Source: Candidatus Moraniibacteriota bacterium (GTDB taxonomy: Bacteria > Patescibacteriota > Minisyncoccia > Moranbacterales > GCA-2747515). Taken from it: a DNA stretch of 64,000 nucleotides. The DNA lies in NCBI GenBank assembly GCA_046116545.1, contig CP175956.1, positions 385,734 to 449,733 of the forward strand. Direction: 5' to 3'. The notes under the pieces were generated by a model, which saw only the letters and a program-made list of their open reading frames with translations, searched no databases and had not been told where the DNA came from. Positions 1 through 64,000 of this stretch are shown piece by piece. The position numbers and the translations under genes were made by a program. Positions within the stretch are counted from its first letter, which is position 1. The number at the start of each line of letters is the position of its first letter.

Positions 1-1416
1 GAATCGGCATCCATGCGGATGCAAGGTATTCTTTGCTAACAGAAAAGAATATTTCCTTTCCTGCCGCAATAATCTCATGTGTCTTTTTGAGACTTTCCTC
101 AGTTGACACAATTTGATCAAGAATAGCCTCATGCAGTTCTGGTAAATTAACAGCATTTGATGATGCAATTTCTGCTTCATCTTCTGCACTATCACAAAAA
201 GTAAAAACATCATTGTATCGATGGCCCTCTAGTGCTGCCTGTGCTTGATTGAAAATATCATTTGCATTTTCCATCCTAGCAAGCATTGGTAATACGAAAT
301 AACCACTCTCTTCAACATGAGTAATTTTAACGACAGCCTCTACAAGAATTTGTTTAACAGCAGAAATACGTTTTGGCGCCTCACTAACACGTTGCTTCAA
401 ATCAGCAACTTGCTTTGCGATCAGAATATTTTTTGCATTCACTTCAATAAGCGACGCAAGGATTTCTCCGTACGTTTTTGCAATAGTGACATATTCCGGC
501 ACAGAAAGATTCTCAGTATCTGGATCCATTTTTGATGGTAAGCCAGTATATGTCCTCGCTGCATGACCATATGTTTTTTCTGCAGATGCAAACAACTCTG
601 CAACTACTACTATATCATCTGCAACAACAACTTTTACCAGAGAATTCACAAGTGACTTTGAACGAGCAATTGGAAGTTTTAATTCATTAATCAACCTCGA
701 ACATTGCACTTTCATACTCTGTGCTTTACGCTGTGCTGCGCTTCTTTTTTCTTGCTCCCTCTTTTTGTTTCTAAAAAACCAAATGATTGTTGCAATAATA
801 CCACCCACTACAGAAAGGGTGAAAATCCACTTAAGTAATGACCACAAGCCAGACATGTCTGTTGCTTCCTTTTGTACAACAACTGTCGGTGGTGCTACGC
901 GCATTGTCTCACGTACAACATTTGACTGTGGCACATGCGCAGCTGGCACCGGTACATCCAAAACTTTTTCAATTTCATTCAAGGCTGTTATAAATGCTTG
1001 AGCTAAATCACCACTCCGTAGTAGTGGTTTAACTTTGTTTTCACGTATCTGCTTATGATACAAATCCAATTCAGCTTTCCAAAAATCTCCATAGTACAAA
1101 CCTAAATCTCGTTTACCAAATGATACTATAAGTGATATCAATTTCCCATTACTGGTTGATTGCCATTCACTGCATGTATCTTTAAGATGTTGAACGTATG
1201 TATCAAAAGATGAATGTCCTCCAAAATCCTGTATTGCTTGCATACGAACCGTAGCACCAAACTTTTCTTCAAATTTTTGTACTACATCTGCAATACGTGA
1301 TTTATCAGAACCAAAGACACCTGCCTGATCCCATACAACACTACTACATTCATCCGCATATAATACTTGCGGCATAAAACATAGCAATATGCCAATTAAA
1401 ACTAACCATTTTTTCA
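1..1416 (-). CDS. TPM-domain (TLP18.3/Psb32-like phosphatase-fold) membrane protein; 5'-partial in window (gene continues past position 1; start codon at 1414-1416)
   Basis: Own translation of minus strand from ATG at 1416: MKKWLVLIGILLCFMPQVLYADECSSVVWDQAGVFG... signal peptide, TPM-like core (GGHSSFDTY..DFWKAEL), one TM helix (IFTLSVVGGIIATIIWFF), long charged C-terminal region; not in ORF track because it runs off the window edge; plus-strand ORFs 317..535 and 765..1001 are its shadows. Confidence 0.5.
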
Positions 1417-1626
1417 TGAGCCTCTCCCACTTTTAAATTGATAGTATGGTCTTTATACTAAACCAAACTGTTAAAAAACTAATTTTTCTGAAAAATCATT
1501 TCCAGAGTTTTATTTATACAAAAAATATACATAAAACTCTAAAAATCATACATGATAATATATTTACAATAATAATCACTATCAAAAAACCGACTAGATA
1601 ATGTAACACAAAATCAGTAAAAAATC

Positions 1627-1656
1627 AAGCACTAGTTTTATTCAAAACTAGTGCTT
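1627..1656 (-). terminator. intrinsic terminator after PurA-like gene
   Basis: agcactagtttt-attc-aaaactagtgct hairpin abutting the stop codon, T-rich on minus strand downstream. Confidence 0.6.
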
Positions 1657-3091
1657 ATTTTAATGCTTTTTGGTACATCCTACAAATCTTATCTGTAGCA
1701 CATGGACCGACCGACACAATACCTATAAGTGTATTTAGCTCATGTTCTATAAATTGAACATATTGTTGTGCTGAGGGTGGCAATTCATCATAACTTCGTA
1801 TATGCGAAATTTTTTCATACCATCCTATGTGTTGTGTCATTATCGGAATACATTGATTTAACACATGCGTACGATAACGACTCATTTCTCTCGATACATT
1901 TTCATTCTTTTTGATATCATCGATAACTACTCGTTCACCAATATAATGATATTCAAAAAGTTGATTGAAAAATTCACCAACCTCACCCTGATATTCATAT
2001 GATGTACACACATCAATGACATCCATACCAGAAAGTCGATCGAGATTTGTTAAGGAAATATAGTCAAGATTACCTGTACATGCGATTGCATACTTCGTAG
2101 CTACAAGATCAAGCCATCCTACACGGAAATTACCTTGCCATTTTCCCGTACCGTTATGCATATCTGGAATCAATTGACCCAGCTCATAACTTTCTGTTAC
2201 AAATGGTCCAGCGCCATGTCGTGTCATATATGCACGCATAACTCCAACTCGTACAACATCCGCATCACACTCTTCCAGTAATAAATCTGCATTGTAACTA
2301 GTTGTCTGAGAATGCGTGATGTGTGGATAAAAACCATACCCTTCATCCAACAAGACTCCTTGCGAGCCTTCAAACACAAGTGGCCCGACACAATGATTAA
2401 AGAAATCATTCGCTGACATTATTTGCACAATGTCATTTGTTGCAAAATGATAAAATTGTTCACAGATGTCTTCTACATAACCACGCTGCGTTAATTGTGC
2501 AAATAATATTTGCACTTGTTCATTATTTGAATACTGCGCCATAACCTGTTCAGCAAAATCAATCTTGAAATCTCTGAGAAAACATAACTTTTTCAAAGAT
2601 ATTTGTTTATCTGCAAGGTCTCCGATGCGTAATACTTGCTCACCAAATATAACTCCATCAGAAAATGTTTCTCCAACTCCCATGCCACAACTTCCGAGTC
2701 GTTCATCACCACGTATACATTCACGCATACGATTTATAATTTTGTGAAATGGTGTAGTGACCAAACATTTTGAATCAATTGTTATATTTCGTAAACTATC
2801 ATATTGCAGTTTCCCCTGTAATATGCCCAATTCATTTATGAGTGCAACTGGATCAACTACCATATAACGAGACAAGAAAGTTTGAATCTGCTTACTAAGT
2901 GAAGCTGCTCCAATTTGTGCAAAGCAATGGTGTGTACCATCACTCAATAAAATATTATGCGCAGCCTGCGCACCTCCACTAAATCTACAAATTGCAGTTG
3001 CTCTTACATATTGAGCTAGATAATCAACCGTTGTTCCCTTGCCCTCATCGCCAAATCCAAGTCCAACTACAACATATACGTTTTGTGTCAT
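1655..3091 (-). CDS. adenylosuccinate synthetase (PurA) family ligase, divergent
   Basis: GDEGKGT P-loop-like motif near N-term, SGGAQAAHN (cf GGHNAGHT), FEGSQGVLLD..YPHITHSQTT (cf FEGAQGTLLD..YPYVTSSNTT), GAGPF, GWLDLV, LTNLD, VSVGPC blocks all collinear with PurA; but the PurA Arg-rich Asp/IMP loop (TGRRRRTGW) is replaced by GKWQGNFRVGW. Confidence 0.7.
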   Translation of the reverse strand: MTQNVYVVVGLGFGDEGKGTTVDYLAQYVRATAICRFSGGAQAAHNILLSDGTHHCFAQIGAASLSKQIQTFLSRYMVVDPVALINELGILQGKLQYDSLRNITIDSKCLVTTPFHKIINRMRECIRGDERLGSCGMGVGETFSDGVIFGEQVLRIGDLADKQISLKKLCFLRDFKIDFAEQVMAQYSNNEQVQILFAQLTQRGYVEDICEQFYHFATNDIVQIMSANDFFNHCVGPLVFEGSQGVLLDEGYGFYPHITHSQTTSYNADLLLEECDADVVRVGVMRAYMTRHGAGPFVTESYELGQLIPDMHNGTGKWQGNFRVGWLDLVATKYAIACTGNLDYISLTNLDRLSGMDVIDVCTSYEYQGEVGEFFNQLFEYHYIGERVVIDDIKKNENVSREMSRYRTHVLNQCIPIMTQHIGWYEKISHIRSYDELPPSAQQYVQFIEHELNTLIGIVSVGPCATDKICRMYQKALK

Positions 3092-4009
3092 TTATGCATT
3101 CACCTCCCTTGCGATAAAACGTAAAAATTGTTTGTATACATCAATTGCCTTATTAAATGCTGTTTCAGAAAAACACAAGCTATCACTCAGCATAATTGTC
3201 CTATATCCAAATGAATACATCAGATACAAGTCAGATAGGTCTCCAATAGAAACATCTCCACTAGATACAAATGATGTCAGTATACGAGACGCAACAATTG
3301 CATTTGAATCTTTTGCAATAATCATTTGCAACGCATCAAGTATATTCCATTTATTTGAACCAATATTGATGTATAAATCATCACGTGCAGCCATAAGACC
3401 AGTCTTTTGAACTGCGTCAATGTTTTGTACAAATTGCAATCCTGCACATGACTCAATTTTTGCAATTACTTGTGCATCTTTATCGCGAGCATGCAAAACA
3501 TCAATATCACATTGATTTTGAACAAATGACAACATGTAGTCATGTAATCCTAACTCCTTAGCTACTTCTATATACTCACAATCCTCATCAGTAAAAAATC
3601 CTTTTATACACAGATTATTTCCAATGATATTCACTGCTTGACCCGCACCAACAGCATGCTGTGGTGGTGGATCTACAAAAATTTTTATACCATTGATTTC
3701 ACGAATTTCAGATTTACTTCCATCACGAAATACAATAGTTGCAGGTAGGTCAACACTAACTTCATGATTGAGCTCAATGTCTCCGTAAGTTGGTTCTGCC
3801 CACTTTACAATACGTAATTGTCGACATTTCAAATCAACCCATAGCTTCTTTTCACCCAAACATTCGATTATACGCTCCAATGTATTTTTTGGAGTATATG
3901 GTGTACGTACACCAGTATTAAATCGCACAGCATTTACTTGCGTATTCATAACTATCTTGTACATTTGCGTAACATGTGGTGACGGAATTGTTGCTATTAA
4001 TTTCATCAT
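3092..4009 (-). CDS. pyruvate-kinase-like TIM-barrel protein (A-domain only, no B/C domains)
   Basis: N-term KLIATIPSP...VNAVRFNTG resembles PK (K)IVCTIGP...MNVARLNFSHG; AKIESCAGLQFVQNIDAVQKTGLMAARDDLYINIG matches PK (S)KIEN.EGV.N.DEI...DGIMVARGDLGVEIP; only 305 aa. Confidence 0.55.
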   Translation of the reverse strand: MMKLIATIPSPHVTQMYKIVMNTQVNAVRFNTGVRTPYTPKNTLERIIECLGEKKLWVDLKCRQLRIVKWAEPTYGDIELNHEVSVDLPATIVFRDGSKSEIREINGIKIFVDPPPQHAVGAGQAVNIIGNNLCIKGFFTDEDCEYIEVAKELGLHDYMLSFVQNQCDIDVLHARDKDAQVIAKIESCAGLQFVQNIDAVQKTGLMAARDDLYINIGSNKWNILDALQMIIAKDSNAIVASRILTSFVSSGDVSIGDLSDLYLMYSFGYRTIMLSDSLCFSETAFNKAIDVYKQFLRFIAREVNA

Positions 4010-4091
4010 CTATCTACCTCCTCGAACTTGAAATAAAGATGGAGGAGATGTGCATCTACACGGCTCCTCCATTTATTTTTATCTTACCTGA

Positions 4092-5627
4092 TTACAGACG
4101 ACTTGTTTTGTTCTTGCGTCTCTTACCAGAGTTTCTTGCAGGTAAATTACCTGTATCAACTTTCGCAATTGCTGTTGTACTTGCCAGACTATCCAGCGCA
4201 CCCCGAGCATCACTTTGACGAATCTGTGTCTGACCACGCCCTGCCATATCGACAATATAATCATCAATATCAGTTCCTTCAGAAATTGCTAACGCACCCA
4301 TCATTACATCCACAACTGCGCGAGGATCATCAATGATAAGAATGTTTTCCTCTGGAATAACTGACGCCCACTGCGCTTTGATGACTTGATCATCATAACC
4401 AGAATACATACCCACTTCCAACGGACGCTCGTTTGGATCAAAATCAAACGTACCTACAACCACGTCACTTCCTGTCGGAGGAGTACCACTTCCGCGTCCA
4501 ACTGTTCCTTGGCCAATCGTGTCAGTAAAAGTCTGAATTTTACCATGCATTTCTACTTCAACAGTAAAATCTATGGGAAACTGACGATAGCTATTATCAT
4601 CATGTACAGAAAAATTTCGCATAAAAACAGTATATTTACCTTTTGGTGCACTGCCTCGTTCCCACCTGACATTTTCTACTGGTTTACGTGTCTCACGTCC
4701 ACCAGCATTACGATCAACATCCAGTTCACCTCGTCCATTACGAGATACTTTATTATCATATGCGATGTGTTCTGCTACACCGCCTGCGCCAACATCTGGA
4801 TCAACAATGACATGTAAATCCAAATCATCATATGTATTCCACATCCCTGTTGCCCGAAAGTCAATATCTTCATATTGTCCACCAGCTTCATCAAGACGCT
4901 TTTTGATTTCTGCATCAATATCATCCTTTCTTTCTTCCCACGTTTTTTGTGGATAGACAAAGAAAACATGATATTTTTCTTGCAATTCGCGGAAAATCTG
5001 TTCTGTCGGAATGTCAGATGGAACATCATCACCAATATAGGTTTTGATTTGATCCTTGGAAATATTAGAATAAAATCCTTCATCGCCTAGAAAAAAAAGA
5101 TATCCTTTTTTACCACGCTTCCAACAATCAAGCTCCGTCTTTCTGGCGAGGTAATACGCCATGAGTTCATATGACTCTTGACCAGTTCCTCCACCACCTT
5201 CTTCCAACCAGATTTTGCCCAAGTGTTCATCCAAGACATTATCAGCATCAAACTGTGCTACCTGAATTGGTGCCTTATCACCACTTGTCGCATCACCAAC
5301 AGCCGCAAAGCAGATCTCAGGATCATCAACATAGCCCTTCATGATTAGCTGACCGATAAACATCGGTAACTTACCATAAATTACTTTTGCATCATCACCA
5401 CGTGACCTCGTCACATCCATCGCAACAATAATTGGCGTTGCTTGTGGATGTTCCTCGGTATCACGACATTCACGTATCATATCTTTGATATTCAAGTCAT
5501 CATGAACTGCACGACGTGCTGTCGCAGCATCTTCATCTGGACCCTCATATCCTGAATACGTAAAATTATCTCTGCAACTTGAGCGTTGTCGATCACCTAC
5601 ATCACCGTCGTAAAATCCTCCACCCAT
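4092..5627 (-). CDS. von Willebrand factor A (vWA) domain protein with ~300-aa uncharacterised C-terminal region
   Basis: IIVAMDVTRSRG (MIDAS-like DxTxS), ...EEGGGGTGQESYELMAYYLARK, ...YLFFLGDEGFY fits vWA fold signature; GC content visibly higher than flanking genes. Confidence 0.5.
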   Translation of the reverse strand: MGGGFYDGDVGDRQRSSCRDNFTYSGYEGPDEDAATARRAVHDDLNIKDMIRECRDTEEHPQATPIIVAMDVTRSRGDDAKVIYGKLPMFIGQLIMKGYVDDPEICFAAVGDATSGDKAPIQVAQFDADNVLDEHLGKIWLEEGGGGTGQESYELMAYYLARKTELDCWKRGKKGYLFFLGDEGFYSNISKDQIKTYIGDDVPSDIPTEQIFRELQEKYHVFFVYPQKTWEERKDDIDAEIKKRLDEAGGQYEDIDFRATGMWNTYDDLDLHVIVDPDVGAGGVAEHIAYDNKVSRNGRGELDVDRNAGGRETRKPVENVRWERGSAPKGKYTVFMRNFSVHDDNSYRQFPIDFTVEVEMHGKIQTFTDTIGQGTVGRGSGTPPTGSDVVVGTFDFDPNERPLEVGMYSGYDDQVIKAQWASVIPEENILIIDDPRAVVDVMMGALAISEGTDIDDYIVDMAGRGQTQIRQSDARGALDSLASTTAIAKVDTGNLPARNSGKRRKNKTSRL

Positions 5628-5667
5628 TTTTTAATCCTCCTGATTTTTTAACATTTTACCAATAGTG

Positions 5668-6762
5668 TTATACACGGAATTCCAAAAACTTTTTTGGACC
5701 CCATAATTCTATAACCAAATCATTTAACATTGCATACATTTCCCATGCATCTTGTGCACGTTGCCGCGGACTCTCAAGTGTAAAAAACTTGAGAAATCTC
5801 TGCAGCGCAGCGTTCACAGATGCAGGCATTGCATTTGTTTTTACATCACCACCAAGCGCAAAGATCATCGTTTTCCCTAGAGAATAGAGATCTGATGCTG
5901 GTAACGGTGACTTTTTCTGCACAACTTCTGGTGCACTAAATTCCTCATTAAATACCTTGAACCCATCATTTGTTCGTGCAGGATTCAGAGCACTATAACA
6001 CCAGTCAATAAGCCATGCGTTATGATCTTTTGGTCGAATCATAATATGTGATGGATCGATGTTTCCATGTACACAACCTTGACTATGTACATAACCAAGC
6101 GCACTAAGCGCACGGTTCATCATCCATACAACATGCTTCTGATCAATACCATATTTCCATCGCGAACTTTCACGAATAGAATATAAGTCATGACCATCAA
6201 TGTACTCCATTATCGTTCCAAGTTGTCCATCACTGGTCTTGAATCGATCCAAAAGTACTGGAAGATGTTTCAATTGACTTGCAGGATTATCTTTGAACAA
6301 TCGCAAAATTTTAATCTCATTTTGCATCAAATCATTATCTGCACTATCATCAACAACTTTTACAACAACTGGACCAGTAAATGCATCTCCAATCGCCTGA
6401 CCACCATACACAACACTTAAATCACCTTCTGCAAGCGTCTTTGTGACAGTATACGTATTTTTACGAGTTTGAATCGTAAATGATTCACTATCTGAAATAT
6501 CAGTTTGTTCTTCAGATAATGTGTCTCCGTATATGCCTTGCGTCAATTTTCGAGTTGCCTTTACATAATACTCAGTCAACTTTACAAAAGCATCATTTGC
6601 CTGCACATTACCATTATTTCTATCTGGATGTACAACTTTTGATAACTGCCTAAAAGTACTTTTAACAAAAGCTGCATTTGCTTCAATGCCAAAGATATCC
6701 TCAGGATATTGTGCACATTCTATTCGCTCACATACAACTGTAAGTTCTCCCATTGCTTTCAC
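5668..6762 (-). CDS. J-domain (DnaJ-like, HPD motif) fused to protein-kinase-like domain, probable pseudokinase
   Basis: N-term ...FRQLSKVVHPDRNNGNVQANDAFVKLTEYY (HPD J-domain); kinase-like VVVKVV / EIKILRLF / catalytic-loop position VHGNIDPSHIMI (HRDLKPEN with D->N and K->D) / LIDWCYS (DFG-like) / SAPEV (APE). Confidence 0.55.
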   Translation of the reverse strand: MKAMGELTVVCERIECAQYPEDIFGIEANAAFVKSTFRQLSKVVHPDRNNGNVQANDAFVKLTEYYVKATRKLTQGIYGDTLSEEQTDISDSESFTIQTRKNTYTVTKTLAEGDLSVVYGGQAIGDAFTGPVVVKVVDDSADNDLMQNEIKILRLFKDNPASQLKHLPVLLDRFKTSDGQLGTIMEYIDGHDLYSIRESSRWKYGIDQKHVVWMMNRALSALGYVHSQGCVHGNIDPSHIMIRPKDHNAWLIDWCYSALNPARTNDGFKVFNEEFSAPEVVQKKSPLPASDLYSLGKTMIFALGGDVKTNAMPASVNAALQRFLKFFTLESPRQRAQDAWEMYAMLNDLVIELWGPKKFLEFRV

Positions 6763-6771
6763 CTCCTCTTA

Positions 6772-7410
6772 TTAATTGTACTCATTGTGCACAATAATAC
6801 ATGCATCATCTTTTTGTAATTTGATTTTTTCTTCATACAATGACACAACATCTGACTCAAAACGATCTCGCACAACTTGTGCTGATACACCATACTTTTG
6901 TGTATCACGCATAATTCTCCGTTGTAAAAGTGTTTGTACACTAACATCTATAAAAATATCAATTATGTCACATGAGAGTGTTTGTAAAATAGTAGTGACA
7001 AACAATCCCTCAGCAATAATAATATTTGCTGGTTGACACACATTTTTATGATGTGTAATTCGTTTGTTCAAGTAAATATCATATTGCGGAATGCATACAG
7101 CATTTCCACATAACAATAAACCAATATCTGAAATAAATTCTCGTGTATGATACGAATCAATACTATCAAATATACACCGACCATTTTGGTCTCGTGGCAA
7201 TGTGTTATCATCAACATCCTTAAAATAAGAATCTAATGCTATAACAATTGACATTATATCGCCTTGCAGTAATGCCTGAGTTAATTGCTGTGAAAAATAA
7301 GTTTTTCCACTACAACTACCCCCGGAAACAGCTACTACGATTGGAGAATGTATATATTGCAAATATTCTACAAGTACATTTACGCACAAACATATATTCT
7401 TGTATTCCAT
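6772..7410 (-). CDS. uridine kinase / nicotinamide riboside kinase family P-loop nucleoside kinase
   Basis: VAVSGGSCSGKT Walker A; ALDSYFKD, IIIAEGLF, RRIMRDTQKYGVS..V..RFESDV.SLYEEKI collinear with Udk (IPEDCYYKD, VIILEGIL, RRIKRD..RGRS..V...Y). Confidence 0.7.
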   Translation of the reverse strand: MEYKNICLCVNVLVEYLQYIHSPIVVAVSGGSCSGKTYFSQQLTQALLQGDIMSIVIALDSYFKDVDDNTLPRDQNGRCIFDSIDSYHTREFISDIGLLLCGNAVCIPQYDIYLNKRITHHKNVCQPANIIIAEGLFVTTILQTLSCDIIDIFIDVSVQTLLQRRIMRDTQKYGVSAQVVRDRFESDVVSLYEEKIKLQKDDACIIVHNEYN

Positions 7411-7480
7411 TGACTATATCCTCTTGTATTTTATTTTTAAAAAACTTTTTTTCATTCTGATAAACATTTCTATCTATAAG

Positions 7481-7538
7481 AATGGAAATGGTATACCTAA
7501 ATAAATATTTTGATACACTAATTTCTGTAAAATTATAT
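7481..7538. repeat. duplicated intergenic element in NAD cluster (copy 1)
   Basis: aatggaaatggtatacctaaataaatattttgatacactaatttctgtaaaattatat vs copy at 8241-8298. Confidence 0.5.
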
Positions 7539-7539
7539 G

Positions 7540-7570
7540 TCTAAGAAGATAAATTTTTATCTTCTTAGAC
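7540..7570 (-). terminator. hairpin/terminator downstream of NMNAT-like gene
   Basis: tctaagaagataaa-ttt-ttatcttcttaga perfect palindrome. Confidence 0.5.
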
Positions 7571-7574
7571 TGAT

Positions 7575-8192
7575 TTATGTTTTATATAAATTATTAGAAA
7601 CGATATAGCATGATACATCATCATTTACAAGATGTCTAGTAGTTTCTCCTGCTGCAATGTACTCTCGTGCCATGGTACCCGAACCAAAAATATTAGAAAT
7701 CCCAACAAGTCGTGATTGTGGTGGCAGATCATTACGAGACACCTGATATCCAGGTCGCCGTAATACTAAAAAATTAAGGTCCTGCCAAATTTCACATCCC
7801 CTGCTCCATGTACGGTGAATTTCTGATGCACCATCTTGTCCACCTTCGATTATGTCACCGCCCACGATGTGCCAAATTTCCCCATCAGAAAATTCGTCTT
7901 CATACCTCTTTTGCAAAAGATACGTCGGAGTATACGTGCAACAATCAATGTCATGATAGTCGATTATGACATCATCCATATCTGATAATGCAATCGCTAA
8001 CATATTTTTGCGATGCACTGGTGTAATGACATTTGCCGATTGTTTATCTGGACGTATCCCACATGGCACAACGATCAATACGTCAAAAAACCGTTTCATA
8101 TATTCAATAATTTGAACATGATGTATACATGGCGGATTAAAACTACCCCCAAAAATACCAACTACTTTTTTCATAATTACACCTCTAATCAT
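7575..8192 (-). CDS. nicotinamide/nicotinate mononucleotide adenylyltransferase-like nucleotidyltransferase (eukaryote-type GSFNP motif)
   Basis: VGIFGGSFNPPCIHHVQII = (H/T)xGH-class nucleotidyltransferase motif in the GSFNP(P) form of NMNATs; size 205 aa. Confidence 0.6.
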   Translation of the reverse strand: MIRGVIMKKVVGIFGGSFNPPCIHHVQIIEYMKRFFDVLIVVPCGIRPDKQSANVITPVHRKNMLAIALSDMDDVIIDYHDIDCCTYTPTYLLQKRYEDEFSDGEIWHIVGGDIIEGGQDGASEIHRTWSRGCEIWQDLNFLVLRRPGYQVSRNDLPPQSRLVGISNIFGSGTMAREYIAAGETTRHLVNDDVSCYIVSNNLYKT

Positions 8193-8240
8193 AAAACTTT
8201 AAAAGAACTCATCATCATCCCAAAAATATATTAACCTTAG

Positions 8241-8298
8241 GATGGAAATAATATATCCAAACATAAATTTTGATACACAATTTCTATAATTCAATTTT
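8241..8298. repeat. duplicated intergenic element in NAD cluster (copy 2)
   Basis: gatggaaataatatatccaaacataaattttgatacacaatttctataattcaatttt. Confidence 0.5.
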
Positions 8299-8390
8299 GT
8301 GCTATACCAAGCACATACATGTTTGTTAAAAATATTTATTTATCCAGTGTGCAAAAATTTATTTTGCACACTGGATTTTTGACAACGATA

Positions 8391-9077
8391 TTATTGTGCG
8401 ATGATTTGTGCAGCAGACTGTACAATTATAGCTCCAGCGTCTTGCATTTCATCAATGGCTTTTTTTGTACCATCTGGATCTATACCACGACAAGCACCTA
8501 AATTTAGAATTACTTTAAATCCAGCACGTAATAATTGAAGCACTGTTAGCTTCACACAAAAGTCAGTAGCCAACCCGCCAACAATCACCGTATCCATACC
8601 CTGCACTTGCATCCACTCAATAACACCAGTAGATATTTTATCTCCAAGATCATGATAACATGCCCCATACGGATGCATGTCTCTTTCAACTCCCTTGTAA
8701 ATCAAGAAATCATACTCTTCCGGTTTTGGCAGGCCTGCAATCAACTCAAAACCAAATGTGCCAGGTACACCATGCATAAACCACTTTAAATCAATATTTG
8801 CTAAATCTGCAAAGCATCCTTCTACAGGCTGAGCCAATTCCTTCAATTCCTCTGTTTTCCAATAAGCATTGACCGGATGAGCATCCTTAGATACAACTCG
8901 TTTACTTGCTTTTTTTGCACCATCATTGAGTTCATCAACAATATCCTCACCACCTTTAACAGCTAATTCATCTGGACACCTTGGCGTAAAGCAGTACATC
9001 GCGTCCACATCAAATGCTACTGTTATTGCCTTTTTCACATATACATTATCCATAATCACTACCCCTCCTTTATACAT
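8391..9077 (-). CDS. pncA: nicotinamidase/pyrazinamidase (PncA), isochorismatase-family cysteine hydrolase
   Basis: TVIVGGLATDFCVKLTVLQLLRAGFKV with the GLATD(Y/F)CV catalytic Cys motif; N-term Asp and Lys-bearing blocks typical of the family. Confidence 0.65.
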   Translation of the reverse strand: MYKGGVVIMDNVYVKKAITVAFDVDAMYCFTPRCPDELAVKGGEDIVDELNDGAKKASKRVVSKDAHPVNAYWKTEELKELAQPVEGCFADLANIDLKWFMHGVPGTFGFELIAGLPKPEEYDFLIYKGVERDMHPYGACYHDLGDKISTGVIEWMQVQGMDTVIVGGLATDFCVKLTVLQLLRAGFKVILNLGACRGIDPDGTKKAIDEMQDAGAIIVQSAAQIIAQ

Positions 9078-9326
9078 TTTAGATTTATGATTTTATACAT
9101 AGGCTATTTACAGATCCACTTGTTATCGTTTATTTCAAAGAACAAAACCTTATCGTTACATTAAGTTTTAACTAATTTGCTGTCCAACTATCTTATATGA
9201 TTTTTATAATTGACAGACTTTAGTTATTACTTAGTGTATGTCTTACACTTCTAAATTCACTATAGCACCCCATCCAAATCGTGTCAAGTCTACACTAAGT
9301 ATTTATGGATAACTTTTACAATATAT

Positions 9327-9367
9327 AAAAACCACTTTAAGATAATTATCTTAAAGTGGTTTTTTCT
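9327..9367. terminator. bidirectional intrinsic terminator
   Basis: aaaaaccactttaagataattatcttaaagtggttttttc : 14-bp perfect stem flanked by A- and T-tracts. Confidence 0.7.
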
Positions 9368-9372
9368 ATTTG

Positions 9373-10125
9373 TTAATATGCTTTTAACTGTAAAATAGAT
9401 CTCTTGAGATTTAACCTTGCCTGATTTTCATATCTATCCTTGAAATAATCTGTAAGAAAGATACTCGATCTATTATTCAAAAAGTCGGCTAAAATTTTAG
9501 ACCTTCCCTCTCGAAATGCTAACTCCTCCACCCATGCATATTCTTTTCTAATATTACTTTCATATTCGTCAAAAATATCTACTGGCTGTCCGAGTATAAG
9601 CAAATCAATATCAAGACCAGTCATCGTATCAGTGCTATGCGGAGTATTTTTGTGATCATAATAAATAATTGCTTGAGCAACAGCATCAACTATTTCACTT
9701 ACTACACCATACTTTGTCAAAAACTCCCTAGCATATTCACCACTCATCACATCATTATACCCCAGGGCATACTCTCTTGCTTCGCAATTCACCTCATCAC
9801 TCCTACTAAAATCCATCACACTATCATGCAAAACCAATTGCCACAACACATTTATTGGATTTTTAACTTTGTCTACAACATGCTCAAAAAAACTATGTAT
9901 ACAAAATTCGATGTGACCATCAAATGTATGATAATATCGTTTTGACTTATTATATTTTACAACAAGTTCCTGAAATCCTTGTTGATAATCACCAGTGCAT
10001 GCGCTATATCGCCACAAAGTTTCAAATTTTCTTTCTAAACAGTTCATCCCTAATCCTCCGCTTTTTGTAGAGACACGATTAATAGTATCTCTACAATTTT
10101 CATTATAAATGACTGCAAAAAGCAA
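9373..10125 (-). CDS. HD-domain metal-dependent phosphohydrolase (predicted)
   Basis: H..H...HD...D spacing: YHTFDGHIEFCIHSF ... LVLHDSVMD; no closer family assignment possible by eye. Confidence 0.4.
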   Translation of the reverse strand: MLFAVIYNENCRDTINRVSTKSGGLGMNCLERKFETLWRYSACTGDYQQGFQELVVKYNKSKRYYHTFDGHIEFCIHSFFEHVVDKVKNPINVLWQLVLHDSVMDFSRSDEVNCEAREYALGYNDVMSGEYAREFLTKYGVVSEIVDAVAQAIIYYDHKNTPHSTDTMTGLDIDLLILGQPVDIFDEYESNIRKEYAWVEELAFREGRSKILADFLNNRSSIFLTDYFKDRYENQARLNLKRSILQLKAY

Positions 10126-11137
10126 CGGCCTGTTTACGCAATTCGCCTATGTGACAATCAGTGTTAACATACACAAAATTTAATATCTCGCACTTACAAA
10201 TATCCCGTGATTCTTGTAAGTTTGGTATCGCATTAGTCAAAACTTTGTGCTTAGGGGTTCCACGTTTATCCAAACGTTCATGACTTACATCATCACTACA
10301 TCCAACATAAATAATCTTCCCACCTAAATATTTATACACTTCCTTCCCTGCTCTAAGTCCATACGGAACTTCCAAAAAAATATTACTGCCAGCAGGAACT
10401 TGTCGCAAATATTCTCGCACTGCTCCAAACCATACATCTACTATAACCTTAGTTACTTCCGAATCATTCTTTGAAACAAGTGCAACCAAATCTGCGTCCT
10501 GACCAAACTTATCCAGAAGTAATGGTCGTACACGCTTTGAACATTCATCAGTATCAATCCAAATATTTTTGGTATCAACTTCAGAAACCATCTTCAAAAA
10601 AGTACTCTTACCTGATCCAGGGCAACCTACAACCATAAATATATTTCTGGCCTGTAGCTCTCTTTCTAAAAGAATTGAGACGATGCCCGGCGCTACATAT
10701 TTCGCCAACATTTGAAAATCAAGATCACCAATAGCACGCCTCGCACGTGTAGCAGAAACAGAGACGAACTCCTCCTTAGCCCACACATAAAATATTTTAT
10801 CAATGCCAAACATCTCTTTGTTAATCTTCATGACATGTCTCTCATGCTCCATATCATCCTCGCACCTAATACCACGAATCATGACAACATCAGGAAAATC
10901 AAATCTACCTTTACTTTCTTCAAATGTAATCACATCTACATTGCTCGGTAAATTATAATACTTCCACATTGCTACACATTCTTTTTCACTAAACCAGCGT
11001 GTCTTATCCTTCTTCTCATTAGTTGAACAGACAATTGTTACTTTTGGTAAAATTCTACTAGCCTCTTTCACAATTGCAAAGTGTCCATACGTCGGTGGTG
11101 AAAAAACTCCTGGAAAAATAAATTGTCCATTACTCAT
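10103..11137 (-). CDS. bifunctional cytidylyltransferase-like nucleotidyltransferase (CoaD/NMNAT class) + P-loop kinase (NadR- or CoA-synthase-like architecture)
   Basis: N-term FPGVFSPPTYGHFAIV...VTIVCSTNEKKD...ISATRARRAIGDLD collinear with PPAT/CoaD (GTFDPITNGH...NPSKKPLF...SS(T/S)L(I/V)RE..GGD); C-term FMVVGCPGSGKSTFLK Walker A kinase domain. Confidence 0.55.
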   Translation of the reverse strand: MSNGQFIFPGVFSPPTYGHFAIVKEASRILPKVTIVCSTNEKKDKTRWFSEKECVAMWKYYNLPSNVDVITFEESKGRFDFPDVVMIRGIRCEDDMEHERHVMKINKEMFGIDKIFYVWAKEEFVSVSATRARRAIGDLDFQMLAKYVAPGIVSILLERELQARNIFMVVGCPGSGKSTFLKMVSEVDTKNIWIDTDECSKRVRPLLLDKFGQDADLVALVSKNDSEVTKVIVDVWFGAVREYLRQVPAGSNIFLEVPYGLRAGKEVYKYLGGKIIYVGCSDDVSHERLDKRGTPKHKVLTNAIPNLQESRDICKCEILNFVYVNTDCHIGELRKQAVAFCSHL

Positions 11138-11180
11138 ACTTTACCCTCCTGCTATATTTACTATTATGATTATTTAAACT

Positions 11181-11217
11181 CCTTCGCATTGTCATCCTGA
11201 ATTTATTTCAGGATCTA
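11181..11217. repeat. TGTCAT-family palindromic unit upstream of frameshifted TrmB gene
   Basis: ccttcgcattgtcatcctgaatttatttcaggatc. Confidence 0.4.
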
Positions 11218-11449
11218 AGTCTTACTAGAGCTTTGTGATATTACAAGATTCTGTAATAAGTTCAGAATGAGATCTTCTATTGTTAAATTACTATAAATAG
11301 CTTATACTAATTAACAAGATAAATCGTCAGTGACAACTAAAAATATTATCAGTTCCTTGTTTTTAAGTTAAATAAAGAACTATCACATCAATAATTGTCG
11401 ATTTATTTCGACATCACTACTGATTTATATAAAAAATTTATCAATTATT

Positions 11450-12200
11450 ATGTCACAAAAAATTAAAAAGTATTTACGAGAATTAGGCTTTAGTAAAAAT
11501 GAACAAAAAATCTATATAGCACTTACTGAGCTTGGTGAAGCTAGTGCTTCCATAATTGCAAAAAAAAGCAGATACACCACGCACCACAGCAATAAGCATC
11601 CTAGAAAAACTTGAGAAAGAAAAATATATATCTATCCAACGTTACCGTGGTCGAAACACATTTTGGATTGAATCACCTCAAATGATCAAAAAATCGCTTG
11701 AACAAAAAGTAGTAATAGCTGATGAATTAGATATACTTTTAACAGATCTCTATCGATCAGAGTCTGATTTTCCATATGCAAAAATATATGATACTAAATC
11801 TAGCATCAAATCATTCATCGAAACCCTAATATCAAAAACTGAAAATGGGACTACTATCTATACTATTGATAATCCAAAGTCAGGAAATTACCGTAAGATC
11901 CTATCGAAGAAATTTTATTACGATATGATTGCTATGAAAAATAAAAATAATATTACAACACAAACACTTATCCCAGAAGGTACCTACAAAACAATAAATC
12001 CTCAAAAAATTATTGACAGAAATATTGAAATTCATGAATTACCTAAAAATGTAGAATTTAAAGCATCTCTCTGGATTATTGATAACACACTAGTTCTATT
12101 TTCAGGAAAATATCCTTTTATCGTTGCCGTTAATCATAAGATTATAACAAGTAGTATTAAATCATTTTTCGACTATTTTTGGATGATTGCCAAAAATTAA
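11450..12200 (+). CDS. TrmB-family transcriptional regulator, interrupted by +1 frameshift in A8 run at 11560-11567 (paralog of 52906..53649)
   Basis: ATG at 11450 gives MSQKIKKYLRELGFSKNEQKIYIALTELGEASASIIAKK then stop; ORF-track frame 11556..12200 continues ADTPRTTAISILEKLEKE...; removing one A fuses them to SIIAKKADTPRTTAISILEKL, which aligns with the intact paralog YRVAQKSGVKKPTTYVLLDEL. Confidence 0.55.
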
Positions 12201-12238
12201 ACAAGGAAACCACTCATATATCGAGTGGTTTTTTCAGA

Positions 12239-12982
12239 TTATTTTGTAAATATCAATTCTCTTTTTTTAAATTTATATAATTTTGCTGGCCTATGCTTCA
12301 TGCCCTCTTTTACTTTCTTTGTTTCTGCCAGAATATTAAGTGATAGAATCTTTTTTCGAAAATTTCTTTTATCAACTATTGTGCCTAAAATAATCTCATA
12401 AACTTGTTGCATTTCAGTTAAAGTAAATGTTTTTGGTAACAGCCCATATACAATATTTGAATATTCAATCTTTGCCCTCAATCGTTCCACGCCAAACACA
12501 ATCATTTCTTTATGGTCAAATGCCATCTGTGGTAATTCTTCTACATCCACCCAATCAATGTCAGAGTAATAATCCATTGTTTTAAGATCAAGTTTATCAC
12601 TATTAACCAATGCAAAATATGCAACAGATATCATTCGTCCACGAATATCTCGCTTAAGGCTACTAAAACTATAGAGTTGCTCCATGTAAACACCTTTAAT
12701 TCCTGCTTTTTTCTTAAGCACATTTTTTGCTGCTTGATCCAGTGTCTCATCAATCTGTACAATTCCACCTGGCAACGCCCATTTATTCTCATATTTACCA
12801 CTACCAATTTCAATAAGTAAAGTCATTAATTTACCCTCTCGAATCGTAAAAATTAAAGTATCTACAGCAACAGCTGGTCCAATAATTAATTCATCTTTTC
12901 GTTTTGTATTTTGAATTTTCATAAATAAGATATAAAGTGTTATTAATACACTAACAATAACATATTTTTCCAATAAAGTCAA
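12239..12982 (-). CDS. nrtR: NrtR-like regulator: Nudix hydrolase domain + C-terminal winged-helix (NAD-metabolism repressor family)
   Basis: Nudix box region WALPGGIVQIDETLDQAAKNVLKKKAGI; ~90-aa C-terminal extension typical of NrtR wHTH; location at edge of pncA/NMNAT cluster. Confidence 0.55.
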   Translation of the reverse strand: MTLLEKYVIVSVLITLYILFMKIQNTKRKDELIIGPAVAVDTLIFTIREGKLMTLLIEIGSGKYENKWALPGGIVQIDETLDQAAKNVLKKKAGIKGVYMEQLYSFSSLKRDIRGRMISVAYFALVNSDKLDLKTMDYYSDIDWVDVEELPQMAFDHKEMIVFGVERLRAKIEYSNIVYGLLPKTFTLTEMQQVYEIILGTIVDKRNFRKKILSLNILAETKKVKEGMKHRPAKLYKFKKRELIFTK

Positions 12983-13012
12983 TGTGGCATTGCAATATGC
13001 ACAAACACATCA

Positions 13013-13669
13013 CTAAAAATATTCTTTTATCAACTTTACTATATCACCAGATGAATTAGCAAAACCAAAAGGAGCCCCTTTTTCCAATGTGTCAACTCTC
13101 TGAAATCCCCAAGTCACTGCAATGGACGCAATCCCTAGTGAATTAGCCTCTTTCAAATCCCCTAATGTATCAGTTACAAATATAATATTTTCCACGTCTA
13201 ATTTAGTATTCTTTAAAATCTTCTCAAATTTCTTTTCTTTTGATGGATTTGTTTCTACTCCATAAATTGTACACAGGTTTTCACAAATATTTTTTTCCTT
13301 GAAAAAATCTTTTATATTTCCTTCACACCCTGATGACACTATAAAGGATTTTCCGATTTCTTGAGACCACCTTGCAACATCATCCATGCCTTCCACAATT
13401 GGTAATTTAATCAATTCAGATTTTATACTTTGACAGTATTTTTGTACATCAAAATTTCCCAATTCTAATCCTAAATCATCATCTTCATAAACATTACCAC
13501 TATGAATCTCATAAAAAGCTTTGTTATCCATTTTTATATCCAAAAAACTCTCAATATGTTTTTTGTGAAAATCAAAATCATCTACAAACACTCCATCAAA
13601 ATCAAAAACTATAGCTTTATCTTTTTTCATATTTTTATTTAATATATGCTTCACCGTCAAAAAACTCAT
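13013..13669 (-). CDS. HAD-superfamily hydrolase (beta-phosphoglucomutase-like phosphatase)
   Basis: AIVFDFDGVFVDD (DxDG motif I), ...SSG (motif II), ...VTDTLGD (motif IV). Confidence 0.6.
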   Translation of the reverse strand: MSFLTVKHILNKNMKKDKAIVFDFDGVFVDDFDFHKKHIESFLDIKMDNKAFYEIHSGNVYEDDDLGLELGNFDVQKYCQSIKSELIKLPIVEGMDDVARWSQEIGKSFIVSSGCEGNIKDFFKEKNICENLCTIYGVETNPSKEKKFEKILKNTKLDVENIIFVTDTLGDLKEANSLGIASIAVTWGFQRVDTLEKGAPFGFANSSGDIVKLIKEYF

Positions 13670-14417
13670 TATCTATCACGTCTTTTATTCTATCATACTC
13701 TTTTCTGTCTTCTATTTTCCAAACCAATACTGGCTTCTGTCGTTTTTTAGCTACTTTTACAGGCCAAGAACCTGGAACTGTATTAGCTCGACATCCAAAA
13801 AAATCAGGTTTATTATTACTTAAAATCCACGAAATATACAAAAACATTTTCTTACATACTGCAGTAATATAGCGCCTATTCTCAAAATTAGTAAAATTTT
13901 GACCTCGTATAATTTCATCTGCGTTATCAGCAAACCATTTGACCACAAAGGGATTAAAAGATGAAATTGCATATTTTCCATCATATTTTTTCACTAATGC
14001 AAAAACATCTTTACAGATTTTATAATCAAAATATGATTTACTTTTTATCTCTATGATAATTGGTACTTCTCCATTAACTAAAGTTAGTACTTCTTCAAGA
14101 AGCAATATTCTCTGTTTTGAATTGTTTAGTGTTAGCTTTTTTATATCATCATATTTTGTTTCAGAGACACTTTCTTTATATCCTGTCATCCTATTCAATG
14201 TCCAATCATGAAAAACTACTAACCTGTCATCGATAGTTAGTTGAACATCTAACTCTATTGGATACCCCGCATCAATAGCACGAGAAAAAGCCACTAAAGA
14301 ATTCTCTGCGACACTATCATTATGAAGTCCACGATGTGCAATTGGTTTTTTTGTTAAAAATTTTATATCTTTCATAATAGCCCACCATAAGCACTGCCCA
14401 TAACACTCAAAAACCAT
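13635..14417 (-). CDS. glycerophosphodiester phosphodiesterase (GDPD/UgpQ family)
   Basis: IAHRGLHNDSVAENSLVAFSRAIDAGYPIELDVQLTIDDRLVVFHDWTLNR = canonical GDPD HR(G)...E.D(V/I)....DG..VV.HD; real start probably the internal MKDIKF. Confidence 0.7.
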   Translation of the reverse strand: MVFECYGQCLWWAIMKDIKFLTKKPIAHRGLHNDSVAENSLVAFSRAIDAGYPIELDVQLTIDDRLVVFHDWTLNRMTGYKESVSETKYDDIKKLTLNNSKQRILLLEEVLTLVNGEVPIIIEIKSKSYFDYKICKDVFALVKKYDGKYAISSFNPFVVKWFADNADEIIRGQNFTNFENRRYITAVCKKMFLYISWILSNNKPDFFGCRANTVPGSWPVKVAKKRQKPVLVWKIEDRKEYDRIKDVIDNEFFDGEAYIK

Positions 14418-14578
14418 GGAATAATAAATACTAATCCAATAGCTGGTAAAACAAATGCAATGATGGAAATAATTAAAGTAGCTAAAAATATTTTGCGAGT
14501 TTGTTCTACACTTTTATAAATTGCATTTAATTTTGCATCTTGTTCTTCTAGTTGTTGTAATATTACATTTTCTTCCAT
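14372..14578 (-). CDS. small membrane protein (hypothetical)
   Basis: 68-aa ORF with one clear TM helix (LATLIISIIAFVLPAIGLVFIIPWFL); no homology recognised. Confidence 0.3.
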   Translation of the reverse strand: MEENVILQQLEEQDAKLNAIYKSVEQTRKIFLATLIISIIAFVLPAIGLVFIIPWFLSVMGSAYGGLL

Positions 14579-14681
14579 AATATTGTTTCTATTTAATTGT
14601 TTTATATACTTAATATTAACATACTAACAAAAAAGCATTGATTATGCATCAATGCTTTTATGCTGGAAATAATTTCATTCA

Positions 14682-16310
14682 CTATAATTGTCCTCCACAA
14701 TTTGCACAAAACTTTGCACCTGCTATATTATCAGTGCCACAATTTGCACATTTTACAGGAATTATTTCATCTGAATTAGAGCCTTTATTTGCACCAAAAG
14801 CATTTTGATCTGTTGACTCATTATTTTTTTGTATCGATTGTGAATTTTGCACAGCTTCTTGTTGTATTGGCATTTCAATAGGTTGTGTTTTATTTTTCCT
14901 TTTTAAAGTTTTAATTACTATAAGTATTATTACAATAAGTATAATAATACCGAGTACACCAACAACGCCCAGTACCATAAAGCTAAATCCACCAGCTGTT
15001 GTGTCTTTTGCTGAACTTGCAATATTTACGTCATTTATTTTTACAGATGCCTTTTCTCCAGTTATACTATCATCTTGCATATCAGACCTTGCCTCACCAA
15101 TACCAGCTTCCGTATTTGCTTTTATTGTTGATGCTTTCTCTATAGGAGCGCCTTCTCCCTCTAAAGCAATTATAATATCGTACTGAGTTTTATCTTTTTT
15201 CGTTTTTTCAGACTCATATGCTGGACACCAAGAATAATTTCCACACGATTCTCTCCAATCATTCCCGATTGAAATATAATATTCACCTGTTTCATCTGCA
15301 ATAAATGCGGCTTTATAAGAAACTGGCTCTGTTGATCCTGACCGTAACCCTAGTGTTACTGGGGAAAATGCTCCAGAACCACATGAATCAGCGACCAACT
15401 CACTAACAACTGATTGATATTTATCATAAATTTTTACAACAGGCAACATACACATACTAGTTGCGTTATCTTCACTCATTGCCTGTTCTCTTTTCATATT
15501 TAATGCCGCTATAATATTTTGCCCCTTATATGCCTTAATTTTATAAAATTTAGTCTCACCGGCACGAATATCACCACCATAAGCACCCTCTTTAATAGTT
15601 GGTGCATTTACAAAGCCAGTACCTGCTGCAACACCGCCTGCATTTGCAAATCCTTCAAAAGCTCTTTGTGAAAAAAATGTCATACTTGCCACTAATTCTC
15701 CAGCATTCTTTGCACTTCTGTACTCTCCGCCTGTAGCCTGAGCAACACATTTAAGTTGTTCTTCTGCAATTCCACTAACATCAAATCCAACAGTGTTTAC
15801 AACTATATCAAATCCTTCGTCACGCATTTTTTTAACTGTTGCACAAGGATCTCCACCACATGTTTCCTCACCATCAGAAACAAGTATTACCATTTTGCCA
15901 AATTCTGGATTTTTATTAAAATCAGATTTTGTTTGTTGTAAAGAATAATCAATCGGAGTCCAACCGCCTGGATTAAGAGAATTAATTTTTGAAATTAATT
16001 GACTTTTATTTATTTTACTAATTGGATAAATTAATTCTGAATCCTGACAATCTTTATTTGCACTCGTTGATCTATGTCCATATGCACGAAATCCCACAAA
16101 TGCATTTTCTGGCATTTCATTTATAACTGTTGTCAGAGCTTCTTTTGCTACATCCATTTTTGATTTTCCTCCATCTATGATTCCTGCCATACTGCCTGAT
16201 ACATCCAAGATAATTTCGACATCATTACCTTTTATATCTACTGCCTGGACTTGTTGTACAAAAACCATACTGAATATGGCTAGACTGAGCATTATATAAA
16301 TCTTGTTCAT
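14682..16310 (-). CDS. exported vWA-domain protein with C-terminal TM helix and cytoplasmic double zinc-ribbon
   Basis: signal peptide MNKIYIMLSLAIFSMVFVQQVQA; ILDVSGSMAG (MIDAS DxSxS), GGWTP, ILVSDGEE; TM FSFMVLGVVGVLGIIILIVIILIV; tail CANCGTDNIAGAKFCANCGGQL. Confidence 0.6.
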   Translation of the reverse strand: MNKIYIMLSLAIFSMVFVQQVQAVDIKGNDVEIILDVSGSMAGIIDGGKSKMDVAKEALTTVINEMPENAFVGFRAYGHRSTSANKDCQDSELIYPISKINKSQLISKINSLNPGGWTPIDYSLQQTKSDFNKNPEFGKMVILVSDGEETCGGDPCATVKKMRDEGFDIVVNTVGFDVSGIAEEQLKCVAQATGGEYRSAKNAGELVASMTFFSQRAFEGFANAGGVAAGTGFVNAPTIKEGAYGGDIRAGETKFYKIKAYKGQNIIAALNMKREQAMSEDNATSMCMLPVVKIYDKYQSVVSELVADSCGSGAFSPVTLGLRSGSTEPVSYKAAFIADETGEYYISIGNDWRESCGNYSWCPAYESEKTKKDKTQYDIIIALEGEGAPIEKASTIKANTEAGIGEARSDMQDDSITGEKASVKINDVNIASSAKDTTAGGFSFMVLGVVGVLGIIILIVIILIVIKTLKRKNKTQPIEMPIQQEAVQNSQSIQKNNESTDQNAFGANKGSNSDEIIPVKCANCGTDNIAGAKFCANCGGQL

Positions 16311-16393
16311 ACTTTTATTTTTATTTATTACTTAATTATATTATATATCAATTTCCCAAAAAAATAAATATCACTAAACTCTTCATTAAATAT

Positions 16394-17074
16394 TTATTTA
16401 TTTATATTTTTATCACAAATATTTTTTAATACACATTCATTACATTTTGGTTTTCTTCCACAAATTGCACGACCATGTGTTATTAAATATTCATTCCAGC
16501 TTAAGTATTCGGATGGATTAATCAAATCACTTAATTCTTTACTCATTTTAATTGGTGTATTTGCATCACTTAGACCAAACCGCTTTGATAACCTAAATAC
16601 ATGCGTGTCCACTGCCAATCCATCATTTTTATCATACAATTTTGCTAACACTAAATATGCTGTTTTGTGTGATACTCCACGTAATTTCAATAAATCTTCC
16701 AAATTATCTGGTACTTCCCCATTTAAATCTTCTGTAATAATTCTTCCAGTTTCTTTTAATGCTTTTGCCTTTGATTTATAAAATCCCGTTGAATAAATTT
16801 CTTTTTCTAAAGTTTTTATATCTGCATTTGCATAATCACTGGCTGTAATATACTTTTTAAAAAGCTCCTTTGTTACAATATTCACACGTACATCAGTACA
16901 TTGTGCTGAAAGAATAATTCCAATAAGTAATTCCAAAGGATTACTCCAAATTATAAAAGGTCCTGTTATTTTATATTCTTTTTTCAATAACTTTAATATC
17001 TCAACAACTTTATCTTTTTTATTCATATTTAAATTGTTACACAAAAAAACCACATTGACAAAAAAATATCTCAC
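16394..17074 (-). CDS. nth: endonuclease III (HhH-GPD DNA glycosylase/AP lyase)
   Basis: HhH-GPD core (LLKLRGVSHKTAYLVL...VDTHVFR) and C-terminal 4Fe-4S motif CGRKPKCNECVLKNIC. Confidence 0.75.
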   Translation of the reverse strand: MRYFFVNVVFLCNNLNMNKKDKVVEILKLLKKEYKITGPFIIWSNPLELLIGIILSAQCTDVRVNIVTKELFKKYITASDYANADIKTLEKEIYSTGFYKSKAKALKETGRIITEDLNGEVPDNLEDLLKLRGVSHKTAYLVLAKLYDKNDGLAVDTHVFRLSKRFGLSDANTPIKMSKELSDLINPSEYLSWNEYLITHGRAICGRKPKCNECVLKNICDKNINK

Positions 17075-17133
17075 TGTTAGACTAAACCATTACAAAAAAA
17101 TTGTTATTTTAAAAAACAACGGAGGAGTTACAC

Positions 17134-17616
17134 ATGTCAACTGAAAGAAGAGCTGCTATTATAAATGATATTCACAAATTACAAGAAGGTACTTCAACAG
17201 AGGCTGAAATAAAGATAGCTATATCAAAATTACTCATACTTCAAAGAGCCGAATCTTCAAAACATGAAGATGAGTCTCTTCAGTTATATGCACTTATTGA
17301 TGAACTTACTGACAAGCTTGTTGAACAAAAACGTGTATACTCTTCTTTAGAATTAGCAACAAATCAAAAAGCATCTGAAATATCGATACTTCAAAAAGAA
17401 GCACAACTTCTTAAACGCAAGCTTCTTGAGAAAGATGCTGATTTGAACTCGCTATCAAGATATAATTCCATGTTATTTAGTGCTATTAGCATATTAAATA
17501 GTCAATTTAAGAAACTAACTACAAAAAAAGGCCGACTCAAGGATTATAAAAAAATCACTACATCTGCAGTCGTACTTATAGCTGAAACAATAACAAACTG
17601 CACTCCAAAAGAGTGA
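17134..17616 (+). CDS. hypothetical coiled-coil protein
   Basis: 160-aa ORF, Lys/Glu/Leu-rich heptad-like sequence; followed immediately by intrinsic terminator. Confidence 0.4.
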   Translation: MSTERRAAIINDIHKLQEGTSTEAEIKIAISKLLILQRAESSKHEDESLQLYALIDELTDKLVEQKRVYSSLELATNQKASEISILQKEAQLLKRKLLEKDADLNSLSRYNSMLFSAISILNSQFKKLTTKKGRLKDYKKITTSAVVLIAETITNCTPKE

Positions 17617-17626
17617 TTGAATGCGC

Positions 17627-17660
17627 AAAAGCCCAACAATAAAATTGTTGGGCTTTTTTC
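17627..17660. terminator. bidirectional terminator between convergent genes
   Basis: aaaagcccaacaa-taaaa-ttgttgggcttttttc. Confidence 0.7.
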
Positions 17661-17683
17661 TTATGTTCTCATGACATTCTTAC

Positions 17684-18814
17684 TTATTCCTTATTTTGTT
17701 TCATCTTATACCAAACAAATACACCTAATGCTACACATACTAGTATTAGCATTATTGCAAACATTGGTCTATAAAAAATCCAAGCAATTGCGATTGTCAA
17801 TAAAGAAATTTGTACTGCTGCTATGAATGACATAATACCAATTCCAAAACCTATGATATTACCTATAAATGGCACAACATCTCCAATAACTTCCAAAGGT
17901 TTCAAAATAATTTTTGTACCAATCATTATCATAAAAAACCCAACAAATCGTAATATCCATGTCATTAGCTTATTGCTGCTTTTTGCTGAATCAAACATCT
18001 GCTGAGCTGTTTGATCTCGAGAAGTCAAAAATTCTAATGTCTGTCCTTTACTGGTCACAAAAGGTTTAAAGCTATCTCCCTTTTGTTGAGAAATCATACT
18101 AACTACTTCTGGACTTACAGTTTGATAACTGATTTTCAAATCACCTATTTTTGGATTATTCTGATCTTCTCCGATATATATTATTCCACCAATTAATTTA
18201 ATACTGTCATCTTCTGAAACCTCTTTTTTCATTTCTACAACTGGAAAGTTTTTATAGTTCCCAATTTTATTTATCAAAGACTCTGATAATTTAAACTTTC
18301 CCAACTGCACATTACCTGCACTTAAAGTATCACTTTCATACATCATGATTCCAGGATTATCATGACCTTGATCATGAAAGCCTCCACTATCAATTAAACT
18401 ACTATTCCAATCTTTATTGTAAGTATAAGTTGTTGTTGTCTCTGTGCTCCCTCCCATTTTTTTTGTACTAGAAGAATCAGTGTTTTCTTCCCATTGATAC
18501 ATCTCCACTAAACGTTTTAATTTTATTCCTTCAAATACAACACCAAACTGACTATCTTCTAATACATCCTTAGTTTCCAACTTTCCATTTAAATGCACAA
18601 GCTTTCCATCTTGCCCAGGATCAATTTGCTCTATTGAAGCATTTTCAACCATGCTTTGACCTTCATCTAATGCCTTTTTTGTATGAACTGCTCGTCCCTC
18701 ATTCCAAAACAAAAGCACTATAGCAGCAATTAATAAAAGAACACCAAAAAGAATCCCTTTAATAGAACCACCTAATCGACTACCCCAGGATTCTGACGTT
18801 GTAACTGTAGACAT
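17684..18814 (-). CDS. TMEM43/DUF1625-like membrane protein (N-terminal TM, large loop, C-terminal TM bundle)
   Basis: N-term TM ILFGVLLLIAAIVLLFW, conserved-looking EMYQWEE motif, C-terminal multi-TM region; assignment from memory of the family, moderate. Confidence 0.4.
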   Translation of the reverse strand: MSTVTTSESWGSRLGGSIKGILFGVLLLIAAIVLLFWNEGRAVHTKKALDEGQSMVENASIEQIDPGQDGKLVHLNGKLETKDVLEDSQFGVVFEGIKLKRLVEMYQWEENTDSSSTKKMGGSTETTTTYTYNKDWNSSLIDSGGFHDQGHDNPGIMMYESDTLSAGNVQLGKFKLSESLINKIGNYKNFPVVEMKKEVSEDDSIKLIGGIIYIGEDQNNPKIGDLKISYQTVSPEVVSMISQQKGDSFKPFVTSKGQTLEFLTSRDQTAQQMFDSAKSSNKLMTWILRFVGFFMIMIGTKIILKPLEVIGDVVPFIGNIIGFGIGIMSFIAAVQISLLTIAIAWIFYRPMFAIMLILVCVALGVFVWYKMKQNKE

Positions 18815-18889
18815 AATATCTATAACATTAAAAATAAAAAATATTTACTATAATAATACTACATATCGTAATTCTTCCCTAGTCCTTAG

Positions 18890-20560
18890 CTACCAACTCC
18901 CTCCACCACCGCCACCAAATCCACCACCCGAACCACCACCAGAGAACCCCGAACTGCCAGAAGATGCACTGGATGGTTGTGATCTCATTGTTGAACTAGT
19001 AGATTTATTAAATGATCTTAAGTCATTAGTTAACATGATAGGATTAAATGATTCTGTACCTTCATACCACTGTGGGCTACTTTTATAAATATCTTCAAAT
19101 TGTTTAGCCCATTTCTTTTCAACACCAAGTGCCATTGCATACGGCAATAACTCTTCAAAATGTTCTGGAGTTCTTTCTGGTGCATTATGAAAATTAATTC
19201 TATCTTTTTCGGCTACTTCTAGATATAACTTTAATCCAAGAATTTGCTCACGCATAATAGCACCTTTTTTTGTTCTTTTTGGCATAAAAAAACCAAATCC
19301 AAATACTGGAATAGATGACATTAAAAGTGCCACACCCGCTGCTTCACTAAAGATTGCTGATACAAAGAATGAACCAACAAACATAAACCAACCACCTGTC
19401 ATATATGCTCCTTTTACTATTTTTGGATTCTTCACATAATAGCCTTTTTCTACTATATTATTTAAAACTTCATTCACAGCTCTATCAAAATCAACATAAA
19501 ATTTATTTTTTAAAGACGAAGCTTTCACTTCTGTGCTTAGTCCATCAAAAATACCCTTATATAATATCTTTTCTTCTTCTTTTAATAGATAAGATGTATC
19601 TTCAGTTTTTATAAAAATATACTCACCCATTGTCTTACGAATATGCATTCTATTGTACACAGCTAGATTTATTATTGCTGCTGAGATGTCTCTAGAATGT
19701 ACTTTTTCATCTACAATCATTCCAATTTCAGCTGGAGATAGATTTTCTGGTGATTTGTAAAATGGAATAATTGTACCACGACCCTTTGGATCCTTGCCAT
19801 ATTTCCACCACCTACGCCACATCCAATAAAACACAATAAATGGCACAGCAATAATCCAATTGTCACCAATAAACCATATAATTTGTGCTAATACTGATGG
19901 TTTTTCTATCGTGCCCAACGGCATCCCAACTACAATAGTCATTCCTTCAGTAAGTGAAATATTATCATGTGTAAATTGTGTTGTATTTTTACCAATGTTT
20001 TCATATATTTCACCAACAGACTCACACGGATTATTTTCTCCATAATACCCAGCAAAACAACGAGTATCATTTATTATAGGAGCAACTACATTTACATTTA
20101 TATTATTCAGCCCAATCTCCCACCTATCTCCAGTTACATTCCAATATAATTCCTCATGATCTTTAAAATAATTTATAGCACCATCAACTGTATATTTAAT
20201 TTTATATACTTGTTGACCAGTTACATATTTATCAGCATCTCCAATTTTTAATTTTATATTTCCTCCTGTAGCACTTTTTGCAAATGTTCTTTCCTGTCCC
20301 TGTTCATCCACAACTGAAATTTTTGACAGTTTAATTGATCTGTTATTACCTTTATCCGTTTTATATTTCACTGGGATTGTTCTGTATATTCCATGTTTTT
20401 CCAAATCACCAAACTCATACACAATTGTTTCTGTAACATCAATCGTAGCATCTTCATTAATAGCTAAGTCAACGTCAAATTGTGAAATATTTTCTGCCGA
20501 AGCCACTAAAGCAACACAAAAAATAATACTACTAAAAAGTCCAAAGAATATTTTTTTCAT
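18890..20560 (-). CDS. DUF2207-family membrane protein with C-terminal Gly-rich tail
   Basis: signal peptide, large extracytoplasmic N-domain, TM segments (IIWFIGDNWIIAVPFIVFYWMW; GGWFMFVGSFFVSAIF), tail SGSSGFSGGGSGGGFGGGGGGSW characteristic of DUF2207 proteins. Confidence 0.5.
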   Translation of the reverse strand: MKKIFFGLFSSIIFCVALVASAENISQFDVDLAINEDATIDVTETIVYEFGDLEKHGIYRTIPVKYKTDKGNNRSIKLSKISVVDEQGQERTFAKSATGGNIKLKIGDADKYVTGQQVYKIKYTVDGAINYFKDHEELYWNVTGDRWEIGLNNINVNVVAPIINDTRCFAGYYGENNPCESVGEIYENIGKNTTQFTHDNISLTEGMTIVVGMPLGTIEKPSVLAQIIWFIGDNWIIAVPFIVFYWMWRRWWKYGKDPKGRGTIIPFYKSPENLSPAEIGMIVDEKVHSRDISAAIINLAVYNRMHIRKTMGEYIFIKTEDTSYLLKEEEKILYKGIFDGLSTEVKASSLKNKFYVDFDRAVNEVLNNIVEKGYYVKNPKIVKGAYMTGGWFMFVGSFFVSAIFSEAAGVALLMSSIPVFGFGFFMPKRTKKGAIMREQILGLKLYLEVAEKDRINFHNAPERTPEHFEELLPYAMALGVEKKWAKQFEDIYKSSPQWYEGTESFNPIMLTNDLRSFNKSTSSTMRSQPSSASSGSSGFSGGGSGGGFGGGGGGSW

Positions 20561-20596
20561 ATAAATACTGTTAATTAATATTTATATTATACACCA

Positions 20597-21790
20597 TCAC
20601 AGCAAATCTGTTTTTTCTCGTAATTGTTTGTGATAATTAATAGCAAATCTATGAGCCTCTTCTCTTAAGTTTTCTATTAATACTTTATCTTTAAGTAATT
20701 CATCAGAAACATCGACTAACTCACTTTTGTAAATATCAAGTTTCTTGCGAGTTGGTCCTTTTGCTACTGCTGCTACTGGAATTTTAATATTTAACTTTTG
20801 CCACAAATCATCTGCCATATTGATATGACCTTTTCCCCCATCCAATATTATTAAATCTGGAGCACCCCAATCATCCAAATGATTCAATCGTCTTGCCAGA
20901 ACCTCACGCATCGCTCCGACATCATTTATTCCCTCAATAGATTGCACTTTGAATTTTCTGTATTTAGCTGTATCAATAGATCCATCTATTGATACGACCA
21001 TTGATGCTACCATGTGCTCACCACTTATATGAGAAATATCATATGCTTCAATTCTTGTATTTGTTTTTTGAAGTAATTTATTTTCTTCTTTTTTAATAAG
21101 AGCAATATCCTGAATATGCTCCAATGCAAAAATTTGTCGTTTTACCTTGTCGGCTTTTTCAAATTCTTCTTCTTTAGCCCACTGCTTCATTTCCTTATTT
21201 AAATTTTTTAATAACTTCTTCTTTCTTCCAGATAAAAAGAAAGAAATATTTCTCATATTTTTTTTATATTCTTCAAGCGTAATTGCATCAGCATAAGGAC
21301 CTGGACAAAGTCCTATTTGATATGAAAGACAGCCTTTTTCACTCTTTTCAGCTCTATTATGAAATGGAAATATCTTACGAATAATTTTTAAAGCTATCCG
21401 CATCTGATCACGAGAAGTATATGGACCAAATATTTTCCCTCTTTTATAAATTGATGTCTGAAATTTTTCTTTATCAAAATCTGTTTTGTGCATTATCAAA
21501 ACACGCGCAAACTCTTCATACGTAATAACAAAATAAGAAAAACTCTTATCGTCCTTCCCTTCAATATTGTATTTTGGTTGATACTGTTTAATAAGTTCGG
21601 CCTCCAGTAACAATGCCTCAATCACACTGTCAGTTTCTACAATCTCAACATCAGAAGACTCTAAAACTAACCTCTCAATCCGCTCACCTCTAGTATCCTG
21701 ACCACTAAAATATTGCCTAACTCTATCACGGAGACTTGTAGCCTTCCCCACATACAAAACAGTTTTTTGCACATCCAAAAACTTGTACAC
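20597..21790 (-). CDS. uvrC: UvrC-like excinuclease (GIY-YIG + RNaseH-like endonuclease domains; lacks C-terminal HhH region), GTG start
   Basis: GIY-YIG: (P)GVYKFLD..VLYVGKATSLRDRVRQYF; endonuclease domain RIEAYDISHISGEHMVASMVV; only 397 aa vs ~600 for canonical UvrC; start codon at 21788-21790 is GTG and in-frame upstream ENFPKTPG suggests the N-terminus may extend. Confidence 0.6.
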   Translation of the reverse strand: MYKFLDVQKTVLYVGKATSLRDRVRQYFSGQDTRGERIERLVLESSDVEIVETDSVIEALLLEAELIKQYQPKYNIEGKDDKSFSYFVITYEEFARVLIMHKTDFDKEKFQTSIYKRGKIFGPYTSRDQMRIALKIIRKIFPFHNRAEKSEKGCLSYQIGLCPGPYADAITLEEYKKNMRNISFFLSGRKKKLLKNLNKEMKQWAKEEEFEKADKVKRQIFALEHIQDIALIKKEENKLLQKTNTRIEAYDISHISGEHMVASMVVSIDGSIDTAKYRKFKVQSIEGINDVGAMREVLARRLNHLDDWGAPDLIILDGGKGHINMADDLWQKLNIKIPVAAVAKGPTRKKLDIYKSELVDVSDELLKDKVLIENLREEAHRFAINYHKQLREKTDLL

Positions 21791-21940
21791 ACCTGGTGTT
21801 TTGGGAAAATTTTCAAGTTTTCTATATAATTTTGATATAATATATTTTTAAAAAATATTGACTTTCTATAAATTTGAGCATAACATACTTCAGAGCACTT
21901 TAACATATATGATTTTTATATATTCAACATAAGCTTTTTC

Positions 21941-22531
21941 TTGAAAGGAGATTTTGATATGACTTTACAAAGTTATTTTAACACACGCATTATTGAAGCC
22001 CTGATTTCAAAAGATGGTAAATTCTGTAAAGTTTTTTTCAACATTAATGGATTTATAATTATAAAATATTATTCAATTTCTTATAATGAATGTTACGAGA
22101 TTACACAATCAAAAAAAATACAAGATATTGAAATAATATTACTGCGCAACTGTATATCATTCTGTAACTCACTTTTCATTGAATGTGGTGATATTTTATA
22201 CATCGCCAGAAAAAGAATTTTACGAAGAAAATTATCTGCTATTTTATATACCATTTTGCGCACTGATACAACTAAGGATTGTTTACGTGGACCTGCATTC
22301 GCAATAGCGCATACTATTAATTTCTATCTTAAAGATATAGACTGTATTGATAGTGCTGATATAAAATATATTGTAAAAAGATTATTACAAAGAAAGCGTT
22401 CACCATCACCAGAAGAAACTCTTGTCAAATTGACTGTCCTAACTAAATTAGCTAATTCCATGAAATTTAGCGGGACTCAGTGTTTTATATTTCAAACACA
22501 TAAACATATTGAAAAATTAACATATTTTTAA
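21941..22531 (+). CDS. hypothetical protein
   Basis: 196-aa ORF followed by a clean terminator; no recognisable motifs. Confidence 0.35.
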   Translation: MKGDFDMTLQSYFNTRIIEALISKDGKFCKVFFNINGFIIIKYYSISYNECYEITQSKKIQDIEIILLRNCISFCNSLFIECGDILYIARKRILRRKLSAILYTILRTDTTKDCLRGPAFAIAHTINFYLKDIDCIDSADIKYIVKRLLQRKRSPSPEETLVKLTVLTKLANSMKFSGTQCFIFQTHKHIEKLTYF

Positions 22532-22535
22532 TCGA

Positions 22536-22575
22536 AAAACCGACTTTATTTATACAAATAAAGTCGGTTTTAAAT
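22536..22575 (+). terminator. intrinsic terminator
   Basis: aaaaccgactttattt-atacaa-ataaagtcggtttt. Confidence 0.65.
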
Positions 22576-22626
22576 TTCTATTTTTTTAACATTTGTCATG
22601 CCTACACCGACAGGAATTCTCTAAAT

Positions 22627-24078
22627 TTATTTACCCAAATCTAATTCTTCACTAATTCCAATTTGATCTAAGAATGATTGTACGTGACTTACTACTATCA
22701 TTGCACCTTCATATTCTTTCAATGCTTTAGCAATGACTGGTATATGACGAAAGTTAATATGATTTGTTGGCTCATCAAGTATGAGAAGTCCAGGCTCAAG
22801 TAGAACTAGTTGTGCAAATGCTACAAGTCCTTTTTGTCCTTCTGACAAACTTCCAATTTTTGCATCCATTACATCTCTACCAAGTAAAAACATACTTGCA
22901 ACTGAACGCATTTTTTCTTCACTTTCAATTTGCATTACATTTATAAGTGCATTAAATACTGTATCGTCAAAATTCAATGTTGAAAAATCTTGTCTATAAT
23001 ATCCCACTCGCACTTCATCCAAGATAGTAGCTCCTTCTGTATTATTTTCAGCCAATCTTTCTAACAATGTTGTCTTGCCTATTCCATTGGGACCTTTTAA
23101 TAATAAATGCTCTCTTTTTCTCAAAATTATATTTACTTGCTTTTCTGTTGGTTCATGATTTTTCATTACATTTACAGAAGTGATTGTGATGACATTTCCT
23201 ACAAAATCAGATTGTGCTGGAATTGTAAAATTACGAATAGTCTTATCCTCCTGACGAACATCAACTTTGTCCTCTTCCATTTGCTCAATCTCATCGCGCA
23301 TCTTTTTTGCAACTAATCGCATTTTACCTCCCTTATTTGCAAAATAGTTCATTTTTTCCTTATTATCCTTAATCTTTTTTGCAAATTGTGCATTTTTCAT
23401 ATTTTCTCTCTCAATCTGAGCTTTAATATCCTCTACTACAACATAATAATCACCTACGTACTGTTCAATTTTATGTGTAAATACATCTAAATACAAAACT
23501 CCATCTGTAAACATATTCAAAAAATCAGCATCATGAGAGATTACAACACAAGTCTTTTCATACATCATGAGAAATGTAAGTAAATGTCCCACACCGTCAT
23601 CATCTAAATTATTTGTAGGTTCATCTAAAAGTAAAATATCTGGATCTTGAATAAGAGCAGAAGCAAGAAGAAGTCGCGCTTGCTGTCCTCCTGAAAAGGC
23701 AGATAGCAATTTATCTTCTGGCAATGAAAGATTTACAGCCTTCATCACTTCCTCAATATTTCGATCTAAATCATAATCTTCTCCTGTGAAATAAATATCA
23801 AAAAACTCACGAAGATTTAATTTCATTTGTTCCCGAGGAATGACTTGCTGTGCACATGCAACTGTTTGTCCATCGTCAATATAAATATGTCCAGTTGTTG
23901 GTTTTGTCTTTCCCATTAAAAGATTGAAAAGTGAAGTTTTACCTGCACCATTTTGTCCCATTAGAGCAACTTTAAGCCCCTTTCGCAAAGCAAATGATGC
24001 CTCGTTAAGAATTACTTTTCCATTATCATATTCAAAATCAACATCACTAAAGCGAATTGCTACATCATTTTTTGCCAT
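22627..24078 (-). CDS. ABC-F family ATPase (two tandem ABC cassettes, no TMD)
   Basis: two Walker A motifs (GQNGAGKTS; GPNGIGKTT), two LSGGQ signatures (FSGGQQARLLLA; LSEGQKGLVAFA), two Walker B/D-loop (LLLDEPTNNLD; LILDEPTNHIN). Confidence 0.75.
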   Translation of the reverse strand: MAKNDVAIRFSDVDFEYDNGKVILNEASFALRKGLKVALMGQNGAGKTSLFNLLMGKTKPTTGHIYIDDGQTVACAQQVIPREQMKLNLREFFDIYFTGEDYDLDRNIEEVMKAVNLSLPEDKLLSAFSGGQQARLLLASALIQDPDILLLDEPTNNLDDDGVGHLLTFLMMYEKTCVVISHDADFLNMFTDGVLYLDVFTHKIEQYVGDYYVVVEDIKAQIERENMKNAQFAKKIKDNKEKMNYFANKGGKMRLVAKKMRDEIEQMEEDKVDVRQEDKTIRNFTIPAQSDFVGNVITITSVNVMKNHEPTEKQVNIILRKREHLLLKGPNGIGKTTLLERLAENNTEGATILDEVRVGYYRQDFSTLNFDDTVFNALINVMQIESEEKMRSVASMFLLGRDVMDAKIGSLSEGQKGLVAFAQLVLLEPGLLILDEPTNHINFRHIPVIAKALKEYEGAMIVVSHVQSFLDQIGISEELDLGK

Positions 24079-24111
24079 ATTTTTTTAGTTTAAAAGTTTG
24101 TAAAATTATTG

Positions 24112-24218
24112 CATCATTGCGAGTACTACCACATCTTTACCACACAGCGAAGCAATCTCGTTAAGAACATTTATTTACTTACTAAGCTTACTTCGTCGTA
24201 CCTCCTCGCAAAGACAAA
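24112..24218. repeat. MITE/REP-like intergenic element (TGTCATT-family; long-range inverted repeat gaggaggtacgacgaag/cttcgtcgtacctcctc)
   Basis: tcattgcgag...cgaagcaatctcg ... cttcgtcgtacctcctcgcaaagacaa; same arms found at 34263-34300 and 52652-52748. Confidence 0.6.
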
Positions 24219-24387
24219 ACACACTGAACATCTAGCATACATCAAAAATAATGTTTTTGCAATCATTATTTAAGGCTATGTTGCTACGTAACAAGTGCTT
24301 ATTTTTTCTTCAAAACTTCTTTCAAGTATTTTGGGCACATTTAATAATTTTCACTGTAGAGAATCCTAGTTTGTACCTAAATAAAAA

Positions 24388-24723
24388 CTAATTAGCCAGA
24401 AAATCAGAATGTATTTCAACGTAACCAGGCCATGTCTGCTCACAGATATAACCATACGGCTTTGATTTCAAATCAATTTCACACTTATAACCACATTCGT
24501 AAGGATGTCCCGAGAAAGCACCTTTATTGAAATGTGCTGCTTTTACACACTCTTCATAACTTGAATACTGATCAATTACCTTTAATGAAGAAAGATTAGT
24601 TGGAATATTTTTACCATCAACAAGAAGAGATGACCTTGAATCAATGAACAAAGACCATTTTTTTTTCCGAACTAGTACATCCAGTAAAAAATAAAATAAC
24701 AACTAACAAAAAAATATATTTAT
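24388..24723 (-). CDS. small lipoprotein, interrupted by +1 frameshift in A9 run (24646-24654)
   Basis: ATG at 24721-24723 gives MQYKYIFLLVVILFFTGCTSSEKK (lipobox LFFTGC) then stop; ORF-track frame continues WSLFIDSRSS...; an A8 run would read SEKKWSLFIDS in frame. Confidence 0.4.
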
Positions 24724-24849
24724 ATTGCATTTCTTTCTATTATAATTTATTTTTACAAAAATAACATTTTGTATTTTCATTGTATCATATGAAAAAAAAC
24801 TTTCCCAATAAATATCTTATGGGATTTAGTATTACTGAAAAAATTTGTA

Positions 24850-27708
24850 TTATTTTTTCTTCAAAACTTCTTTCAAATATTTTGCAGTATAAGATTCTTT
24901 GTGATACTTAATAACTTCTTCTGGTGCTCCAGCTACAATTACCTTCCCACCACCTACACCACCTTCTGGACCCATGTCTATTATCCAGTCTGCTGATTTT
25001 ATTACGTCCATGTTGTGTTCTATTACTACGACGCTATTTCCTTTATCTACAAGTCTTTTGAGTACATTTAATAGTTTTGCTACGTCTTCAAAATGTAGTC
25101 CTGTTGTTGGTTCATCTAGTACATACAAAGTTTTACCTGTTGCTTTTTTGGCAAGTTCCGTAGCAAGCTTTACCCTCTGAGCTTCTCCTCCTGACAGAGT
25201 TGTTGCACTTTGACCGAGGTGGATGTAGCCTAATCCTACATCTTGCAAAGTTTTTACTATATTATAAATTGCTGGATATGCTTCAAAAAATTCCACTGAT
25301 TCATTTACTGTCATATCTAAAACTTCAGCAATATTTTTATCTCGATATTTTATCTGCAATGTTTCGCTATTATATCTCTTGCTACGACAAACATCACATG
25401 GCAAAAATACGTCTGCCATAAATTGCATCTCAATCTTCAGATACCCATCACCACTACAATTATCACATCTTCCACCTTTAACATTAAAACTAAATCGTCC
25501 AGGTTTATATCCACGAGCTTTAGCTGCTTTTGTATTTGAAAATATTTCTCGTATTGGAGTAAATAATCCTGTGTAAGTTGCTGAATTTGAACGAGGTGTT
25601 CTACCTATTGGACTTTGATCTATCATTATCACTTTATCCAAATATTCAAGTCCTAGTATTTCTTTATGTTTACCTGGTCTCGTAACACTTCTCATCAACT
25701 TGTTTGCAGCGCCTTTATATAAAATATCCTCTACAAGTGTTGATTTACCACTACCTGACACACCTGTCACAACAGTCATCATGCCAAGCGGAAACTCAGC
25801 AGTTATCCCTCGTAAATTATTTTCTCTTGCTCCACGCACTGTTAATATTTTTTTACCTTTAATATTATGACGAACTTCTGGCACTTCTATAAATTTTTCT
25901 CCTCTTAGATATTGTGCTGTGAGTGATTTCTTATTTTCTATCACTTTTTCTGGCGTATCTGCAGCTACTATCTGACCACCACGACGCCCAGCACCTGGAC
26001 CAATATCCACCAAAAAATCAGATGCTCGCATGGTTTCTTCATCATGCTCGATTACTAGAACTGTATTGCCCAAATCTCTAAGATATAATAATGTTTCAAG
26101 TAATTTAGCATTATCACGAGCATGCAGTCCAATTGATGGCTCATCAAGAATATACAAAACACCAACTAACTGTGAACCAATTTGACTAGCAAGTCTTATC
26201 CTCTGTGCTTCTCCACCTGATAGTGTATGTGCACTCCGTGAAAGTGTCAGATATCCGAGTCCCACTTTATCTAAAAAGCTCAGTCTTGAAATTACTTCTT
26301 TGATAATTCTATCTCCTATAATTTTTTCTTGTGTATTTAGTTTTAATTTCTCAAAAAACTTTACAGTATCGGTAATTGTCATTTGAGAAACATCATTAAC
26401 ATTTTTTCCACCAACTCTAATCCAGCTTACTTCTTTTTTATATCTACTTCCTTTACACGCACTACAAGGTTTACGAGACATATATTGTTCTATGTCTTTA
26501 CGTACATTATCAGATTCTGATCTTTTATATCTATCCTCAAGAAATCCTACGATTCCTTCCCACTTAATATTAAACTTCCAAGTGCTTCCTCTCTTGCTAC
26601 GCAAGCTAATTGCAATTTCATCTGGATCTTCGTCTCCATAAATCAAAATATCAAACTCTCTATCAGTTAAATCTGAAAGTCGTTTATTATCAGGTATGTG
26701 ATAATGCTGCAAAACTGCATGAAAAATCGCACCATAATATGAATTTGATTTTTTATTGCTCCAAGGTAAAACACCTCCCTGAGCTATTGTTTTGTTCAAA
26801 TCTGGCACAGCTAAATTATAATCAATTTCCTTTTTTGTTCCCAATCCTTCACAGGCCGTACAAGCTCCATATGGAGAATTAAAACTAAAGAGTCTTGGTT
26901 CTAAATCTGGAAATTCAATCTCTGGGTGATCCGGGCATGCAAACTTTTGATTGAAAGTTTGTATATTTTTTCCAGTTTTCACTTGTACCAATCCATCTGC
27001 AATCTTAAGTGATATTTCCACAGCTTCAAAAATACGAGAAATATTTTCCTCAGTTGCTGTCATACTATCAACCACAATATCAATATCATGTTTTTTGTGT
27101 CTATCAAGTTTTAGTTTATCAGCCTCATCAAGATTTTGAAGTTCACCATCAATGTATGCTTCTAAAAATCCTCTATCCCAATAATCAGAAAATAATTTCA
27201 AATAGGTCCCCTTACGAGAACGCACTACGGGTGCACAAATTTCTATTTCTTTATTTTGTCCATCAATAATCTGTGAAACAATTTCATCAGTAGAAAGTAC
27301 GGCGATAGGTTCATCACATTTCGGACAATATGGTATACCAATTTTTGACCACATAAGTCTCAAATAATCATGCACTTCTGTAACTGTACCGACAGTTGAA
27401 CGAGGATTGTGTGAAGTAGTTTTTTGATCAATGCTAATAGCTGGAGAAAGTCCTTCTATCATATCTACATCAGGCTTATCCATCTGCCCAAGAAACTGCC
27501 GAGCATAGCTAGACAAACTTTCCAAGTAACGTCTCTGCCCCTCCGCAAAAATAGTGTCAAAAGCAAGCGTAGACTTCCCACTACCAGAAAGTCCCGTAAA
27601 AACCACAAAAGCATCCCGAGGAATAGTAAGATTAATATTCTTAAGGTTATGCTCTCTCGCACCTTTTATAACTATTTGATTTTTCTTATTATCTTTTTTC
27701 ATAGTCAT
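24850..27708 (-). CDS. uvrA: excinuclease ABC subunit A (UvrA)
   Basis: two ABC ATPase modules with [10 protein letters not shown] / [19 protein letters not shown](R/K)LA signatures twice, zinc-finger Cys clusters (CPKCDE..C; CDNCSGDG..C), 952 aa. Confidence 0.9.
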
Positions 27709-27757
27709 AATAGTATATACAAAAAATACTCATTTATCAATAGTTAACTTATTTCAA

Positions 27758-27788
27758 AATGACCCCTATATTACTATAAGGGTCATTA
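27758..27788 (-). terminator. hairpin between pepA stop and uvrA start (weak T-tract)
   Basis: aatgaccc-ctatattactata-agggtcatt. Confidence 0.4.
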
Positions 27789-27807
27789 ATTTCAAATTGT
27801 CTTTATG

Positions 27808-29202
27808 TTATTTTTGTTCTAATAAGCTCACAAGCAATCTAACTGGTGAACCTTTTGCACCTTTTGCTAGTTGTTCGTCAAAAACTGCTGTCATGGTCGG
27901 TGCTATATCTATATGCATCCAACTTTTGTGATCTTTGGCAAAATGTTTCAAGAATGCTGCAGCTGTTATTGATCCTCCATAACCTGGCTTTTGTTTTGTG
28001 TTGATGTTTGATATATCTCCATGTGTCCCTGATATTTCCACATCATACTCATCCCAAAGTGGCAACCTCCAAGCATAATCTCCTGTTTTTTCAGCTGTTT
28101 CTAATGTTTTCTGTGCTAATTCTTCATCTTGCGTAAATATAGCACTTGCCCGCTCTCCTAATGCTGCTAGAGCTGCTCCTGTAAGTGTTGCTACATCTAT
28201 AATTGTACTAGGTTTGTACATCTTTGCATAAGTAAGTGCATCTGCAAGGATAAGTCGCCCTTCGGCATCAGTGTGTCCTACTTCAACATGAGTCCCGTCC
28301 ATCATCGTTATGATATCTCCTGGACGGAAACTACTTCCGCCTGGCATATTCTCTACAACTGGTATCAATACAACAATATTTTTATTTATTTGCAATTTTG
28401 ATGCAGCCACTATAGCTGAAATTACTGCAGCAGCTCCACTCATATCCATCATCATCTCCAACCCATATGGATGTGGCTTAGTATCTATTCCACCTGTATC
28501 AAATGTTACACCCTTACCCACCAAAACAGTTGGTTTAGTAGTTGGGTTTGTCCCCGTGTATTCCAAAACTATAAATCTTGATTGAAATGAACTACCTTGT
28601 CCCACAGCCAATACTCCGTTCATCTTTTTTCTACGCATTTGTTTTTCATCTAAAACACGCATTTTAATCTTTGTTCCCTTCACTGCTTTTCTAGTTGATG
28701 CTACCAATGTTGTAGGTGTCATATCAGCTCCTGGTGTATTTGCCATGTCACGACAAAAATTAATTTGTGTTGCAATTGTCACACCCTTTCTTATATCTTG
28801 TCTCTTAAGAGTTTTGTCAGCTTTATTTGCAATTACCACAATTTCAGTTACATCTCCCCAACCTTCTTTTGGTTCTGTCTTGTATTTTGTAAACTCATAA
28901 TGTGCCATGTAAGCCGCCTCTGCAAAAGTTTGACCCAAATTTTCTCCTAAATTATCAAAATTAACTAAATCTCCCCACACAATCTCAATACGATTCATAT
29001 CATATTTCTTTGCTTCTCTTACAATTGTACGAACCAAAATAATCCACTTACGACGTGTCATATCTTCTCTCTTTGGAACTTTAACTTCCAAAGCCTCCGC
29101 TTTTCCATTTATCACAAATCTGTTCTCTCTAGCTTTTTCATTAAATATTACGCAAGTACATTTTTTGCGTGATAATTTTTTATCTACTACTGTTATTTTC
29201 AT
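27808..29202 (-). CDS. pepA: leucyl aminopeptidase (M17 family, PepA)
   Basis: NTDAEGRL signature (VGHTDAEGRLILADALTYA), VGKGVTFDTGG, 464 aa. Confidence 0.85.
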   Translation of the reverse strand: MKITVVDKKLSRKKCTCVIFNEKARENRFVINGKAEALEVKVPKREDMTRRKWIILVRTIVREAKKYDMNRIEIVWGDLVNFDNLGENLGQTFAEAAYMAHYEFTKYKTEPKEGWGDVTEIVVIANKADKTLKRQDIRKGVTIATQINFCRDMANTPGADMTPTTLVASTRKAVKGTKIKMRVLDEKQMRRKKMNGVLAVGQGSSFQSRFIVLEYTGTNPTTKPTVLVGKGVTFDTGGIDTKPHPYGLEMMMDMSGAAAVISAIVAASKLQINKNIVVLIPVVENMPGGSSFRPGDIITMMDGTHVEVGHTDAEGRLILADALTYAKMYKPSTIIDVATLTGAALAALGERASAIFTQDEELAQKTLETAEKTGDYAWRLPLWDEYDVEISGTHGDISNINTKQKPGYGGSITAAAFLKHFAKDHKSWMHIDIAPTMTAVFDEQLAKGAKGSPVRLLVSLLEQK

Positions 29203-29298
29203 AAACGTATGACTTTATGTGAATTATATGTATTTCTACTTCCATTAAAGAATCTTTTACTTGTTTAGTCAACTAAGATTTCCTCTTTTTATAAAAAA

Positions 29299-30117
29299 TT
29301 ATTTTGCAAACCAAACATCCTCAAATCCATCTTCAATAAAATATTTAATTGCTAGGGCTGATAATCCTGTTATGTGTGGATCGGACTCTTGCATTCCATT
29401 TTCAATCCAACCACCATTTACTCGTTGATGTGCGGCAATTTTTTCTATCCAGTTATATTTTATATTTTCTTTTTCTCCTGCCCAATATAACACAACCACT
29501 CTTTCTGCAAATAGATCACTAAATAAAGTATCACCTCGTTGAGCTATCTGTATATCTATAATGACAGCCTTCATTTGACCTAAAAGTATATCATCATCCA
29601 TACATTCCAAGGAATTTAGAAAAAGCAATCCTATTAAATAATGAGTATCTCCATACCCTCCCACAAAATCTCTTGCTTCTTTTAATTTTTCAAAATCAGA
29701 ATAATCATATTTTTGTATATCACAAAATAAAGCTTCTAATAGAACGTCATCTGTTGGATCAGTCATCACATTAGTATATTTTTTTTCTATACTTCCACTA
29801 TTTTTTGCATATTTAGTATCACTAATATCTAATAACCTCATAAAAGGATCTTCCTCAAAAGCATTTTTAGTACCAATAGCTGATTCTGGCCATAACCAAT
29901 TAAACATTATACGTTCATCTGTTTGAAAAGACTTTTCATAATTTACAAAATAATTTCTAGAATCTTCTAATGTATTCGCAAAATAATATTTCTTCACAGT
30001 CTTGATAAAAAAACTATTATGTTGATTGATACTAAATATTATAAAATCAACAACTAATAAAATACTAACAAATATTAGAATTATAAAAACTTTTTTATGT
30101 ATAATGTTATTTTTCAT
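29299..30117 (-). CDS. hypothetical membrane-anchored protein
   Basis: N-terminal TM (VFIILIFVSILLVVDFIIF) then 240-aa soluble domain; no family recognised. Confidence 0.4.
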   Translation of the reverse strand: MKNNIIHKKVFIILIFVSILLVVDFIIFSINQHNSFFIKTVKKYYFANTLEDSRNYFVNYEKSFQTDERIMFNWLWPESAIGTKNAFEEDPFMRLLDISDTKYAKNSGSIEKKYTNVMTDPTDDVLLEALFCDIQKYDYSDFEKLKEARDFVGGYGDTHYLIGLLFLNSLECMDDDILLGQMKAVIIDIQIAQRGDTLFSDLFAERVVVLYWAGEKENIKYNWIEKIAAHQRVNGGWIENGMQESDPHITGLSALAIKYFIEDGFEDVWFAK

Positions 30118-30225
30118 ATTTAAATAATACCAAATTTCATTAAAATTAAAAGGAGACCACTGTAATCTCCTTTACGTATTATATCTCCCATTAAATCTGT
30201 TCAATTTTGTTACATTACTAAAGTA

Positions 30226-31623
30226 TTATTTTAATTTATCAGCTAAATACTTTTGAAGATTTTCAAGGTTTACATTTTCTTGTTCCATAGTATCACGATT
30301 TCTTACTGTAACTATACCTGTTTCTAGTGTATTAAAATCAATTGTTACACAGTATGGAGTTCCAATTTCATCTTGACGACGATAACGTTTTCCTACATTT
30401 CCATTATCATCAAACTCACACATGTATTGCATTTTTAGTTCATCAAACACTTCTCGTGCTTTTGCTACAAGCTCTGGTTTATTTTTCATAAGTGGAAACA
30501 CTGCAACTTTTACTGGCGCTAGATTTACAGGTAATTTCAAAACTGTTCGTGACTTTCCTTCTCCCAAATCCTCCTCTACATAGGAATCTGTAAGCACTGC
30601 CAAAAATGTTCTATCAACTCCAACAGACGTTTCTACTACATGAGGTACAAAAACTTCATTTGTTTGTGGATTTCTATATTCCAATTTCTTTCCAGAATGT
30701 TTCGCATGTTGAGTTAAATCATAATCACCTCTTGCATGCACACCTTCAAGCTCTTTAAAACCAAATGGAAACTTGTACTCAATGTCCCATGCAGCTTTTG
30801 CATAAAAAACAAGATTTTCATGCTCGTGCCATTTCAAATTTTCTTCTTTGATTCCCAAGTCGAGATAATACTGCCATCTTTTCTCTCTCCACTGTTCATA
30901 CATTTCCATAGCATCATCAGGATGTACAAACATCTGCATCTCCATCTGTTCAAATTCTCGTTTACGGAAAATAAATTGCCGTGCAGTAATCTCATTTCTA
31001 AAAGCCTTACCAACCTGTGCAATTCCAAAAGGAACTTTCACACGAGTTGAATCCATTACATTTTTAAAATTAATATAAATACCCTGACAAGTTTCACCTC
31101 TTAAATATGTAGGCTCTTTATCCCAATCTCCTGTAAAATTTCCTAGATTTGATTGTACAAGTAAATTAAAGTTTTTTGATTCAGAAAAATCACTACTCCC
31201 ACACTTTGGACAACGTAATTTTTCTTTATTCTCCACCAATAGAATGTTAATCTCTTCTTCTGTCATTTTCTCATCAGCAAATACCCCAGCATCTTCCAAA
31301 AGATGGTCAACTCTCACACGAGAGTGGCACTGCTTACATTCAGAAAGTGGATCACTAAATCCACCCACATGCCCAGAAGCTTCCCATACCTTTGGATGCA
31401 TAAAAATACTACTATCAAGTCCTACAATATTATCATTCTCCTGTACCATAGCTTTCCACCAAGCTTCTCGAATATTTTTAGCAAGTTCAGTACCATAAGG
31501 ACCAAAGTCATAAACAGCAGCAAACCCACCATAAATTTCACTAGAACCAAATACAAAACCACGTCGCTTCGCAAAACTCACTATTTTTTCCATTAATTTA
31601 TCATCTTTTTTTTCCTCACTCAT
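30226..31623 (-). CDS. glyS: glycyl-tRNA synthetase, alpha2 (eukaryote/archaeal-like class II) type
   Basis: N-term VSFAKRRGFVFGSSEIYGG...YDFGPYG, class-II motifs (FRNEI; GIAQVGKAFRNE), anticodon-binding C-term; 465 aa; preceded by T-box leader. Confidence 0.85.
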   Translation of the reverse strand: MSEEKKDDKLMEKIVSFAKRRGFVFGSSEIYGGFAAVYDFGPYGTELAKNIREAWWKAMVQENDNIVGLDSSIFMHPKVWEASGHVGGFSDPLSECKQCHSRVRVDHLLEDAGVFADEKMTEEEINILLVENKEKLRCPKCGSSDFSESKNFNLLVQSNLGNFTGDWDKEPTYLRGETCQGIYINFKNVMDSTRVKVPFGIAQVGKAFRNEITARQFIFRKREFEQMEMQMFVHPDDAMEMYEQWREKRWQYYLDLGIKEENLKWHEHENLVFYAKAAWDIEYKFPFGFKELEGVHARGDYDLTQHAKHSGKKLEYRNPQTNEVFVPHVVETSVGVDRTFLAVLTDSYVEEDLGEGKSRTVLKLPVNLAPVKVAVFPLMKNKPELVAKAREVFDELKMQYMCEFDDNGNVGKRYRRQDEIGTPYCVTIDFNTLETGIVTVRNRDTMEQENVNLENLQKYLADKLK

Positions 31624-31630
31624 AATTTCA

Positions 31631-31828
31631 TTATTTAAGAATTATTTTATAATCATCAACTTCACTTATATCTTTAAGACCATCAACATGTACATGTTCT
31701 TCTGACCATTTATTTAATAATTTTTCTTTAGCCTTATCCACATCTTCTGCAACAACAAATTCTAGTTTATGCTCTTCCACAATATTTCCCGTAAGTGCTT
31801 TCCCTAAAAAACCTACAAAAAGTTTCAT
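31631..31828 (-). CDS. small hypothetical protein between T-box leader and glyS
   Basis: 65-aa ORF immediately downstream of the T-box terminator and 7 bp upstream of glyS start; acidic, no motifs; may be cotranscribed. Confidence 0.3.
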   Translation of the reverse strand: MKLFVGFLGKALTGNIVEEHKLEFVVAEDVDKAKEKLLNKWSEEHVHVDGLKDISEVDDYKIILK

Positions 31829-31839
31829 GATATTCTGCC

Positions 31840-32196
31840 TTTAAAATAAAAACTCGTCCTGATAATTCCAAAATTTACTTTGAAATAATCAGGACGAGTA
31901 TCAAGCCCGCGGTTCCACCTGTGTTTTTGAATAACTATTTATCCAAACTCTCTATAATTGTAATTTCCATCCATAGGCACGCCACTACCTATCAGTAATA
32001 TACTTAATATATCATCAATTTCTAAAAAGTCAATCTGTAATTCCCATTTTAAAACAAACAAAAATGGTAACATTGTACCATTTTTTGTTTCTGTCTTTGT
32101 TTTTATTTTTATTTTTGTAGGTGTTTTTTATGGGCGGTTGTTTTAAAAAACAAAAAGTGAGTCGAGGCTACCTAAACGCCTTTACTCACCCGTTAT
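31840..32196 (-). promoter_or_regulatory. T-box riboswitch leader (tRNA-Gly sensing) upstream of glyS operon
   Basis: On minus strand: sigma70-like promoter, ~340-nt ORF-free leader with multiple hairpins, conserved T-box sequence acacAGGUGGAACCGCGGG (cf consensus AGGGUGGNACCGCGG; UGGA bulge fits tRNA-Gly UCCA end) directly 5' of a 15-bp-stem terminator followed by UUUUUAUUUU; CAGG/CCUG and CGGG/CUCG can form the alternative antiterminator. Confidence 0.65.
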
Positions 32197-32202
32197 AAAT
32201 AC

Positions 32203-32231
32203 ATTATAGCATGATTTTTAGCCCTGGTCAA
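32203..32231 (-). promoter_or_regulatory. sigma70-like promoter of T-box leader (-35 TTGACC, 17-nt spacer, -10 TATAAT)
   Basis: minus strand reads TTGACCagggctaaaaatcatgcTATAAT (rc of 32203-32231). Confidence 0.6.
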
Positions 32232-32400
32232 TTATAATGACTCCCAAACCCTTTGTTTAAGCTAAAACTATGCCCTTTACATGTTTACTTTTTAATTCTT
32301 ATATAAAATTCTTATTTTATTAAGTAAATTACTTTCAAGAATACTTATAAACTAATGCTCATAATATCTACTTAAACTAATAATTTGTACTATTTATAGT

Positions 32401-33120
32401 TTATTTCATACCTATTACAGACATCATTACATTAAAATCAGCTCCATCACGCCTAGCTGAGTAGAAATTACTATTATCTGCAAATGTACACAAGCCACAA
32501 TCATGCATATTAGCTTCATTTATCCCAAAAATTTCAGATTGATCAAAAATTATTTGTCTCAAGTCAATTTTTACCTTTTCGATTGTACTTCCCTTTATTA
32601 CATATTTATCTTGATTATAAAAACCAAATTCTGAAATCAGTTCTTCAAATCCAAAATCAAAATATTCTTTTGATATACCAGGTCCAATAGTTACTTTTAT
32701 ATTTTCCAGCTGCGCCCCCTCTCCCAACATCACATTTAATGTTCTAGGAACTATGTCATTCACTATGCCTCGCCAACCAGCATGTGCAATCCCTATTACA
32801 TCATTATGATTGTCATACATAAATACAGGGTAACAATCTGCTGATGTAACAGATAAATATGTATTTTTTTTACTCGTAACTAATGCATCTGTTTTATCTA
32901 TATTTTTGTCAGAATTTTTATTTACAACAGCAACATTCGTTGTATGTTCTACACACGCACTTACCACATCTTCATATTTTATATTATTTTGTTCACAAAA
33001 TTCTTTACGATTTTTTAAAGCCTCCTTAGTTGAATAATCTCCTTTTAGCTTCATATTTCCGTCATTTTTTGTAGACATTCCAGCAATGATGTCCTCATGT
33101 TGAGAGAAAAATTTATACAT
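32401..33120 (-). CDS. pgeF: YfiH/PgeF (DUF152) purine-nucleoside phosphorylase / peptidoglycan editing factor family
   Basis: GIAHAGWRG and CTFADNSNFYSARRDG motifs typical of DUF152. Confidence 0.7.
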   Translation of the reverse strand: MYKFFSQHEDIIAGMSTKNDGNMKLKGDYSTKEALKNRKEFCEQNNIKYEDVVSACVEHTTNVAVVNKNSDKNIDKTDALVTSKKNTYLSVTSADCYPVFMYDNHNDVIGIAHAGWRGIVNDIVPRTLNVMLGEGAQLENIKVTIGPGISKEYFDFGFEELISEFGFYNQDKYVIKGSTIEKVKIDLRQIIFDQSEIFGINEANMHDCGLCTFADNSNFYSARRDGADFNVMMSVIGMK

Positions 33121-33134
33121 TATATTAATTTTAA

Positions 33135-34268
33135 TTATTTTTTATTTTGTAACATATCCATCAATTTTATAAAGAATTTCAAATTGTGTAAAGCTGCCAT
33201 TTGCGCTCCGAGGGGCTCACCCACTTTAAATAAATGATGGATATACCCCCTAGTATAATTTTGACATGCGTAACAATCACATTTTTCATCAATTGGCGTA
33301 AAGTCATCTTTAAATTTAGCATTTCCTATATTCATAGTACTATAAAAATCTCCGCTCTCATCAATTTTTATATCATTATGCACAAATAATCTACCATGTC
33401 TTCCTTCTCTAGTCGGTATAACACAATCAAACATATCCCATCCTAAGTTATGACATTTTACAATATCTAATGGCGTACCAATACCAAGAGCAAATCGTGG
33501 ACTTTCTTCTGGCATAAATGATGCTGTCTTAGCTACAATTTCTTCCATGAAATTACCCTCATCATCCACATGTCGTCCACCAAAACTATATCCATCAAAA
33601 CCAATTTTAACTAATTCCTTTGCACACTTCTCTCGCAAATAGACAAAGGGTCCACCCTGCACAACTGCAAAGAGTAATGGTCGTGTACTATCATCAAAAC
33701 CTCTTGCTTTAACTTGTTTATCAAATTCAACTCTGCAACGTCCAGCCCACCGAATAGTTCTATCGACCGCTGCAATAATTTCATCTTCTGGAGCATTGTT
33801 TGGACGAGGATCATCTAGCAATACCATCATATCAACTCCCAAATCAAACTGAATTTGAATTGCTTTTTCTGGTGTAAGTAAGTGTTTTGAACCATCTAAT
33901 ACACTTTTAAAAACGGCCCCTTCTTCTGTAATTTTACCAAGCTTTGCATTCTTGTGTATTAAAGAATAAACTTGATATCCTCCACTATCTGATAGAAGTG
34001 GTCCATCCCAATTCATAAATTCATGAACTCCCCCAGCATCCTTCATCAAATCCATTCCCGGCTGTAAAAGTAAATGATAAGTATTTACCACCATAGGATG
34101 TACACCAACACTTTTTAACTGCTCATTAGTAATTCCTCTAATACTTGCCCGAGTAGCATCCGGCATGAAAAACGGCGTTTGAATATCACCCTTACGAGTT
34201 TTCAAAATGCCAACCCTAGCTTTATTATTTTGTTCTTTAATTTCAAAATGCATAATATTAATTGTCAT
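33135..34268 (-). CDS. tgt: queuine tRNA-ribosyltransferase (Tgt)
   Basis: FFMPDATRASI, LLSDSGGYQV, zinc site CDCYACQNYTRGYIHHL; 377 aa. Confidence 0.85.
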   Translation of the reverse strand: MTINIMHFEIKEQNNKARVGILKTRKGDIQTPFFMPDATRASIRGITNEQLKSVGVHPMVVNTYHLLLQPGMDLMKDAGGVHEFMNWDGPLLSDSGGYQVYSLIHKNAKLGKITEEGAVFKSVLDGSKHLLTPEKAIQIQFDLGVDMMVLLDDPRPNNAPEDEIIAAVDRTIRWAGRCRVEFDKQVKARGFDDSTRPLLFAVVQGGPFVYLREKCAKELVKIGFDGYSFGGRHVDDEGNFMEEIVAKTASFMPEESPRFALGIGTPLDIVKCHNLGWDMFDCVIPTREGRHGRLFVHNDIKIDESGDFYSTMNIGNAKFKDDFTPIDEKCDCYACQNYTRGYIHHLFKVGEPLGAQMAALHNLKFFIKLMDMLQNKK

Positions 34269-34300
34269 TGCGAGGAGGTACGACGAAGCAATCTTGATAA
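34263..34300. repeat. partial copy of same element overlapping the tgt start codon
   Basis: ttgtcattgcgaggaggtacgacgaagcaatcttgataaa; the CAT of tgtCATt is the tgt ATG on the minus strand. Confidence 0.55.
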
Positions 34301-34492
34301 ATTTATCTAAATCTCGACAAGACCAATCTCCTTATTGAATCTAAACAATACCACCAAAATACTCAAAAATCAATGCTAACGTTTGTAATTATTCAGGTTT
34401 ATCTTATAAATAGTAGCCTGTCATTCCAGAAATAACATTGTCCGGAATCTTTCGAGTGTGTTTAAATGAATTCTTGTATTATAGTATTAGAT

Positions 34493-34519
34493 TCCTGCCT
34501 TCGCAGGAAAGACAATTGG
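34493..34519. repeat. small palindromic unit (tcctgccttcgcagga + aagacaa)
   Basis: same CTTC-loop palindrome type as 52826-52850. Confidence 0.45.
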
Positions 34520-34543
34520 AGAGCCTTGAATAGTTACTAAAGT

Positions 34544-35245
34544 TTAGCCTACAATAAATCTCAACAATGCCTCACTGCTATAAAAATTTCGATCTGCCTT
34601 TTTTATAAGTAAATTTCTTTGAACATTTCCCCAAAAGCCCCAAAATTCATCGGCTACACCACTTTTCTTGATAAGATAATCACTATTACCATCTCCCACA
34701 CAAATGACTTTTTTATATAAATGTTTAGATTTAATATCTCTCGCTACTTCAACTTTACCATTATTATTAATTAATTTATTATTGTTATCAAATCCGATAA
34801 CAATACCTCTATCTTTAATAAATTCATTAGCAAACGTTGCCTCCATCCCAACACCGAGTTCACGAGCAACAATAGAAACATTATCCATGAAACCACCTGA
34901 CACAATAAATACCGCTCCCCCCGCATTATAAATAAATTCTATAATTTTTTTAAAATTGAAATCTATGTGCTGCAACAAAATTTCATCGTTGTATAAATCG
35001 ATGTGTTTTTGTGAAATTTGCACACTCTCAAATCTTCTATTTAGTGACTCTTGGAAATTAATTTCTCCATTCATTCCCAAATCAGTAATTTCCTTAACTT
35101 TTTGAATTATTAATTCTTTACTCTCCTGACTATCACACTGATCTCCGTCATTAATTGCTATCCCAATAATGTCATCTAATGTCTCTGTTTTTACCAAAGT
35201 AGAATCAATATCAAATATAAAAATTGTATTTTTTAGATTCTTCAT
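34544..35245 (-). CDS. HAD-IB hydrolase, phosphoserine-phosphatase-like
   Basis: IFIFDIDSTL (DxDST motif I), VSGG (II), K..ICVGDGNSD (III/IV). Confidence 0.55.
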   Translation of the reverse strand: MKNLKNTIFIFDIDSTLVKTETLDDIIGIAINDGDQCDSQESKELIIQKVKEITDLGMNGEINFQESLNRRFESVQISQKHIDLYNDEILLQHIDFNFKKIIEFIYNAGGAVFIVSGGFMDNVSIVARELGVGMEATFANEFIKDRGIVIGFDNNNKLINNNGKVEVARDIKSKHLYKKVICVGDGNSDYLIKKSGVADEFWGFWGNVQRNLLIKKADRNFYSSEALLRFIVG

Positions 35246-35256
35246 TTATACATCAA

Positions 35257-36504
35257 TTACCCAAACATCAACCATTCTGGCTTCAATACTAACAATAGAC
35301 CTAATACTAACATAAGAATCCCCCCTATAAGTGTAGATAATTTTGAATATTTTGCGCCTACTGTATGGAATTTTTCAAATCCAAATATTGCTAGACCAAA
35401 TATCAAGAAATCATCTGCCATGTAAAAGAGTGTATATATAAATATATAAAATTGTCGTCCTAAAAATGTAAGATCGTTTAGTTCTAGTATTTTTGTAAAT
35501 GATTGTGCAATCCCTACTGAGCAAGCAAATTCTATAATATTTACTGAAAATGCAATTCCTAGTACTGCTAGGGTTGTGATAATTGTTATGGGTTTTGCTA
35601 CTACATCTTGAATTTTTTTGGTTGTTTTTTGTTGATGTTCAAAACTTGTAACATCACATGTCAAATCTCCTTTGCTTTTATACCATTTGCGCAAAAAGTA
35701 TATACCCGCAGCAACTGCCAACAATCCAACCATAGGAGTTACCCATCTATCAAGTGCTATAAAATCCCATGTTTGATACCATACATTTAATATGAAAAAA
35801 TACATGATAGCCTCAGCAAGTATGAATAAGCTTACTAAGTAAGCCATCTTCTTTTTATCTCCTATCTGAGAAAGGATTATTAAAAAGGTTAACAAAACCC
35901 ACATAGCACACGGATTAAATCCGTCTATAAATCCAAGTATTGCAGACATGGTAAGTAACGATGTTTCTTGAATATTGATTTCTCCAAAAAATGGTAATGT
36001 CATAACTGATTCATTTGAAGTACTATCTATAGAGCAAGTTGCAGCACTTTCTACACTACAAGAATAGTCTGCGTTGTCATTATTTGCACTTGCAGTTTCT
36101 GATATATAAAAATCCAATCCATAATCTTCATCATCCTCACTGTGTGCTAAGATTTTCTCACCTGTTGTCTTTTCATTGAATCCAACTAGTACTTCTGCTC
36201 CCACTAATGTAATAGGTGTAACTTTTGAAAGTTTATATTTTTCAACAACACTCTTCCAGATATCTTTATTTTTAGTCTCCCCAATATCAAGTAAAGTTAC
36301 TTCAAAATTATTTTTTATATTTTCATTATTTTCTAAAAACTTTTCTTCCTTTGCACAATTACTGCAACCTTCTCTGACAAATACAATCACTTCTGTTTTA
36401 TTTTCATTTTGAGCCATTACAAAAGAACCAGTATTTAAAAATACTGCTCCAAAAATAAACAATCCTATGATTATTTTCTTTATCATAAACTTTAAATTTA
36501 TCAA
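35257..36504 (-). CDS. thioredoxin-like (CxxC) domain fused to CcdA/DsbD-family transmembrane thiol-disulfide electron transporter
   Basis: N-term VIVFVREGCSNCAKEE; TM domain with GFNPCAMWVLLTFL and EFACSVG Cys motifs characteristic of DsbD/CcdA. Confidence 0.6.
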   Translation of the reverse strand: MINLKFMIKKIIIGLFIFGAVFLNTGSFVMAQNENKTEVIVFVREGCSNCAKEEKFLENNENIKNNFEVTLLDIGETKNKDIWKSVVEKYKLSKVTPITLVGAEVLVGFNEKTTGEKILAHSEDDEDYGLDFYISETASANNDNADYSCSVESAATCSIDSTSNESVMTLPFFGEINIQETSLLTMSAILGFIDGFNPCAMWVLLTFLIILSQIGDKKKMAYLVSLFILAEAIMYFFILNVWYQTWDFIALDRWVTPMVGLLAVAAGIYFLRKWYKSKGDLTCDVTSFEHQQKTTKKIQDVVAKPITIITTLAVLGIAFSVNIIEFACSVGIAQSFTKILELNDLTFLGRQFYIFIYTLFYMADDFLIFGLAIFGFEKFHTVGAKYSKLSTLIGGILMLVLGLLLVLKPEWLMFG

Positions 36505-36524
36505 AATAGCAAAAACTACTTATT

Positions 36525-37391
36525 TTATTCTAATCCTGCAAATAACTTTATTTTGTTATATACAACATCATAAACTTTTTGTCTTGGAATGTCCATATAC
36601 TTATACGGCGCAACTGAATCATTTCTTTCAAGTGACTCTTCTAAACCATCTCGAAAAGCTTTTCTTATTTCTGTATTTACATGCACAATTGAAATTCCAG
36701 CTTTAATTCCTGCTCGTAAATCATTATCTGTTATACCTGAGCCACCGTGTAACACCAAATGACAATTGCTTACATTTGCAATATTTCCAACAAGCTCTGC
36801 ATCAATATGTGGATTTCCATCTTTAACTACTCCATGAATGTTTCCTACTGAGGGTGCAAATATATCTACGCCTGTTTCATCTACAAACTTTTGTGCAATC
36901 TCTGGAGTTGTCTTATCTTCACCTGCTCCCTCCGGTATTTCATCAAGTAATGCACTCGATGAACCAATGTAACCAAGTTCAGCTTCAACTAGAATAGTTC
37001 TATTTTCTTCTTCTGCTATATAATTTGCATGATCAACAACCTCTTTTGTCATTGCAACATTTTCATCAAATGACAACTTTGAACCGTCTATCATAACACT
37101 ATCAAATCCTGCATCAATACACTCTTTTACACCTTCTACATCATGAGTATGATCTGCATTCATAAAGATTGGATAATCAAATTCATTACGAATACTTTGC
37201 ACCAATGATGCTGCCTGTCGTACTCCTATAAACTTTCTTTCACCTTCTGATACACCTATGATTACAGGTTGTTTCAAATCTCGTGCTGCTTCAAATATTG
37301 CCCATAAAGCTTCGACATTTGAAATGTTAAAATGTCCTATTGCAACACCATCCTTTTTTGCTTTTTCTAAATAGTTGTATAAATTATGCAT
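36525..37391 (-). CDS. fba: fructose-bisphosphate aldolase, class II
   Basis: GHFNISN..E, ADHTH (Zn ligands), LVLHGGSG, 288 aa. Confidence 0.85.
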   Translation of the reverse strand: MHNLYNYLEKAKKDGVAIGHFNISNVEALWAIFEAARDLKQPVIIGVSEGERKFIGVRQAASLVQSIRNEFDYPIFMNADHTHDVEGVKECIDAGFDSVMIDGSKLSFDENVAMTKEVVDHANYIAEEENRTILVEAELGYIGSSSALLDEIPEGAGEDKTTPEIAQKFVDETGVDIFAPSVGNIHGVVKDGNPHIDAELVGNIANVSNCHLVLHGGSGITDNDLRAGIKAGISIVHVNTEIRKAFRDGLEESLERNDSVAPYKYMDIPRQKVYDVVYNKIKLFAGLE

Positions 37392-37983
37392 TCTTTTTTT
37401 TATTATTTTTTAATTTATTTTTCTTTTCTTCTTTCTTTAAAAATTGTTTAAATTTCCATTGTCTAATGTATTTGAACCATGCATACAAAAGTCCTGTAGC
37501 AATTGCTATAAACCCTACAAAAAATAACCATAGATTTGTATCTATTGAAAATCTCAATCTACTATTAACAAGAATTAATACTAAATATTGCACAAGCAAC
37601 ATGAGCACTCCAATATACCAAGAATAAATCTTATAAATTCTTTGTGGTTGATAATGCGCAAATACTTGAAATATAAAGAAACAAAGAACTGTCACACCAG
37701 TGACAATAATCGCATAAGAATTCATTTGAGTAAAAGTTTCTGCATCAGAGTTAAACGCAACAATTGGAAACCATCCCCATATTTTTTCTATATGCCATTG
37801 TTGAACAAACATGAATGCAAAAAGAAATGTAAAAAATAATCTAAATACTAATAAGTATAGTGCTACAAAAAGTGTATGTTCAAAAAACATGTCCCATGAA
37901 AAAAACAAAGGACATGTTTTATCTGCACTATCAAGATTTACCTTTGATATTTCTGCTTGATTTTTTACAATTTTTTTGTTCAT
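37384..37983 (-). CDS. hypothetical multi-pass membrane protein with Lys-rich C-terminus
   Basis: four hydrophobic helices; tail KKEEKKNKLKNNKKKNA. Confidence 0.4.
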   Translation of the reverse strand: MNKKIVKNQAEISKVNLDSADKTCPLFFSWDMFFEHTLFVALYLLVFRLFFTFLFAFMFVQQWHIEKIWGWFPIVAFNSDAETFTQMNSYAIIVTGVTVLCFFIFQVFAHYQPQRIYKIYSWYIGVLMLLVQYLVLILVNSRLRFSIDTNLWLFFVGFIAIATGLLYAWFKYIRQWKFKQFLKKEEKKNKLKNNKKKNA

Positions 37984-38015
37984 ATGTCAATATTATAACA
38001 TACGTGTACTTTTTT

Positions 38016-41000
38016 TTACAATCCACTGATCTCTAATTGGAAGTCTCTTGAGATTTGTGGACCACCTACAGATCCTATATCTACATTAAATATAAAGTCC
38101 ATTGTTTCCAATGCTCCACTACTTCTTTCATGTGTGAAGTATGTTGCAACATCATTGCTACTGTCAAATACTGATTGTGTAACTGCATCTACTGGTGTAA
38201 CTCCTGGAAATGGTGGAAATGTAAACTGATTATTTATTGTCTGACTTGGCACTTCAAATAAATCTAAGTCTGCCTGGGTAAAGACACTTCCATCTGATAC
38301 ATTTTCAAAAGTTGTAAATACTTGTGAACCATTGAGTCCTGCATCACTTGTTAATGATTTCAATGTTCTATATCTTTCACTCGTTCCACTTGTAGCTCCC
38401 TCAATTAAAATTGTAGGACTGTTTAACTGGTCATCTAAAAGTGTTGGCACATAATAACCTGTCTTTACATAATTAATTTTTGGAGCATATGCTTGATTAT
38501 TTGTACGTAAATATATTCTCATTTTCACACAACTGTGATCACTGAAATTATCATCAAATAATATTTGCTGTGTATTTGTTGTACGAGTTACATATGGAAG
38601 TGACACATCAACAGATGTTGCTAATGTTGTTGGTGCTACATTGATATATGATCCATAACTAGCAGTTGCACACGTTGGACTTGGATCAGCACTTGCTACC
38701 TCAACCGTTACTTGTTCTACACCATTTGCACCTGAACGAGAGTTTGTAATTTCCTCCCAAGTTACATCTCTCCAATAAGTATGTTCTCCATATATCAAAG
38801 CACTTGTATCAAATGTATATTCAGCATAAGCTTCAAAATCAATTCCAGCAGTTGTGCTATCTTTTCCTGATTCGTAAAATAATCCCTGCTCATCTGCATC
38901 ATCTACATTCTCCACATTAGGTTCTATATAAGCTCTCTTCCTTACCTGTGGCCATGTTAACCATGACGTTTCATCAGTTACTGATGAATTTAAATGATGT
39001 TCATAATATGCATACACTGGCTCATCACAAGTCATATGATATCCTGCTTGAAAATATGCACCATCTGAAGTGTCATCTCCACCTATATGAATATTATTTG
39101 GGTAAGGATCAGTTTGAGCACCTCCAGTTTGTGGTGGAATATTATCCATAGTACCTGTTGCATCAATTGTGATTTCAGTACCTGTATCATCATAAACGCG
39201 ACACGTTACATTTGCATCACGAGCTACTATCGCCATATACTGAGTAGGATTTGAAACTACATATTCACGAGAAAACTCTTTTTGTGATAAAAATGTCACA
39301 ACTTCATTTCCATCTGAATCAGCATAACTAGTTGCCCCAATTGGTGCATCAGATACAATGTGATATCCAAGAGCTGTACCTTGTGAGCCTCCACCTGATT
39401 CTGTGTATGCAAAATTATTTGCAGCATTAAGCACAACACTTGTTGATGTACCATCACTCCTATAAAGTGTCACATTTGCATCACTACTCGCTCCTAGTAA
39501 TACTGAACCTGTGCCAACACCATAAATTTCATACTCACCAGAATCTTCTTCTAATCCAAGGTGTGTCGGATATAAAATATTTGAGTCATTGCTACTTGCT
39601 TGATGAAAGCCTAGAATTGGTTCATCAGAAATAATTTTAAAGACTCGAGTATTTACAATATCTTGTACTACTGTTTGTACTGTTCCTGTTGATACAGTAA
39701 CTGTTTGAAGTGTTGTCCATCCTGCTCCAGAACTTTCTTGTATCTGCACAGTTGCATCTGCAAATGGCGCGTAAAAACTAAACACATCATTTCCCCTATC
39801 AACTCTATATGTAAATTCTGTACCAGCATACGCAATAGGTAACGCAGAATCTGTACCATCTCCATCAAATCCAATGTGAAGTGGGCCTGTTACAGAGTAT
39901 GAATCTGTCTGTAAAATACCTGATCCAAAAGGTGCTGTGATAATCTCTCCTTCATCCACAATTTGTGTAGTAAAGCTATCGTTTATACTATTATTATCTG
40001 TAAAAGATATGATTGATAATGTTTCACCAACAGCACGCTCATCTACAACATAATAATTTGCCTTTTGTGTTGCTGTGTGAAAAATTCCATTATAATCACC
40101 AGTTGTTAGAAGGGATGATGTTGGCCCTGTCTCCCATTTTTCTACTAAATAATTTTCAATTTCAGCCACTTCTATAGTTGTTAAATTACCGTCAAAAACT
40201 AACATTTCTCCCAAACTCATACTCTGAGGTCGTCCACCACCAGCTTGTGAACCTACATTAAATGTTCTTCCTCTCCCTCTAAATGAATCTCCATTTGTAT
40301 CACTAACAATTGTTGTGCCATCACGTGCAATAATACGATCTCCTCCATCATGAGCTTCAAATCGTAGTACATGATATGTTGTGGTGTCCCCACCATACGC
40401 ACCAGATAGTGCACCTCCACCATTAGTATTTGCTTGGAACTCTACATTAGTTACATTTGGCGCACGACCTTCATATTGACCTGCTTGAATTGTCTCATTA
40501 AACAATGTGCCATCTTCTGGCAAAACAAGGTTTTTAAATGCTACAAAAGTATAAGTATCTGTATACGTTGTGCCACTTACCCAAAGCCCACTTCCATCTT
40601 CCATGTAGCTACCATTAAACTCGATTACTTGATTACCTCCATCAGTTGTAAGAGTTGGCTGACTACCCGCATTACTCTGATCTACATGGTTTGCATTTCC
40701 AGATTTGTCATCCCAATTTGTAACACTTGTACCAGTTGTTGTAATTGTTGAAGTATCCGCTGCATCAAGCCATAAAATAGGATTGTATGCCCCCAAATTA
40801 ATTCCTGGATTATAATAAATATAAAATGTTGCTGTACTTGTAGCTGCAATCGTAGGAACCTTAACCCATGTATACCCAGTTGCTGCAGTATCATTAAAAT
40901 CTTCAAGTGCATATACAATATTATCAGTCCCGTCACCAATACTACCCGCAACACGTATATCTCCACCATCTGTCTGCGTGTGTCCAAACATATGAGAAAC

Positions 41001-44000
41001 ATCCCCACCTAAATCAACTAACACTTGATATTCTGTTAAACCAGTTGCTGTTGTGTTTGACACAGTAACTGGAGTACGACGCATCCATGTATTTACTCCA
41101 TCTACATTCCACATTCCCATTTCTTCAGCACCTACACTGTATGTAGGCTCTTCTGAAATAAATTGTCTATTTTGTCTTTCATTCCACGCATTGTGTTCAT
41201 CATCCTCCCCAGCATATTCATAATATGCATATATTCTATTATCAGACACGACACATGCTCCTGCAGGAATATTTGTACCATCTGTTGTTGAACCAAAATA
41301 CACTTTACCTGGATAAGTAGCTGCAGATGTAACTGTTACTGTATCATCTGGCACTCCCACACCACACACAGTACCATCATGATATAAATTTACAGTTGTT
41401 GTTGTATTCTCTTGTGTTGCAATTGCAATATATTGTATATCTTCTGGAATATAATATTTATAACCCATTTCACCAACAGGTAAAAATGTAACAGCTTCTC
41501 CACCATCACTATCAGCAAGAGCTGATACACCTATAAGATTATCTGCAACAACTCGATGAGCTGGTTCGGATCCCTCAGAACCTGCATCATTTATATCTAT
41601 ATTTTCACCTCTATTAAGAGTATAACTAACACTTGTATTATCACTTCTATAAACTGTAATATTTGTATTATCATAAAGAGCAGCAAATCCAAAGTGTCCA
41701 GAACCAACACCGTACCATTCTTGTGCTGCTGGTGCCATTACAAAACTATCCCCTCCAACATTACTGTGATGCTGTGCAAGAATTGGACAACCATTTGTCA
41801 CCTCTATCATCACAGCATCATCATTTGTGAGTCCGCTACCTGAGGTATCACTAGTGGTTAAATTGTGATGAGTCCCTTGCGTAATTGTAAATGATCCGTT
41901 TGTTACAATGGTATCTGTTTCGTTACGCACTTCTACATCAGCATCACACCATGGAGAAATAAATGAAAAATAATTTGTATATCTATCCATTCGATAAACA
42001 AAATTTTCACTAGCAAAAGACACTGGTACAAGATTATCTGTACCATCTACATTATATCCACCATTAATTGGATCTGTTGTACTAATTGCTGTTGTTTGCT
42101 CAAGTGTTACTGTAGCTGTTGGGTGATGCACACTATCATATTGATTTAATGTCCCACTATATGTTGATACGCTTACATCATTATTATCAGTATAACTAAC
42201 AAAATCTGTAATCGTACCCTCTGCCGTGTCAGCTACTACGTGATAAATCTCTTCTTGTGAACTGTACGTGAATACATCTTCCCTAGAAGATATACCTCCT
42301 GTACTATCATTTCCATAATACATACAAATTTCTTCTGTTACTCCAGCATCTATATTATCCATTTGCAACCATATCCGAGTTGATGTCGTATTCATATCAT
42401 CTGCAATAAAATATGGGAGAATATTGTCATCAGTATCTATAAATCTAATATCATCTCCATCTAACTGCATTTTATTTGTACTAACCAGTGATGAAGTATC
42501 TGTATCTATATATACCTGATACTCTGTTGCATCTATTGCATCAGCATCTGTGTTATCTATATCAAAACATTTTCTATAATTCCAAATTTCTTCTGCAGTC
42601 CTATTAAAAGACACACACTCTAATTCTGGACTAAGTGTATTGTCATCAGTTTCAAAATTAGTGCGATATTGAAAATATTGATTATCAATCACATTTGTCA
42701 AAGTCACATTTGGTAGATTAATTGTACTATTCATCAGTTCTGAATAGTAAGTTGCTCCAGTTCCATCTGGACCTATAAAAGATTCTCCACTACAAGCAAC
42801 ATCATCACAACTTCTTACTTGAAACTTCAGCCTATTTGCTCCACGACGATACAAATTACTAATCTCAGTTGTGCTAAGCGCCCTATTCCATACAGCTGCT
42901 TCATCCATTCGTCCATCTATTTGTTCTCCTCCACCACCTGAACCACCTATTATCATAGGATTTGTATTTACTGTTCCTGTGAATTGACTTGGCTCATCCG
43001 CAACAACTTGACCATCTACATATAATCGTTCACGAGTAGCATCTGCAGTGTAAACCAAGTGTTGCCACCTGCCCGTTGCCAAAACAACACTTCCTGTATT
43101 GATTGTGTTGTAGTTATATAAAACCCCTCCATTTTGCTCAAAATAAATATCATTATTTGAAGCAGTTGTTGTATTTTTGTGGAAAAAACTTCTCCAACCA
43201 CTCCAGTCATCAGCATAAACCCAAATAGATGCAGTTATTTCTGTTGGAAATGAGAGACTTGCATCATCTGCAATTGTAATTTCATCATCACTTCCATCAA
43301 AATCAAGTCCTGTATTAAATTGTCCAGCTAAACCATATCCTGTACCATTATATGAACCGTCATTATTACTTCCAGAACTATCAACTATCGTTCCACTTGA
43401 TTCATTCATATGCATCAATAATACATTCCCAGTCATATCAGTGTTACCAGCACTATAATTACTTTCAATACCAGTATTATTTGGCAACTCTTTATATGTA
43501 GGTGTATTTGATGTCCATATGAAATCTGTCCAAGTTGTAACTTCTTTAGCGTCCAAAATTTCTGATGTATATATACCAGTTCCATTTGTGAGTCCTGTAC
43601 CATTTAGTTCAACCCAATTATTTCCAGCATCCCACCACGTATCACTATAAGTTCCATTATTAAATTCTGCTACACTACATGTTTGCAAATCTTGGAATTG
43701 ACTCCACCAATCATTACTTGATGTGTCAGCAACAGTATCTCCATAACTATTTATTGTTAAAAAGTCATCAGTGTCAGCAACTGCAACTAAATCATCTTCT
43801 CCCGCTTCAAAATTTCCATTAGTATAGGTGCCTGCATCAAATTCAACCTTATCATCTATGTCATTTACTGAACGAGTTTCATACTTTAATAATTCTATAC
43901 CTTCATTTACTATATTTTCATTTTCTGTAAAGTTTTGCACCAATATTTCAGCTTCAATGTATTGAGGCCCATAATATTGTGAAGTAATTATAGTAAGCAT

Positions 44001-44306
44001 CAGAAATGATACTGAAAAGACAGCAGCTACACCTCTCCACGCCTTTGAAATTCCCATTGTTGGAAATTGTGATGATACAGCTATTATTTGTATTTGTTTT
44101 TTGCTCTTTTTTTGTTTTTTAATTGCCTTAGGTGCCTCACTAATAAAATTATTCTTAAGCATTTTTTGAACTCTCTGTTGTGCTCTTTTTTTTGCTATAA
44201 ATCTATATATTTTTTTATATATTCGTTTAACAAAAATAAAAAATCCCCGAATCATTGATTCTAGTTTATCTAGTTTATATTCATTTATTTGAATATTATG
44301 GGACAT
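38016..44306 (-). CDS. giant (2096 aa) membrane-anchored surface protein with concanavalin-A/LamG-like lectin domains and an internal ~330-aa duplicated module
   Basis: N-terminal basic stretch + TM (AWRGVAAVFSVSFLMLTIITSQYY) then ILVQNFT; LamG-like block GLDFDGSDDEITIADDASLSF..ASIWVYADDW..RWQHLVYTADATRERLYVDGQ; second ConA-like block around NANHVDQSN..VIEFNGSY; duplicated module (..FVYRMDRYTNYFSFISPW..VTFLPVGE.. and ..FTYRVDRGNDVFSFYAPF..VTFLSQKE..). Confidence 0.7.
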   Translation of the reverse strand: MSHNIQINEYKLDKLESMIRGFFIFVKRIYKKIYRFIAKKRAQQRVQKMLKNNFISEAPKAIKKQKKSKKQIQIIAVSSQFPTMGISKAWRGVAAVFSVSFLMLTIITSQYYGPQYIEAEILVQNFTENENIVNEGIELLKYETRSVNDIDDKVEFDAGTYTNGNFEAGEDDLVAVADTDDFLTINSYGDTVADTSSNDWWSQFQDLQTCSVAEFNNGTYSDTWWDAGNNWVELNGTGLTNGTGIYTSEILDAKEVTTWTDFIWTSNTPTYKELPNNTGIESNYSAGNTDMTGNVLLMHMNESSGTIVDSSGSNNDGSYNGTGYGLAGQFNTGLDFDGSDDEITIADDASLSFPTEITASIWVYADDWSGWRSFFHKNTTTASNNDIYFEQNGGVLYNYNTINTGSVVLATGRWQHLVYTADATRERLYVDGQVVADEPSQFTGTVNTNPMIIGGSGGGGEQIDGRMDEAAVWNRALSTTEISNLYRRGANRLKFQVRSCDDVACSGESFIGPDGTGATYYSELMNSTINLPNVTLTNVIDNQYFQYRTNFETDDNTLSPELECVSFNRTAEEIWNYRKCFDIDNTDADAIDATEYQVYIDTDTSSLVSTNKMQLDGDDIRFIDTDDNILPYFIADDMNTTSTRIWLQMDNIDAGVTEEICMYYGNDSTGGISSREDVFTYSSQEEIYHVVADTAEGTITDFVSYTDNNDVSVSTYSGTLNQYDSVHHPTATVTLEQTTAISTTDPINGGYNVDGTDNLVPVSFASENFVYRMDRYTNYFSFISPWCDADVEVRNETDTIVTNGSFTITQGTHHNLTTSDTSGSGLTNDDAVMIEVTNGCPILAQHHSNVGGDSFVMAPAAQEWYGVGSGHFGFAALYDNTNITVYRSDNTSVSYTLNRGENIDINDAGSEGSEPAHRVVADNLIGVSALADSDGGEAVTFLPVGEMGYKYYIPEDIQYIAIATQENTTTTVNLYHDGTVCGVGVPDDTVTVTSAATYPGKVYFGSTTDGTNIPAGACVVSDNRIYAYYEYAGEDDEHNAWNERQNRQFISEEPTYSVGAEEMGMWNVDGVNTWMRRTPVTVSNTTATGLTEYQVLVDLGGDVSHMFGHTQTDGGDIRVAGSIGDGTDNIVYALEDFNDTAATGYTWVKVPTIAATSTATFYIYYNPGINLGAYNPILWLDAADTSTITTTGTSVTNWDDKSGNANHVDQSNAGSQPTLTTDGGNQVIEFNGSYMEDGSGLWVSGTTYTDTYTFVAFKNLVLPEDGTLFNETIQAGQYEGRAPNVTNVEFQANTNGGGALSGAYGGDTTTYHVLRFEAHDGGDRIIARDGTTIVSDTNGDSFRGRGRTFNVGSQAGGGRPQSMSLGEMLVFDGNLTTIEVAEIENYLVEKWETGPTSSLLTTGDYNGIFHTATQKANYYVVDERAVGETLSIISFTDNNSINDSFTTQIVDEGEIITAPFGSGILQTDSYSVTGPLHIGFDGDGTDSALPIAYAGTEFTYRVDRGNDVFSFYAPFADATVQIQESSGAGWTTLQTVTVSTGTVQTVVQDIVNTRVFKIISDEPILGFHQASSNDSNILYPTHLGLEEDSGEYEIYGVGTGSVLLGASSDANVTLYRSDGTSTSVVLNAANNFAYTESGGGSQGTALGYHIVSDAPIGATSYADSDGNEVVTFLSQKEFSREYVVSNPTQYMAIVARDANVTCRVYDDTGTEITIDATGTMDNIPPQTGGAQTDPYPNNIHIGGDDTSDGAYFQAGYHMTCDEPVYAYYEHHLNSSVTDETSWLTWPQVRKRAYIEPNVENVDDADEQGLFYESGKDSTTAGIDFEAYAEYTFDTSALIYGEHTYWRDVTWEEITNSRSGANGVEQVTVEVASADPSPTCATASYGSYINVAPTTLATSVDVSLPYVTRTTNTQQILFDDNFSDHSCVKMRIYLRTNNQAYAPKINYVKTGYYVPTLLDDQLNSPTILIEGATSGTSERYRTLKSLTSDAGLNGSQVFTTFENVSDGSVFTQADLDLFEVPSQTINNQFTFPPFPGVTPVDAVTQSVFDSSNDVATYFTHERSSGALETMDFIFNVDIGSVGGPQISRDFQLEISGL

Positions 44307-44362
44307 TACTTTTGTTTTTATTTTAGGGACTTTATATTTCGTTTTTTAAATAAAAAAACAGA

Positions 44363-44398
44363 TGAAAAAATTCGTGTCTGCAGACACTTTTTCACCCG
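44363..44398 (-). terminator. terminator of the 193-aa gene / leader hairpin of giant gene
   Basis: gatgaaaaaa-ttc-gtgtctgcagacac-tttttcacc nested hairpin; T-run follows on minus strand. Confidence 0.5.
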
Positions 44399-44483
44399 TA
44401 TTCGATTTTATAAAAAATATTTTTTTGTTTCTTCAATATCTATCTTTTAATTTCTAATTATCCATTAGAAATTTAAATATTGA

Positions 44484-44615
44484 AGAAACAAAAAAATGGA
44501 TAGCCATTTCTCTATAAAAAATCTATAAATTCAATGTTTATTTTGATAGATTTTATTCAGAGAAAAGGCCACCCATTCCTTATCTTCTTAATGTCTATTA
44601 TACAGCAGAAAGTCC
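44484..44615 (-). repeat. conserved ~130-bp 5' leader repeat upstream of the giant surface-protein gene
   Basis: gaaacaaaaaaatggatagcc ... aaaaggccacccattccttatcttcttaatgtctattatacagcagaaag ; second copy at 46289-46425. Confidence 0.55.
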
Positions 44616-44794
44616 CTAAAGTCAATGTTTTACTATAAAAGTTAGTACTTTTTACATTTCTTATATCTTCAAACCCTCTTATATTAAAGCTTTTTATGAA
44701 TATCTAAAATTCATAAAAATTTTCTTATTTTATTGTAATGAAAATAAAACAAATTTTACTCAAAAATAAAGTAATTTACTTTATTTATTTTGAC

Positions 44795-45376
44795 CTATTT
44801 ACTAGCTCCTCTATGTATATATGTAGTTGATTCAAAATCATCACCATCAGTTAACGTAACCTCATCGCCTTCTGCTCTTTCCACTATAACTTCTATACAC
44901 TCATCGTCATCGATACTTCCCTCATCACTAATAACAGCTCTTGTATTTATATCAATTACTACTGTATATGTATTATCAAAATGTTTTCCTGTTAATAATT
45001 CTATAAACAGTTTATTTTCATAACCTTCATTTTGAATTAAAATTTTATTTATCTTATATTCTTCTAAACAACCCAGTGGATCATCATCACAATCATCACA
45101 AACATTTGGGATAACCTTATTTAAAATTTTCTCAATTTCTTTATCATTTGGAACTTTTGATAAATCAGCTCCAATTTTTATATTATTAGAATCATCTTTT
45201 TTTGTTATTTTTTCCTTTACTATTCCAAGTGAAATGTTTATGACTTCTGTATCGTTTCCATGCGTTATAAATGCAGAAACAATCATAACAATAATAGAAA
45301 CTACAATCAAAACCAAATAAAGTCGTGTGGTTTGAATTGCCTCTTTTCTTTTACTGTTCTTTTTTTGTTTTTGCAT
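44795..45376 (-). CDS. small membrane-anchored protein (MQKQKK N-terminus), paralogous N-term to 45505..46236
   Basis: MQKQKKNSKRKEAIQTTRLYLVLIVVSIIVMIVSAFI signal anchor, acidic Cys-containing ectodomain. Confidence 0.45.
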   Translation of the reverse strand: MQKQKKNSKRKEAIQTTRLYLVLIVVSIIVMIVSAFITHGNDTEVINISLGIVKEKITKKDDSNNIKIGADLSKVPNDKEIEKILNKVIPNVCDDCDDDPLGCLEEYKINKILIQNEGYENKLFIELLTGKHFDNTYTVVIDINTRAVISDEGSIDDDECIEVIVERAEGDEVTLTDGDDFESTTYIHRGASK

Positions 45377-45398
45377 GATGTATAATTATTATGTTTGT

Positions 45399-45452
45399 AC
45401 AAAAAAATAGGTGAAAAGATTTTCTGCACATTGCATATATATCTTTTCACCC
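45399..45452 (-). terminator. terminator of the 243-aa gene
   Basis: ggtgaaaagat...atcttttcacc 11-bp stem, followed on minus strand by TATTTTTTTG. Confidence 0.6.
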
Positions 45453-45504
45453 ATAATTTAACTTCTAATTCTTTTCCAATAATTAATTTCTAATGAAATT
45501 TATA

Positions 45505-46236
45505 CTATTGTGGTGTTGAAGAAACTGTTAAACGAAATGTTCCTGTTTCTCCATCAACCATATTTGCTCCACAATCAACTACAAGACCTAATTGACGATC
45601 TTCACCAGTTGGTACTGCAAATGATCCTGAAGAAGCGTTTGCTACTGATAATACACCAGCAGTAACTTCTAATTGAATTGCGTCATTTGGTGCAGTATTG
45701 TACCACTCTGTTAGTGATCCATAACTACCAGGACTTGGATTTGGTAATTCTGTAATAGCACCACCTGTACTATCTTGATCAGATGTAAACAACCAAATGT
45801 CAGCATCTCCTGCATTGAAATTGTCTACTGTAGCAGCTTGACCATTTAAATCAGCTTCTACTGTAAGAGTTACATCCCAGTTTGCAGCATCTGTATTATT
45901 CAACTGCAATACATCAGTATAATATGTTCGATCTCCTGCAAAACATGTAAATGATATCTCCTCATGAGATAGATTTGTTACAGCAGTACCACCGTCTCCA
46001 TTGGTATCATCTCCATTAGAGATAGTGCTACCAAGATTTACTGTTAAATAAGTTGAAGCGGCTGCGTCTGCACCAGCTACCTTTTCGATTGGAGGTGTAT
46101 CGACCACTACATCCCATTGTGTAAAGTTTTGTACCAAAATGGCACCAAGAACAGGAGCTCCCACAAATAGAGCTAATGCTAGGGCAATATATAGCCCTCT
46201 TTTTTTCGCTACGCTTTTTTGTTTTTGTTTTTGCAT
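45505..46236 (-). CDS. small membrane-anchored protein (MQKQKQK N-terminus; shares post-TM ILVQNFT motif with the giant protein)
   Basis: MQKQKQKSVAKKRGLYIALALALFVGAPVLGAILVQNFTQ; Thr/Asp/Gly-rich ectodomain. Confidence 0.45.
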   Translation of the reverse strand: MQKQKQKSVAKKRGLYIALALALFVGAPVLGAILVQNFTQWDVVVDTPPIEKVAGADAAASTYLTVNLGSTISNGDDTNGDGGTAVTNLSHEEISFTCFAGDRTYYTDVLQLNNTDAANWDVTLTVEADLNGQAATVDNFNAGDADIWLFTSDQDSTGGAITELPNPSPGSYGSLTEWYNTAPNDAIQLEVTAGVLSVANASSGSFAVPTGEDRQLGLVVDCGANMVDGETGTFRLTVSSTPQ

Positions 46237-46288
46237 ATGCTTAGCATATTAATTAATTATATGAGCTTATTTTGAGCTCATTATTTTA

Positions 46289-46425
46289 GAAATAAAAAAA
46301 ATGGATGTGCTTTATCCTTCATCAAAAATCCACCCATACACCCTCCTGGAAGTATGATTTGATTTCATCTGAAGAAAAAGCCACCCATTCCTTAACTTCT
46401 TAACTACATTATACAGCACAGAAAC
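46289..46425 (-). repeat. second copy of leader repeat, upstream of the 243-aa MQKQK gene
   Basis: gaaataaaaaaaatggatgtgc ... aaaaagccacccattccttaacttcttaactacattatacagcacagaaa. Confidence 0.55.
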
Positions 46426-46646
46426 ACAATCGTCAATATTGACAAGTACAAATTTTTACTTGTAGTCCATAGGTTATCAACTTTATAATCTGAGTATACT
46501 ATAATTGCTGTCAAAATTTCACCGCATTATTCCCTATTTTTCCTCAAAAAAGCTAGACGAAAAAACACTCACATGTTACTATAATACAAGTAAACTACTG
46601 TTTCTGAACTCACAGAAGCTCTTATAAATTTATTAGAAAAAACCGT

Positions 46647-47309
46647 ATGCATATCACATATCATGGATTGTCTTGTTTTAAAATTGTAGCAAAAACTGAA
46701 GGACGCGGAAGTAAAGATGTAACAATAGTATTCTCTCCTTATGACAAAAAGTTGGGACTTCGACCTCCTCAAGGTAATGCTAATGCTGTATTTATTCCAC
46801 ATCCAAATGAAATGTTCAATAATCCTGATATATTAAGAGGTGAGCCAGTTGTAGTAAATAAGCCTGGTGAATACTCAATAGAAGGTCTTAATATAATAGG
46901 ACTAGATGCTCCGGCTGATCCTCGTGATGGTATAGACCGTGGTAATACTGTAGTTTTCACTTTAAATATTGAGGATATGAAAATTGCTTATTTAGGAGCT
47001 CTGGGCATGGAACCTTCAACTGAGATATTTGATAAAATAAGTGGTGCTGATATATTATTTGTACCAGTTGGAGACACAGAAGGACTTGATGCAAAAACAG
47101 CTGAGGTAATAGCTCGTAAAGTAGAAGCTAAAATTATTATACCAATGCAATACAAGGTTAAAGGCTTAAAAGTTAAAACTCTCCGTGATGAAAAAGACTT
47201 TTGTAGTGAAATCGGCAATTGTCCCAAATCAAAAGAAGAAAAGTTAACCTTAAAAAAGAAGGATCTCGAAAATAAAGTAATGGAGGTCGTGCTGATGAAA
47301 GTTAGCTAA
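46647..47309 (+). CDS. metallo-beta-lactamase-fold protein (COG2220/UlaG-like) with degenerate metal-binding motif
   Basis: MHITYHGLSCFKI (cf MKITWLGHSAFLIE), C-term ILFVPVGDTEGL...IIIPMQY (cf HVGDTG...VIPMHY); HxHxDH position reads IPHPNEMFNNPD. Confidence 0.45.
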   Translation: MHITYHGLSCFKIVAKTEGRGSKDVTIVFSPYDKKLGLRPPQGNANAVFIPHPNEMFNNPDILRGEPVVVNKPGEYSIEGLNIIGLDAPADPRDGIDRGNTVVFTLNIEDMKIAYLGALGMEPSTEIFDKISGADILFVPVGDTEGLDAKTAEVIARKVEAKIIIPMQYKVKGLKVKTLRDEKDFCSEIGNCPKSKEEKLTLKKKDLENKVMEVVLMKVS

Positions 47310-47338
47310 ATATAAAAACTAACATAATATAAGTAGCC

Positions 47339-47620
47339 ATGTTTGATAAAATAGAAAAAAAAGTGGAAGAGGTGCGACAACAACCTGAGGAAATACGAAT
47401 TCGTTACGTATGGGGTTCAGTTGCTATTACAATGTTTTTTGTAATTTTTATATGGCTACTATCAATGAAAATAAACTTCTTACAAGTATCTAATACTAAT
47501 GAATCTACTGAAGCTGTTGAAGACTTACAAAGGCGTATAGATACACTAAATAATGGTGGTATCTCACCTGATCAAGCTATCTCTATCGATGAATTATTGC
47601 AACAAAATTCCGCTGAATAA
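47339..47620 (+). CDS. small single-TM hypothetical protein
   Basis: 93-aa ORF, TM WGSVAITMFFVIFIWLLSM. Confidence 0.35.
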   Translation: MFDKIEKKVEEVRQQPEEIRIRYVWGSVAITMFFVIFIWLLSMKINFLQVSNTNESTEAVEDLQRRIDTLNNGGISPDQAISIDELLQQNSAE

Positions 47621-47755
47621 AACAAAAAATCTATAGTTAACCTCTCTTTTTATAAAAATGAGAAAAGAGATTAACTATAGAATATAGATAAAAAACAAAC
47701 AAAAAACATATAGGAGGATGTTTTTTGTCGTTTTTGTGTGTAAATCGATGTATAT

Positions 47756-47777
47756 CGTTCCCGTGTAGACGGGAATC
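47756..47777. repeat. palindromic unit upstream of gyrA (cgttcccgtgtagacgggaatc)
   Basis: stem TTCCCGT/ACGGGAA resembling the gtcattcccgcgaaggcgggaat unit. Confidence 0.4.
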
Positions 47778-47804
47778 CAGTAAATAATAAATAAATTTAA
47801 TAGT

Positions 47805-50267
47805 ATGGCAAAGAACAAAAAAACAGATGAACCAGTTGTACATAAAGCTGTTACACCTCAACCAATAGTTGAGGAAATGCAAAAATCATATCTTGAATAT
47901 GCTATGAGTGTTATTGTTGCTCGTGCACTTCCTGATGTACGTGATGGGATGAAGCCTGTGCATCGTAGAATTCTTTACTCTATGTGGAAAACAGGTCTTA
48001 AACCAACTGCAAAGTTCCGTAAAAGTGCTACCGTTGTTGGTGAAGTACTTGGTAAATATCATCCACATGGTGATACAGCTGTTTACGATACAATGGTTCG
48101 TATGGCTCAAGACTTCTCACTCAGATACCCTCTTGTATGGGGACAAGGAAACTTTGGCTCAATGGATGGGGATAGCGCTGCTGCTTATCGTTATACTGAG
48201 GCAAAACTACAATATATAGCAGAAGAAATGCTATTTGATATTGAGAAAGACACTGTTAACTTTCGACCAAACTTTGATGGAGTTCACCAAGAACCATCTG
48301 TACTTCCTGCAAAGCTACCTCAATTACTACTAAATGGAACAATGGGCATTGCTGTTGGTATGGCAACAAATATTCCACCTCACAATCTAGGCGAGCTGAC
48401 AGGTGCTATAATGCATCTTGTAGATAAACCAAAAGCAGATGTTGATGACTTGCTAAACTATGTGAAAGGCCCTGACTTCCCTACTGGTGGCATGATTTAT
48501 AATCAAACAGAAATCCGCGAGGCTTATGCGACTGGACGAGGACGAATTACTATGCGAGCAAAAGCTGAAATTGTAGAAGGTCGTGCTGGTCAATTTTCAA
48601 TCATCGTTACTGAGATGACTTACCTTACAAATAAAGCAACTCTTATTGAAAAAATTGCAAATTTGGTAAAAGATAAAAAAATAGTAGGTATAAAGGCATT
48701 ACGTGATGAATCAAGTAAGGATGGCGTACGAGTTGTTATGGATCTTAAGAAGGATGCGTACCCTCAAAAAGTTTTAAATAGACTTTATACTCTTACAGAC
48801 CTACAAAAAAACTTCAATGCCAACATGCTTGCTCTTGTTGATGGTATTGAGCCACGAATTCTAAACTTAAAAGAAATTTTAGAATATTATATTGCTCATC
48901 GTAGAGAAGTTATAACAAGGCGAACACAGTTTGATTTAAACAAAGCAAAAGAACGCGCACATATCCTAGAAGGATTACAGATAGCGTTAGACAATATCGA
49001 TGCTGTTATAGCAATTATCAAAAAATCCAGAACTCGTGAAACAGCTCATGAAAACTTACGTAAAAAGTTTAAACTTTCAGATTTACAAACAGTTGCTATT
49101 TTGGAAATGCGACTTCAGACGCTTGCTGGATTGGAAAGAAAAAAGATTGAGGATGAATTGAAAGAAAAAATGCGTATTATCAAAAAGCTTGAAGCAATCT
49201 TAAAAAGTGAGAAGAGACAAAAAGAAATTCTCAAAAATGAACTTATTGAACTTACAGAAAAATTTGGTGATGCTCGTAAAACCAAAGTATTCAAAAGTGC
49301 TGTAGGAGAATTCAAACAAGAAGATCTTGTACCAAATGAAGAAGCTCTTATCACAATGACAACTGATGGATACATCAAAAGAATGAATCCAATAAACTAC
49401 AAGGTGCAAAAACGTGGTGGTAAAGGAGTAATCGGAGGTAATACAAAAGAAGATGCTAGTGTACGGAGTATGCTTAGTATCATGACTCATGATAATCTTT
49501 TCTTCTTTACGAATACTGGTAAAGTTTTCCAAATAAAAGCATACGAAATTCCAGAATCAACTCGTACAGCTAAGGGAAATGCTGTTGTAAACTTCTTACA
49601 ACTTGCACCCAATGAAGAAATTACAGAAGTAATTCCATTCAACAAAGAAGATAGATATAAATTCTTATTTATGGCAACAAAGGCAGGTGTCGTGAAAAAA
49701 GTAAAAATCAAAGACTTCGATAATGTAAGACGAGGTGGACTTATTGCAATAAAATTAAAGGGTGATGATAAATTAAAGTGGGTTAAACCTACAACAGGAA
49801 CAGATGAAGTATCACTTATAACTGCAGGAGGTCAAGCAATACGATTCAAAGAGGCTAACGTACGCGCAATGGGTAGAAGTGCCGCTGGTGTACGAGGAAT
49901 CAGATTGAAAAAAGATGACTATGTAGTAGGAATGGACGTAATATTTGCTAAACAAAGGGGTGCTGAACTATTTGTCTTAACAGAAAATGGTTATGGAAAG
50001 AAAAGTAAGATGACACAATACAAAGCACAAAGGCGTGGAGGATCAGGAATCAAAACTGCAAAAATAACTCCAAAGACTGGTCAAATAGTAAGTGCTTACA
50101 TAGTGAGTGCCGATGATACAGATAGTGACGTGATAATAACAAGTGCAAACGGACAAATAATCCGTACACCACTAGGAAACATCTCAACACTCTCAAGAGC
50201 AACTCAAGGAGTAAGAATAATGAAACCAAAAGCAGGCGACAAACTAAGCGCCGCAACAATTTTGTAA
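47805..50267 (+). CDS. gyrA: DNA gyrase subunit A
   Basis: N-term [27 protein letters not shown], active-site region, C-terminal beta-pinwheel with QRRGGKG / RGG repeats; 820 aa. Confidence 0.9.
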
Positions 50268-50282
50268 ACTACTTTTACAAAA

Positions 50283-50328
50283 TAAAAAAACACTTAGGGA
50301 CAGGTTTCAAACCTGTCCCTATTTTGTT
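50283..50328 (+). terminator. gyrA intrinsic terminator
   Basis: agggacaggtt-tcaa-acctgtccct-attttgtt. Confidence 0.75.
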
Positions 50329-50349
50329 ACCACATCTTGGCATCCTGAA

Positions 50350-50400
50350 CTTTTTTAAAAAATACAAACCCGTAGGATACTTATATCCACACGGGTTTTA
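50350..50400 (-). terminator. terminator for minus-strand small-gene array
   Basis: aaacccgt-aggatacttatatccac-acgggttt with T-run on minus strand. Confidence 0.6.
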
Positions 50401-50406
50401 TTGATT

Positions 50407-50838
50407 CTATTCTAGCAATACAAATACTTCACCAGCCTTTTGTGCAATTCTGATCATTTCTTCTCTTTCTTTGTTTTGCATCTTTGTTCCATTGCCCCAT
50501 ATAAGATCTCTGACGTGAGGTGTTCTAAAAATACTTTTTGGCAAATCTATATTCATATAACAGACCTTCGTTGCCAACAATAGTGGGAATTTAGGAATAA
50601 GCACTCTCTTTTCCCAAGAAAACTGGTCAATTACCCCTAAATACAAATAATCCTCTTTTGCTGGACTAATAATTAGTACATTGCCCTCTTCAACAAATGT
50701 AAGGTTCATCCCCAATTGCAAAAATTCTTTAGTATATTGTGCTGCATTTTCACTAATAAACTCAAGTCTCAACTCAAGAACCTCACAAATTATACATTGC
50801 TCTTCCTTAATAAAAAAATCTTTGATTTGTTCTTTCAT
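50407..50838 (-). CDS. hypothetical protein (member of small-gene tandem array)
   Basis: 143-aa ORF with good SD (GGGAGGAG) 8 nt upstream; conserved ~40-nt motif 39-79 nt upstream. Confidence 0.4.
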   Translation of the reverse strand: MKEQIKDFFIKEEQCIICEVLELRLEFISENAAQYTKEFLQLGMNLTFVEEGNVLIISPAKEDYLYLGVIDQFSWEKRVLIPKFPLLLATKVCYMNIDLPKSIFRTPHVRDLIWGNGTKMQNKEREEMIRIAQKAGEVFVLLE

Positions 50839-50876
50839 AACTAAACTCCTCCCAATATTTACTTTAAAGAACTAGT

Positions 50877-50917
50877 CCTCTTATAAAACTACGACTATTC
50901 GTAATCTTGATGAGAGG
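50877..50917 (-). promoter_or_regulatory. conserved ~40-nt upstream motif of small-gene array (copy 1)
   Basis: cctcttataaaactacgactattcgtaatcttgatgagagg. Confidence 0.45.
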
Positions 50918-50953
50918 AGCAAGAAGATTAAATTCAAACTCCTTGCCCACAAA

Positions 50954-51490
50954 CTACAGAGGAATTTTTTCCACTTTAGGAATCTCCAATTCATACTCCT
51001 TTTTGTAATACCCCATATCACCAGGCTGAAATCCTGCCCAAAGACCTGACATATCTGGAGCTTCATACTCTCCAGAAATGATAGCAACATCTTCTTTGAA
51101 GGTGATCTCATTAACTGTCCATTTTCGCATCCCTCCTATTGAGCTAAAGAACAGCTCTTCTCCTTTAAGTATTACAATGTAACTCCCCGCTGACACCCAG
51201 CTTGTGCCAGAGCTTTTATCGTGTAAACATTGACGGAGACTATCTTCAGTTTCCTCCATCCAAACACTTGTGTCCATACGACTTTCTTGTCGCACAAATA
51301 CAATCTCAATATCTGAGCTTGGACTTGGTAATATATAGATATGACCTCTAAGAAGTTTTTTATATTCATTATTACACCGTCTACCATACACATAACCATA
51401 GTAATGACTACTAATTGTACTAGTGGTATTTTTAACCTTAACCAACATTTTTTCCAGTTTACTCATGACAATCTCCTTGTATATTTTCAT
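50954..51490 (-). CDS. hypothetical protein (member of small-gene tandem array)
   Basis: 178-aa ORF, SD GTAGGAG upstream; conserved upstream motif. Confidence 0.4.
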   Translation of the reverse strand: MKIYKEIVMSKLEKMLVKVKNTTSTISSHYYGYVYGRRCNNEYKKLLRGHIYILPSPSSDIEIVFVRQESRMDTSVWMEETEDSLRQCLHDKSSGTSWVSAGSYIVILKGEELFFSSIGGMRKWTVNEITFKEDVAIISGEYEAPDMSGLWAGFQPGDMGYYKKEYELEIPKVEKIPL

Positions 51491-51502
51491 AAAGAACTTT
51501 CA

Positions 51503-51533
51503 CTCCTACAAAACTATGAGAAATTCATAATCT
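51503..51533 (-). promoter_or_regulatory. conserved upstream motif (copy 2)
   Basis: ctcctacaaaactatgagaaattcataatct. Confidence 0.45.
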
Positions 51534-51549
51534 ATTATTTTTATAAAAC

Positions 51550-51954
51550 TCATTCAGGACGAACTATATATTCTTTGAAGATTTCAACTAATTTTCCATC
51601 CTCAGTATATCCTGTAATACGTCTATAACGCCGAGCAGTTTCTCCTTTGATTTCTTTTTCAAGAAAATTTAAAATTAATTTTGGAAAATCTTCAACCATC
51701 CTATCTATATCAGCACAATCTATAATATGCATCTCATCAAAAACCGATGAGAGATGATCCGTCTTATGATATTCTTTTTTACAAGTGCCGTCGCATCTGC
51801 CAAATACATCTAAATAAATGCTCAAAAAATACTTCCCACTCGAATATAATCTTAAGTGAACGCCTTTATGACATATCATAACAAAATCTTTAGTATCATT
51901 TGACTCATGGGTACTTGATATTGGACCAAAAAAAGTCATTGGCATGTCTTTCAT
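51550..51954 (-). CDS. hypothetical protein (member of small-gene tandem array)
   Basis: 134-aa ORF, SD AAGAGGA 7 nt upstream; conserved upstream motif. Confidence 0.4.
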   Translation of the reverse strand: MKDMPMTFFGPISSTHESNDTKDFVMICHKGVHLRLYSSGKYFLSIYLDVFGRCDGTCKKEYHKTDHLSSVFDEMHIIDCADIDRMVEDFPKLILNFLEKEIKGETARRYRRITGYTEDGKLVEIFKEYIVRPE

Positions 51955-51986
51955 ATTACATCCTCTTTTTTTAAAGAAAAACTACT

Positions 51987-52027
51987 CTCCTACAAAATCA
52001 TGAACTATTCATAATTTTGATTAGAGG
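51987..52027 (-). promoter_or_regulatory. conserved upstream motif (copy 3)
   Basis: ctcctacaaaatcatgaactattcataattttgattagagg. Confidence 0.45.
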
Positions 52028-52073
52028 GGTAAGCAGTTTAGATTTAAACTTCTTACCCTTATGCTGGAATGGA

Positions 52074-52409
52074 CTACCTATAGTCCGCACCTGTTACCAC
52101 ACTTCTAAAGAAATACTCAAATCTCCAACTAGTATCATAATGTTCATAAAATCTTATTTCCTTTATTAATTCTCTTACTCTCTCTATTGTTTCTTTCGGC
52201 ATAAAAATATCAACTGCCCTATTCAATTTATTATTCTTAACATTCTCAAATATGCCCTGTAACAACTCATATAACTCCCTCTGTCTTTTAGAACTATCCA
52301 CAGCAATACCAGATACTACTATTTTCATATCATTGATATAAAAAGTGTATTGTATTGAACATGATACGCTCATTCCCATTCCTTCCTGCAAAGTAACTTT
52401 CATTATCAT
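52074..52409 (-). CDS. hypothetical protein (fourth member of small-gene tandem array; lacks the upstream motif)
   Basis: 111-aa ORF. Confidence 0.35.
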   Translation of the reverse strand: MIMKVTLQEGMGMSVSCSIQYTFYINDMKIVVSGIAVDSSKRQRELYELLQGIFENVKNNKLNRAVDIFMPKETIERVRELIKEIRFYEHYDTSWRFEYFFRSVVTGADYR

Positions 52410-52651
52410 CTCCCTATTTTTGAGTTATTTTCTTTAAAAAAACTGTTTATTACGATTTCTTTAGTGTTTCATCGTAACAGTGTATAATACCCCATTTTTA
52501 CAAGGAAGTCAATATTTGTGTCTAGTTTTATGTTGTAAAATGCTTATTTTTTGTGTTAAATGCTAGGTTTGTGGGTTATTTTATATTTAGTAGTCAGTAT
52601 TATTGACTATTTGGGTTATTTGTGATATACTTGTGTTATCCTAAGGCTTTC

Positions 52652-52748
52652 GTCATTACGGGGAGGTACGACGAGGCAATCTCGATAAATTTTACGATAA
52701 TCTTACTGAGTTTGCTTCCTCGTCGTACCTCCTCCTCGCAAAGACAAT
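52652..52748. repeat. complete MITE-like element with terminal inverted repeats
   Basis: gtcattacggggaggtacgacgagg ... cctcgtcgtacctcctcctcgcaaagacaa. Confidence 0.6.
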
Positions 52749-52758
52749 AGTCCTCTAT

Positions 52759-52850
52759 TTGTCATTCCCGCGAAGGCGGGAATTTTTCGAAAAGTACAGA
52801 TACATTCATTTTACATGCAGAAAGATACCTGCCTTCGCAGGTATGACACA
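52759..52850. repeat. two further palindromic units (tttgtcattcccgcgaaggcgggaat; acctgccttcgcaggtatgacaca)
   Basis: stems with GAAG/CTTC loops flanked by gtcatt / atgaca motifs. Confidence 0.5.
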
Positions 52851-52905
52851 ATTAATTTCACGGGACTAGTCTACTACTAACTTAATCCTTATAAATCAAA
52901 ATATT

Positions 52906-53649
52906 ATGGAAAAAGTAAAAGCACTTGAGGATTTGGGACTTAGTGAGAAGGAAGCAAAAGTTTATCTTGCTCTTTTGGAGTTGGGTCAGGCTTCTGCTTA
53001 TCGCGTGGCTCAGAAATCCGGTGTCAAAAAACCAACAACTTATGTGTTGTTGGATGAACTTCGGAAGAAGGAACTAGTTATCAAGATGCCCGGAGATGCT
53101 ACTCAGATGTTTATTGCCAAATCTCCTGAGGAGTTTTTTGCATCTGCGAGGTATCGAGTTAATAATGCTATTGAGAGTTTGCCTGAGATTCTCTCTGTCA
53201 TGAAAAAACAAAACAAAGTACGTACTATGTACTTTGAAGGCATCAATGGCTTAAAACAAGCACTGTGGCATGAAATGAAGTCGAATGCTGGTGGTGAACT
53301 CATTGGGTTTTATGCTAAGGCTGAAAATATGAGTAAAGAGCTCTATGACCTGACATGGAAGTGGGCTGAAGATACAAAAAAATACGATATATCATTAAGG
53401 GGTTTTGTACCTACACATGATACTGTCACGGACTATCGTAAAGCTGACAAAAAATATAATCGTGAGATGAGACCACTGCCCTACGAAGATTATTCATCAG
53501 AAACATCTCTTGATGTAATGAATGACTTTGTTCGCATAATTGATCTAACTGCAGATAATCCTCAAGCAATAATTATAGAAAATGAGCGAATGGCAAAAAT
53601 GGTAAGACAAATTTTTGAAATGATGTGGAAATTAACCACTCCTAGTTAA
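52906..53649 (+). CDS. TrmB-family transcriptional regulator (intact paralog)
   Basis: N-terminal wHTH LGLSEKEAKVYLALLELGQASAYRVAQKSGVKKPTTYVLLDELRKKELV typical of TrmB; 247 aa. Confidence 0.65.
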   Translation: MEKVKALEDLGLSEKEAKVYLALLELGQASAYRVAQKSGVKKPTTYVLLDELRKKELVIKMPGDATQMFIAKSPEEFFASARYRVNNAIESLPEILSVMKKQNKVRTMYFEGINGLKQALWHEMKSNAGGELIGFYAKAENMSKELYDLTWKWAEDTKKYDISLRGFVPTHDTVTDYRKADKKYNREMRPLPYEDYSSETSLDVMNDFVRIIDLTADNPQAIIIENERMAKMVRQIFEMMWKLTTPS

Positions 53650-53695
53650 ATAGGTTTATTTTTATGAATTGAACTATATATAATGCTATCGAAAG

Positions 53696-53746
53696 ATTCC
53701 CGCCAGAGTTTATACTCGAGCTTGCTCAAGTGCTGGAATGACAAAG
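53696..53746. repeat. degenerate TGTCATT-family unit (minus-strand orientation)
   Basis: attcccgccagag...ctggaatgacaaag. Confidence 0.35.
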
Positions 53747-53945
53747 TGATATCATTAGACTTTTTGCAGAACTATTCAATTGTACTTGCCGTATTCAGAA
53801 CATGAGCTAGGTGAAATATGTCCTCGGATAGAAATATCTAAACTAATAATTCTATGACATATTTATAGCTTTGAGATCTCTCGACTCCGCTATCACTATA
53901 CTCAAGATGGCAAATTCATGAGGATTTTGTAAGAAGTCTATTATA

Positions 53946-53986
53946 AAAAGCCTCTGGAATATAAATATTCCAGAGGCTTTTTTTCT
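53946..53986. terminator. bidirectional intrinsic terminator
   Basis: aaaagcctctggaatat-aaat-attccagaggcttttttt. Confidence 0.75.
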
Positions 53987-54443
53987 ACAACCTTACCCAA
54001 TTTATTTCATTATAACAACTTTTTGTTTGTATAAAAAAATATCTTTTATTACAATGTCTTACGTCTATAATTTCTGCGTGACGACAAGCTCCTGTAAAAT
54101 GGCTAGTATCTCCATTATGACTGATTTTAATGTTATGACTCATTTGCTGTGAAAAGTCTTTTCTTGGTAATCCAAAATTTTCTATCTTATCTCTATCATA
54201 AATTTCTGACTCATAATAATCAAACAATCTTATATCACCAAATCTGGATATTTGCTTAATTACCCTGATCTGCAATGAGCCGCTTACAAGTATCCTCTCT
54301 TCCTGAGTACTTACTACATGTCCTGTAAGTTTAATAAATTCCATTGGGACAACTATTGCTCCGCCATTTATTGGCACATCAAACCTCTCCTGTGCTGGTT
54401 GAAATAAACATTTTCTTACTTGTACTCTTTCCTCTCGATCCAT
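53985..54443 (-). CDS. hypothetical protein
   Basis: 152-aa ORF; His-rich patches (HNIKISHNGDTSHFTGACRH) but no secure family. Confidence 0.3.
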   Translation of the reverse strand: MDREERVQVRKCLFQPAQERFDVPINGGAIVVPMEFIKLTGHVVSTQEERILVSGSLQIRVIKQISRFGDIRLFDYYESEIYDRDKIENFGLPRKDFSQQMSHNIKISHNGDTSHFTGACRHAEIIDVRHCNKRYFFIQTKSCYNEINWVRL

Positions 54444-54601
54444 AAGTATCCTCCCTGTTTATAAACATAGGCCTACTGCAAATGAACATATTTTAAGTAA
54501 CTATTTCTATCCCTAAATTAACATTTTTGCAATAAAAAAACAACCCAGAACTTTCAAAACTAGATTGTTTTTTATTTTAATAATTCTATATAACTACTTG
54601 C

Positions 54602-54835
54602 CTATAGAAGTCCCATTAAATTGAATAGAGTCATCGTCATTGCTGGCACTAATGCTAACAATACAGCGAACTCTGTGTCGTTTGAGTGTTTGTGCAATCG
54701 AAAACTTTTCATTTGTGTTTGCCCTGTTTCTGTTGATGTTGATTCCTCTGTTGTTGGTTCTTCTGGTGTTACTACAGCATCTTCATCACCACCACATTGG
54801 CAGCCACATGTTGCACATTTTTTTAATTCAGCCAT
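54602..54835 (-). CDS. small Cys-rich, C-terminally membrane-anchored peptide (hypothetical); coding strand ambiguous
   Basis: MAELKKCATCGCQCGGDED... then acidic linker and C-terminal TM (FAVLLALVPAMTMTLFNLMGLL); antisense ORF 54640..54858 (His-rich tail) is an alternative. Confidence 0.25.
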   Translation of the reverse strand: MAELKKCATCGCQCGGDEDAVVTPEEPTTEESTSTETGQTQMKSFRLHKHSNDTEFAVLLALVPAMTMTLFNLMGLL

Positions 54836-55093
54836 ATGTTTATATTTATTTTAATTAATTTTATTTTTGTTTTTTCTTGCTTTACTTTTTTATATTCTAT
54901 TGTCTTTTACTTTTTCTATGATGCAATATATTGCATGTCACTTTTGTATCTTATTAAGCCGAGGACCAGTTTTTCATAATCGACCAAAAAAAGAAAAACC
55001 GGGTGACATTGGTCTCGATGACCCACCCGGCTTTAATTCATCAATATAACTATTATAGCACGCAAAAACGCTTTTGTCAAACTAGCAAAAAGA

Positions 55094-56269
55094 ATGTATT
55101 ATTCAACTATGAATATACATTTTCTCAAATCAAAAAAGTTTTATATCTCTTGTTGTGTTTTAATAATGATTGGCACGATTGGTTTTCTTGCTCCAAAACT
55201 TATAGCAAAAAATGAACCTGTTCCCACATTTGCTATTCCTCCCTTTATAGAAAAGAAAGTTGTAATAACTGAACCTGTAAAAGTATGGCCAGTTCCTGAT
55301 ATGGCAAAAATGAAAACTAACGGCTGTGTTGCTGATGGACTTTTGAGTGGTTACAATCGTACAAGTAAAGATGTGAAAGTTGCTCATGATAGTGATTGTT
55401 ACTATTTTTCACGTGCTATTGAAACATGGTTAGACTCCCCTGACTTTCGTGAGGCGGGGAAAATTATGAAGAAGGTAAATAGAGACGATGTCTTGTATGG
55501 AATGTTTATAGCTGAAGCTATAAATAAAAAAGAGAATTATGTTTACTACGAAGAAGATAGAAAGTTTGACTTTGGTGAGATGTGTAAAAAAAATAGCAAA
55601 AATTTTTGGGGTGAGCACACTTGTAAACCATCCCTAGCCGAAGAAGAATACCGTAAATATTTAAAACAAATTACTCATGAAGCTATGGATATGGGCCTAC
55701 AAGTTTTTCTATTTGGTCAAATATACCATCAAGAAGAAGATTTGGATGAACCGTGGGCACCAATCGTACTCGAAGATATGCGTGAATATGCGAAAAGTAA
55801 AAATATGCATATTATAATTGGTGCTCAAACAAATGATATTAATGATTCTGAATATTTAAATTTATTTGACTTTATAGAAGGTGGTGTGGGACTTCATGTT
55901 GATGGTACTGTTGAGGATGGTCCTTGCTTCTCTCGGTGGCATGATGGTGAAAGTGGTTGGTGTTGGGCACTGCTATGGAATGATAAGTTCAAAAATGATG
56001 CAAAAAATGTATTTGTGCATTTTGATTGGAGTGGTGTCAAAGGTGATGATATGAGTACATTTGCTCGTATGAGCACAGAGTTACGTCATGAAACTCTATA
56101 CAATTTATACCATAAATTTAATTCTCAAGATGTTGGCTTTCTCATGCCTATTATATCACCTCTTCCAAAAGACAATGGTGGTTGTTATGGTCCTCGCAAA
56201 AGCTTTTATTCACCTAGCATGAAATATGACTGTAAAGATTTAGATGCTATAAATGAAATACTACCTTAA
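55094..56269 (+). CDS. exported/membrane-anchored hypothetical protein
   Basis: signal anchor FYISCCVLIMIGTIGFLAP; 391 aa, Trp/Asp-rich, many Cys; no family recognised. Confidence 0.45.
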   Translation: MYYSTMNIHFLKSKKFYISCCVLIMIGTIGFLAPKLIAKNEPVPTFAIPPFIEKKVVITEPVKVWPVPDMAKMKTNGCVADGLLSGYNRTSKDVKVAHDSDCYYFSRAIETWLDSPDFREAGKIMKKVNRDDVLYGMFIAEAINKKENYVYYEEDRKFDFGEMCKKNSKNFWGEHTCKPSLAEEEYRKYLKQITHEAMDMGLQVFLFGQIYHQEEDLDEPWAPIVLEDMREYAKSKNMHIIIGAQTNDINDSEYLNLFDFIEGGVGLHVDGTVEDGPCFSRWHDGESGWCWALLWNDKFKNDAKNVFVHFDWSGVKGDDMSTFARMSTELRHETLYNLYHKFNSQDVGFLMPIISPLPKDNGGCYGPRKSFYSPSMKYDCKDLDAINEILP

Positions 56270-56299
56270 CTAAGTTTAAGGATGTATTTTTACAAAAAC

Positions 56300-56333
56300 A
56301 AAAACCACTCTATAAAAAGTAGAGTGGTTTTTT
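56300..56333. terminator. bidirectional terminator between convergent genes
   Basis: aaaaccactcta-taaaaag-tagagtggtttttt. Confidence 0.75.
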
Positions 56334-56352
56334 ATGCATGCGTTACTAAAAT

Positions 56353-59300
56353 CTAGTCTTGAACAACTGGTGTCCAATTATCAGATCCTGTACATACGAA
56401 TAGGTATACTTCTGAAGAATTACCTCCAACAGTAACCGTACTTCCATTAGTGTCCACAAATATTTCACCTGTAGAACATCCCGCTGGTGCAGAAGTTCCA
56501 TGATCAATTATTGTATGTGCACTACTGAAGTCTGCATCACCATCAACTGACAAATCATTTGCAATAGTAACATCATTACTTACAGTAATATTATCAGCAT
56601 CAAGGTCATCTACATCGTCAATATCAGTATCACCCATATCGATACCTCCATTAGCTGTAAGAAGTCCAGATAATGTAGCAGTTCCAATATTTGTAATATT
56701 GCCACCATTCATATCTAGTCCACCTGTGATGTTTAATCCACCTGATGAAACTGTAAGAGTGTCACCAAACGTAGATGTTGTTGTAACACTTAATGAATCT
56801 ACATCAGCATTACTTGCAATAGTTATGCCTTCAAACATTGCATCACCAGTTGCTCGTATTTCCCAATCAGCGTCAAAGATTGCTGTATCAGCACCATTAT
56901 GACCAATTCTGATTTGAGCTGCATCAGCTCCAGCTGTTCCAAGATTTATAACTGAATCAGGTCCTCCTGTATTATCAGCATTTGTAAGACCTGTTAAGAA
57001 ATTCAATGAATCAGCATAGATTGTAGACCATCTAGATCCACTCGTACCAAGAGCATCACCAGTAATTACACCGTCAACATCAAGATTAGTTTTACCTACT
57101 CCTGCATTACGGATATTTAATGTATTACTTGTTGATACTAACTCACCACCAACCATAGACAATGTACCATCAGTTATTTCTGTTGCAGTAACTGTTCCAG
57201 TAGTTGTCAAAGCTATATCATCAGCTAAGTCATCATTTGTTATAGTCCCATCTAAAATTTTATCAGTTGTAACTGCATCGCTAGCAAGTTTTACATTTGT
57301 TACAGCAGTATCTGCTAATTTTGCAGAAGAAACTGCTAGATCAGCAATTTTAGCTGTTGTTACTGCATTGTCTCTAATCGCTAGAGTTGCATATTGACCA
57401 AACACATCACCATCAAAATTTGTAGTTGTATATAGACCATTTGTTACAGTGTCTGCATTTCCTGTTAGGTCTCCTATGAAATTAGGAGAAGTAATAGTAC
57501 TAGTTGTAGCAATTGTAATATCATTTGCTAAATCATCACCTGTAATTGTATTATCTACAACCTTATCAGTTGTAACAGCATCACTAGCAAGTTTTACATT
57601 TGTTATAGCAGCATCTGCAATTTTAGCTGTTGTTACTGCACTGTCAACTATTTTAGCTGTTGTTACTGAATTATCTGCAAGTTTAGCAGGTGTAATTGCA
57701 CTGTCTGCAATTTTACCTTCTACTATTGAAGCATCAGCAATTTTACTTGTTATTACTGAACCGTCTGCAAGCTTAGAAGTAGTTACAGCAGTATCAACAA
57801 TTTTAGCTGTTGTTACTGAACCGTCTGCTAGTTTTATTTCTGTTATTGCGTTATTTAGCACCTTTGCAGTAGTAACTGCATCATCTGCTAAATCAATTGT
57901 AACTATTGTACCATCTTCTATTTTTCCACTTGTTACAGCACCGTCAACTATTTTAATAGTAGTCACACTACCATCAGCAAGTTTTACAGTCGTTATAATT
58001 CCATCTGCAAGATCTCCTACCAAAATTGTACCATCAACTATTTTACCAGTTGTAACACTATTATCAGCAAGTTTTATAGTTGTTATAGCTCCATCTACAA
58101 GTTTTCCGCCTGTGATCGTAGCATCAAGAATTTTTGCAGCAGTTACAGAACCATCAGCAAGTTTTACAGTTGTTATAGCTAAATCTTCAACCTTTGAAGT
58201 TACTACAGCACCATCTGCTAATTTTATTTCTGTTATTGCATTATCTTGAATCTTTGCAGTAGATACTGAACCATCTGCAAGATTTGTTTCAACTATAGTA
58301 CCATTTGCTAATTTACCAGCAGTTACAGCACCATCAGCAATTTTACTTGTTATTACTGAACCATCTGCAAGTTTAGAAACAATAACTGCACTATCAGCTA
58401 ATTGAATACTACCAACTCCCCCATCGGCAATACCTATATCATCAGTTCCAACAGTTATTCCTGTTCCTGCTCCAATATTTAGAGTTACTGTAGCAGTAGT
58501 TCCACCACCAGTAAGTCCATCACCAGCAACAACATCACTTATAGTACCTGTTCCAACATTTGCTTCTATTGTCCAAGAACCATCAACATTATTTGTAACA
58601 GTTGTGTTTGGACCAGCAACAATTGACTTCACCATGCTTCCATCAGAAGCAAGTTTATCTCCTGTCAAAGTTCCATCAGCTACTTGAGCTCCTGTGATTT
58701 GACCCACAATTTTTGAAGCTGCAACACCTGTTAACCAAGATGGATCATTGTATGAACCAGTTGTATAAACACCATCAGTTACAGTTTCTGCATTTCCTGT
58801 AATGTTTGCAACTACATCAGATGTGAATGTTTTTACACCATCTATGATTTGATCACCAATAGTATAAACACCATTAGTTACAGTATCTGCATTACCTGTT
58901 AAATTTCCATTTATATTTCCTGCTGTAATATCACCAGTTGTAGTAATGTTTCCACCAGTTAGCACTGTAGTTCCATCAGTAAATGATAGCGCTGTTACAG
59001 TACCTGTTGAATTAATAGTAATATCAGCAGCTAATTTTACCCCACTAATTTCACCATCTCCTATTTTTACATTTGTTACAGCACCATCGGCAATTTTCAC
59101 TGTAGTCACAGATCCATCTGCTAATTTTACTGTTGTTACAGCACCATCTGCTAATTTACCATTAGTTACTGCTCCATTTTCTATTTTTGCAGTCATCACT
59201 GCATCATCTGCAAGTTTCACACCAGTAATAGCACCATCAGTGATTTTACCAGTTGTTATACTTCCATCTGCAAGTTTTATATTTGTTATTGCTCCATTCT

Positions 59301-59760
59301 CTACTTTTGCAGTAGAAACAGCACCATCGGCAATTTTGACAGAAACAACTGCTCCATCCATTATCTTGCCAGATACTATAGCACCGTCTTCGATCTTTAC
59401 ACTTGTAATAGATCCATCTTCAAGTTTGGTTGCAGTCAAAACTCCGTCTTTAAGATCATCCGCTTGGATTTGACCATCAAGATCAAGTTTTTTGTATGCA
59501 ATTTTTGCATTACTTGAGATATCTTCGTTCTTAATTCGTTTTGCAAATGTAATCATTTGCGCAACAGTACCATCCTTAAGTACTACCGGCACCATACTCC
59601 TAACTATAGCTTCTCTAGTTTTTGCATTTGTTTGCAAAAAACTAATACCCACCACTAAAACAGTAACCATCGCAATGATTGTTACTTTTTGTAGAGATGA
59701 TACTCCACGCTTCACATTTATGAAACGAGCTTCTCCTCTTTTATCGTTTTTTAAATTCAT
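56353..59760 (-). CDS. 1135-aa membrane-anchored surface protein built from ~14-residue phage-tail-fibre-type tandem repeats
   Basis: N-terminal TM (VTIIAMVTVLVVGISFL); dozens of repeats of the form (K/T)(I/L)ADG(A/S)VT(T/S)xKIxDGAIT; tail-fibre-like blocks LTGNADTVTNGVYT(I/T); plus-strand ORFs 57449..58249 and 58946..59473 are antisense shadows. Confidence 0.7.
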   Translation of the reverse strand: MNLKNDKRGEARFINVKRGVSSLQKVTIIAMVTVLVVGISFLQTNAKTREAIVRSMVPVVLKDGTVAQMITFAKRIKNEDISSNAKIAYKKLDLDGQIQADDLKDGVLTATKLEDGSITSVKIEDGAIVSGKIMDGAVVSVKIADGAVSTAKVENGAITNIKLADGSITTGKITDGAITGVKLADDAVMTAKIENGAVTNGKLADGAVTTVKLADGSVTTVKIADGAVTNVKIGDGEISGVKLAADITINSTGTVTALSFTDGTTVLTGGNITTTGDITAGNINGNLTGNADTVTNGVYTIGDQIIDGVKTFTSDVVANITGNAETVTDGVYTTGSYNDPSWLTGVAASKIVGQITGAQVADGTLTGDKLASDGSMVKSIVAGPNTTVTNNVDGSWTIEANVGTGTISDVVAGDGLTGGGTTATVTLNIGAGTGITVGTDDIGIADGGVGSIQLADSAVIVSKLADGSVITSKIADGAVTAGKLANGTIVETNLADGSVSTAKIQDNAITEIKLADGAVVTSKVEDLAITTVKLADGSVTAAKILDATITGGKLVDGAITTIKLADNSVTTGKIVDGTILVGDLADGIITTVKLADGSVTTIKIVDGAVTSGKIEDGTIVTIDLADDAVTTAKVLNNAITEIKLADGSVTTAKIVDTAVTTSKLADGSVITSKIADASIVEGKIADSAITPAKLADNSVTTAKIVDSAVTTAKIADAAITNVKLASDAVTTDKVVDNTITGDDLANDITIATTSTITSPNFIGDLTGNADTVTNGLYTTTNFDGDVFGQYATLAIRDNAVTTAKIADLAVSSAKLADTAVTNVKLASDAVTTDKILDGTITNDDLADDIALTTTGTVTATEITDGTLSMVGGELVSTSNTLNIRNAGVGKTNLDVDGVITGDALGTSGSRWSTIYADSLNFLTGLTNADNTGGPDSVINLGTAGADAAQIRIGHNGADTAIFDADWEIRATGDAMFEGITIASNADVDSLSVTTTSTFGDTLTVSSGGLNITGGLDMNGGNITNIGTATLSGLLTANGGIDMGDTDIDDVDDLDADNITVSNDVTIANDLSVDGDADFSSAHTIIDHGTSAPAGCSTGEIFVDTNGSTVTVGGNSSEVYLFVCTGSDNWTPVVQD
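57560..59480 (-). repeat. in-frame tandem 42-nt (14-aa) coding repeats within the tail-fibre-repeat protein gene (two blocks, approx.)
   Basis: protein-level periodicity KIxDGAVTxxKLADGSVTT...; nucleotide copies divergent. Confidence 0.55.
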
Positions 59761-59857
59761 AATGTTTTAAATTAACAAATTAATAACATTTTAAAATAAC
59801 CATATACTTTAGCATGTTTTATAAATTTTGTCAATACTCTATCTACACTAAAACAAA

Positions 59858-59892
59858 AAAACGCATCAATGCTGTGCATTGATACGTTTTTT
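59858..59892 (-). terminator. terminator
   Basis: aaaaaaacgcatcaatgc-tgt-gcattgatacgtttttt (one mismatch in stem). Confidence 0.6.
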
Positions 59893-59915
59893 ATGTTTTC
59901 TTTAAATTTTGAAAA

Positions 59916-60527
59916 TTATTTTATAAAATCAGATTCATTCACATTAAAATCTATTGAATTGAAAAATGCTTCAAAATCCTTTCTGAAAAAATCATATTGT
60001 TGTTCACCTGTTCCACATATCATAAAATAATTAAGATTATTGTTTGATACAAATACTTGCTCAAGCTGAACTCGTGCACCTATTGGATCAAGAAATGAAA
60101 ACGAAACTTTAAAAGCATCTTTTCCATCAATTAACACTTTTTCTTTTGAAATTATTTTAAAATCCTTTGCATTTTTACTCATCTCACCTGTTATCTCTTG
60201 GGCTAACTCATCTATCTTTTTTGAATAATCAAGTTTTGGTCCATCTATACGCACATCACAGCCTGTTCTATTGTCAGTTTTCAACTTTATCCCAACAACA
60301 TAACCTTCACCATATTTATTTTGTATATCTCCATCAATTTCAAAAATTGTAGAATACTCAAATTTTATATTTGGCGCAAGTCCCTTATATTCTTTTATTT
60401 CCACTTGTTGTAATTGAAAATTAAATCTCCACCCAAACATATCGTTTTGAGAAAAATAATACAAAAATCCAGAAATAATGAACAATGTAATTAAAATTCC
60501 TATTAACACTTTTATTGAACTTTTCAT
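59916..60527 (-). CDS. membrane-anchored hypothetical protein
   Basis: N-terminal TM VLIGILITLFIISGFLYYF; 203 aa. Confidence 0.4.
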   Translation of the reverse strand: MKSSIKVLIGILITLFIISGFLYYFSQNDMFGWRFNFQLQQVEIKEYKGLAPNIKFEYSTIFEIDGDIQNKYGEGYVVGIKLKTDNRTGCDVRIDGPKLDYSKKIDELAQEITGEMSKNAKDFKIISKEKVLIDGKDAFKVSFSFLDPIGARVQLEQVFVSNNNLNYFMICGTGEQQYDFFRKDFEAFFNSIDFNVNESDFIK

Positions 60528-60607
60528 AATCCTACTTATTTAAAAACTATAATAATATAAAACTATAGCATATTTTTGAAGGATTGTCAATGATACAAAA
60601 TTTAATT

Positions 60608-60644
60608 AAAACAAGGTTGGTTTTTAAAAACCAACCTTGTTTTA
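60608..60644. terminator. bidirectional terminator
   Basis: aaaacaaggttggttttt-aaaaaccaaccttgtttt perfect 14-bp palindrome. Confidence 0.7.
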
Positions 60645-60690
60645 CTACTTTAGCGTTCCCACTCCCCCTAAATATCCTTATTTAGTCGTA

Positions 60691-61665
60691 CTAGTAAATA
60701 TAACCCCTTATTACCCTAGCATTTTTACTAAGAGTTCTATTATTTACAACACCCCAACCTTTATAGTTCATCTCTGATACAGTAATTGTGTCTTTTCCTA
60801 CTTTCTCTACAATAGCAACGTGCCCATACCTAGCATCTTCTGTTGTTACAACAATTGCACCCACCTTTGGTTTCGTACCAGTTTTACGACCAGCTGCACG
60901 AGCATTATACAGCCATGCACCTGCATTACCTCTCCATGTTACGCTTTTCTTATTTGCTACATAATATGTACAATATCCATATGGGAAACTATTTCCTGCT
61001 GTTCTTGTCTTTGTACTATTTTTAATAATGCTACTTCCCAAGTTTGTACTACCACTACCTGTTGCAACGTATTCTCTAGGAGTTAATAATGGATCTGGCT
61101 CGGGCTCAGGAATATCTTTTTGAGCTCCTGGTATTATAATTTCTTCACCTTCTTTTAATTCTCCATTAGCTGGCAAACTGTTGTATGAGATTATTTCTTT
61201 CTTGTTTGTCTCATATTCTTTTGCAATTTTTTCAATAGTTTCACCTGGTTTAACTTTATGCTTTAATCCTGAAACTGGCAAAATAAAGATGGTATCTCCT
61301 GGACTTATATCATTAACATCCTCAATTTCATTTGCCCAAAAGAGAGTTGCTGTTGTGACACTATGTTTTTGTGCAATTGTACTTAAAGTATCACCTCTTT
61401 TTACTGTATACAAAATAACATCACCTTCATTTTCAGGATCACTTGCGCCATCTTTTCTTGGTGGGATAATTGCTGAGTCCACAAGTAATTCTTCATTGCT
61501 TTCTGATGACATTGCTAGTTCTGTATTTGTACTCGCTTCCTCTTTTTCTTCCACAGTAGTAACATGTGTATCTGTGTCTCCAACAATACCTCCATCCAGT
61601 ATCAAACTATCTGCCTCTTCAATTATTTCTTCTTTTATTCCCTTTTCACTCCAATGCCCTACCAA
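60691..61665 (-). CDS. peptidoglycan hydrolase: 2x LysM + C-terminal CHAP domain (start uncertain, TTG at 61665 or further upstream)
   Basis: LysM: YTVKRGDTLSTIAQKHSVTTATLFWANEI and HKVKPGETIEKIAKEYETNKKEIISYNSL; CHAP: YGYCTYYVA...GHVAIVEKV (Cys/His pair). Confidence 0.65.
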   Translation of the reverse strand: MVGHWSEKGIKEEIIEEADSLILDGGIVGDTDTHVTTVEEKEEASTNTELAMSSESNEELLVDSAIIPPRKDGASDPENEGDVILYTVKRGDTLSTIAQKHSVTTATLFWANEIEDVNDISPGDTIFILPVSGLKHKVKPGETIEKIAKEYETNKKEIISYNSLPANGELKEGEEIIIPGAQKDIPEPEPDPLLTPREYVATGSGSTNLGSSIIKNSTKTRTAGNSFPYGYCTYYVANKKSVTWRGNAGAWLYNARAAGRKTGTKPKVGAIVVTTEDARYGHVAIVEKVGKDTITVSEMNYKGWGVVNNRTLSKNARVIRGYIY

Positions 61666-62105
61666 AAAGGTTTCATCATTATTATTTTGAGCTGAAATAT
61701 TACCAAAAATAATTAAGGTTGCTATACCAACTATAACAGTTAGGCTACCGTTTTTTCTTATGAATCTACCTATACCAAAAAAAGAACGTCGACGAAAAGA
61801 CGTGACGATAAAATTTTCGACTATATAAAAATATTTTTGAATTGTTTTTAGAACGTTATTTAAAAAATAACGTATTCTATTAAAGCGTTTAATACGCAGT
61901 TTTTCCTTATATACAACTTCTCACGTAAGGTAATTCACTAATTTATAGCTATTACCATCTGTGAAAGTCTTATTTTTTAACTTCATTCATTATAGACATA
62001 TTCATTCATTTGTCAATGCAAACATAAACATGCTTATGGATATTATAGCACTTTTTTGATGCTATGTTACAATATAATTGTGGGACATAAATATAAAATA
62101 AAAAT

Positions 62106-63041
62106 ATGCAACAAAATCTAAAAAAACTTGTGTCTGACTATTTAGAATATTTAGAAGTTGAATTAAATAGAAGTCCTAAAACAATTGAAAATTATGATCA
62201 TTATTTAACTAGATTTATTAATTTTATACAAAAAAAGTATGTAATTACTTCTCCTGAAAATATTTCTCTTGATATCGTACATAAATATAGAGTTTATTTA
62301 CACAGATATGAAATGAATGATGGATCTACATTTAAAATCTCAACTCAAAATTATCATGTTATTGCCTTGCGAAACTTTCTTAAATATTTATCAAAACAAG
62401 ATATTAAAACACTCTCTGCTGAAAAAATAGAGATAGGAAAAGCACCTCAACGAGAGGTGGAATTTCTAGAACCTGAAGAAGTTGAGCGGTTATTGTTAGC
62501 TGCTGATGGTCCAAATCGTAGCGCAAAAAGAGATCGCGCATTATTGGAATTGTTATTTTCAGCTGGACTCCGTGTTTCTGAATTAGTCTCAATTGATATT
62601 GAAGATATTAACTTAGATAGACAAGAATTTAGCGTAAAAGGTAAGGGTGCTAAAATAAGACTTGTTTTTATATCTAATACAGCAAAAAATGCTATTACTA
62701 AATATTTAAATGCTCGCAACGATATTGATCCTGCACTATTTATACGAGATAAGGTTGGCACAAATAAAGAAGCTGATGCCAAGGGATTGCGACTGACACC
62801 AAGAAGTGTACAAAGAATTGTAAAAAAATATGCAACAAAAGCTGGTATAGTAAAAAACGTTCACCCACATACGTTGAGACATTCTTTTGCTACTGACTTA
62901 CTACAAAATGGTGCTGATATAAGAAGTGTGCAAGAAATGCTTGGTCATGCAAACATAACAACAACTCAAATTTATACACATATAACAAATAAAAACCTTA
63001 AAAATATACATGATAAATTTCATGGTAAAAATTCTTCCTAA
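62106..63041 (+). CDS. tyrosine site-specific recombinase, XerC/XerD family
   Basis: R..(SELVSI), HTLRHSFATDLLQNGADIRSVQEMLGH, catalytic Tyr in TTQIYTH; 311 aa. Confidence 0.8.
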   Translation: MQQNLKKLVSDYLEYLEVELNRSPKTIENYDHYLTRFINFIQKKYVITSPENISLDIVHKYRVYLHRYEMNDGSTFKISTQNYHVIALRNFLKYLSKQDIKTLSAEKIEIGKAPQREVEFLEPEEVERLLLAADGPNRSAKRDRALLELLFSAGLRVSELVSIDIEDINLDRQEFSVKGKGAKIRLVFISNTAKNAITKYLNARNDIDPALFIRDKVGTNKEADAKGLRLTPRSVQRIVKKYATKAGIVKNVHPHTLRHSFATDLLQNGADIRSVQEMLGHANITTTQIYTHITNKNLKNIHDKFHGKNSS

Positions 63042-63046
63042 CTTTT

Positions 63047-63463
63047 TTATTTATTCATGTTTTTTATATACTTTGCATATTTTTGATCTTCTATAAGAAT
63101 ATGGTTTGTGAGCCAAGAACCCATAAAGTTTTCAATTTCGAAAACAAGTTTGTGTTTGTCAGCATCAGCCTCAGAACAAACTACTTTTAATTCCTTGTAT
63201 TTATCAACAAATACTTGATGTTGTTTATGATGTTCTTGTGTTTGAGGATACCCTATATCTTTTAAATATTGCTCTTCATACACCAAATGACCATTCATGT
63301 ATTTCTCAAAAAAATCAATAAGATCTATAACAACATTATCTGCTGTTTTATCAACAATTGCGTCTAACAGAGAATTAATTTTTTCAAATAATTGCTTATG
63401 CTGTTTATCTAAAATATTATGATTGACTGACATATCCTCAGTCCATTGAAATTTAATATCCAT
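63047..63463 (-). CDS. hemerythrin-like (bacteriohemerythrin) metal-binding protein
   Basis: W..D...H.ILD.QHK.LF, HF..EE, H..H, WL.NHI..ED residues spaced as in hemerythrin four-helix bundle; 138 aa. Confidence 0.7.
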   Translation of the reverse strand: MDIKFQWTEDMSVNHNILDKQHKQLFEKINSLLDAIVDKTADNVVIDLIDFFEKYMNGHLVYEEQYLKDIGYPQTQEHHKQHQVFVDKYKELKVVCSEADADKHKLVFEIENFMGSWLTNHILIEDQKYAKYIKNMNK

Positions 63464-63517
63464 ACTTTTTAATTAATATATTAATATATTAATTATACTA
63501 TATCTATAAGTAAATAT

Positions 63518-63557
63518 AAAAAGGTAAGAAGTCGATTTCGACTTCTTACCTTATTTT
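63518..63557 (-). terminator. terminator after hemerythrin gene
   Basis: aaaaaggtaagaagtcga-ttt-cgacttcttaccttatttt. Confidence 0.7.
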
Positions 63558-63797
63558 ATACATGAATATATAACTAATACACTGACAGCACTAGCTAATA
63601 TACAACCAAAAAAAATTCCAACACTAAATCCCAAAAATAATAATACACTTATGGGACAAACAATAAAAAATATTGTTATTATTTTATTCATTGTAGCCCT
63701 CTCACCAAAGATTCTAATTGATTATAAAAAGTAATTTTAAAGTACATGCATATCAGCATTATAACCATTAAATTTAACTACAGTCAATTACCTATGT

Positions 63798-64000
63798 TTA
63801 AATTTTTTCTATAGGTGCTATGCTTTTTGCTAACTTTTTAAGACCAAATCCCTTAAATACAATATGAATAATAATATCATCCTGCCCCACAACGATTCCT
63901 TCCCCAAAATCCCTGTGTTTCACTTTATCACCATCTATAAATGTATCTCTATCATCATCTATTATCAAAACACTTTCTGGCTTTTTTTCAAAGAAATCAT
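63798..64000 (-). CDS. UvrD/PcrA-like helicase, C-terminal end only (3'-partial in window)
   Basis: own translation of minus strand: ...DGDKVKHRDFGEGIVVGQDDIIIHIVFKGFGLKKLAKSIAPIEKI* matches the conserved G..V.H..FG.G.V C-terminal tail of UvrD/Rep/PcrA; stop rc at 63798-63800. Confidence 0.45.
   Translation of the reverse strand, partial: DFFEKKPESVLIIDDDRDTFIDGDKVKHRDFGEGIVVGQDDIIIHIVFKGFGLKKLAKSIAPIEKI

Follow-up and report, generated by a model that had tools for sequence, protein, structure and literature searches.

A putative reduced glycyl T-box riboswitch ahead of the DUF1543-glyS operon in Candidatus Moraniibacteriota

The window analysed here, the whole 64,000-nucleotide stretch of DNA from a Candidatus Moraniibacteriota bacterium, carries on its minus strand the glyS gene, a small gene that precedes it and the leader described below (Table 1). 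As the original prediction held, the glyS product is an alpha2-type glycyl-tRNA synthetase (GlyRS), which matches TIGR00389 (glyS_dimeric) with 494 bits in addition to NF003211 and contains the Pfam domains tRNA-synt_2b and HGTP_anticodon. The 65-aa open reading frame noticed between terminator and glyS is a real DUF1543 gene whose match to PF07566 scores 38.7 bits against a cut-off of 22.9, and whose product is named DUF1543 domain-containing protein of Ca. Moraniibacteriota at NCBI and weakly matches PDB 2qsd. A homology search with this protein returned itself as the sole match, and the gene is missing at the corresponding position in relatives. Its stop codon lies 7 nt ahead of the glyS start codon and it is co-transcribed with glyS as a member of the operon proposed to be regulated. 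The next start codon comes 14 nt past the U tract of the leader terminator in the window and at least 22 nt past the terminator hairpin in relatives.

Table 1. Coordinates of the genes and leader features in the window
Feature	Position	Strand	Evidence or detail
glyS, dimeric (alpha2-type) glycine--tRNA ligase, proposed regulated target	30226..31623	-	NF003211 623.6 bits
65-aa DUF1543 gene, first gene of the proposed regulated transcript	31631..31828	-	Pfam PF07566, E = 8.8e-10
Intrinsic terminator	31842..31899	-	hairpin 31899..31852, U tract 31851..31842; -26.8 kcal/mol, z = -8.15
Antiterminator (T-box discriminator core)	31890..31921	-	exact T-box sequence, covariation
T-box sequence	31920..31906	-	AGGUGGAACCGCGGG
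Helix A1	31921..31918 with 31893..31890	-	CAGG with CCUG
7-nt bulge between A1 and A2	31917..31911	-	UGGAACC
Helix A2	31910..31906 with 31898..31894	-	GCGGG with CUCGU
Stem III, 9 bp	31926..31947	-	UUUGGAUAA-AUAG-UUAUUCAAA; Rfam aligns it to model Stem III
A-rich single-stranded linker, 25 nt	31948..31972	-	GGAUGGAAAUUACAAUUAUAGAGAG; read from sequence
Ultrashort Stem I	31973..31992	-	AUAGGUA-GUGGCG-UGCCUAU; 20-nt hairpin, homologous hairpins in relatives
Putative specifier codon GGC (glycine), Stem I terminal loop	31981..31983	-	loop conservation; invariant U before it at 31984
Proximal promoter, likely T-box promoter	32006..32033	-	-35 TTGACT 32033..32028; 16-nt spacer; extended -10 TGaTATATT, hexamer 32011..32006; scan match 10/12 with TG
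Distal unit, probably outside the T-box	32046..32231	-	promoter, two hairpins with U runs, A-rich spacer between
Distal unit, hairpin 2 and U run	32091..32051	-	
Distal unit, hairpin 1 and U run	32191..32155	-	
Distal promoter	32231..32203	-	TTGACC-17-TATAAT; match 11/12 with TG

The best Rfam match in the whole window is to the T-box model RF00230 (E = 4.5e-6), and it falls on the leader upstream of glyS. At 42.6 bits this match is significant and yet lies below the gathering score of 93, so that a default Rfam scan at the gathering score returns no match in the window. The Rfam alignment covers Stem III and the antiterminator and compresses 85 Stem I model positions into 5 nt; the low score is due to the missing canonical Stem I. 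A relative (L047) scores 46.9 bits. None of 20 related loci scored with the same model reaches the gathering threshold, and as none of the 21 leaders including that of the window does so, standard annotation misses this family of glyS T-boxes. The covariance-model search thus bears out the predicted T-box significantly but beneath the Rfam cut-off, and the window leader has the features of a T-box specific for tRNA-Gly, namely a UGGA bulge and a GGC specifier. The leader is, with high probability, a tRNA-Gly-responsive T-box riboswitch that would govern transcription read-through into the DUF1543-glyS operon, and which represents a reduced T-box variant kept in Candidatus Moraniibacteriota. 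What was computed directly is the presence of the sequence elements, their mutual exclusivity, helix covariation and a loop triplet that always encodes glycine; we infer the binding of tRNA, the start site and the effect on transcription.

The conserved T-box sequence and the strong terminator of the original prediction are both present. The T-box 15-mer AGGTGGAACCGCGGG is matched exactly, with a chance expectation of 0.01 per window even when two mismatches are allowed, and it lies in an antiterminator in which helices A1 and A2 are separated by a UGGAACC bulge with a G.U pair directly above it, a combination that is regarded as the signature of glycyl T-boxes (PMC11404447). In relatives, helix A1 is 100% paired with compensatory changes at three of its four pairs and helix A2 is 97% paired, with an insertion in A2 in four leaders (L003, L004, L006 and L010); the bulge reads UGGA in 37 of 38 leaders and the pair above it is G.U in 21 of 25, the other four having G-C. 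The antiterminator alone is worth -6.0 kcal/mol. The terminator hairpin, which is followed by UUUUUAUUUU, reuses the 3' strands of A2 and A1 (31898..31890) in its 5' arm and is mutually exclusive with the antiterminator. Each of the 26 leaders in the first set has a comparable terminator, of -19 to -36 kcal/mol and followed by a U tract.

The leader belongs to a family of which 38 distinct related members, drawn from Moranbacteria genomes and metagenomes whose GlyRS are 70-94% identical, share the layout of promoter, hairpin, linker, Stem III and UGGAACC antiterminator/terminator. A covariance model built here for the reduced leader (R1) has a single match in the window, and 25 matches directly upstream of glyS among 80 Moranbacteria genome loci and 19 among 80 metagenome loci, including sequences outside its building set. 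As MAFFT by itself puts Stem I and Stem III out of register, covariance-model alignments were used instead. These alignments were made to fit the model; for the set of 25 sequences they give 83% paired cells against 71% after shuffling, with 104 against 45 double-change cells. Sixteen held-out sequences give 85% paired cells against 73% when shuffled and show compensatory changes at 18 of 22 pairs, which none of 500 shuffles equals. Helices A1 and A2 are recovered independently by RNAalifold. At the place of Stem III, directly 5' of the antiterminator and preceded by AGAGAG in the window, relatives carry hairpins of 5-12 bp with unrelated stem sequences, and compensatory changes are seen at seven of the seven modelled pairs. 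The linker ends at its 3' side in a purine-rich AGAG(U)G motif ahead of Stem III, where the Rfam consensus reads AGuG. In the window these 25 nt contain no hairpin, and neither Stem II nor Stem IIA/B is present; Rfam places the Stem II of the window leader on the promoter, and in L047 its alignment reduces 40 Stem II/IIAB model positions to 1 nt.

Upstream of the linker lies a short hairpin which is proposed to be an ultrashort Stem I. Its stem comprises 5-7 bp and its loop 6-10 nt, according to whether closing U.G and A-U pairs are counted. All 38 distinct leaders have a hairpin at the homologous place, with differing stem sequences; pairing stands at 89% for its inner pairs, three out of three of which show compensatory changes, it is recovered independently by RNAalifold and it holds in the 16 held-out sequences. 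In every one of the 38 leaders the loop has UGG and then C, A or U, which gives the triplets GGC (18 leaders), GGA (17) and GGU (3) and never a non-glycine triplet, the variation being confined to the synonymous position. The search for a Stem I and a specifier thus had a divided outcome: the loop presents GGC as had been anticipated, but it is a terminal loop rather than the internal loop that is the canonical position of the codon, and no conventional Stem I accompanies it. The elbow-docking part of Stem I with its AG bulge and distal loop was not found, Rfam deleting 85 positions in the window and 76 in L047, and there is no room for a long Stem I, as the promoter ends 13 nt ahead of the hairpin in the window and 3-35 nt ahead of it in 22 of 23 relatives. 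Folded by itself, the sensing domain is no more stable than shuffled sequence (z = 0.04 and -0.37), and shuffling sequence by sequence gives only a weak null for a hairpin loop containing TGG(A/C/T) (P roughly 0.01-0.5 each), so that homologous position and covariation carry the case for the specifier. The linker also contains GGA triplets (AUGGAUGGAAA, 31972..31963), which were considered as specifier and rejected, since the closest relative L001 reads AGACAGAAA there and since they are without conserved structural context, unlike the GGC of the loop.

A different view of this hairpin accepts a working discriminator and denies that the loop is a specifier; UGGN would instead serve, for instance, in protein binding, in pausing or folding, or as a further mimic of the acceptor end, and the identity of the tRNA would be read solely through its 3' end, or not at all. 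UGGN is indeed also the motif that pairs with NCCA-3', and the purine found 3' of the codon in characterised glycyl T-boxes is unconserved here, that base being U in 10 of 38 leaders. A partner of the discriminator base would not, however, be expected to vary between C, A and U at the fourth loop position while the bulge stays UGGA (37/38). Variation at the synonymous third position only, over 38 leaders, is what a specifier predicts, and in relatives that bear a K-turn the loop sits exactly at the Rfam specifier region above it. Of the three alternatives discussed here this one survives best, and is nonetheless improbable.

The near-consensus promoter of the original prediction exists, but it is unlikely to drive the T-box leader. 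A stable hairpin with a U run starts about 6 nt past its predicted start and a second one follows downstream, so that two terminator-like hairpins stand between the distal promoter and the T-box. The proximal promoter is better placed. Compared with the window, L001 keeps its hexamers and their spacing with four substitutions in the spacer, and the promoters that end 3-35 nt ahead of the hairpin in 22 of 23 relatives all score at least 9.5/12. Transcription is predicted to start near 31999, and this recurrent juxtaposition of promoter and hairpin points to a leader of ~158 nt in place of the ~340 nt envisaged earlier, with a sensing domain of ~110 nt. The distal unit has no Rfam match and, among the related loci examined, a relative in L001 only, being absent from 158 of 159. 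A conventional T-box that is transcribed from the distal promoter, with a ~340-nt leader and a full-length Stem I containing an internal specifier loop, is therefore quite unlikely, despite a distal promoter that is kept in L001, possible read-through from upstream and a 361-nt stretch which as a whole folds better than shuffles (z = -6.1). Much of that z-score is owed to the distal hairpins and the terminator, Rfam detects no Stem I, and the T-boxes of relatives begin at a promoter directly upstream of the hairpin. Long-range pairs to CCGCCC/CACCU (~32135..32115) in the minimum free energy fold of the 361-nt stretch are judged to be due to chance, this segment being deleted in L001.

A true K-turn with a covarying C-stem is found in at least nine of the 38 relatives. 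The Rfam alignment of L047 matches its K-turn together with 4 bp to the canonical Stem I base and puts the 8-nt loop GGUUGGAG in place of 76 distal Stem I positions. A candidate K-turn in the window (AAUU-GAU-GA...GA-AAUU, ~32019..31961) fits the consensus but was rejected on three grounds: it shares positions with the conserved -10 region, L001 (GlyRS 94% identical) has its 3' half broken up, and its 5' half precedes the predicted start. A K-turn is likewise missing from some accepted T-boxes (PMC11404447). The least probable alternative, that the leader is the decaying remnant of a canonical T-box which has lost Stem I and is now a constitutive leaky terminator blind to tRNA, would suit reductive CPR genomes and the absence of both tRNA contacts that are considered important, namely the elbow platform and, as the second, Stem II plus Stem IIA/B (PMC7583486; PMC11297988), but the reduced layout is upheld in at least 38 diverged leaders in which every helix shows compensatory changes; these leaders invariably have a glycine codon, they retain UGGAACC in the bulge and most of them retain the G.U pair, all of which indicates purifying selection that would not be expected of a relic.

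The favoured reading is a glycyl T-box of the transcription-terminating type with an "ultrashort" Stem I, without tRNA-elbow platform and without Stem II. The window contains no tRNA genes, and the 60 of 160 related loci that were scanned hold no tRNA-Gly and one tRNA-Gln only; the GCC anticodon, U73 and A37 of tRNA-Gly are assumed here from general knowledge of bacterial tRNA-Gly. It is proposed that transcription starts most probably at the proximal promoter and that the loop of the nascent 20-nt hairpin presents U-GGC, which would pair with the GCC anticodon, with the invariant U possibly adding a fourth pair with A37. Past the linker and Stem III, the UGGA of the bulge would pair with the free 3' UCCA of uncharged tRNA-Gly, and this pairing would stabilise the weak antiterminator (-6 kcal/mol) against the far stronger terminator (-26 kcal/mol) so that RNA polymerase continues. 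Glycyl-tRNA-Gly would be unable to stabilise the antiterminator, and transcription would stop at the U tract. In its full form this reading gives the Moraniibacteriota clade a natural transcription-terminating T-box that senses tRNA-Gly through two contacts only, with neither elbow docking nor Stem II, and it is favoured by a modest degree. The contacts would jointly be a loop-loop pairing of 4-5 bp, in which U-GGN, often UU-GGN, engages anticodon-loop positions 34-37 or 34-38, and the UGGA:UCCA acceptor-end helix. Fast capture of tRNA by transcriptional T-boxes is held to depend on the elbow-docking platform (PMC7583486), and without platform and Stem II binding might be too weak or slow, a helper factor might be needed or the leader might act as a leaky attenuator only.

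The simplest characterised T-box is the class I, transcriptional glyQS (glyQ) leader of B. subtilis and Geobacillus (PDB 6POM, 4LCK, 4MGN, 6PMO). Like glyQS, the Moranbacteria leader belongs to the tRNA-Gly ligand class with a GGC specifier, has a UGGAACC bulge with a G.U pair above it, carries Stem III directly 5' of the antiterminator and an intrinsic terminator that competes with the latter, and is without Stem II and Stem IIA/B. The glyQS Stem I, however, is ~85-100 nt long with a K-turn and an internal specifier loop, and its AG bulge and distal loop build a platform which packs against the tRNA elbow by stacking and serves as a molecular ruler (PMC7583486; PMC12990946). In contrast, the Moranbacteria leader has a Stem I of 20 nt with the codon in the terminal loop and no platform; the K-turn is lacking in the window copy and kept in the minority of relatives noted above, the purine after the codon is unconserved whereas the U before it is invariant, and the target is a single-chain GlyRS with a DUF1543 gene ahead of glyS.

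Sherwood and colleagues reportedly described actinobacterial ileS T-boxes with an "ultrashort" Stem I in 2015. These are class II, translational T-boxes, represented by those of Mycobacterium tuberculosis (6UFG/6UFH) and Nocardia farcinica (6UFM), and they resemble the Moranbacteria leaders in that Stem I is a short hairpin which retains anticodon pairing without an elbow-docking platform and in that the discriminator core with its UGGN bulge is kept. The A2 insertions of some relatives are likewise noted for translational T-boxes (PMC7583486, section 6.2). The Moranbacteria leaders lack Stem II and IIA/B and have a classical terminator of hairpin and U tract at their end, whereas ileS T-boxes retain both Stem II and the Stem IIA/B pseudoknot, which together partly offset the lost elbow contact (PMC11297988), and act on translation by sequestering the Shine-Dalgarno sequence; amino acid, target and phylum also differ. 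In the literature searched, an ultrashort Stem I is described only in these translational actinobacterial ileS T-boxes, which keep Stem II.

The GlyRS of staphylococci and of Clostridium tetani glyS is of the single-chain type. The pairing of a T-box with an alpha2-type GlyRS, which had been singled out as the unusual point, has a precedent in that a glyS T-box is already described in staphylococci (PMC9177973), and what is unusual here is the host phylum and the reduced architecture. The staphylococcal and C. tetani T-boxes share the position ahead of glyS; C. tetani glyS uses a GGA specifier (PMC11404447), the triplet of nearly half of the leaders here, and in the staphylococcal T-box an extra stem, Sa, is inserted into the antiterminator/terminator domain (PMC9177973), comparable to the A2 insertions in four relatives. 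Both differ from the Moranbacteria leaders in their full-length Stem I and in insertion sequences that are unrelated to those found here.

Reviews up to 2026 hold that transcriptional T-boxes need a long Stem I with an elbow-docking motif to capture tRNA quickly, and that an ultrashort Stem I is a feature of translational ileS T-boxes, in which Stem II is retained (PMC7583486, PMC11297988, PMC12990946), and with a conserved terminator-type T-box that is without platform and Stem II this kinetic argument becomes testable using a leader of ~160 nt. If the two-contact reading is true, this would be the smallest natural T-box with a sensing domain of ~110 nt, the elbow platform would be no general requirement for co-transcriptional tRNA sensing, and the leader would represent either a reductive derivative or a view of the primitive T-box core. 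A natural sensing domain of this size would also serve as a minimal scaffold for structural work and for engineered sensors of tRNA charging. A search of full-text literature found no paper that pairs T-boxes with the candidate phyla radiation (Patescibacteria). T-box riboswitches are now placed in this group of bacteria with tiny genomes and very few known regulators, and T-box censuses may undercount reduced forms.

The T-box sequence AGGTGGAACCGCGGG occurs once in the window, at 31906..31920 on the minus strand, where 0.01 occurrences would be expected by chance even with two mismatches. It lies upstream of a glyS gene of the alpha2 type, as the original prediction had stated, at a locus where every surrounding gene is on the minus strand (see table), and the functional assignment as a glycine T-box upstream of glyS is considered likely. 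The Rfam check that the original prediction had proposed has a mixed outcome. No Rfam family reaches its gathering score anywhere in the window, yet when results are ranked by E-value the T-box model RF00230 comes first (E = 4.5e-6; 42.6 bits, the gathering score being 93). Its alignment fits well over Stem III, the antiterminator and the T-box sequence, the "Stem II" part falls on promoter sequence, and the score is low because 5 nt stand in place of 85 Stem I consensus positions. The gathering score is reached by none of 20 related loci tested.

Features of the glyS locus and its T-box leader (window positions)
Feature	Position	Strand	Detail
Cu-oxidase_4 (YfiH-like) gene	33120..32401	minus	
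Gap 5' of 65-aa ORF			~570 bp, between Cu-oxidase_4 gene and ORF
Distal unit	32231..32046	minus	TTGACC-17-TGcTATAAT; hairpin 32191..32155 and U run; A-rich spacer; hairpin 32091..32051 and U run
Proximal promoter	32033..32006	minus	TTGACT, 16-nt spacer, TGaTATATT; ends 13 nt 5' of hairpin
Helix A1	31921..31918 with 31893..31890	minus	CAGG with CCUG
Bulge	31917..31911	minus	UGGAACC
Helix A2	31910..31906 with 31898..31894	minus	GCGGG with CUCGU; G.U pair immediately above bulge
Terminator hairpin	31899..31852	minus	-26.8 kcal/mol, z = -8.15
65-aa ORF, DUF1543	31828..31631	minus	Pfam DUF1543, E = 8.8e-10, above curated cut-off
Glycine--tRNA ligase, dimeric (alpha2) type, 465 aa	31623..30226	minus	NF003211 623.6 bits; TIGR00389 glyS_dimeric

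TGGAACCGCG is found 5' of glyS in 22 of the first 80 related loci, and each of these 22 has a short hairpin about 50-105 nt 5' of the T-box sequence. The stems of this hairpin vary (AUAGGUA/UGCCUAU, GUGAGUA/UACUCAC, GGGGA/UCCCU, CCUUCGGGG/UCCCGGAGG, UGAAGA/UCUUCA) and its terminal loop invariably includes UGGC, UGGA or UGGU. R1, a covariance model for reduced glycyl T-box leaders that was built from 21 leaders and covers the hairpin, Stem III, A1 and A2, has exactly one match in the 64-kb window (31993..31888, 88.8 bits), 25 matches 5' of glyS in 80 genome loci, five of them outside the seed, and, in an independent set of 80 metagenome loci, 19 matches that include 12 new sequences. The distinct leaders then number 38. 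All of them have a glycine codon as loop triplet, GGC in 18, GGA in 17 and GGU in three; U precedes the triplet in all 38 and the T-box bulge reads UGGA in 37. The GGC triplet that the loop of a glycine T-box was expected to present lies in the terminal loop of a short Stem I hairpin. What lends the case its strength is that this hairpin keeps a homologous position with many different stems and that the triplet varies only where the change is synonymous; shuffling each sequence separately gives the hairpin weak support.

In alignments fitted to R1, and among sequences that are mutually related, the share of paired cells in 25 sequences is 83% (shuffles, 71%) and double-change cells number 104 (shuffles, 45). 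A1 is 100% paired; the three inner Stem I pairs form in 89% of cells, and each of them has compensatory changes. For 16 sequences outside model building, under the same caveat, the share of paired cells is 85% against 73%, with compensatory changes at 18 of 22 pairs, which is matched by 0 of 500 shuffles. Used alone, RNAalifold predicts both A1/A2 and the Stem I hairpin, and Stem III recurs among the relatives as a 5-12 bp hairpin of unrelated sequence in a constant place. A T-box 5' of glyS is detectable in only 25 of the 80 species-level relatives (L001-L080), its carriers being scattered over GlyRS identities of 73-94%, and this patchy carriage suggests repeated loss or further divergence. 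An R1 search of ~890 kb of Moranbacteria DNA gave no second T-box.

Of 23 leaders, 22 have a sigma-70-type promoter (score 9.5-12 of 12) whose end lies 3-35 nt 5' of the hairpin. Among one-per-species genomes, nearly all of the nearest GlyRS relatives come from MAGs of Candidatus Moraniibacteriota or other Patescibacteria, which, together with the Moraniibacteriota entry for the 65-aa protein, places the window in the candidate phyla radiation. The top relative, L001, is 94% identical; between L001 and the window the hexamers and spacing of the proximal promoter are kept while the spacer has diverged by four substitutions, which indicates a promoter pattern and not an RNA helix. Since a promoter stands directly 5' of the hairpin in the window and nearly all of the leaders examined, the leader is predicted to be ~158 nt long (~31999..31842), without room for a canonical Stem I, and not ~340 nt as had been proposed from the distal promoter. 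The near-consensus sequence of the latter, TTGACC-17-TATAAT, is present at 32231..32203, but two hairpins with U runs lie 3' of it, the first (-18.3 kcal/mol, z = -3.9) beginning within ~6 nt downstream. This distal unit is common to the window and L001 only. The two copies are ~90% identical, and their alignment suggests a much greater divergence of the DNA 5' of the unit. The remaining 158 loci lack the unit, and Rfam has no match to it. The unit may encode a small RNA (~52 nt or ~150 nt) or consist of terminators that serve the upstream gene.

In typical glycyl T-boxes Stem II is absent and Stem I is long, with T-loops at its distal end that dock onto the tRNA elbow. At least nine relatives (L003, L004, L007, L012, L016, L022, L033, L047 and L120) have a textbook K-turn immediately beneath the hairpin, in the order C-stem, 3-nt bulge, GA, hairpin, GA, C-stem, and the C-stems covary. 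In L047, the base of Stem I in RF00230 is matched by the K-turn plus the four base pairs that follow it (46.9 bits, E = 1.5e-9), with the 8-nt loop GGUUGGAG replacing 76 positions from specifier loop to distal loop and one nucleotide in place of 40 Stem II/IIAB positions, which implies that the family is a canonical T-box minus all parts distal to the specifier, whose loop is now terminal. In the lineage of the window (the window, L001, L005, L006, L009 and L010) the K-turn has been lost too. The window does have a K-turn-like motif, which was rejected because it shares sequence with the -10 region and is not kept in L001.

According to a 2020 review, an elbow-docking motif is generally required by transcriptional T-boxes for fast tRNA capture (PMC7583486), and an intermediate or "ultrashort" Stem I is a trait of translational T-boxes (PMC7583486, section 6.2), where Stems II and IIA/B partly compensate for an ultrashort Stem I (PMC11297988). 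The ultrashort class is described only as translational ileS T-boxes in a 2026 review (PMC12990946). The Moranbacteria leaders have an ultrashort Stem I together with a classical terminator and are without Stem II or IIA/B; the next start codon in the relatives lies at least 22 nt past the terminator hairpin, which argues against Shine-Dalgarno sequestration. Judged by its sequence, the window leader belongs to a reduced T-box variant that is conserved and specific to its clade. All features listed in the original prediction are present, and its reading as a glycine T-box controlling glyS holds in kind and fails in architecture (promoter, leader length, Stem I). Literature linking T-boxes with CPR, Patescibacteria, Parcubacteria or Saccharibacteria was not found within an incomplete coverage, and an earlier description may exist.

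The strong terminator that had been predicted is followed by UUUUUAUUUU. The 3' strands of A1/A2 are the 5' arm of this -26 kcal/mol terminator and the antiterminator has an energy of only -6.0 kcal/mol; a weak antiterminator sharing strands with a far stronger terminator implies that termination is the default state, as, to our knowledge, it is in all T-boxes. From the observed sequence elements and their conservation we infer a start site, tRNA binding and a regulatory outcome in which the anticodon of uncharged tRNA-Gly(GCC) would pair with GGC of the Stem I loop, possibly extended by the invariant loop U pairing with A37 and, in UUGGN loops, by a fifth pair with A38. UGGA of the bulge would pair with the free UCCA-3' end and stabilise the antiterminator, allowing RNA polymerase to read into DUF1543-glyS, and charged tRNA would be unable to do so and the terminator would form. 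UGGAACC together with the G.U pair has been reported as the signature of glycyl T-boxes (PMC11404447). The A2 loops of four leaders contain insertions of ~35-45 nt (L003 ~2866-2905, L004 ~2864-2904, L006 ~2482-2521 and L010 ~2823-2867), with a common hairpin AUAGCUC...GAG(C/U) in L003, L004 and L010 and a more diverged GAGUUUC..GAGC in L006, which recall stem Sa of staphylococcal glyS T-boxes (PMC9177973). A divergent member at L033 2230-2366 (= L102 730-866), with GGGUGGAACCGCCCCGC, a ~45-nt A2 insertion and a terminator ~100 nt further downstream, has the lowest R1 score of the family (35.6 bits).

The 65-aa ORF foreseen between terminator and glyS has an NCBI entry as a DUF1543 protein, from a Moraniibacteriota MAG, and its product weakly matches the uncharacterised protein 2qsd. 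Its stop codon and the start of glyS are 7 nt apart, which points to co-transcription under T-box control. The ORF is missing at the equivalent position in relatives, where the terminator mostly leads directly to glyS and other small ORFs lie between in some, and it appears to have been inserted into the regulated transcript in this lineage. Those other small ORFs are differing and unrelated among Moranbacteria: L005 (2595..), L006 (2605..) and L009 (2592..) have a common family of ~122-131 aa, L012 (2542..) an ORF of 126 aa and L015 (313..) one of 283 aa, which makes the regulated junction between leader and gene look like a hot spot for insertions. ARAGORN and Rfam found no tRNA genes anywhere in the 64-kb window, and tRNA-Gly is absent from 60 related loci scanned, where the sole tRNA is one tRNA-Gln. 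The window has a G+C content of ~33% and a strongly negative GC skew (-0.2 to -0.33) over most of its length, near zero at ~44-56 kb; a perfect 15-nt inverted repeat (GGAGGTACGACGAGG at 52662-52676, CCTCGTCGTACCTCC at 52718-52732, 41 nt apart) adjoins weak hairpin-type Rfam matches at 52741-52846.

The reduced T-box variant is missed by existing models. It puts in question, and opens to testing, the idea that an elbow platform is needed by T-boxes of the termination type.

Follow-up and report, generated by a model that had tools for sequence, protein, structure and literature searches.

Four consecutive small genes on the minus strand of the 64-kb window (the whole stretch of DNA analysed here) are separated by short spacers with a conserved motif, and the locus raises the question of what this motif does. 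A sequence-only reading had placed a motif of about 40 nt in three spacers and had taken the genes for individually promoted units, resembling either an immunity-protein or an accessory-gene array. The analysis below points instead to a single operon of ORFans whose spacers carry a candidate structured RNA.

The four genes lie where they were first seen, all on the minus strand: ORF1 at 52074..52409 (111 aa as listed), ORF2 at 51550..51954 (134 aa), ORF3 at 50954..51490 (178 aa as listed) and ORF4 at 50407..50838 (143 aa). Codon-usage log-odds are above zero in the annotated frames only and the region holds open stretches of 181, 154, 143 and 111 codons, compared with a mean of 62 and a maximum of 127 in shuffled sequence; the positive codon usage together with open stretches far above those of shuffled sequence identifies ORF1-4 as real genes. 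Two of the listed starts are likely to be too far upstream. For ORF1 the true start is likely position 52403, giving 109 aa and a better spacing to the Shine-Dalgarno sequence (SD), and for ORF3 it is likely position 51466, giving 170 aa with the N-terminus MSKLEK, which is the N-terminus of every ORF3 orthologue, while the longer model of 178 aa would overlap the tail of the conserved element and its SD.

An all-against-all BLASTP detected no paralogy among the four proteins, in agreement with the first impression. When compared with the Pfam, NCBIfam, PADLOC and PHROG families they gave nothing above noise and sequence searches against the PDB were empty, so that the proposed immunity-protein array finds no backing in any family match; a match to Drt1a (E = 6e-4) covered 41 residues of a 1232-position model and was judged spurious. 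Nor did a polymorphic toxin gene, which the sequence-only reading proposed to look for nearby, appear, since the recorded Pfam hits of the genes within ~10 kb, several of which have no Pfam hit at all, include no recognisable toxin domain. ORF1 belongs to no family, and a word-indexed search of 5.8 billion protein clusters (5.8e9) revealed no homologue of ORF2 or ORF4 and two relatives of ORF3. A profile of the ORF3 family, which is tiny, beta-rich and orphan, found one further true relative among 1.84e9 representatives, its weak matches to repetitive beta-proteins being probably compositional. AlphaFold2 models were of low confidence (pLDDT 48 for ORF3 and 37 for ORF4). These searches support the view that ORF1-4 are ORFans in an accessory-gene array, the other likeness drawn at the outset, which is borne out also by the different genes at the same locus in close relatives.

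When scanning the minus strand for σ70 sites, a putative promoter (TTGACT-17 nt-TATTAT, 10/12 match) was identified at 52484..52512, the sole good minus-strand site upstream of the array and one that is kept in L015, L004 and L009, while no -35/-10 pair with 16-18-nt spacing was found in the three spacers on that strand. The array ends in an intrinsic terminator on the minus strand, 50357..50398, consisting of a hairpin followed by UUUGUAUUUUUU (-18.5 kcal/mol, z = -4.6), and beyond it lies a bidirectional terminator hairpin (50295..50321) common to the convergent gyrA; the array-end terminators carry U-tracts, both in the window and in L005. Since one promoter precedes the array, none is located in the spacers and a canonical terminator closes it, the genes are not individually promoted as had been proposed, and these signals establish the four as one predicted operon. 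With a single operon and no spacer promoters, the conserved motif is thus a putative transcribed intercistronic RNA structure and not a promoter.

The flanks are as originally described, with the terminators, a TrmB-family gene and GC-rich palindromic repeats. In this genome, that of an uncultured Candidatus Moraniibacteriota (CPR) bacterium, trmB and gyrA bound the hypervariable island of accessory genes that holds the array, trmB being a divergent HTH regulator gene on the plus strand (52906..53649) that is a recurrent neighbour of such arrays; equivalent genes adjoin the arrays in L015, L009 and L010, and the arrays usually adjoin both a divergent TrmB-family gene and the conserved promoter and leader. 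In the window the region 5' of ORF1 is without the element hairpins; found there are the promoter, a leader hairpin and a tail motif of degenerate sequence. The leader hairpin (CUGUUACGAU...AUCGUAAUAAACAG) was identified by folding at the point where the transcript is predicted to begin (52443..52480, minus strand), and a degenerate GTTTTTTTAAAGAAAAT tail comes after it at 52443-52427. It is kept in L015, L009, L010 and L011 with C-G to A-U changes, and at six loci it is followed by a UUCUUUA/A-rich motif, as at the elements, though the individual folds are weak (z from +0.1 to -2.7).

The three spacers measure 119, 59 and 115 nt, the second growing to 83 nt if ORF3 begins at its revised start. 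The first and third, ORF1-ORF2 and ORF3-ORF4, have in common an 82-nt repeat, 72% identical, that folds as two adjacent hairpins (z = -6.3 and -4.5) followed by AGTTCTTTA. On the coding strand the module extends over 72-95 nt and consists, in order, of HP1, a variable hairpin just past the upstream stop codon, HP2, an abutting hairpin conserved in sequence, then AGTTCTTTA, an A-rich stretch, the SD and the ATG. After HP1 comes CUCUAAUC, and a spacer of 3-6 nt separates HP2 from AGUUCUUUA. The motif of about 40 nt does exist but forms only a part of this two-hairpin module. The full element has a folding energy of -27 to -29 kcal/mol with no U-tract after it, and neither HP1 nor HP2 was listed in the terminator scan or has the U-tract of an intrinsic terminator.

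Of the three copies in the array, two are complete, all on the minus strand. In element 1, HP1 (GGGTAAGAAGTTTAAATCTAAACTGCTTACCC, 52027..52058) is located 15 nt past the ORF1 stop codon, HP2 (CTCTAATCAAAATTATGAATAGTTCATGATTTTGTAGGAG, 51987..52026) was identified by fold, pattern and covariance model (CM), and the tail (51955..51986) consists of a degenerate GTTTTTCTTTA motif, an A-run and an SD (AGAGGA) directly before the ORF2 ATG; the whole element scores 95.6 bits with the covariance model (E about 2e-17 to 4e-17). Element 3 (85.2 bits, E about 3e-15 to 5e-15) has its HP1 (GGCAAGGAGTTTGAATTTAATCTTCTTGCT, 50918..50947) 6 nt past the ORF3 stop codon, an HP2 (CCTCTCATCAAGATTACGAATAGTCGTAGTTTTATAAGAGG, 50877..50917) with compensatory changes relative to element 1 and a tail (50839..50876) of CTAGTTCTTTAAAG, an A/T-rich stretch and an SD (GGGAGGAG), followed by the ORF4 ATG. 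The copy in the ORF2-ORF3 spacer, element 2, is decayed: it lacks HP1 and the CCTCT base and retains the 3' half of HP2 (AGATTATGAATTTCTCATAGTTTTGTAGGAG, 51503..51534) and the tail, 73% identical over 48 nt, with a CM E-value of 0.4-0.9 and a fold that is not significant. Its tail (51467..51502) contains AAAGTTCTTTAT, an A-rich stretch and an SD (AAGGAGA) before the ORF3 start at 51466, and the ORF3 orthologues are preceded by the same tail and SD. The conserved motif in three spacers is accordingly real and non-random by the CM E-values, with two full copies and a decayed third. For the 29-nt motif core no chance match is expected in the window, and a CM scan of the 64 kb with filters off found no further copy outside the array.

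A search of the whole window against Rfam at gathering thresholds gave no match, and at E <= 10 the array region gave three, of which none overlaps an element on the coding strand. Hammerhead, pistol, twister and hatchet ribozymes, as well as the guanidine-II and ANTAR two-hairpin motifs, were considered and rejected, the loop sequences and lengths not being conserved and Rfam giving no match. A mini-ORF in HP2 (ATG-AAT-AGT-TCA-TGA) was likewise set aside, as ACG and GCG variants are without a start codon.

In other genomes the motif recurs, always in the same kind of array. A total of 24 copies was collected from Moraniibacteriota MAGs and metagenome contigs, 19 by pattern and five by CM alone (E <= 1e-6), all 24 forming the CM set. 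Exact-pattern matches were confined, bar chance matches, to Moraniibacteriota MAGs and six unbinned metagenome contigs of the same architecture; those in L007 (a Bacilli MAG) and L014 lack the hairpins and were regarded as chance. No viral contig matched the pattern and no DNA similarity to phage or plasmid collections was found, and a phage or plasmid origin was therefore rejected.

To judge the fold, pairing was compared across these copies. The 19 copies found by pattern have 92.7% paired cells, against about 45% with the partners slid, and double changes at 14 pairs, and the 24 copies of the CM set have 97.4% paired cells and double changes at 19 of 29 pairs, values reached by none of 500 shuffles. 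The cells that are not Watson-Crick pairs comprise 77 G-U and 9 A-C (53:5 within HP2), and the sense strand folds more strongly than the antisense strand in 23 of the 24 copies (mean -26.5 vs -19.4 kcal/mol, p = 2e-5). Compensatory changes, G-U bias and the stronger sense fold together argue for a structure in the mRNA and not for a double-stranded DNA site or an attC. HP2 consists of a CCUCU/AGGAG base, a conserved internal loop (AU/UA) and an upper stem of 11-12 bp; its apparent invariance stems in part from the search pattern by which the copies were collected, and the five copies found by CM alone retain the same features, including the internal loop. Loops of the element vary in sequence and in length (3-10 nt), and few conserved nucleotides are unpaired. 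With its covariation support and its absence from Rfam, the two-hairpin element is a candidate for a new class of structured RNA.

It is hardly credible, then, that the motif is a double-stranded DNA signal before each gene, whether an individual promoter or a TrmB operator. The adjacent and recurrent TrmB-family gene, the long imperfect palindrome of HP2, of the kind bound by dimeric regulators, and weak -10-like hexamers in the A/T-rich tail would all suit such a signal, but the spacers contain no promoter-like sites, the GTTCTTTA motif is also found in the leader, beyond the point where transcription is predicted to start, and the compensatory changes and the HP2 bias would be left without explanation.

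Each of the 24 copies has the orientation of its flanking ORFs, on their coding strand. In most of them HP1 starts no more than ~15 nt past the upstream stop codon (~75-85 nt in two L004 copies), and HP2 usually ends 28-39 nt before the ATG where there is a downstream gene; this fixed spacing to the start codons suggests a role in RNA. No copy was found between translationally coupled gene pairs. Three copies are without a downstream gene or an intact tail (L004 1610-1695, L006 4494-4571 and L009 2248-2334), and a 5'-UTR role can therefore not be the whole story.

It is very improbable that a selfish or neutral repeat of intergenic regions, MITE- or REP-like, has given rise to the element by spreading in these loci, functionless for the operon. 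As a short, palindrome-rich and repeated intergenic sequence, with one copy beside a transposase gene, AGTTC-containing flanking strings and a decayed copy in the window, it has some of the appearance of one. Against this stand the co-orientation of every copy with its genes, the conserved placement from stop codon to SD, the lack of copies elsewhere in the 64-kb window and the compensatory, G-U-biased changes, which indicate selection on the transcript fold across diverged genomes. REP/BIME sequences are short palindromic intergenic repeats in operons and can stabilise the upstream mRNA, but REPs are dispersed genome-wide in both orientations, whereas the element is confined to one array type and one orientation. 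The GC-rich palindromic MITE-like repeats of this genome (52640-52850), unrelated to the element, also show a different behaviour, as they are scattered over sites at 34.3 kb, 34.5 kb and 52.7 kb.

The reading that we favour, with roughly even confidence, is that of a hypervariable accessory operon punctuated by a module for intercistronic RNA processing or stabilisation and translation initiation; cleavage, stabilisation and the translational role of the module we infer from the nucleotide sequence. A single transcript would extend from the promoter (52512-52484) through the 5' leader hairpin and the four cistrons to the terminator (50398-50357), and the module would act in this mRNA as post-transcriptional punctuation between cistrons. 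HP1 would form a 3' protective hairpin for the upstream cistron and HP2 the 5' hairpin of the downstream unit, a counterpart of the leader hairpin with which the primary transcript begins, and the single-stranded AGUUCUUUA, the A-rich tract and the strong SD would provide a standard context for translation initiation. Most likely an endonuclease or RNA-binding protein would recognise HP2 and the transcript would be processed there, each unit of one or two genes becoming an autonomous stabilised message from one TrmB-associated promoter, whatever it encodes. As a by-product the repeated 80-90-nt modules would provide homology through which units could be gained, lost or reshuffled, and would so account for a cassette-like turnover. 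HP1 and HP2 abut without a single-stranded linker, an arrangement that makes no obvious endonuclease site and speaks against processing.

In operons with selective RNA processing and stabilisation (SRPS), such as the cip-cel operon of Clostridium cellulolyticum (PMC4423207), stem-loops between cistrons are established determinants of how stable the processed transcripts are. The array resembles these in its stem-loops between cistrons of one transcript, right after the upstream stop codon and without terminator U-tracts (in the window a stable HP1 without U-tract, 6-15 nt past the stop codons and inside the operon), and in that terminal hairpins enclose every cistron or pair of cistrons. It differs in that the SRPS stem-loops are idiosyncratic in sequence whereas here a composite module (HP1, conserved HP2 and AGUUCUUUA tail) recurs and is kept from genome to genome, with different genes around it.

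In phage T7 the RNase III processing signals between the early genes are a comparable case, each junction of the polycistronic RNA having one of a series of similar, irregular hairpins interrupted by an internal loop. Once the RNA is cut, the message upstream ends in a 3' hairpin, and the leaders that come next are rich in U and A and have a strong SD, that of gene 10 carrying UUAACUUUAA. The array likewise has reiterated irregular hairpins with an internal loop at its gene junctions and an element tail that reads AGUUCUUUAA, but it is part of a cellular chromosome, has two abutting hairpins instead of the one in T7, and its HP2 is only 16-17 bp.

The sequence conservation of HP2 goes beyond what a passive stabiliser would need and implies a specific binding partner, which may be a regulator, a nuclease or even a ligand. 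An alternative, unlikely but not remote, makes the element an RNA operator that regulates in cis: HP2, alone or together with the AGUUCUUUA tail, would bind a protein in trans or a small ligand without cleavage and switch translation or transcription elongation for each downstream unit, for example as a site for a translational repressor, as a switch built on anti-SD and SD mimicry or as a processive antitermination signal of the put or EAR type. HP2 is conserved in both sequence and pairing, down to the internal loop of the CM-only copies; its CCUCU base, paired to AGGAG, amounts to an anti-SD and an SD mimic, and in the fold of spacer 3 the UCUUU of the tail is able to pair with the SD proper. 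The distance from element to start codons is fairly constant, and the element is also found 5' of dcd in L006 and of maf in L013, both of them housekeeping genes located where the arrays end. An operator of this sort is, however, harder to reconcile with the lack of an Rfam match even at permissive thresholds, with variable loops and few conserved unpaired nucleotides, unlike riboswitches and ANTAR targets, and with an HP1 that hugs the upstream stop codon and the three copies that have no downstream gene. As for antitermination, the put RNA of phage HK022 and the EAR of B. subtilis are cis-acting RNAs in operons, and put consists of two closely abutting hairpins, which the element resembles. 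An operon has put or EAR just once or twice and not before every unit, and these RNAs differ further from the element in that no sequence or Rfam similarity was seen and no internal terminators that would need suppression are evident.

When comparing close relatives (GyrA or TrmB 87-90% identical), different genes are located between the same elements at the same locus. The ORF3 family is found at different array positions across relatives, L013 has exactly one more unit of gene and element than L006, and a long leader module in L004 is common to different ORFs. Turnover of gene content between relatives and the restriction of the element to arrays of this kind are both evident from the compared genomes.

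Such turnover recalls integrons and CALINs, which likewise have mostly ORFan small genes without promoters, in one orientation and behind a single promoter, with related structured repeats (60-140 nt) between them and a content that changes in close relatives; promoterless, co-oriented and variable cassettes behind a common promoter are what was found here. That the element is the recombination site of an integron-analogous cassette system is nevertheless quite unlikely. In such a system a TrmB-flanked expression platform would take up, release and reorder units, each of one or two ORFs and an element; crossover would occur at the GTTCTTTA junction that the units have in common, and the hairpins would be recognised as single-stranded DNA. 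Besides the gene arrangement and turnover, it would account for AGTTCTTTA occurring after the promoter leader and the internal elements alike, the point at which identity between the two contexts begins in L004, and the element length of 72-95 nt is inside the attC size range.

Sites of the attC type fold on the bottom strand as a single imperfect hairpin and carry an inverse core R'' (RYYYAAC) and a core R' (GTTRRRY), 50-140 nt apart. A regex search of all spacers and flanks on both strands found no R''/R' boxes, the junction motif being GTTCTTTA; the element has two hairpins and not one, and its G-U/G-T pairs accumulate on the sense strand, where the structural selection acts. No IntI was present among the scanned window ORFs, though a CALIN does not require one. 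The scan covered 10 ORFs of 272-415 aa in this window of a 1.29-Mb genome and found one tyrosine recombinase (62106-63041), of Xer type, with 255 bits for XerC/D and 139 bits for the integron-integrase model (cut-off 265); no recombinase adjoins any array examined and none of the tyrosine type is among the recorded Pfam hits of genes within ~10 kb of the array. The mosaic breakpoints are not confined to one core, as seen in the L004 leader module with its different ORFs, and this scatter fits homologous recombination between repeats, the by-product expected of the punctuation module.

The two roles might also be joined, an improbable reading in which the locus would be an undescribed cassette platform of Moraniibacteriota (CPR) and the element both recombination site and expression or processing signal. 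A TrmB-associated promoter and a leader ending in the GTTCTTTA junction would receive ORFan cassettes of one or two genes, captured and reshuffled and each delimited by the two-hairpin element, whose sense strand would be recognised in single-stranded form. This would make the platform a functional analogue of integrons without homology to attC or IntI.

CPR bacteria have tiny genomes and are mostly uncultured, and to our knowledge their post-transcriptional biology is essentially unexplored; a search of the literature on intergenic RNA motifs in Moranbacteria and CPR, and on integrons in CPR, yielded nothing relevant. The element acts like a portable "expression adaptor" between unrelated orphan genes of fast turnover, in a hotspot at a fixed chromosomal position beside a conserved regulator. 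If processing or stabilisation holds true, a minimal genome would be able to plug arbitrary new genes into one promoter and provide each with standardised mRNA ends and ribosome entry, and if recombination does, the array would be a new cassette-capture system. On either reading the covariance model offers a handle for finding hypervariable accessory islands in Moraniibacteriota, islands that probably mediate interactions with host, phage or environment.

Some minor observations on individual copies may be added. In L016 one copy adjoins an rve transposase gene, the AGTTC-containing strings around some copies are similar to one another, and a diverged copy of the element is located 5' of a distant ORF3 homologue.

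The four minus-strand ORFs of the array, ORF1 (52409-52074), ORF2 (51954-51550), ORF3 (51490-50954) and ORF4 (50838-50407), were found where the sequence-only reading had placed them, and an exact protein look-up assigned the window to a 1.29-Mb Candidatus Moraniibacteriota (CPR) MAG contig in which they are XLQ20568 to XLQ20565, all annotated as hypothetical. Codon-usage log-odds, trained on the long genes of the window, were above zero in the annotated frames only, and the open stretches of 181, 154, 143 and 111 codons are far longer than those in shuffled sequence (mean 62, maximum 127); the ORFs were therefore treated as real genes. Shine-Dalgarno (SD) spacing and orthologue starts favour putative starts at 52403 for ORF1 (109 aa) and at 51466 for ORF3 (170 aa, MSKLEK...). 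As had been stated, no paralogy is detectable among the four proteins. None of them matched Pfam, PADLOC, PHROGs, NCBIfam or any PDB sequence, which leaves the proposal of immunity proteins with no evidence for any of the four. Among 5.8 billion clusters ORF2 and ORF4 gave no homologues and ORF3 two, with one more added by a profile search of 1.84 billion representatives, and the AlphaFold2 models of ORF3 and ORF4 were unusable (pLDDT 48 and 37, respectively).

When comparing the spacers, an 82-nt direct repeat with 72% identity was found to be common to those between ORF1 and ORF2 and between ORF3 and ORF4, and only 48 nt of it (73%) are shared by the ORF2-ORF3 spacer. The coding strand of the full copies folds into two abutting hairpins (z = -6.3 and -4.5): HP1 (for example GGGUAAGAAGUUUAAAUCUAAACUGCUUACCC), which begins 6-15 nt past the upstream stop codon, and HP2 (CUCUAAUCAAAAUUAUGAAuagUUCAUGAUUUUGUAGGAG), where the two window copies show compensatory differences (AUGAA/UUCAU vs ACGA/UCGU). 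After HP2 and 3-6 nt more, a tail made up of AGTTCTTTA, which is conserved, and an A-rich stretch leads to a strong SD and the ATG. In the third copy, between ORF2 and ORF3, HP1 and the base of HP2 are gone and no significant fold remains. The ~40-nt motif reported earlier is thus real, the chance occurrence of its 29-nt core not being expected in the window, but it corresponds to HP2 of a larger structured module and is decayed in one copy; the observation as a whole stands in part, being bigger and more structured than described.

Contigs coding for ORF3 homologues carry the same two-hairpin element with different genes in between. In the close relative L004 (GyrA 89.6% identical, same synteny on the gyrA side) the array holds a 138-aa gene, a 134-aa gene, a gene-less interval and then the ORF3 homologue, and in L005 it holds a partial gene, a 161-aa gene, the ORF3 homologue and a 108-aa gene. 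Exact-pattern scans found additional copies only in Moraniibacteriota MAGs (L006, L009) and six unbinned metagenome contigs, with none in viral contigs; two more matches were rejected as chance. A covariance model (CM) built from 19 copies detects 24 copies in eleven sources (E <= 1e-6), among them three- and four-copy tandem arrays in L013, L006 and L009. With filters off, no copy beyond the array scored in the 64-kb window, where the weak matches were generic terminator palindromes. The array region showed no similarity to phage or plasmid collections, and in a short metagenome contig (L016) a copy (21-113) directly adjoins an rve-family (IS3/IS481-type) transposase gene (175-981).

In the alignment of 19 copies 92.7% of the cells are paired, compared with 41-51% when the partners were slid, and double changes occur in 14 pairs. 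The CM alignment gave 97.4% and double changes in 19 of 29 pairs, values reached by none of 500 shuffles; being fitted to the model it leans towards structure, but both the slid controls and the first, independent alignment are in line with it. The non-Watson-Crick cells (77 G-U vs 9 A-C) are decisive for the strand question, and transitions run via G-U intermediates to fully compensated pairs. The sense fold is more stable than the antisense fold in 23 of 24 copies (-26.5 vs -19.4 kcal/mol, p = 2e-5), and all 24 run in the direction of the ORFs on either side. Neither compensation nor strand asymmetry, both of which are seen, would be expected of a double-stranded palindrome bound by protein, and an integron attC, folding from the bottom strand, would give the opposite asymmetry. 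From compensation, G-U bias, sense-fold asymmetry and co-orientation we conclude that selection acts on the structure in the sense transcript.

The distance from the upstream stop codon to HP1 is usually no more than about 15 nt, and HP1 sometimes overlaps the codon; in two copies from L004 the distance is about 75-85 nt. Where a gene follows, 28-39 nt usually separate the end of HP2 from the ATG, or more where an extra small hairpin is inserted. Translationally coupled pairs lack an intervening element, e.g. the 136/112-aa and 111/147-aa pairs in L013, L006 and L012. Three copies without a downstream gene (L004 1610-1695, L006 4494-4571, L009 2248-2334) have a degenerate tail; the tail is therefore assigned to the initiation region of the gene downstream, and HP1-HP2 can occur by itself at a 3' end. 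Array-end copies are also located upstream of the housekeeping genes dcd (L006) and maf (L013), and in L017 a distant ORF3 homologue is preceded by a diverged HP1, HP2 and tail and followed by a terminator and maf.

In a sigma-70 scan of the minus strand the spacers contained no promoter, and the one good promoter, TTGACT-17-TATTAT (52512-52484), is located upstream of ORF1. At its 3' end the array has a canonical terminator hairpin with U-tract on the same strand (50398-50357, -18.5 kcal/mol, z = -4.6), followed by a bidirectional terminator common to the array and gyrA, and neither HP1 nor HP2 carries a U-tract. Together these sequence signals describe one polycistronic operon instead of the four individually promoted genes suggested before, so that of the earlier interpretation the accessory array is retained and individual promotion, like immunity function, is not.

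The promoter and the first ~70 nt of the leader are conserved in the window, L015, L004 and L009, despite only 27% identity between the adjacent TrmB-family proteins of the window and L009. A leader hairpin (CUGUUACGAU...AUCGUAAUAAACAG) lies a few nt past the predicted start, and a related one, with C-G to A-U changes, opens the arrays of L010 (TrmB neighbour) and L011 (AsnC-type neighbour). Since this hairpin runs directly into UUCUUUA and an A-rich tract, every expression unit has a common layout. It opens with a 5' hairpin (the leader in the first unit, HP2 in later ones) and closes with a 3' hairpin (HP1, or the terminator in the last unit), and between the two lie the UUCUUUA/A-rich/SD region and one or two ORFs. 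Another non-coding module, conserved and about 110-130 nt long (CAGTCGGGC...CCGAC...CAGCTGATG...GATATTGGAGAT, 3' of a GTTCTTTA/A-rich motif), could likewise be a structured leader; the window lacks it, and it is found upstream of differing first-cassette ORFs, twice in L004 (190-322, 900-1126) and on the minus strand in L015 (about 1410-1275) and L009 (about 3040-2905).

The polycistronic RNA may be cut into segments, the ends and stability of which would be fixed by the intercistronic stem-loops, as known from selective RNA processing and stabilisation (PMC4423207). The unit symmetry, the absence of internal promoters and terminators and the position of HP1 all fit such a process. The early genes of phage T7 are separated by reiterated RNase III signals, with which the same three features are also compatible. 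Conservation of both the sequence and the internal loop of HP2 implies a specific partner, possibly a nuclease or an RNA-binding protein, and the HP2 base (CCUCU/AGGAG) with the UCUUU tail could additionally modulate SD access. The main rival, in which the element would act without cleavage as an operator, riboregulator or antitermination signal, is regarded as rather improbable.

Relatives with 87-90% identical GyrA or TrmB have almost no array genes in common with the window, the ORF3 family occupies differing positions in four arrays, and L013 has one unit of gene and element more than L006. Elsewhere the arrays hold other orphan families and divergent stand-alone receiver (CheY-like) domains (L006 921-1364, 2303-2716; L013 614-1024, 2248-2691; L011 4330-4917; L005 292-777; L015 291-806), some paired with a small partner gene via overlapping stop and start codons, and the one in L011 with a C-terminal CxxC-rich extension. 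This cassette-like turnover resembles integron arrays. However, an integron is ruled out, as there are no attC R''/R' boxes, the element is not the single bottom-strand hairpin of attC, and the ten window ORFs of 272-415 aa that were scanned include a single tyrosine recombinase, which is Xer-type (62106-63041, plus strand, XerC/XerD models 255 bits), lies about 10 kb from the array and is in all likelihood the housekeeping dif recombinase. That the element has a novel role in recombination is regarded as improbable, and the mosaic joints, not limited to one core (in L004 the ~130-nt leader module precedes two different ORFs), favour homologous exchange between repeats. What is new here is a lineage-restricted, covariation-supported RNA module punctuating TrmB-associated hypervariable small-gene operons in a CPR lineage, which would be of greater interest if it is a cassette-capture site or if a dedicated processing enzyme exists.

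The intergenic region between the array and the divergent trmB (52906-53649) is filled with MITE/REP-like palindromes rich in GC (GTCATTRCGRGGAGGTACGACGARGCAATC... and AGATWCCTGCCTTCGCAGGWAWGACA, 52640-52850), one segment of which (52640-52760) folds into a long hairpin (-43 kcal/mol, z = -5.6). With related copies at 34264-34304 and 34489-34514 these repeats are dispersed, which the element is not, and they have no sequence relationship to HP1-HP2. Two more orphan genes, both on the minus strand, lie beyond trmB. One (53985-54443) codes for 152 aa and has no counterpart in the close relative L015, so that the variability reaches past the array; the product of the other (54602-54835) has 77 aa, an N-terminal cluster of Cys residues (CATCGCQCGG) and a hydrophobic C-terminus. 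Further away, an 1135-aa minus-strand ORF (56353-59760) with extensive 30-nt (10-residue) periodic internal repeats and no Pfam match is probably a repetitive surface protein, and a minus-strand ORF at 5668-6762 shows an unusual pairing of a Ser/Thr protein kinase domain with an N-terminal DnaJ-like segment, the latter just under the Pfam cut-off.
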